From the NCBI GenBank assembly GCA_003614675.1, contig ML002213.1:62001-88978 (forward strand): 26,978 nt of DNA, given 5' to 3'. The DNA comes from Dimargaris cristalligena (lineage: Eukaryota). Below are positions 1 to 26,978 of this stretch, in pieces. How positions within the stretch are numbered: the first letter of the stretch is position 1; each line of letters begins with the position of its first letter. Both the position numbers and the translations under genes were made by a program. The notes below the pieces were generated by a model, which was not told the origin of the DNA, searched no databases, and saw only the letters and a list, made by a program, of their open reading frames with translations.

Positions 1-165
1 TACTGCCAAAAAAAAAATACGGGCTATCCATGGAGCATGATTTATTGAAGCAGGGTGATGAAGACTATACATCTAAACTTACATGGACAAACATCTCCAC
101 CAGATTTTGTAGGGAGAAACATGTGTCGGGCCATACGAATGTAATGGTTTAAAACAAATAGTGCT

Positions 166-1601
166 TTAATAACGCTTCAAAGGAGTCACTATATCCCAGT
201 TGATACCAACCGGGGTCAGTTGTGCGTGTTCGAAATCACTATCCATGACGGGTATATACAGATTTCCGTCCGAGAAAGTTGCGAATACCTTGGGGTTAAT
301 TAGATTTTCGCGGAAGCACTTTAGAATAGGTGCCGTATAGCAGATATTGAGCTGCGATAGGCTATTGGGAAGACTCTGCTGGAATTCGGTTGCTCTGTTG
401 TAACATGCAAGGGCAATATGCTGTTGCCTACCAGCAGGTACTTCATCCCATAGCTGCTTAAAAGCGATCTCTCGTTCTGGGTAATAAATCTGTTCACTAG
501 ATCTACCGACTACTAGCCCTAGGAAAAAGAGGGCCTGGCTACGAATGGCCACATCCGCCAGATGGTTGAAATTGCCGGGATTCATCGATATCCCCGTTAC
601 AAATTTCATCAAACCGACGTAATCACGCCGTTGAATGATAAAAGCCAACAAAGTGGGCATGAGGTGTCCGAACAGGAAACCGTCAGTGACCGCCATTTTA
701 TTTTTCGATTGGCCTACCCAGGAATTTTTAACGAAGTAGTTACGTAGTTCACCTTTACTTAAATCGGAAGGTAGCATCCGCGTTAATTGATTGTAAAACG
801 AACTATCCCCGATACGATTGAAGATTTGGTGAATGCCGCGAACCAGTTCGCCACCGGGGTCATTCCGGGCCATTTCCAATAGAGGAAACTGCTCCACGAG
901 CGATTGATTTGACCAATCATCGATGCGAATGTAGGGTAGTGGATTAGGGTTCTCCGTTTTAGACTCCGTGGTGGTGATTGTGTTGGCATAATCCGAGACA
1001 AAATTAGTCCCAATGGATGGCTTGCCCCCGATGCTGCGGTCGGTTTGGGAACCAGTAACTACAACTTGATTGTGCGGTCGTGCCGATGTGGCAGGTGGAG
1101 TCGTATTGAATAGAGAGGTAATACGCTCCTTGAATCTTTTACTGATTGATTGTTTTGAAAACTGGGTCCAATATATATTGCGAAAACCGAAGGAGTCCCC
1201 CACAAGCGGGTCATCAAAGTACTGCATGTGGTCTTCCAATAGGGCCAGAAACGAGGAGAAATGTTTATGGAGTAAGTACTTCTGTTCACTTATAGTACTT
1301 CCCTAGAACATGTAGATAGGGTTGATAAGGCGTGTAAAATAACCAGAATACAGGCATGGGGTATATGCTATAGTGAATATCATTGGAAAGTTATGTGGCC
1401 CACATAAATGACCAGGCCCGTGGCCAGCATGCCAGGTGTGTGTATTCTTTGAGGAAGATATTAACATTTAACTGTGTCTTCAAGACTTACCTTGATAGAA
1501 TTGATATTGTATATCTTGATTTTGCTCTCGAAAAGGGGGACGCCGGCTACCAAAATAGTGGTGCCGACCACTAAACAACCGATGATATTCCATAGCCGCA
1601 T
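166..1601 (-). CDS. Secreted protein of unknown function, paralog A (415 aa, 2 exons: 1601-1491, 1302-166)
   Basis: Exon 1 reads MRLWNIIGCLVVGTTILVAGVPLFESKIKIYNINSIK (signal-peptide-like N-terminus) and ends at AAG|GTAAGT. Acceptor CTAG|GGA at 1303 joins in phase 0 to the long ORF (GSTISEQKYLLHKHFSSFLALLEDHMQ...). Paralog B has the same architecture. No recognised domain. Confidence 0.85.
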
Positions 1602-1717
1602 TTGCGTCGAGTATGGGCACTTTAGGGGACAGTGGATGGGGTCACGGTAATGCATAAAAAAACAATAAAGGGCAATACTGTAAGGTGGGTTATAGTGGGG
1701 TGCTGGCAAAATGCCCG

Positions 1718-1725
1718 TATTTATA
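1718..1725 (-). promoter_or_regulatory. TATA box (TATAAATA) of paralog A
   Basis: TATAAATA about 120 nt upstream of the ATG, conserved at the equivalent position in paralog B (5391-5398). Confidence 0.55.
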
Positions 1726-2316
1726 AATTATACTTCATAGGAAGGGGAATCGAGCGAGAGGTGGCCATCGCCCCCCTATACAAAACTGTGAATGGTCAAC
1801 CGACAATATCTAGTAATTATAGAATGTGCATTAGGGATAATGTTGAGCAGTTGGGCTTACAGACTCGGCCCCCTCTAAAAAAACGAAAAACTTGAATTCA
1901 ATTACATATAACGGGTTGATAGTGTAAAGGAAACAGGGGATGGTTAGTGTAAGGTAAGAGTCCTCTGTTTATCCAATTACATGAAGTCCGACGAGTATAA
2001 GAATTCGCATTGGGTCTCATCCCCACTAATAACAGTCAACCTACGGGATGGAAGAGTCTTCTATTTCGATTTTTTTTTTCATTCACTTCTCTGGTCTCCC
2101 TATTGACAACATTTAGCCGAGACTGTTGGACAATTAAAGTAATGTTGCCGCATGTGGTTAACCATGAAAGCCCCTTCGGAGCAAGGGCGACAGAGAAATC
2201 GGCGAATATCCTACCACCATTTAGAGAGCATAGATAGGAACACTAAGCCTGGACCACAGTACCCATTTGAAGACCTTTTCAATTGCGCCCTAGTACTTTG
2301 CCGAAAAATTGCATAT

Positions 2317-2592
2317 GGGAGAAGTTCATCTAAGCTGTATAAGGGTGAAATTCAACCCAGCCATATAAAGGTTTACATTATACGTGTATGGGAAAATATG
2401 TGGGAAATGTATTTTTAACTAGTAATATTAGCCGAATCTAATGGATTTTTCGTTATACAGCTTGGATGAACTTTTCCCATAACGAAAAATCCATTAAATT
2501 CGGCCAATATTACTAGTTAAAAATAAAATTCCCATATATTCTCCCATACACATATAATGTAAACCCTTATATAGCTGGGCTGAATTTCACCC
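2317..2592. mobile_element. 136-bp MITE (outer copy, 2317-2342 + 2483-2592) interrupted by a second copy of itself
   Basis: Termini GGGAGAAGTTCA...TGAATTTCACCC form an imperfect TIR. ATAT flanks both sides (2313-2316, 2593-2596). The element is absent from the paralogous site near 6312-6315, which has a single ACAT. Confidence 0.85.
2343..2478. mobile_element. 136-bp MITE (inner copy, opposite orientation)
   Basis: Termini GGGTGAAATTCA...TGAACTTTTCCC, flanked by an ATAA duplication (2339-2342, 2479-2482). It is the reverse complement of the reconstructed outer copy, with about 12 mismatches by hand count. Confidence 0.85.
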
Positions 2593-3793
2593 ATATCCTC
2601 AAGGTCAGATAATTCTGTCAAGGAATCGTATTCGTGTAGCCCATAGTCAATATTTTCCGATTATTAATTGAAAGCAATGCAATACACAGATATGATATTC
2701 TCCAGCAAGGGTCTTTTTTTGCATTCTATGTCTTCGGAGATCGGTGACAGTGGTATTTATGACCCTATAAAAACATTAATCCATTCTATTTTCACTATGT
2801 TAATAATTTTGGGGTTTATTATATTCTGGACACGCTAGGCCTAAGGCAATACACCAGCCCACCAGGAGTAGACATACGGTTGTGTTCGGACTCAGCTTCT
2901 ATCGTCCCACTGATTTGATATCTCTAATTAAATTGTCGCATACTCAGGACATAAATTTATCTTGATAATACATACATCGAACCAAATAAAACTAACCGCA
3001 GGTATCTACCTTGGCCATTTGCTTTAATTCCTCTCTTTAAATATTATTATAAATTACATTAGAAAGGCATTTCATTTAATCTTCTAATTATTTTTTTACT
3101 ATTTACAATAACACTAGGCGCCGCACTCAGACCTATAGTCTGTCTTTAGATTAGACCTTAGATAACGTCGATCAATTTGCAATCGAAATCGATGGGCTGA
3201 AATACAATCGACTAGTAACTAAAGATGAGTAAATCTGAAGATGTTCACAGGGTCACCAGCAAGAGAACACTTATTACCAATGGCCTCTGCTACCGAACCA
3301 GACTCCATCTTAGTGGTCGATTTTCCACCCACGGCTTCGGAGGAGACATAATATACCGTTGTCGGCCCACATAGTAGTGCCGGTGTTGCGAATCGACGGG
3401 TGTATTTAGAAATGGCCATAGCTGAAAACATTCAATTAAACTAACGTCCTCCCAATAGTAAACTATACAGCAAACCATTTTCGCCATGCTCCTAGTTAGA
3501 AAGGGGGCTTTTATTAATAATACTTTCAAGATTGGCCTATTACAGCACCTAAAAATATATATTGCCTAGGCCAGAATATACGGACCTGAAAAAGTGCTGT
3601 CCAACTAGAAGGCGGATTATCTATACAATATAATATATTGACGCAGGGTGACAACAAATATTAACATCAAATTCCGAATAAAATCCCCTTCATTAGATGG
3701 TATAGCTCGGCAAATGCCACTTGTCACAACAATTAACTAATTACAAACCCAAAGAGGCTCAATCATGACACCACACTTGACCCTTGTAGAAAA

Positions 3794-5276
3794 CTAGATA
3801 TATGTCTTTGAATTAGTGCCTGTATCCCAGCTGATATCAACCTGAGTCAGTTGTACGTCTTTAAAATAACTGTCCATGACAGGTATAAACAGATTCCCAT
3901 TTGAGACGGTTCCGAATACCTTGGGGTTGATTAGGTATTTGGAAAAGCACCCGAGAATAGGTTCCGTATAGCGGATGTGGGTCTTTGGCGACCGATCGGC
4001 GAGACTCTGTTGGAATATAGATGCTTTGTTATAACAGTTGCGGGCGGCCTTGCGGTCGTCATCGACGGGTATGGCTTCCAACAGCCATTCAAAAGCGTCC
4101 TGTCGATCTGTACCGGAGTTCGTTTTATGGGATCCGCTGAATACCAGCCCCAGGAAAAAGAGGGCCTGGCTACGAATAGCCACGTCTATCGGGTTCACTA
4201 AATTTTCGGAATCCACCGATATGCCGGTTACAAAGTCCAGTAAACCGGCGTAATCACGCCGTTGAATGATGTATACCAGAAAAGTGGGTATGAGGTGTCT
4301 GAACAGGAAGTCGTCAATGACCAACATTTTATCTTTCGATTGGCCTGCTCGGGTGTTTTTAACCAAGTATTTCCGTAGTTTACCGTCACGCAAACCGGAT
4401 GGTATCATCTGCCTTAACTGATCGTAAAGCGAGCCATCCCTGACAAGATCGAAAATATGGTTAACGAAAAACACCAAGTAGCCACCAGGATCCCGTCGGG
4501 CTCTTTCCAGGAGAGGGAATTCTTCCGCAACCAATGGATCCAACTGACCATTGATACGAACGTAGTGTAGTGGGTTAGGATTCTTCGTTTTTGATCCCGT
4601 GGTAGTGGTGATTCTAGTGCTGGTGCTGGTGGTGGTCGAGACGGCGTAGTCCGAGACGGAAGTGGCTTCAATGGATGACTTTCCTCGCATGCTTAGCTTG
4701 CCGCTGTCGGTCTGGTTATCGACAACGCTTATTTGTTTTTTTGGTCGCGCTGGCATGCTGATTTTGAGACTTTTGAATAGAGCGGCTATACGGGTCTTCA
4801 CTCTTTTAACAGTCGAAGGGTTTGAGGACTGGGTCCAGTATACATGGCGAAAATCGAAGGAATCCCCCACAAGCGGGTCAGCAAAGTGCTGCTGGTGGTC
4901 TTCCAAGAGGGCCAGGTACGAGATGAAGTGCGTATGGAGTAAGTGTTGTTCCTTACTTATGGTACCGCCCTAGAATAAGTGCATGGGATTGAAAAATAAT
5001 TTAGAAAAACCGGAATACAGACATGGGTCATATGTTAAAGCGAATAGTATCGAATAGTTCCATGACCTACGTAAATGACCAAGCCTAGGGGTCAAGATAT
5101 TCGGATATCGGATGTGTGTATCTGTTGAGGATAAAAATATATTTGCTTGTGGTTTTATGACTTACCTCGGTGTAGTAGTTATTGTAGGTCTTTATTTTAC
5201 GCTCGAAAAGGGGGACACTGGCCACCAAAATATTAGTCCCGATGACTATACAACCTAAGATATTCCACGACCGCAT
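3794..5276 (-). CDS. Secreted protein of unknown function, paralog B (428 aa, 2 exons: 5276-5166, 4969-3794)
   Basis: Exon 1 reads MRSWNILGCIVIGTNILVASVPLFERKIKTYNNYYTE, donor GAG|GTAAGT. Acceptor CTAG|GGC at 4970, phase 0. Collinear with paralog A (shared DPLVGDSF, RDPGG, IIQRRDY, DVAIRSQALFFLGLV, LINPKVF, IPVMDS), with an expanded Thr/Ser tract. Confidence 0.85.
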
Positions 5277-5390
5277 TGTGTTGAGTATGAAAACTATAGA
5301 AAGAAATGTATGGTAATATGGCAATGAATTAAATCCAAATAAAATTAATAATAAAATGTGGGTTACCTCGGGGTGCTGGCGAAAAAGGTG

Positions 5391-5398
5391 TATTTATA
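5391..5398 (-). promoter_or_regulatory. TATA box (TATAAATA) of paralog B
   Basis: Same motif and spacing as upstream of paralog A. Confidence 0.55.
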
Positions 5399-6630
5399 AG
5401 GTATGTCCCATAGGAAGGGAATGGGGCGGGAAACGGCCATGGTCCCCCTGGACAAAACTCTAAATGGACGGCTAATAGCCTCCTAAAATCATCCGATTTG
5501 CATCGGGGCTATAGTTGAACAGCTGCGCTCATAGACTGGTAAACCCCCTAATCTAAAAACGACTGTATTAAGCTGGTTAATAGTATAGTGGAAAGAAGGG
5601 ATGGTTAGTATAAGGGAAGAGTACGCTGTTCATCCAATTACACGAAATCCGATGAGTCTTAGAATTCACATTGGGTCTCTTCGCCACCAATAACAGCCAA
5701 CCCACGGGGTGAAAGAGGCATACTTTTTTAACCACTTCTCCCGTTTCCCTTTTGATAACATTTAGCCGAACGTGGCTGAGCAACTTTAGTACAACTGCCG
5801 CATATGGTTAGCCATGCGAGCCCCTTCGGAGCACAGGCAAGGGGCCGTGGTGTGTCCTTTTGGGAATTAAACCATGTCCCTCTTTTCGGTTTCCTCTTTT
5901 CGAGTGGGGTGGACTGGAAAAAAAACACGACCACAGTTCCTCCGTTTAAGCAACGTAAAACTACAACTTTGAAAAAACCAACCGAACTTCTGGCTGAGAG
6001 CTTCGACCGATATCTCCTGCCCACCGCCCAACGGCATCGCACTGCTTCCAGTACTTTGGCGCGTAAGATAAATAGTCTACAACATGGGTAATTGATGACG
6101 AATGCTGGTAGTACATGTCGGTCGACAGGGGGGTCGTCACTATTGCTACTTGTATCGGGTAGCACGGGTCGCATTTAAGACAAGGGCAACGGAGCAATCG
6201 GCGAATGTCCTACCACTATTTAGAGAGCACAGGTGGGAAAACTTAGCCTGGGCCACAGTACTCATTCGAAGACTTATTCAAGGGCGCCCTGTTACTTTGC
6301 TAGATAGTTACACATCTCCAAGTCCAGAGAGTTCGGCCAAATTATCTTTTCTGTGTGTCCTATAGTCAACTTTTATTCGATTTTCGTTGTAAGTCATTGT
6401 AATAAGAGGGCAAGCTATTTTCTACCTAACCGCTATAATTGCACATTATACCTTGAGAGAGAGGTATAAATCGGTATCATGGTCCTATAAAAACACCGAA
6501 CCACATTATTTTCACTGCGTCAACAATTGTGGGCATAATTTTGTTCTAGACACGCTAGGCCTAAGGTGGCGCACCAGCCCACTCAAAATAGACGGATAGT
6601 AGCACTTTGTACGGTTTAGGAACAGCCCAC

Positions 6631-7599
6631 CTATCCGCTATATTGGTTCTTACGGAAGAGATTACTCGACCCCCTTTTGTGGCTTTGAACACCCTGTCGA
6701 AGCTGCCATGTAATCATCCAACTTGTGGTTATAACTGGTAAAATTTAAAAACAAATACAACAGTGTACGAGTGTCTCAATTAGTAACACGGACATTGGAA
6801 TGTAGCCATTTCCCAGTTTGCCCAGTATTTGCCAAAAATGTAAATGTATACGCTGCCCTTTTCGTAGGAATATTATAATCGGTAATACGGGTTGTGGCGA
6901 ATTTGGCCCATACTTACCGGATAGAACGATGAAGACGACCATGTAATCGTTGATAGTTTGTATAAACCCGGCCAGACCTAGGACGGACCGCACGGAGGTG
7001 GTAGCAATCCAGAAAAACATGCCGTCCCGGAACAGAATGATGTATAGGGTGGACTGGTTACTGCGATAGGCCCGGAAAATACTGATAAGAAACTGCCAGG
7101 AAACCATAAAATTGAACAAGAGATCTAGCGCCACGGAGGTGGTAAAACTGTATTGTTCGAATATCGTACTACATTCGGGAGATTGGCCATTGTAAACCAG
7201 GCGTACCAGGGCGATGGCCGTAATATGAGCCGCGATGGACAAAGTTTGAAGCGTATTCATGGTATACAATACCCATTTGGATAATTTGCTCGCATAGTAC
7301 GCCTTGGTAATAAGGATGAACCCGGAAAAGGCGATGGAGATGATGTAGAGGGCGTAGAAGATTGCCGAATAGGCGGGGCATGATATCCGGAGGGAATCCC
7401 GTAGGTTGATAAAAATGGCCAGTATAGCATTGAGCAGGTTCATCACGAAGCACATGGTGTGGATAGGGCGCTGGGTCCGCATGATAGTGCGGGTGGACAT
7501 AAAGAGGGAGTACCACATAATGAGTAGAAGCAGTGCTGTACCGAGCCGGGAGAAATGGAGTACAACCCAACTGGACGCATTTAATTGCATAAGGTCCAT
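6631..7599 (-). CDS. Seven-transmembrane, GPCR-like membrane protein (261 aa, 2 exons: 7599-6918, 6734-6631)
   Basis: Exon 1 carries six hydrophobic helices and the start of a seventh. Donor CCG|GTAAGT at 6917, branch TACTAAT, acceptor TTTTACCAG|. The phase-1 join completes TM7 (YMVVFIVLSVITTSWMITWQL) and a short basic tail. Cys at the top of TM3 (ISCPAY) and in ECL2 (SPECS); LFRDG before TM6. Confidence 0.85.
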
Positions 7600-10500
7600 T
7601 TGGGCTTAATTATATTAGTGTAGGTGGTGTGGGTATGCTAGTAAGGAAATAGAGCCGCGTGCGTTATATATTATAGCAGCAATATTGTGTTCGCAAGAAG
7701 TAGCAAGAAATATAACGTAAGCGAGATAAATAGTATTCGAAATAAGGAAGTAAGAAGATAACTGGGGTCTAAAGGGTAGCAGGGAAGGAACCAAGCGTCT
7801 ACTTATATCATCCTGCTCTTATACCCCATACGATGGGTAACATTGAGGGATTAAGACGGTAGATGGATGGGTGCGGGTGTTGTTGTCCTAGGGTGTAGTC
7901 CATGGACTCCCCCGTTCTTCCCGATTGGGAATGTATTGGTGAAACTAGTATATAGAGGGCATCACTGGCACACAGCATTGACTGGCTAGAGCGGGATATT
8001 AAGTTGTCTATCAGCAGATTCACTATTAGGGCCACATTAGCTATAGTACCCTGGGTCTTTGAAACAACACATAGGGATCTACACTACAATAGAAAATTAA
8101 AAGACCTGGGCGATAGAGCTAGCGTAAATCTCAGGTATCCAACAAATCATTGGCTCGGCCGCGGATAATGTGGGTGGGTTGAAAAGGGAATTCTTTCGGG
8201 CATCCCTTCCTGATATGTCACCAAAGCAAATATATTCGGGATAGTTAGAAACACTTTCATTCAATATCAGATATTCCGTTTTTTGAGAGCACATTCCAAA
8301 ATGCCCATTTAGCCAGTGCTGTAGTATGGTAATAGGGCTACGAATGAACCGAACTAACGTGATGGAAATACATGGAACTTCTGAATATAACCCATGATCC
8401 CAGAAATATCCAATAGTTGGAGCTGTGAATTATGTGGTTCGACAGGTATCAAAGGCACACCATTCCACTTACACCAGTTCGGCAACATAAAAGACCAGTA
8501 CATTAGTTCCAATCAGATATACCATTCCGATAGCGCCGGTATTTCTTCCACTTATTTTGATTGCAAATGGAATGGCAGTGGCCTGGTATACTCGAGCTAG
8601 CGAACTTGCTGCTATTGCTTTCCATTCCGCTCTGAGCTGGCCGGGCTTGGTCAAGCTGTGGGTTATTATCACTCTGTATAGATGGACAGGTGTAGATGTG
8701 AGTGAGAAGACGGATATCGGGATCCCTGGTCCAACCTGAGATTATGAGGTTTCACGAACGATCAGCCTACGGCTTAATATGGTATGGCCCTGTCTTACCC
8801 CATCTGGCAATCATTGTTGCGGAGGCTGTAGAAACAAAACAAAATGTTCGTCGGCCAAGTAGATTCCCTAACCAGCCGGGCCATGCACAACCCTGACAAT
8901 ACAAATTGGTTTGGTTGGCCATGGTTCTTACCTTTCGCCCTCTCATTCGCTTTCAGGACCGTGTCCTCCACAGTGACCCAGCCTGGCTATGGGTCAATAA
9001 ACCTGTAAATCAAATAATCCACTAATACGATCGCTATGGCTAGAGGGCAGAGCAGGGTGGTTTTTAAATAATGACGATATAATCACCCTCTGACTTAGTG
9101 TGAATTAGCATACTAAATGACTGTATCAAAAGTGGGAGAACCATATTCAATGTTGGCTGGTGATCCCGTACTTTGAAGGGGATTGTTGGGCTGAACAAGT
9201 ACTGAATCGGGAATGGCCTTGATTCCTGTCTTTTTTTTTAACTGTATACCCGATTGATAAGTCAGAGCAGACCACAGCCACCCCCACCCTTTTATTTAGA
9301 ATGACCAAAAGATGTTGGTATTCAATTGAACAGGTAAATGTGGCCAATTGAGTTGTTTTTGGAAAGGCATGGCTTCAAGCCCCCCCAAAGCGATCATATT
9401 TCAGCTGGTTGTAAAAAGGGTACACAGAGCATCGTCTAATTCACACCCATTCACTCGCTTTACGGCTGTTGCTAAAGGATTTCATTTAAATTTCACAGGA
9501 AAACAGGATTCGATCAATATAAGCAAGGTATCTCGATGAATAAGGAAGCTGGCAATCAACGTGTGACTCTATGGCTATGTTTCCTATTTGGTTCACGTTA
9601 GTAATCGATTGACCGTGGACTCACGAGTCCGAGGAAAGTAGGGTGTAGTCCAATCAAAGGAGCGTGGAGTGATCACACACGGCTTGACTTTCCACCCCCT
9701 ATTTTGGCCAACACTACAGAGTCAGCTGTTGCTTTTGAACGGAACAGGAGAGGACGTCCCTTTCTAGGCTGTGGTTCCCTATCGGCAATGCGATACATAC
9801 CCAAACCCAGACCCAAATGTATCAATTTCCTAGATTGGTGTAATGAAGTTTGGCTAAATTCGGGATGAGCTCGCCAAATACGCGAGGGCGGCAGGTTGGC
9901 GGGGAGGAGGTGGAGGTTGCCAATTCACAGATGGAGTGTATGGTCTCTTATTAGCAGTGACTTACTCGCTCAGAAGGGCAAGAATTGCCACAACACTGGA
10001 ATTCGACTGAGAGGTGGGGCTCTTGGTATATATTTAGAGAAATAAAAAGGGATAAGGGTCCTGGGAACATTTGGAGGGTAGGTAAGACCACGCGGACGCA
10101 GACCAGCCGGCGACTGAAACGCCCATTCAGAATGATTACGCGCCACTCAGTAAGCTAACTTGGGGTAAGCACGGGAAGGGGAGGAAATGCTCGAAAGACG
10201 ACTAGCTAGGGCTACCCTAAACTGTTAAGAACCCCACTATTCAGCGGGGCGACAAATTCGTAATATCCGCCGGTAATATAATGAAGCCGTAGACTTTTAG
10301 GATATATATTCTTTTAATTTGGCTTCGTTTAACCGCAGTCAAGTTACATAACTGAGCCCTCGGCAGTTGCGCTATAGCCCGGGTTTAACTTAATGGCTCT
10401 GCCCCTCCGCTGCCTGACACTTCTGAATCTAACTCACAAGTTTACTAGTTAGATATTACCAACCCCATCAGCAAAGATCGCCAGCTTTCCAATATGGTAG

Positions 10501-10834
10501 GGGAGAAGTGTTCCCCCGTTCCCACACCAAGTAGAGACGCCCTTACATTTTAGGCCACCCAATAAATCACTTCACGGGTAATCTTGACTGTACCCTTAGA
10601 CTTGCTATAGCAGCAATCGATGTCGTTCCATAGAACTACGTTTATAGGAATAGTCCGATCAGCAGAAAAAAAGCACCCCCTCCCGTTGTTCGATGGCACT
10701 AATTGGGTATATATATATATATAACCGGAAAAGAGAAGTAAGAATCAGACGATGAAAAGTCGGGGAGAGTCAGAGGAGAGAGAAAGCGAGAGGGCAGGGC
10801 TAGAAAGGGAGTAAAAAGTACAAAAAAATGAAGA

Positions 10835-12079
10835 TTAGGCCTCGGTTTCCATGGGGGCTACCGAGTCATTGCCCGGCAGGGGCTGACTGGGAGCATCGCT
10901 GGTATCATCACTGTCCAACTGGTCTAGATACGGCTTAACGTCATCACCCTCAATCATCGTGAAGGGCTGGTCCTTTCCCACATAGGCGATGGAGCAGTTG
11001 AGGGTATCCAGCTGCTTATCCTGGGGAAGGGTATCGCGCAGGGCCCGCAAGCCGTGCTTGACCAGTTGGTCCAGGGGGGCATCGACAAACGTGTCGAATT
11101 TCTTTTCCAGGTAAGTCCGAGCGGACTGGGAGCGGGACCCGATGGACATGGCGAAGTATTCCAGGACATTGGCGGAGGGTGAGAATTCGTACAGATGGGG
11201 ACCGGTTTGATCGTACCCAATGACCAGTAGACCCACTCCGTAGGGACGCCGGCCGTACTCCTGGGTGTTAACCTGGGCCTTGTCACTGAGCGCGGAGGCG
11301 ACACGGAAAAGGGGTAACGGGCGATCGTACAGCATTCGGGACTTCATGGCCTCGTTACGCATGAAGTTGCTCAGGACTCGGGCGTCGGAGGTCAACCCGG
11401 CGATGGCAATACCCATGTGTTCGTCAATGTGGAAGATCTTCTTTTGGTAAGACGCCAGTTCACCCGGGGAGCGCTTGACGGCGACGAGGACGGCGAAGTC
11501 GTTGGATCGAAGGCCAACTACGGCGGAACCTTGCTTCACCGCCTCCATGGCATATTCGATTTGGTGGATTCGGCCCTGGGGACTCCAGGTGGAGGCATCG
11601 TTATCGTATTGATTGCGAAACTAGAATAGAGCGCGGTTTAATATGAGGGTCGGCGGGGAAGGGAAGTGTGGGTGTTTTGGAGGAGGGAGGGGGGGGGGAG
11701 AAGTTAGCTAAATCTATGACGCGAGAGAGAGAGGTCCGCAGGCACTTTCATATGACACCGCTACTGCGAAGCCGCCGTTCAGTGATGTGACTTGGTCATT
11801 TGTAAAGAGTAACAGCTAGCACCGGGGGAACTAGACCTGGGTTGTCCCAGCAATCCGGTTGTGGTTACGGTTGTAATGGCGCCGGGGAAAGTGAATCCCC
11901 GGCGTTGAGGAAGGACAAGGCATAGTCCTTTCCTATTCCTAGACAATCCACCGGGGCTGGAATATGGTCTAGAATGAGACCCCTTTTCACGGGATACCTC
12001 GATAGAAGTTCTGGCGAACGCCAACTGGGACTAGGTTGAATCCAGATGACAGTGGGAAGGAGGGGCAGATACTTACCAT
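10835..12079 (-). CDS. PRE5: 20S proteasome subunit alpha-6 / PSMA1 orthologue (262 aa; exons 12079-12077 [ATG only], 11620-10835)
   Basis: The spliced product begins [33 protein letters not shown], the classic alpha-6 N-terminus. Also [10 protein letters not shown] and [14 protein letters not shown]. Donor GCCATG|GTAAGT, branch GCTAAC, acceptor CTAG|TTT. Confidence 0.97.
11710..12045 (-). ncRNA. Candidate structured RNA within PRE5 intron 1 (class unassigned)
   Basis: Seven near-contiguous stem-loops: 12025-12045, 12012-12023, 11976-12000, 11935-11975, 11908-11934, 11880-11904, 11821-11859. G-U pairs in two of them favour the minus (sense) strand. No known family recognised with certainty. 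Confidence 0.5.
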
Positions 12080-12247
12080 GGCGATATGTGACGGGCGGAG
12101 TTATAAACGCAATGGGCTAATATAGGGTTAAAGGTGACAAACAGGTGAAATGTATAGTAATTAACAGAGGAGTGTGTAATGGATGGGACGGAGGTAAGAG
12201 GTCTGGAATGCACTTTGGACTCCAAATTCACATCACAATCTGACTAA

Positions 12248-12256
12248 TACGCCACC
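12248..12256 (-). promoter_or_regulatory. PACE-like (Rpn4-type) proteasome control element GGTGGCGTA
   Basis: GGTGGC core about 170 nt upstream of a proteasome gene ATG. The yeast PACE consensus is GGTGGCAAA. A short motif like this could be chance. Confidence 0.4.
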
Positions 12257-12329
12257 CTGTAAGGCCGTTAATGACTTGGGCGCCCTTTACCTTTTGCTGG
12301 GTCAGATCCGCGTAATAAAGCCCGAATTG

Positions 12330-12340
12330 TACACGTGACT
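12330..12340. promoter_or_regulatory. GTCACGTG E-box (Cbf1/USF-type bHLH site); also at 15431-15441, 20858-20866, 25478-25486
   Basis: The same 8-mer lies 250-520 nt upstream of PRE5, ATP18, NOP9 and RPA49. TACACGTGACT is identical at 12330 and 15431. Confidence 0.55.
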
Positions 12341-13622
12341 ATTTATTTACATCGTCAAATCAGTCTATTTAACTATATATGCCCGGCTCCTTGGCAATTG
12401 GGTAGGTCCTGCATGGTTCTTGGTTGGTGGGATGTGATCCACATGGACTTCAAACATATTCCCCTCGATACGTCTATTTAAGTACTATAAAAACATCGAA
12501 AATGCTACAACAATCTCGATAATATAGAATCAAGTGCGCTCTTATTTCATGCCAGCGGCAGTTTATAGTTTAACAGCAAACCACCTTTTGAAAGTAGCTG
12601 CTGTCATATTTAAGGTTGACATCTCGCTGGATCCCAGACATAGAACTAGCTTAGTCATGTTAATGGGGCGTATATAATCAATAACCGAAAGCGATTGACA
12701 TATTCGGTATTCCACCTTCAGTATTCACCTATTCGTCAATCAGCCTCCCATTTTTACACACCAGCTTCGTAAACGTTTACTAATCACAATGTATATGACA
12801 TATAGTATAGCATGGTTTTCCTAATTAACTTTCTGTAATTTTAAAAATATTCGCCGTTCCTGAAATCATCTTATAAAAGGCCCCTCGTGCCCTCCTTTCA
12901 GACGTCCTCAAGTATATACATGATAGATGTAGGGAAATCTAGTACTCACTAGGGTTACTCCCTACGATGTTTATACTGAGAAATTATATAGGAAACGTGA
13001 AAGATATAACTGTATCAATATAATGGAAGGATATTTATTTACACTGATTATATAATATATTTTTAGTGGTGATCTTTGTCCAAAGGGAAGAATAGCTATG
13101 GCCGAAATCCATACCGTCATACTATTATTGATGTAGGGCCACTGGTAGATTTTTACTCTGCTTTGGCAAAACATTGGCCATTAATAGAGGTCGGGCCTGC
13201 CTTCACAGTATCATTAACATGATCATTATTAAAATTAAATAATAACAAAGAATACTGAAGTGGGAACGGGAATGGGAATGGGGATTTTTAATTGGGCATG
13301 CTATGTGGGCAGCCCAGTGGGTCAGCTCCTGCTCTTCTTAGTGAAAGATAAATCGTTGGCTAACAAGTATTTTCAATGGTCATAAAGGAGTATCCACAAT
13401 AACATTTAGATGACTGATCATCCTGTGGCTGAGTATAGTTTATGCCCCTTGGCAGCCCTTCAACCAGAGGTGTCAGTTACTGACTGGAAGATAGGTGATC
13501 TTCCCATACCTTGGGCATAATCCTCTGACTAGAATGAGGCATCCTCCAGAGCTCTTTGGCTCATTTCCCTGACTAATTGAGTTGAATGACCCATCCCTGT
13601 GACTGAACATGTTAAAAAACCA

Positions 13623-13784
13623 CTATTTGGTAGCTTTAAGCTGGTGGGATGCAGAATGAGCTATTAGATGTGATTTCATTTTGAAAGCTTGAGGGCATTT
13701 GTCACAGATGTGTCTTTGTGCCATGCTGTTGTCACTACTGGAGCTTGGAGTTGCTTCATGGTTAAGCAGAAAATGTATGCTCAT
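13623..13784 (-). pseudogene. Truncated/decayed C2H2 zinc-finger ORF (53 aa to the first stop; frame continues with scattered stops towards ~13290)
   Basis: Hand translation: MSIHFLLNHEATPSSSSDNSMAQRHICDKCPQAFKMKSHLIAHSASHQLKATK*. It contains C-x2-C-x3-F-x5-L-x2-H-x3-H and lies in a CpG-free tract. Too short for the ORF track. Confidence 0.7.
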
Positions 13785-14323
13785 TTTGGGGGTTTATCAG
13801 AGACATGTTGTGCATATATTTATGTGGGCAAGTATGTAAGTGTGTGAGTGAGGTGGTGATGAAGATGGGAAGTTGACTTGAAAATAAGTTACTAGAAAAA
13901 ACATAGTGCTATACCCACTTATATAGTACACAGCTGAGAATAAGCCTCCCCTAACTCTCTGTAGCACAATGCCCTTTGTTTCCATATATGGCTACTAAGC
14001 TGAAAGGCTAAACCAGGTGCAACCTGGTTTATGCACTGCCAAATTTTCATAGACAATATGCATATAAGCCAGGGCCACTTTGTAGTTTTTCTTTGTTAAC
14101 TCAAAGGGGACTTTGAGTTTCTACATAGTAAAATAAAAGTATGGTTCCTCAATGATTGGAACATCTCATTAGCATTTAATCACTAATGATCATTTAGGTA
14201 ATTACCAACACAATTCAGACTATTTGCAGTTGGATAGGGGTGAGACTTACAAAAGATGAACCATGTCTATTTTGTTAGTAGACTATAAAAGAATTGCACA
14301 TGAATTCAACAAGTGAGACCAGT

Positions 14324-14909
14324 TGTCAGCCCTCCTAATCTGATTTAATCCAGATATAATAATCATCCACCCTTATTAGGCCTTATAGCACCATATTAAC
14401 CTTCCCATAGTTACCCCCAGTACTATGAGATCACCCTATATCACATAACCCTTCCCCTTTTGGACTCTAGCTCTTTACACTAATTACTCAGCATGCTAAT
14501 CTGAGGACACTTCTGGTTACCCTAAGAGTCTTCTGGATACTAGTGGCTGTCCGGTTGGCCTATGTTCCTTATATACCTTAGTTACCCATAGTCTCCCCTT
14601 AGGACCTCCTGCTGGAGCTGTCCCTATTTATATAAACCCAGGCCCCATTGGGACTGGTTAGATTCTTGAGCTTATCCTTACCCCCTAGTTTACCTCAATA
14701 AACTTAATATAAACTCACTCCTTCATACTGACCAGTAAGTGTACCTGCTGTAGATCCCTTACATACCTGATTGCCTAAGCCTTTATTGGTTAATACTGTG
14801 CCCTATACCTGACACTAGTAGCCCACTTAGCTGAGTCTAAGCCCCACCTACCATTAGAAGCCTATCCCCGAGACTCTTGATAGACTAAGAGAAGTTAACT
14901 TGGGTGACA
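14324..14909 (+). mobile_element. Solo LTR of an LTR retrotransposon (586 bp)
   Basis: Inverted termini TGTCA...TGACA and an exact 5-bp TSD CCAGT (14319-14323, 14910-14914). Internal TATATAAA (14629-14636) and AATAAA (14697-14702) suggest + orientation. Only 2 CpG seen. Confidence 0.9.
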
Positions 14910-15953
14910 CCAGTTATTTTGTATAGTGTGAATAACCTATTGATGAATTTATAAAAATCCAGATAGGGATGTTTATAAAGGATGGATAATGAGAGTGTTA
15001 ATAGATTAAATTACACTATGGACTGTAGAAAATAGTATAATCAAGGAGATAGTTCCATCCACTTAATAATGAAGATAATTCTGTGAGATATCAAAGAAGG
15101 TTGCCTAGCATGATGATAATGATGTAAATAATAACTACAATGCCAAGGAATGGTAACCAAAATGTAGATATAGTAAAGGTGACCCTAAAAGCAATCGATA
15201 TTACAATGGCCAATGCCCGTACTAGAAGGGCCATGTAATATGTTACAGTATCAAACAAAAAAATACATGGGCCATAATGGCCATTTAATAGGGATCATGG
15301 TATGGTACGGTAGTGATGTATAATGTCAGTATAGAACTACCACCATTTACTTGTGGGGGCTCTTTCGAAATGCCAGTCCCTATAATCTTGACCCAGCCAT
15401 AATCCCCCTGGCTGTGAGGGACACTATTGATACACGTGACTCTAGGATTTAGGAGAGTTTGGTTGGTTGGTGAGGTGGTTCTTTATTTTAAGTTGGGGTA
15501 GAAATCTATTTCCCACTTCCCTTTGGCTTCACTGCGTAATCTTTGAACATGGTCTCCCCAATAGTGAAAATGCTGCATTTTGGCCCTAACTATGCGGGCC
15601 AAAAGGATAGTAGAAAGAGATACGGGAGAGTCGGCTATTTGGCCCTCCCACCCCTCCTCCCTCCGTCTCCATACTGATGGGGTTTCGAAATAGCCCGAAT
15701 AGGCGCCGTCTGGGCCCAGAGAACCTCATGGGGTAGGAGGGATAGGGTTGAATCTCACTTTCTGAAAGAGCTCTCCCCATTACGCTGTAAGACTTGCTGT
15801 GTAGTAAGGTTATACTCTCAACGTGAATCCTCTCACTCCCTCCACCACCTTGTTAGATTATATCCCTCCTTCCTTCCACTTGCTGTGAATTCACTTGTTC
15901 CCTTTACTTCTTCTCCCCCTTTCTTCTTCACTCCAATTAACTACTCCATCGCA

Positions 15954-16400
15954 ATGGCCCCTCGTCTGTTTGGCATGCGTGCCTACCCCACTCCCCTGCT
16001 GAAGCCCGCCCATCCCTTCATGATCGGCGCCGCCATCACCTACTACATCTTCAGTGGGATCACCGAGTCTCTGTCCAACTGTAAGTTTGGCCTATAGTGG
16101 TCCTTTGGAAGGAGGAACGTCCCGCCTAGAAAGGGGAGAGAATTGCATACGTATATGCGTGCAGCCCTGAAGATGCCGCCTTGTCTAATACAAAACTACC
16201 CATTATACAGATGTCACACTATACTAGGCCTACTGCCACGAAATGGTCCGAAAGCCAGTGGAAACTAACTCGTTTAAATACTGCTGATTTTATTTTAATT
16301 GGTTAACTACTACTCTCTATGAACTAATAATATAGCCGAGATGTTCCGTGACCACCCCGACAACCCGAAGCTGCGCTACAAGAAGGAGGCCCACCACTAA
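15954..16400 (+). CDS. ATP18: Mitochondrial ATP synthase subunit j (i/j) (63 aa; exons 15954-16080, 16336-16400)
   Basis: MAPRLFGMRAYPTPLLKPAHPFMIGAAITYYIFSGITESLSNSEMFRDHPDNPKLRYKKEAHH matches the fungal subunit-j pattern (PTP-x-LK...PF...GA...YY...F-x2-P-x-NP). GTAAGT donor, ACTAAT branch, TATAG acceptor, phase 1. Confidence 0.92.
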
Positions 16401-17008
16401 ACGTATTATATATAAGTATCGTCCGTGGGGGGGTTGGCGAATAACACCCCTTCCCCAACCGCCGTTTCCCATCTACCGCTGGCTATTTCTAGACCTGTCC
16501 TAGACGCCTTTTTGCAACAACCCTTCTGAAGGGCGTTCCACCGAATCGTTGTATTTACACTCCCTCTCTGACACCCACTTCTATAGAAATCAGTGGTTCA
16601 TTTAAGGGACCTCGATACCCCAAGGATAATAAACCCGTCCTCGGCCTATTTAAAATAAATGCGATGCGAACTCGCTGTTGATCAGTAGTCCTCTATATGG
16701 TTTGTGGTGCGTGGGATATACAGCTTTATCATTAGTTTAGGGGGGTGTAATTTGGCTTGAGGTATCTAAGACAAGGATGGTTGGTGTGTGGAACTTTAGA
16801 ATAATCCACTGTTTATTTATTATCGCATTATACCCTACGCGAATCGTTGTTTTTGGCGGAATGCAGGCTCAGAAATGGCCGAATTGTCAGAGACCACTTG
16901 ATAGCCACGGCCTTGTCAATGCTTAAAGGTATTTTTTTAAAAAAAGGGAAAATCGACCGCGTCGTCTAAATGTAAATGTAAATATAAAATGATATATATG
17001 CCATACAA

Positions 17009-20000
17009 CTATATCCGGGAAAATTGGCGCTGATCTTTTTTATGCGAGTCGGTTTCGGGTCGGGATTTTTTAGAGCTCGGTTGGTCGGTCGTGGGGCTGT
17101 CGTCCGTGACACCACGGTTCTTCTTAGACCGCTTCCGTTTGGTGGCTGAAATGGCATCTAGAACCGACGAGAGCTCATCGACTACCTCAGTGGAAGCCCC
17201 AGCGGTCTCGGCCGTTGGTTTTGTAGAAAAGGCCTAGAGTTGATGGTGGTGATATTGGGAGGGAAAATAGTTCAGAAAGGGAAAGTAGATAGAATAAGCA
17301 CATATGCCCATAAGCTTGATTCAGGATACCCATTCGGTAATGCAAATGACCAGAGCGTTCTCCTCCGCCTACTATGCAGTTTGAACAAAACCAATAGCCA
17401 AGTGGGTGGTGTATAATAATCCTAATATATCACATCAGCAAACAAAAAAAAAACCCCACCCCAGTTCCAACAATGGGAAGGATGGATGTGCTTACCTTAG
17501 ATGCATGTGTGCCATTCTGACGAGCCGATGAATTCGAAATACGCTTGCCAAGGAACAGGTCGTCGATCTCATCGAAATCGTCGGCCTTTTCAACCGCATG
17601 GTTATTTCTACGTCTAGGCTTCTCGGGATTATCAAACTCATCCTCCAACTAGTATGTAGGTAATTGGGTGGGCGAAAGAGAGAGAGAGAGAGAGATAGAG
17701 GAAGTAGAGTGACAGGGGAGGGTGTATACAATAGACAAATATAGTTGAACAAATGCGTTATAATCAATAGTATACCAAGGTGGAGCGACAAAGGATATTA
17801 ATTAAATCGGAAATCTAATCATCAAAGCGTATTATCTGGGGATATGTGCCACTATCGAAAACCAGTACAATAGGTATTGACTTACCTTGGCCGAGCTGTG
17901 GGCAATGGATTTGCCATCGGGGCCGAATCCGAGAAGCTGGGCCTCCTTGTCGAGGGATTTGAAGGTCTAGAAGGGCAGATAAGTAACATTAGGAATAATA
18001 CTTGGTAGGTTAGATAGGGTATAGAAACAGCACTCAAACACAAATAAGAAAATCCTCACGAACTAGATATATCTATTAGGACCACACAAGCATACAAACC
18101 AACAACCAGTCCCACCGCAATTTCAATCATCACACCAGGGGGGGAGAGGGATCTCTTACCTTGGTCTCGGCGGCATCCTGCACGGACTGGCCAAAGAGAT
18201 CCTCGAACATGGCCCGTTTTTTTTCGACCGCCGACTGGGCCGCCACCCACGATTCGCGTTTGGACTTAAACTGATTAATCTGGCAGTTATTCAGCACAAT
18301 TTTACCGGAATGATTGAACCGGAGGGTGGCCTCACTCTGGACCAGTTCGGCCGCGATAAGTTCCTTGAGTTTCAAATCCGCCACCCGCCAGCACTTGTCC
18401 ACAATGAACGATCCGTTGGCATTACAGGCCAGCGTGGCGAAATTGGTTTGAAAGGCACTGATGATGATTTTCCGTTTGGCCTTGAGGGGCACCGCCGGCG
18501 ACACGAGTAACTTTTCGACGAGGCGGGAACACTGGGCGTCGCCGGCCCACTGCAGCTGTAAGTCCGCGGTCTGGGCTAGGAAACTGTCCACGACGAGGCG
18601 GCTGAATTCCTCGGGGAAATCGACGATGAGCTGGAGAATCAGGAGACCCTGTAGTGTAAACGGCGGCGGGGCTTGGCCTCCCCCGAGGGCGGTGAACCCC
18701 CGGTGGGTGACTAGCCGACTCAGCAATTCGTTAAATAGGCGGGGTTCCGCGGTGAGGTCCAACGCCCGTTGGATACCCAGCACGACCGCTTTATAACCCG
18801 TCTGCAGGCGGAGACAGGCCTCACAAACACTGCGCACCACCCCTGGGCGGTTTTGGGTCAATAGGCCGGCGAAGTTGGGGACCAGTTCCTCAATCACCAA
18901 ATCCAGCTGGATCGGGTTCTTGATCTCCGCCAGGAAACGTTGGACCACGAAATTGGCCGACGGGTGCAGGCTCAGCGCGGCCAGATGGCCACGGAAGACC
19001 TGGACATAAATCTTCTGGAATAGGGCGGGGGACACCAGCGCCATGAGTACTTCAAAGACATGCGATCCGACGGGGTCTTTGACCACTTGCTGGAGCGACT
19101 CCGAGCCGCTGATGGCTACGGAATCTGACGAGCCGCTATTATCACCCGCGCCTACCATGCCGTGGAGCAGAACGTCGATGAGTGAACCCTCGTATTCGAT
19201 ATCACCCTGTTCGGCCATGATGGATAGCAGAAGTTGCAGGGCCGGACTGGCTACGCGATGGACGGCAAACCGACGCGCTAGGTCCCCACTAATGCCCACG
19301 GCGATTTCGTCGGTAATGCGCCGGAGAAGCGTGGCGAAGGACGGGGGCACTTGGAGCTGGCGATTAACGACGGCCGAATCGATACCGTGCTGGGCTTTGT
19401 ATTTCTGGGATTTATTACTGCGCACCCGGAAGGACGCCGCGGTGGCCCGGGACTTGCGGTCGGCCCGGTGGGGGCCGTGGCGACCACCCCGACCACCACT
19501 ATCGTCACCATGGCCGTCCGCCTCGACGGGACGACCGGCCAAGATTAGCAGCGTGACTCGGGTGAGGTAAGTTCCGATGGGGTGAATAAGGAGGGACGAC
19601 CAAAAGGCCAGGACTTCATGGCACATGTTATGGAACAGTGTCTCCATGGAGGGCAGGTCCGCCGGCGGATGGGTGTAGTCGTTGCTCCCATCGCCATGGC
19701 TATCAGTAGCACCCGCCACCGAGGCGGTACTCTGGCCCGTCACCTCCAGGTCCACGACCACCGCGGCCATGGTCAGTAATGTCTGGCATACATGGGAGGC
19801 GAAGGGGTGCATGAATAACTCGATAAACCGACTTTCGAGTTTACGCATAAAGACGCGGAGCTGGACCTCCCCGGCGAGGAGGATGATTTTCTGCAGAATC
19901 CGCGACGCTACGGGATCGGTCATGAGCACCAGCTCGTGGGTATCGATTTCACTGAAGACATTATTGAGGAAGTCTGCGCGCTCCTCCCCCGTTTCAAAGG

Positions 20001-20424
20001 CATTGTTCTCGAGAACCTCTTCGATGCCCTCCAGGTATTGGGCAATGGATGTGTCCGGACTGCCGAAATTGGGCAGTTCGGGTAGATTGGTGGCGTAGAG
20101 TGGTTCTTCCTCGTAGGACTGCCGACCGAATTTATCGCGGTTGGCCCGGGAAAAGGCATTGCGAACTTTGGCTGGCTTAGCAGGGGCGGCGGCTTCGTGG
20201 TGCCAGTCGACGGTTTGGTGATGTTGATGTTTTTGGCCCTGGTCCTGCTGCTGCTGGTAGTCCTGGTGCTGGTAGTGGTGGTCCTGGTCCTGGTCGTGGT
20301 GGTGCTGGTGCTGGTGTTGGGTCTGGTCCTGCTGCTGGTCATAGGCTTCCTCGGTCTTCTTGGAAGTTTCCTCGGAGTCATTCTTGGCTCCCTTCCCGCG
20401 ACGGCGCCGGCGTGCAAGGCCCAT
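17009..20424 (-). CDS. NOP9: Nucleolar Pumilio-repeat protein Nop9 (about 907 aa; exons 20424-18160, 17966-17886, 17648-17496, 17233-17009)
   Basis: PUF-like repeats with Nop9 signatures (DPVASRILQK, HPFASHVCQTL, DPVGSHVFE, HPSANFVVQ, GSFIVDKCW). Three phase-0 AAG|GTAAG...CTAG introns keep the frame through a charged tail (DEIDDLF, VLDAISATKRKR). Confidence 0.93.
20230..20340 (-). repeat. Gln/His/Asp-rich coding repeat (CAG/CAC/GAC) in the NOP9 N-terminus
   Basis: Encodes DQQQDQTQHQHQHHHDQDQDHHYQHQDYQQQQDQGQKHQHH. Confidence 0.85.
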
Positions 20425-21160
20425 GTTGAACTGTAGGATAGGTGAAGTAGGAGGTATGTGAAATGCGCTAAGGTCCGCGGAGAATTGAAGGAATGGGCTG
20501 AGGTGGTAGTGGCTCTATTGACAAGGAACAGCAGGCAGAAGAGCAATGTCGGGTTTCAAGAGATAAACTATTGGGTATGTAGTGTATTTGAGCTGTCGTC
20601 CGCTGTAAATGAAAAAGGACATGGCATTTGCTTTGTATAAGCCTCTATGGTGTAGCTCGACTTTGGTTAGGCTGGTGGAACAAAGTGTTATCAATTTGAC
20701 CTCCTTATTCGCTTGTCTATTTTTTTTCAATTTGGTTTTTTTGAGCAGTTATCCATGCACCATGGTAGGCGGGATTCCACTCTACTGTTCCTACACACAA
20801 TGCTGCTTTGGTGAAGAACCTCACCCAAGCCAACTTAAAGTGTGACTAGATAGGAATAGTCACGTGGTCTCACTACTTCCACCCAGTAGTTAGTTATATA
20901 ACACTGATCCGTATATGGTCCAGAAACGTCCTCTCTCATAGAATCCGTTGATGGGGTGGATTTATTATTTCGGGAAAGGTGGATCTTTATTAATTACTCG
21001 GTAATTGGAAGCAGTTTGCCCATCAGACAGCTAATGTAGCTGAAAAGTGGAGCGCTTCGTTTTTATTCTTTAAAAAAGCATATTTACAGAGACCGGGCCT
21101 CGTCCATACCTCAAAACACCAAAACTTTAGAAGAGGTATAGTATCCAATAGTATGTTGGG

Positions 21161-22496
21161 TTATTTTTTCCCGAGAATATGGGGTCGCTGCTCCCAGAAT
21201 TTGTTTTTAATAATGTCCTCGTGGACCACAACGGTCCGCATTTTGCGTTTCTTCCGGATCTCCCCGGTGGCTTTGTCGGTGTGCTCTTCTTCGACCTATC
21301 CATGGATAACCCACCATTAAGATTAGGTAGATTCCAAACCAAGAACCAAAAGAAATGGGTGAGTAAAGTGGCTGATTTGGTCTTGTAGAGCCAACTAACA
21401 TAATTTAACAAGCCCAGATTATACCAATATATAGGTATGCACTTACGTAGTCGCGAACGATAATGGAGCCCTTCCTGAAAATACTCGGCAATTTGTTGTA
21501 GTTGATACCAAATTTGGTAAATAGCATTTCATTTTTATCTGCCGAGAGAGTTCCCTGTGGTTTGATTTAAGTAGTGGGTGTGGAAGGAGAAGGTGTCGGG
21601 TTTAGGTTAGCATGTCTACACATAAGTAGAGAATGGGGGAGTACATCTGGTCGACGGTGTATTAATATACGTTGTTGTTGTTGTTTTGGCCAACACGGGC
21701 ATATCAATACGTATAATATCGGCTGATGCACTCCAGTAAGATCGGTAAAACTTACCATTAGCTCGCGTTCGGCATCGACAGTCGACTTGCCCGACTGCAC
21801 TAGGGTCCAGAAACATGTATTGTAAAGATTGTTGATGTGGCCTAGACAAGATTCAAGAATAGTTGTTACCAAAAAGGGGCATAAATTAGGGTTAGCAATA
21901 GACCAGATAAGTACATGTAGGTAAGGTCCTAACCATTGAAGGTGGAGAGAGACCCGGAGTACTACCCCTCCCCTCCTCCACTCTTAGTACTTGCACTGAA
22001 GAGCCATTTCACCCAACGGACAGTCCGCCTCGATATAAAACTTACAGTCGACCTGCCGCCATGCGAGATAGTCGCGTAGAATGGCTTCGGTAGGGTAACA
22101 CACGATTCGCCCGTCGAATGAGGGCGGGTACTTGAGCTGGCGATCGGGGAATACGGTAGGCCAGTAAAACACGTACAGGGACGTGAACAAACTCACAATA
22201 CTCGACACCAATTTCGCCTCCCGGCGGTTAAAGTATTGGGAATTCTCGTGCACGACGAAACTGTATTCGTCGCTCTCGCCGTACGCGAAACAGATGCCCC
22301 CCACTTGGTCGAACACCCCACGCGCGCACCGGTTCATTAGCTCGAGGGCCCGCAGGTCATTGGGCTTTTCGAAATCGTGGGTGGCGGTGAACCGGTGGAA
22401 ACCTTGGCCGTCGATGCGGACGACCAGCCAGGTATGGGGAAGGAAAACGGTCTCGCGTTCGAATTGCTTAACATACTCGTACTTCGACTTGGCCAT
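21161..22496 (-). CDS. THG1: tRNA(His) guanylyltransferase (259 aa; exons 22496-22046, 21841-21756, 21554-21447, 21295-21161)
   Basis: Motifs MAKSKYEYVK, VVRIDGQGFHRF, AYGESDEYSF, PSFDGR, WRQVDCHINNLYNT, DKNEMLF..FGINYN, HEDII..FW. All three GT-AG introns are phase-consistent. Confidence 0.97.
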
Positions 22497-23353
22497 GCGG
22501 GCGTTAAGGCAAGGGAAAGGAGAGGAGCCGAATGCAAGAGAGAACCGAGCAGGTAAAACGAGGCAAAGGGTAGTAATAATAAGAAAATTGAATAGAGTGT
22601 GGGGAGAAGAAGGCCCGAGAGAAGTGGCAACCTATATTGTATAGGTAGTCCAACATAGTATAGTCACCTCCCTCGATTATATACAGCTCACAGAAGACTT
22701 GCAGTTGGCAAATGGGCGTGCGCTCGTTTTCGGTACAGCAAACCACTGCCGCCATTTGTCTTTCATCACAGCTCCTTGCTTATTTCTATTCAAGAACGAA
22801 GGCATTTACTACTGCTGTGCTTACGGTTGCTTATCTGCACTTGTTGATATTGCTCGGCTATAAAATACGGTCTCAATTTAGATGCGCATAGAGGCCATTC
22901 ATTCATTAGCATGTCTTCCAGTACAGGATTTTACCGTGTATGGCCTACTAAGAACTCCTACTATGAGAGAGTGCCCGCATTAAACGGAGTCACTTATAGG
23001 TACCCCCCGGGAGGGTGACTAACATGCCTATGTGCTATATCTATCTTAATCTAGCGCGGTTTACTATGAGCAATCAAGAGGCTGTGTCCCTAAGGAACCA
23101 CTCAGTATGTATAAATTATAGCCCTACATAGGGAACATAGATTCACGTAGATGAGTAACCCCATTAGTAGTTTAATTTAATAATTGGCTATATGGTATTG
23201 TTGATAGAAATAAAGTAGTTGGGTATTGGAAACCCTTACTTCGGTAATAAACCACGGGGTATATAAATACCGAAGTAGGTGTACGGCTTTTTTTTTTTTT
23301 GCGAAGTACGACAAGGGCTCGAGGGAGATGTCTCCCTCACCTCTGAGCATCGA

Positions 23354-25060
23354 TTAACGGCGCCCAGGGGGGCCTCCTTTGCGAATGATGTTGTCAACCT
23401 TCAATGGAGCCGAGAGGGTAGCGGTGGATTGTGAGACCGTCGGATCACGATTAGAGCCCTTGACCACACACCCGATCATGCGGCAGTATTTGACGCAGGT
23501 TGGACTATCCAGTTGCAGTTCCGGGGCAATGGCGTCGATATCCACAATGTAGTTATTAAACAGCAGCACCATGATCAGAATGTAGCAGCGCAGTCTATGG
23601 GTGTCAACATCGGAAATAACCCGCCTGCGAAACCCATCTTCGGTAATGGCTTGGCCCGAGAATTGATTATGCATGCGGGTAACAATCCGGGCCGGCAACA
23701 CATGTTGGGGGTCTTGGCCCGGGTTCCTGGCAAAGAACATGCGACCCTTGCGGGCGAAATGGATGAGGGAGTTCAGATAGATTAGGGCGGCCATGGACTC
23801 GCTGTTCTCCTGACCATTGGCAATAATGGCCTGCACCTTGGACTTTACAAACTTGGATCTATGGTGGATGGTTTGGCAATAGGGGGGACAATACACAAAG
23901 CGAAAGTTAGCCATGGCCAAACAAATAGAAGCGATACATGACCATACGTTAGGTACCCCCCCTCTCTTTCCGCTTCAGAGACATTCCGTCACTATATCTT
24001 ATGAGGAGGGGGGACAATTCTAAGGGTATCGATGATATTTCTAGCTGATTGTGCACTTACAAGAAAAGCGGTTCTCCATGGAACTTCTCTTCGGGCGCAA
24101 CTTCCACACCCTTTTCCGGCTTGGGAGGGTTCAGAACCTCGTCCAAGAATCTTTGGACGGAAATGGACTTCAAATCAGCAGAGCCAATAATGGCACTCAG
24201 TTTGTAAATCTGGGACACGTCCTCGGTAGTACTGTTATACCTGGGCAAAAGCTCGGTTGACCCGTCGTCGTGTACGGTATCTAATGATATTAAAGTAAAT
24301 GGGGATGATCGGGTTAGTTTCCTATATATATATATATATATATATAATTATAAATACCTAGCCTAGAGGGTGGGTGGGTGGGTGAGACCGCAAACAACCA
24401 TGTGCAAACCAGCTGTCTTAAATCACCTCCCTAAATTCTACGGAGGAATAGAATCATCCGGGTGGGTCGGAGGGTTAGGGTTGGAGGACACCTACCTAGG
24501 TTGGCGACATGTACGTCAACGGTCTGAATGGCGCTCTGGACCGCCCCTTCGTTGGTGGTCAGCGTATCGAAATTGAGGCGATTCTTCTCCACGTTCGAAA
24601 GCATCACCTTGGTCCGGCGCGTACCGAACGCCATACCCAGCCGACTATCCATCATCTGACCCGCCGAGGCAGCCGCATTGGAAACATCGTCCGGCATAAG
24701 GTCCTGGAGGCAGGCCGGGACGTTCTTCAGGGCCTTCACCTGGCGGGCAAAAGTCAGGACGGGGGCCTCCTGGAGCTTCACGGTGCGGGTGGCGGGGTCA
24801 TAGACGCCGATCAGGTACTTGCTGAAGAGCGGACTGGCGCGCTGTGACCCGTAGGTGGCCGCGTGGAATTCGACCTTGTCGTTGCCCCCGACCACGACTT
24901 GCTGATGGGCCTTGAGGGGGTCGCGGTTCTGGAACACCTTGAATTGGGTGTCGGGAGCGGGCATGACCCCTGGGAATGAAGCCAGGGCCACGCTGAGGCG
25001 GGGGGTCTTGGCTTGGACCTCCAAGCGCACCTTTTGCTCAGACTTGCGTTTTTCACCCAT
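23354..25060 (-). CDS. RPA49: RNA polymerase I subunit A49 / PAF53 (429 aa; exons 25060-24496, 24280-24061, 23858-23354)
   Basis: A49-family motifs KYLIGVYDP, LGMAFGTRRTK, LLPRYN...IYKLSAII, IGC, ATLSAPL. Introns in phase 1 (GTAGGT..TTAG) and phase 2 (GTAAGT..CATAG) restore one ORF. Confidence 0.9.
24323..24346. repeat. (TA)n microsatellite in RPA49 intron 1
   Basis: About 12 TA units. Shorter simple repeats: (TA)n near 10709, (AG)n near 17678, G run near 11688. Confidence 0.9.
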
Positions 25061-25812
25061 GGTTGAATAGAAGGGACTGATGGCAGGAGTTGAAGGGGGG
25101 ATAGAGTGACTAATGAGATATATAGGAGGAATAAAAGCAAAAAAATCAAAATAGTGGCTCGATTGACTGCACTCTCAACAACAAGTACTAAATGCCAAAA
25201 CCCGGAATCCAAGCAGCCATATGCATAAAAAAAATCGGGAAGCCTGCCTGGGCTTTTGCTGGTGGTGCTCAGTCAACTTCATTGAGAGGATACCACTTAT
25301 ACTGTAGTAGTCTATACTTTGACATAAGTGCCAAAACTCTTGGTCACTCACCATAGCCAAGGGTGTGGTGGATATACTTACTGCCAAACCTTTTAATCTG
25401 GCGGTGCAAAAAATAAAAATTGATTCTGGTATTTTAACGCTAAATTCAAATCATCACTGGCTTTCAACTTGAGAGAATCACGTGACAACGATATCCCGCT
25501 GCGATTGATCCCTCCCTAACCAATATCACACTGGGGAGAGGTTTGTTAGGTTTGGGTGTGTGTGCTATTCAAGCGAAAACCAGCTCAACTTGGCCAATAC
25601 CTTATAATAGTTTCAGCACATACCCAAAACCTCCTCAACACAACCACCGCTCCCAATGTATCCCAGCTTTTAATTGTATCCATATAAAACATTGCGTAAT
25701 ATGCATGCGGCAAATGTATTAAAAATCTGAATAATCGGTCTTGCAAATGGACAGTGGATTATATGGCCGTATTGGACTTCTCTCCGTGGGTAGGACCCAG
25801 TGGTGTCGCTAT

Positions 25813-26106
25813 CTATCGCACGGAAAGTCGAGCACCAGTATTGGTCTGGACCGGGGGAAATTTGCGCACCTTATCCGCCGAGGTATTGGTTTTGCCATCC
25901 TTACTAGTAGTGCCGGCCGGTTTCTCGGTCTTGACACTAGTTCCACTGGGTTTGGCTGCGGTCGGTGGTTGGGGCTTCTTAACACCCGCGGCGACTTGGG
26001 CGTAAGTTCGGGAATCGGTGTGTTGTGCGGGGGCAGCGTTGGCTGCGGGTAGATGGATCAGAGAAAGGAGGCCAATGAAGGCAGCAACGAAAAAGAAAAT
26101 GCGCAT
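25813..26106 (-). CDS. Small secreted Lys/Thr/Pro-rich protein (97 aa)
   Basis: MRIFFFVAAFIGLLSLIHLPAANA-AP is a clear signal peptide with an A-x-A cleavage site. The mature part is cationic and low-complexity. TATATAAATA lies upstream at 26340-26331. The 3' end could be spliced differently. Confidence 0.75.
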   Translation of the reverse strand: MRIFFFVAAFIGLLSLIHLPAANAAPAQHTDSRTYAQVAAGVKKPQPPTAAKPSGTSVKTEKPAGTTSKDGKTNTSADKVRKFPPVQTNTGARLSVR

Positions 26107-26978
26107 GCTTGCAGTGTAAAGTTGAAGGGGGGCCGAACAGAGAGACAATTGGGGAGACCAGGCGAATGCTAGTGAAGAGCGACAGGCTGAAATATGGGCC
26201 GAATTTGATGATAGTGGAGTAAGGCGGAATAGTAAGTAGATGTATGATTTTCTAGAGCAAAATCGAGGGAAACCAATGCAGGAGTGGGTGAGGATGTTAA
26301 TAATATTGTATTTGGGAGAACGGTCGGGGGTATTTATATAGTAACCCGAAAGGCGCTTAAACGACTATTCCCGGTGGCCTCCCCTCCCGCCAGCTCCAAA
26401 TCATGTACAGGGGGTGCCCAAATGAGCACAATAAATCGGCAATGAACTTCACCTGACTTCCTGTTCAATTCAATGTTCTTTGTTGCCACCTCTACGACGG
26501 TTGGGCCCTCCTACTCCTGCCCCATGCCTCGGCCAAGGAAGTTGGCTATACCTTATCCCCCGTTCTTCATTAAACGAATATGAGGTGCTGTGGTCTGAGT
26601 TTGAAGCCAGGGTCGATTGACTCCCTTCTCCCGTCCCCTCCACTTCGTCTGGGCAATGTCTACAACCCTCTTCCCCATCCTTTGTTTACAGACCAGCAAA
26701 TGCGACTATCATGGCTCGCTGTGATCCGCAGCTTCATTTTACTGAACAGGGAGTGGCATGGACGCTCGCCCCAAAGAATACTACGGGCAAGCTGGAATGG
26801 TGAGCCACAGCGTGCGGGTAAATATGAAATAGCGGGGCTTGGTGCGGTGAGGGGAGGGGAAGTTGAAGCATACGCGACTGGTCCGCTGAAAGTGTGGTAT
26901 CTTCAGTATAGATAATCAAATAGGTGACCCGGGCAGGCGATCGCTCTTTATATTTGGCCTTTCAAGTCCGTCGGATGA

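Follow-up and report, generated by a model that had tools for sequence, protein, structure and literature searches.

The first intron of the proteasome gene PRE5 of Dimargaris cristalligena contains a hairpin-rich block of 236 nt, which we regard, with about even confidence, as a non-genic, palindrome-rich and lineage-specific intron filler that folds incidentally, and not as an RNA gene or a dedicated regulator. Ordinary intron sequence is the most likely reading because the block is strand-symmetric, belongs to no known family and is matched by several nearby spots that are as unusual. The original prediction had seen in it an intron-hosted non-coding RNA or a cis-acting splicing regulator; a functional reading of the block gained no support from the tests that were run.

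All positions refer to the window, that is, the whole stretch of 26,978 nucleotides that was analysed (contig ML002213.1, positions 62,001 to 88,978). The PRE5 (alpha-6) gene is found on its minus strand with an ATG exon, a 456-nt intron and a second exon, and its neighbours in the window include NOP9, THG1, RPA49 and ATP18. The parts of the gene are the following:

12079-12077, minus strand: ATG-only first coding exon of PRE5 (sequence CGCC ATG, followed at once by GTAAGT)
12076-11621, minus strand: intron 1 of PRE5, 456 nt, phase 0, directly after the ATG
12076-12071, minus strand: 5' splice site GTAAGT, the same hexamer as in the four homology-supported control introns
11708-11703, minus strand: branch-point motif GCTAAC with the branch A at 11704, a motif shared with introns 1 and 2 of THG1 and the intron of RPA49
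11702-11621, minus strand: C-rich intron tail, the first AG of which belongs to the 3' splice site TAG (11623-11621); 83 nt from the branch A to the 3' end
11620-10835, minus strand: exon 2 of PRE5, 261 codons plus stop (P0001), with a stop-free translation

The protein of exon 2 matches the Pfam families Proteasome (1.5e-49) and Proteasome_A_N (1.9e-12), and its best PDB match is mammalian PSMA1 (339 bits), followed by S. cerevisiae PRE5 (271 bits). Because a TAG stands in frame directly 5' of exon 2, the start codon must be located upstream of intron 1, and when the intron is retained the reading from the ATG ends at a stop after 30 codons. Together, these two stops require the 456-nt intron behind an ATG-only exon; the same gene structure had been put forward in the original prediction and is confirmed by the splice signals and the Pfam matches of exon 2. 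Small open reading frames within the intron are limited to two ATG frames of 30 codons, one of which is the read-through from the start codon itself. Upstream of the gene, a region of about 3.5 kb (12100-15650) contains no stop-free frame of at least 90 codons and is low in G+C (0.37-0.45). It includes a very high-copy dispersed repeat (14141-14941) with many divergent copies, joints and loose ends. In each of the three sequencing runs its summed contig depth amounts to approximately 10,000-100,000, compared to 8-210 for the flanking sequence.

Four control introns of the window, set by Pfam domain breaks plus splice motifs, are supported by homology. They measure 130-204 nt and all start with GTAAGT, which bears out the claim that intron 1, with its 456 nt, is far longer than the other introns of the window. 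The THG1 and RPA49 introns have an AG-free tail of about 50 nt. A shared architecture is visible in the introns at 22045-21842, 21755-21555, 24060-23859 and 12076-11621, consisting of GTAAGT, GCTAAC and an unusually long, pyrimidine-rich and AG-free tail (approximately 50-83 nt). The spacer that separates the 5' splice site from the branch point measures 368 nt in PRE5 intron 1, 144 nt in THG1 intron 2 and approximately 147-150 nt in THG1 intron 1 and the RPA49 intron. Compared with these introns, the PRE5 spacer is longer by about the size of the 236-nt hairpin block, and the block accounts for the additional length.

Among metagenome contigs, 80 PSMA1/PRE5 loci were kept from 145 relatives, and the upstream DNA was read in 20 of these. 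An acceptor AG directly precedes codon 2 in nine of the 20 loci (six show a visible ATG with GT directly behind it), the ATG is fused directly to codon 2 in ten, many of which resemble transcript contigs, and one locus has an intron elsewhere. Same-position introns of the relatives are short (about 69-125 nt; for example about 84, 125 and 69 nt), unrelated in sequence to PRE5 intron 1 and without the block. The nearest relatives of PRE5 in these contigs share 65-82% protein identity, which is too distant for aligning introns. A phase-0 intron right after the PSMA1/PRE5 ATG recurs in distant eukaryotic contigs (L079, L073-L075, L069 and L055), and this recurrence suggests that the position of the intron is ancient.

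The block, its hairpins and the 3' part of the span described in the original prediction are located as follows:

11815-12050, minus strand: hairpin-rich core block, 236 nt, characterized by its fold z-score, five local hairpins and a single copy by depth
12024-12045, minus strand: H0, CTGGATT/AGTCCCAG, weak, -3.3 kcal/mol sense and -3.2 antisense
12012-12023, minus strand: H1, TGGC-GTTC-GCCA, -4.2 kcal/mol on both strands
11976-12000, minus strand: H3, GAGGTATCCC/GGGGTCTC, -7.0 kcal/mol sense and -3.5 antisense
11935-11975, minus strand: H4, ATTCTAGAC/GTCTAGGAAT with an inner stem, -13.0 kcal/mol sense and -9.8 antisense
11907-11934, minus strand: H5, AGGAAAGGAC/GTCCTTCCT, -11.1 kcal/mol sense and -10.8 antisense
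11880-11904, minus strand: H6, CGCCGGGGA/TCCCCGGCG, a perfect palindrome of 9 bp around a 7-nt loop, -19.0 kcal/mol sense and -18.1 antisense
11821-11859, minus strand: H7, ACCGG..CTGGG/CCCAG..CCGGT, -12.5 kcal/mol sense and -13.5 antisense
11710-11816, minus strand: 3' part of the originally described span, including the proposed pseudoknot; its segment 11775-11816 folds at -1.8 kcal/mol
11732-11773, minus strand: local hairpin in this 3' part, -15.0 kcal/mol

All seven hairpins that had been named from the sequence were found at their places, the perfect 9-bp CGCCGGGGA/TCCCCGGCG included, and all core hairpins sit downstream of the 5' splice site and upstream of the branch point. The arms of H6 are 100% complementary; in 41 of 400 shuffles the best hairpin is at least as stable. 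The possible pseudoknot further 3' (GCTGTT/AACGGC crossing ATGAC/GTCAT) was not confirmed, the fold of its segment being very weak.

On the sense strand the core reaches -87.6 kcal/mol, compared to -69.3 ± 4.3 in dinucleotide shuffles (z = -4.29, none of 200 as good), and on the antisense strand it reaches a z-score of -2.63 with 3 of 200 shuffles as good. For the span 11710-12045 the sense z-score is -2.50 (2 of 100), and the intron as a whole yields -1.01 (15 of 100, with coordinates shifted by one base) and -1.53 for the sense strand and +0.17 for the antisense strand (55 of 100). The earlier picture of a dense structure filling 11710-12045 thus stands for the core, but fades over the full span and the whole intron. 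With a threshold of -9 kcal, the sense core has five local hairpins that do not overlap, compared to 2.72 ± 0.71 in shuffles, and the hairpin energy sum is -67.9 kcal against -37.1 ± 9.3. As each of these values is reached in a single shuffle out of 400, the hairpin richness is real in comparison to composition-matched chance.

A look-elsewhere scan was performed with 1338 sliding windows of 236 nt on both strands, 30 of which were set aside since they cover an inverted repeat at 2313-2596. The arms of this repeat (2339-2456 and 2479-2596) are 118 nt long, 91% complementary and separated by a 22-nt spacer. In appearance the repeat is foldback-like or MITE-like; no other fold of the window comes near its stability (-139.5 kcal/mol for 236 nt), and it dominates the scan. 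Outside this repeat the core is the best composition-corrected window, at -3.08 sd (n = 1308). Re-testing of the 36 best windows with 60 shuffles each yields z-scores of -4.14 (20001-20236, plus strand), -3.70 (10881-11116, plus strand) and -3.49 (two windows), and two PRE5 sense windows in the same re-test score -3.82 and -3.51. The window at 10881-11116 is the antisense of PRE5 coding sequence. Five or more local hairpins are found in 25 of 1337 windows on the minus strand and in 40 of 1337 on the plus strand. The PRE5 block is therefore positioned at the top of the local folding background, not outside it.

Differences between the two strands of the block are small. The antisense core shows the same five local hairpins with an energy sum of -71.8 kcal (reached by none of 400 shuffles), and the individual hairpins have nearly the same energy on either strand (H3 and H4 are more stable on the sense strand, H7 and the 3' segment on the antisense strand). 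According to the original prediction the G-U pairs work on the transcribed strand only. This was not confirmed: they account for 6 of the 74 pairs in the minimum free energy (MFE) structure of the sense core and for 10 of 70 in that of the antisense core, and mirroring the MFE structure onto the other strand costs about equal energy (from -87.6 to -64.9 kcal for the sense and from -92.5 to -63.3 kcal for the antisense structure). Because the antisense strand is as hairpin-rich and there is no G-U asymmetry, the hairpins are best described as DNA palindromes, that is, short inverted repeats that are alike on both strands.

Fungal snoRNAs are often hosted in introns of highly expressed housekeeping genes, and PRE5 would be a comparable host. 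Considering also that the block is a compact multi-hairpin domain with a low z-score and occurs in a single copy, one may think of a stable non-coding RNA of a new family that is released from the excised intron. We nonetheless consider this very unlikely, given the symmetry of the strands, a core z-score inside the range of the local background and the outcome of the family searches. Rfam 15 (RNase P/MRP, SRP, U3, snR30, snRNAs, the TPP riboswitch and others) returns no match at gathering score over the whole window, and this covariance check agrees with the earlier statement that the element could not be matched to these families. At E<=10, a search of 11400-12300 gives no match inside the intron; the sole match in this region lies in exon 2, covers 21 nt and belongs to the model of a viral pseudoknot (17.4 bits against 35).

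Specific snoRNA classes were rejected as well. For box C/D, a search tolerating one mismatch detects no C box (RUGAUGA) on the sense strand, where CTGA occurs once; on the antisense strand a single C-like site is seen and CTGA is absent. No terminal stem with a D box is present in the intron block. For box H/ACA, inspection of motifs and layout reveals no hairpin-hinge-hairpin-ACA arrangement, and the stretch from H6 to H7 lacks ANANNA. Sites of this motif at intron positions 140/145 fall between H4 and H5, H5 and H6 are plain stems without internal loops of the size of a pseudouridylation pocket, and the nearest ACA past H7 is 18 nt away from the stem. A tRNA or SINE origin was discarded as ARAGORN found none. 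Literature on a PRE5 intron with a snoRNA, judged by title and abstract, yielded nothing on the subject. Like intron-encoded snoRNAs of both classes, the block is a structured segment in the intron of a housekeeping gene, but it is without the C box, the D-box terminal stem, the H/ACA layout and an Rfam match.

Another explanation is a selected cis-acting structure, in which the stem-loops compact or insulate the long spacer and splicing of this essential gene becomes efficient or tuned. Such a role is conceivable, though we hold it to be doubtful. It would agree with a core that folds better than its shuffles and with the location of every hairpin after the 5' splice site but before the branch point. 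A precedent is provided by the long introns of S. cerevisiae, which often carry such structures: zipper stems were assigned with high confidence to 32 of 88, and other stable structures characterize a further class (PMC12350175). The zipper-stem definition in that paper comprises a total linker of 42-85 nt and excludes pairing near the splice signals. After the same source, pairing was forbidden within 10 nt of the 5' splice site and 20 nt of the branch motif in our path test. The constrained path connecting the 5' splice site with the branch point is 48 for the MFE structure and 50.5 as the mean of 200 sampled structures, against 48.2 ± 8.1 and 47.9 ± 6.8 in 100 shuffles, of which 54 and 72, respectively, are at least as short; the predicted effective distance is thus equal to that of shuffles and speaks against the proposed role. 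An unconstrained native path of 6 was disregarded, for it results from a sterically implausible 5-bp helix that abuts both splice signals. Also against this role are the missing strand asymmetry and the z-scores above zero in three of the four control introns (+0.46 to +1.81).

The geometry of the stems leads to a similar outcome. A long-range stem (11984-11978/11736-11730) leaves linkers of approximately 86 and 21 nt, in total about 107 nt, and the closing stem of the core fold leaves approximately 23 and 122 nt, in total about 145 nt; both were rejected as zipper stems under the 42-85-nt rule. Zipper stems and structured long introns in S. cerevisiae (Rangan et al. 2025, PMC12350175; Rogic et al. 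2008, PMC2536676) have helices that are poorly conserved in sequence. The PRE5 block differs from them in that no single stem has such linkers and the predicted compaction is no better than in shuffles, in being a predicted structure, and in its host, the proteasome gene of a different fungus.

The fourth control, THG1 intron 2 (21755-21555, minus strand, 201 nt), shows a different picture with a z-score of -4.07 (none of 200 shuffles as good) and one extended stem (21734/21638), and its presence in the same window is in favour of a cis-acting structure in PRE5. This stem starts 15-21 nt away from the 5' splice site; its end is 26-30 nt away from the branch point, and these predicted linkers agree with zipper-stem geometry as published. 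In the MFE structure of this intron, positions 15-19 form pairs with the 5' splice site itself. The zipper-like stem suggests that intron structure may be in use in this organism, and splicing may be assisted by structure there; the PRE5 block is without such simple geometry.

Sequencing depth shows that, at a likeness of at least 85%, the block is present once. Over 11738-12271 the depth equals that of the flanks (15.3 in run X1, 170.5-172.5 in X5), and the only depth step in run X3 is a contig junction at 11689-11718. Intron depth is the same as flank depth in all three DNA runs at a likeness of at least 85%, and blastn within the window finds no second copy of the block. The many dispersed copies that, according to the original prediction, would point to a repeat are ruled out at this likeness. 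Being single-copy, the block is not a young repeat.

This bears on the idea of a decayed mobile or introner-like element lodged in intron 1, which we judge highly improbable. Introner-like elements of fungi (PMC3609843) resemble the PRE5 intron in being longer than regular introns and in having a stable predicted structure, and the size of the block corresponds to the excess in intron length. These elements, however, occur in hundreds of near-identical copies, whereas the PRE5 block is single-copy and its intron position is common to distant eukaryotes and probably ancient. Moreover, terminal inverted repeats are absent from the block, as is a target duplication beyond 7-8 nt. An introner-like element or MITE with many similar genomic copies was rejected on the basis of the depth at a likeness of at least 85% and the lack of a second copy in the window. 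A tandem-duplication origin was also dismissed: TRF found none, and three units of approximately 60-70 nt share only a CCGGGG core.

Compared with the window, strain X5, sequenced in another study, has 28 substitutions and 8 gap letters in the 6203 nt of 8000-14202. Two of the substitutions (11819 and 12016) fall within the 456-nt intron, which equals the regional average density, and a poly-C run (sense; poly-G on the plus strand) at 11688-11698 is 1 nt shorter in X5, at 11689. This homopolymer also coincides with the place where a contig of run X3 breaks. Of the two substitutions, that at 12016 affects the loop of H1 and that at 11819 a weak terminal helix of the MFE structure, just beyond H7; with both changes the core folds at -84.6 kcal/mol. 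Both substitutions miss the seven named stems, and two events show neither constraint nor its absence.

A further property of the block is a cluster of four CCCCGGYG copies within 137 nt (11820-11956):

11820-11827, minus strand: CCCCGGYG
11880-11887, minus strand: CCCCGGYG, an arm of H6
11897-11904, plus strand: CCCCGGYG, an arm of H6
11949-11956, minus strand: CCCCGGYG

The window contains 8 copies against 1.64 ± 1.29 expected (none of 100 shuffles reaches 8), so that four of the eight are located in this cluster. In a post-hoc test of the core, none of 2000 shuffles reaches four copies. One could therefore picture a DNA-level intronic module, in which the palindromes and the CCCCGGYG/CRCCGGGG copies are transcription-factor sites of an enhancer in a 5'-proximal intron. 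The strand symmetry of the palindromes would suit such a module, and CCGGGG would agree with C2H2 sites of the SYGGRG type. We think it improbable, as the motif was picked post hoc, a motif-agnostic test of the most frequent 6-mer on both strands gives only 24 of 500, two of the four copies are the arms of one palindrome, and the units have no tandem similarity beyond the core. PACE, the yeast Rpn4 motif, gives no support either: a PACE-like Rpn4 site was rejected because near the gene there is only a one-mismatch match (12133-12141) and the 11 matches in the window are at chance level (7.3 ± 2.7). The cluster leaves room for a group of DNA-level binding sites or for competing RNA pairings and establishes neither.

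Under the preferred reading of the block as intron filler, a palindrome-rich stretch of approximately 230 nt would lie inside an old, position-conserved PRE5 intron. Its inverted repeats would have arisen by insertion or by local mutation of the template-switch type, its folding would be incidental, and the intron would be removed via the usual GTAAGT, GCTAAC and first-AG signals. Template switching is a documented route to perfect hairpins (PMC8794818). Hairpins of this kind (PMC8794818 and PMC13100816) are, like the block, perfect or near-perfect short inverted repeats that are non-coding and strand-symmetric; for the block we infer this origin, as we do the absence of a selected function. 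Several findings count against the filler reading: the core beats its shuffles and is the best composition-corrected window outside the inverted repeat, the CCCCGGYG copies are clustered, the X5 changes fall outside the stems, and THG1 intron 2 has a stem with zipper geometry.

It seems to us very improbable that the block is instead a functional RNA domain specific to the lineage, representing either a new family of stable non-coding RNA derived from the intron or a platform of several hairpins by which PRE5 splicing is tuned. For the latter variant, three CCCCGGYG copies would vie with one another for pairing with the single CGCCGGGG strand, and if this were true the platform could link the supply of a proteasome subunit to an RNA-binding factor.

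As found, PRE5 intron 1 is one more long fungal intron with a locally stable predicted structure, which in itself matters little. Its value is mainly one of calibration: an eye-catching run of hairpins with a z-score of about -4 is matched by other windows, coding sequence included, within the same 27 kb, and has the same strength on the strand that is not transcribed. Should the minority reading hold, the block would represent a new intron-hosted RNA in a proteasome gene or a case of structure-assisted splicing outside Saccharomyces, and with the zipper-like stem of THG1 this species would then be a sensible choice for asking how general such splicing is.
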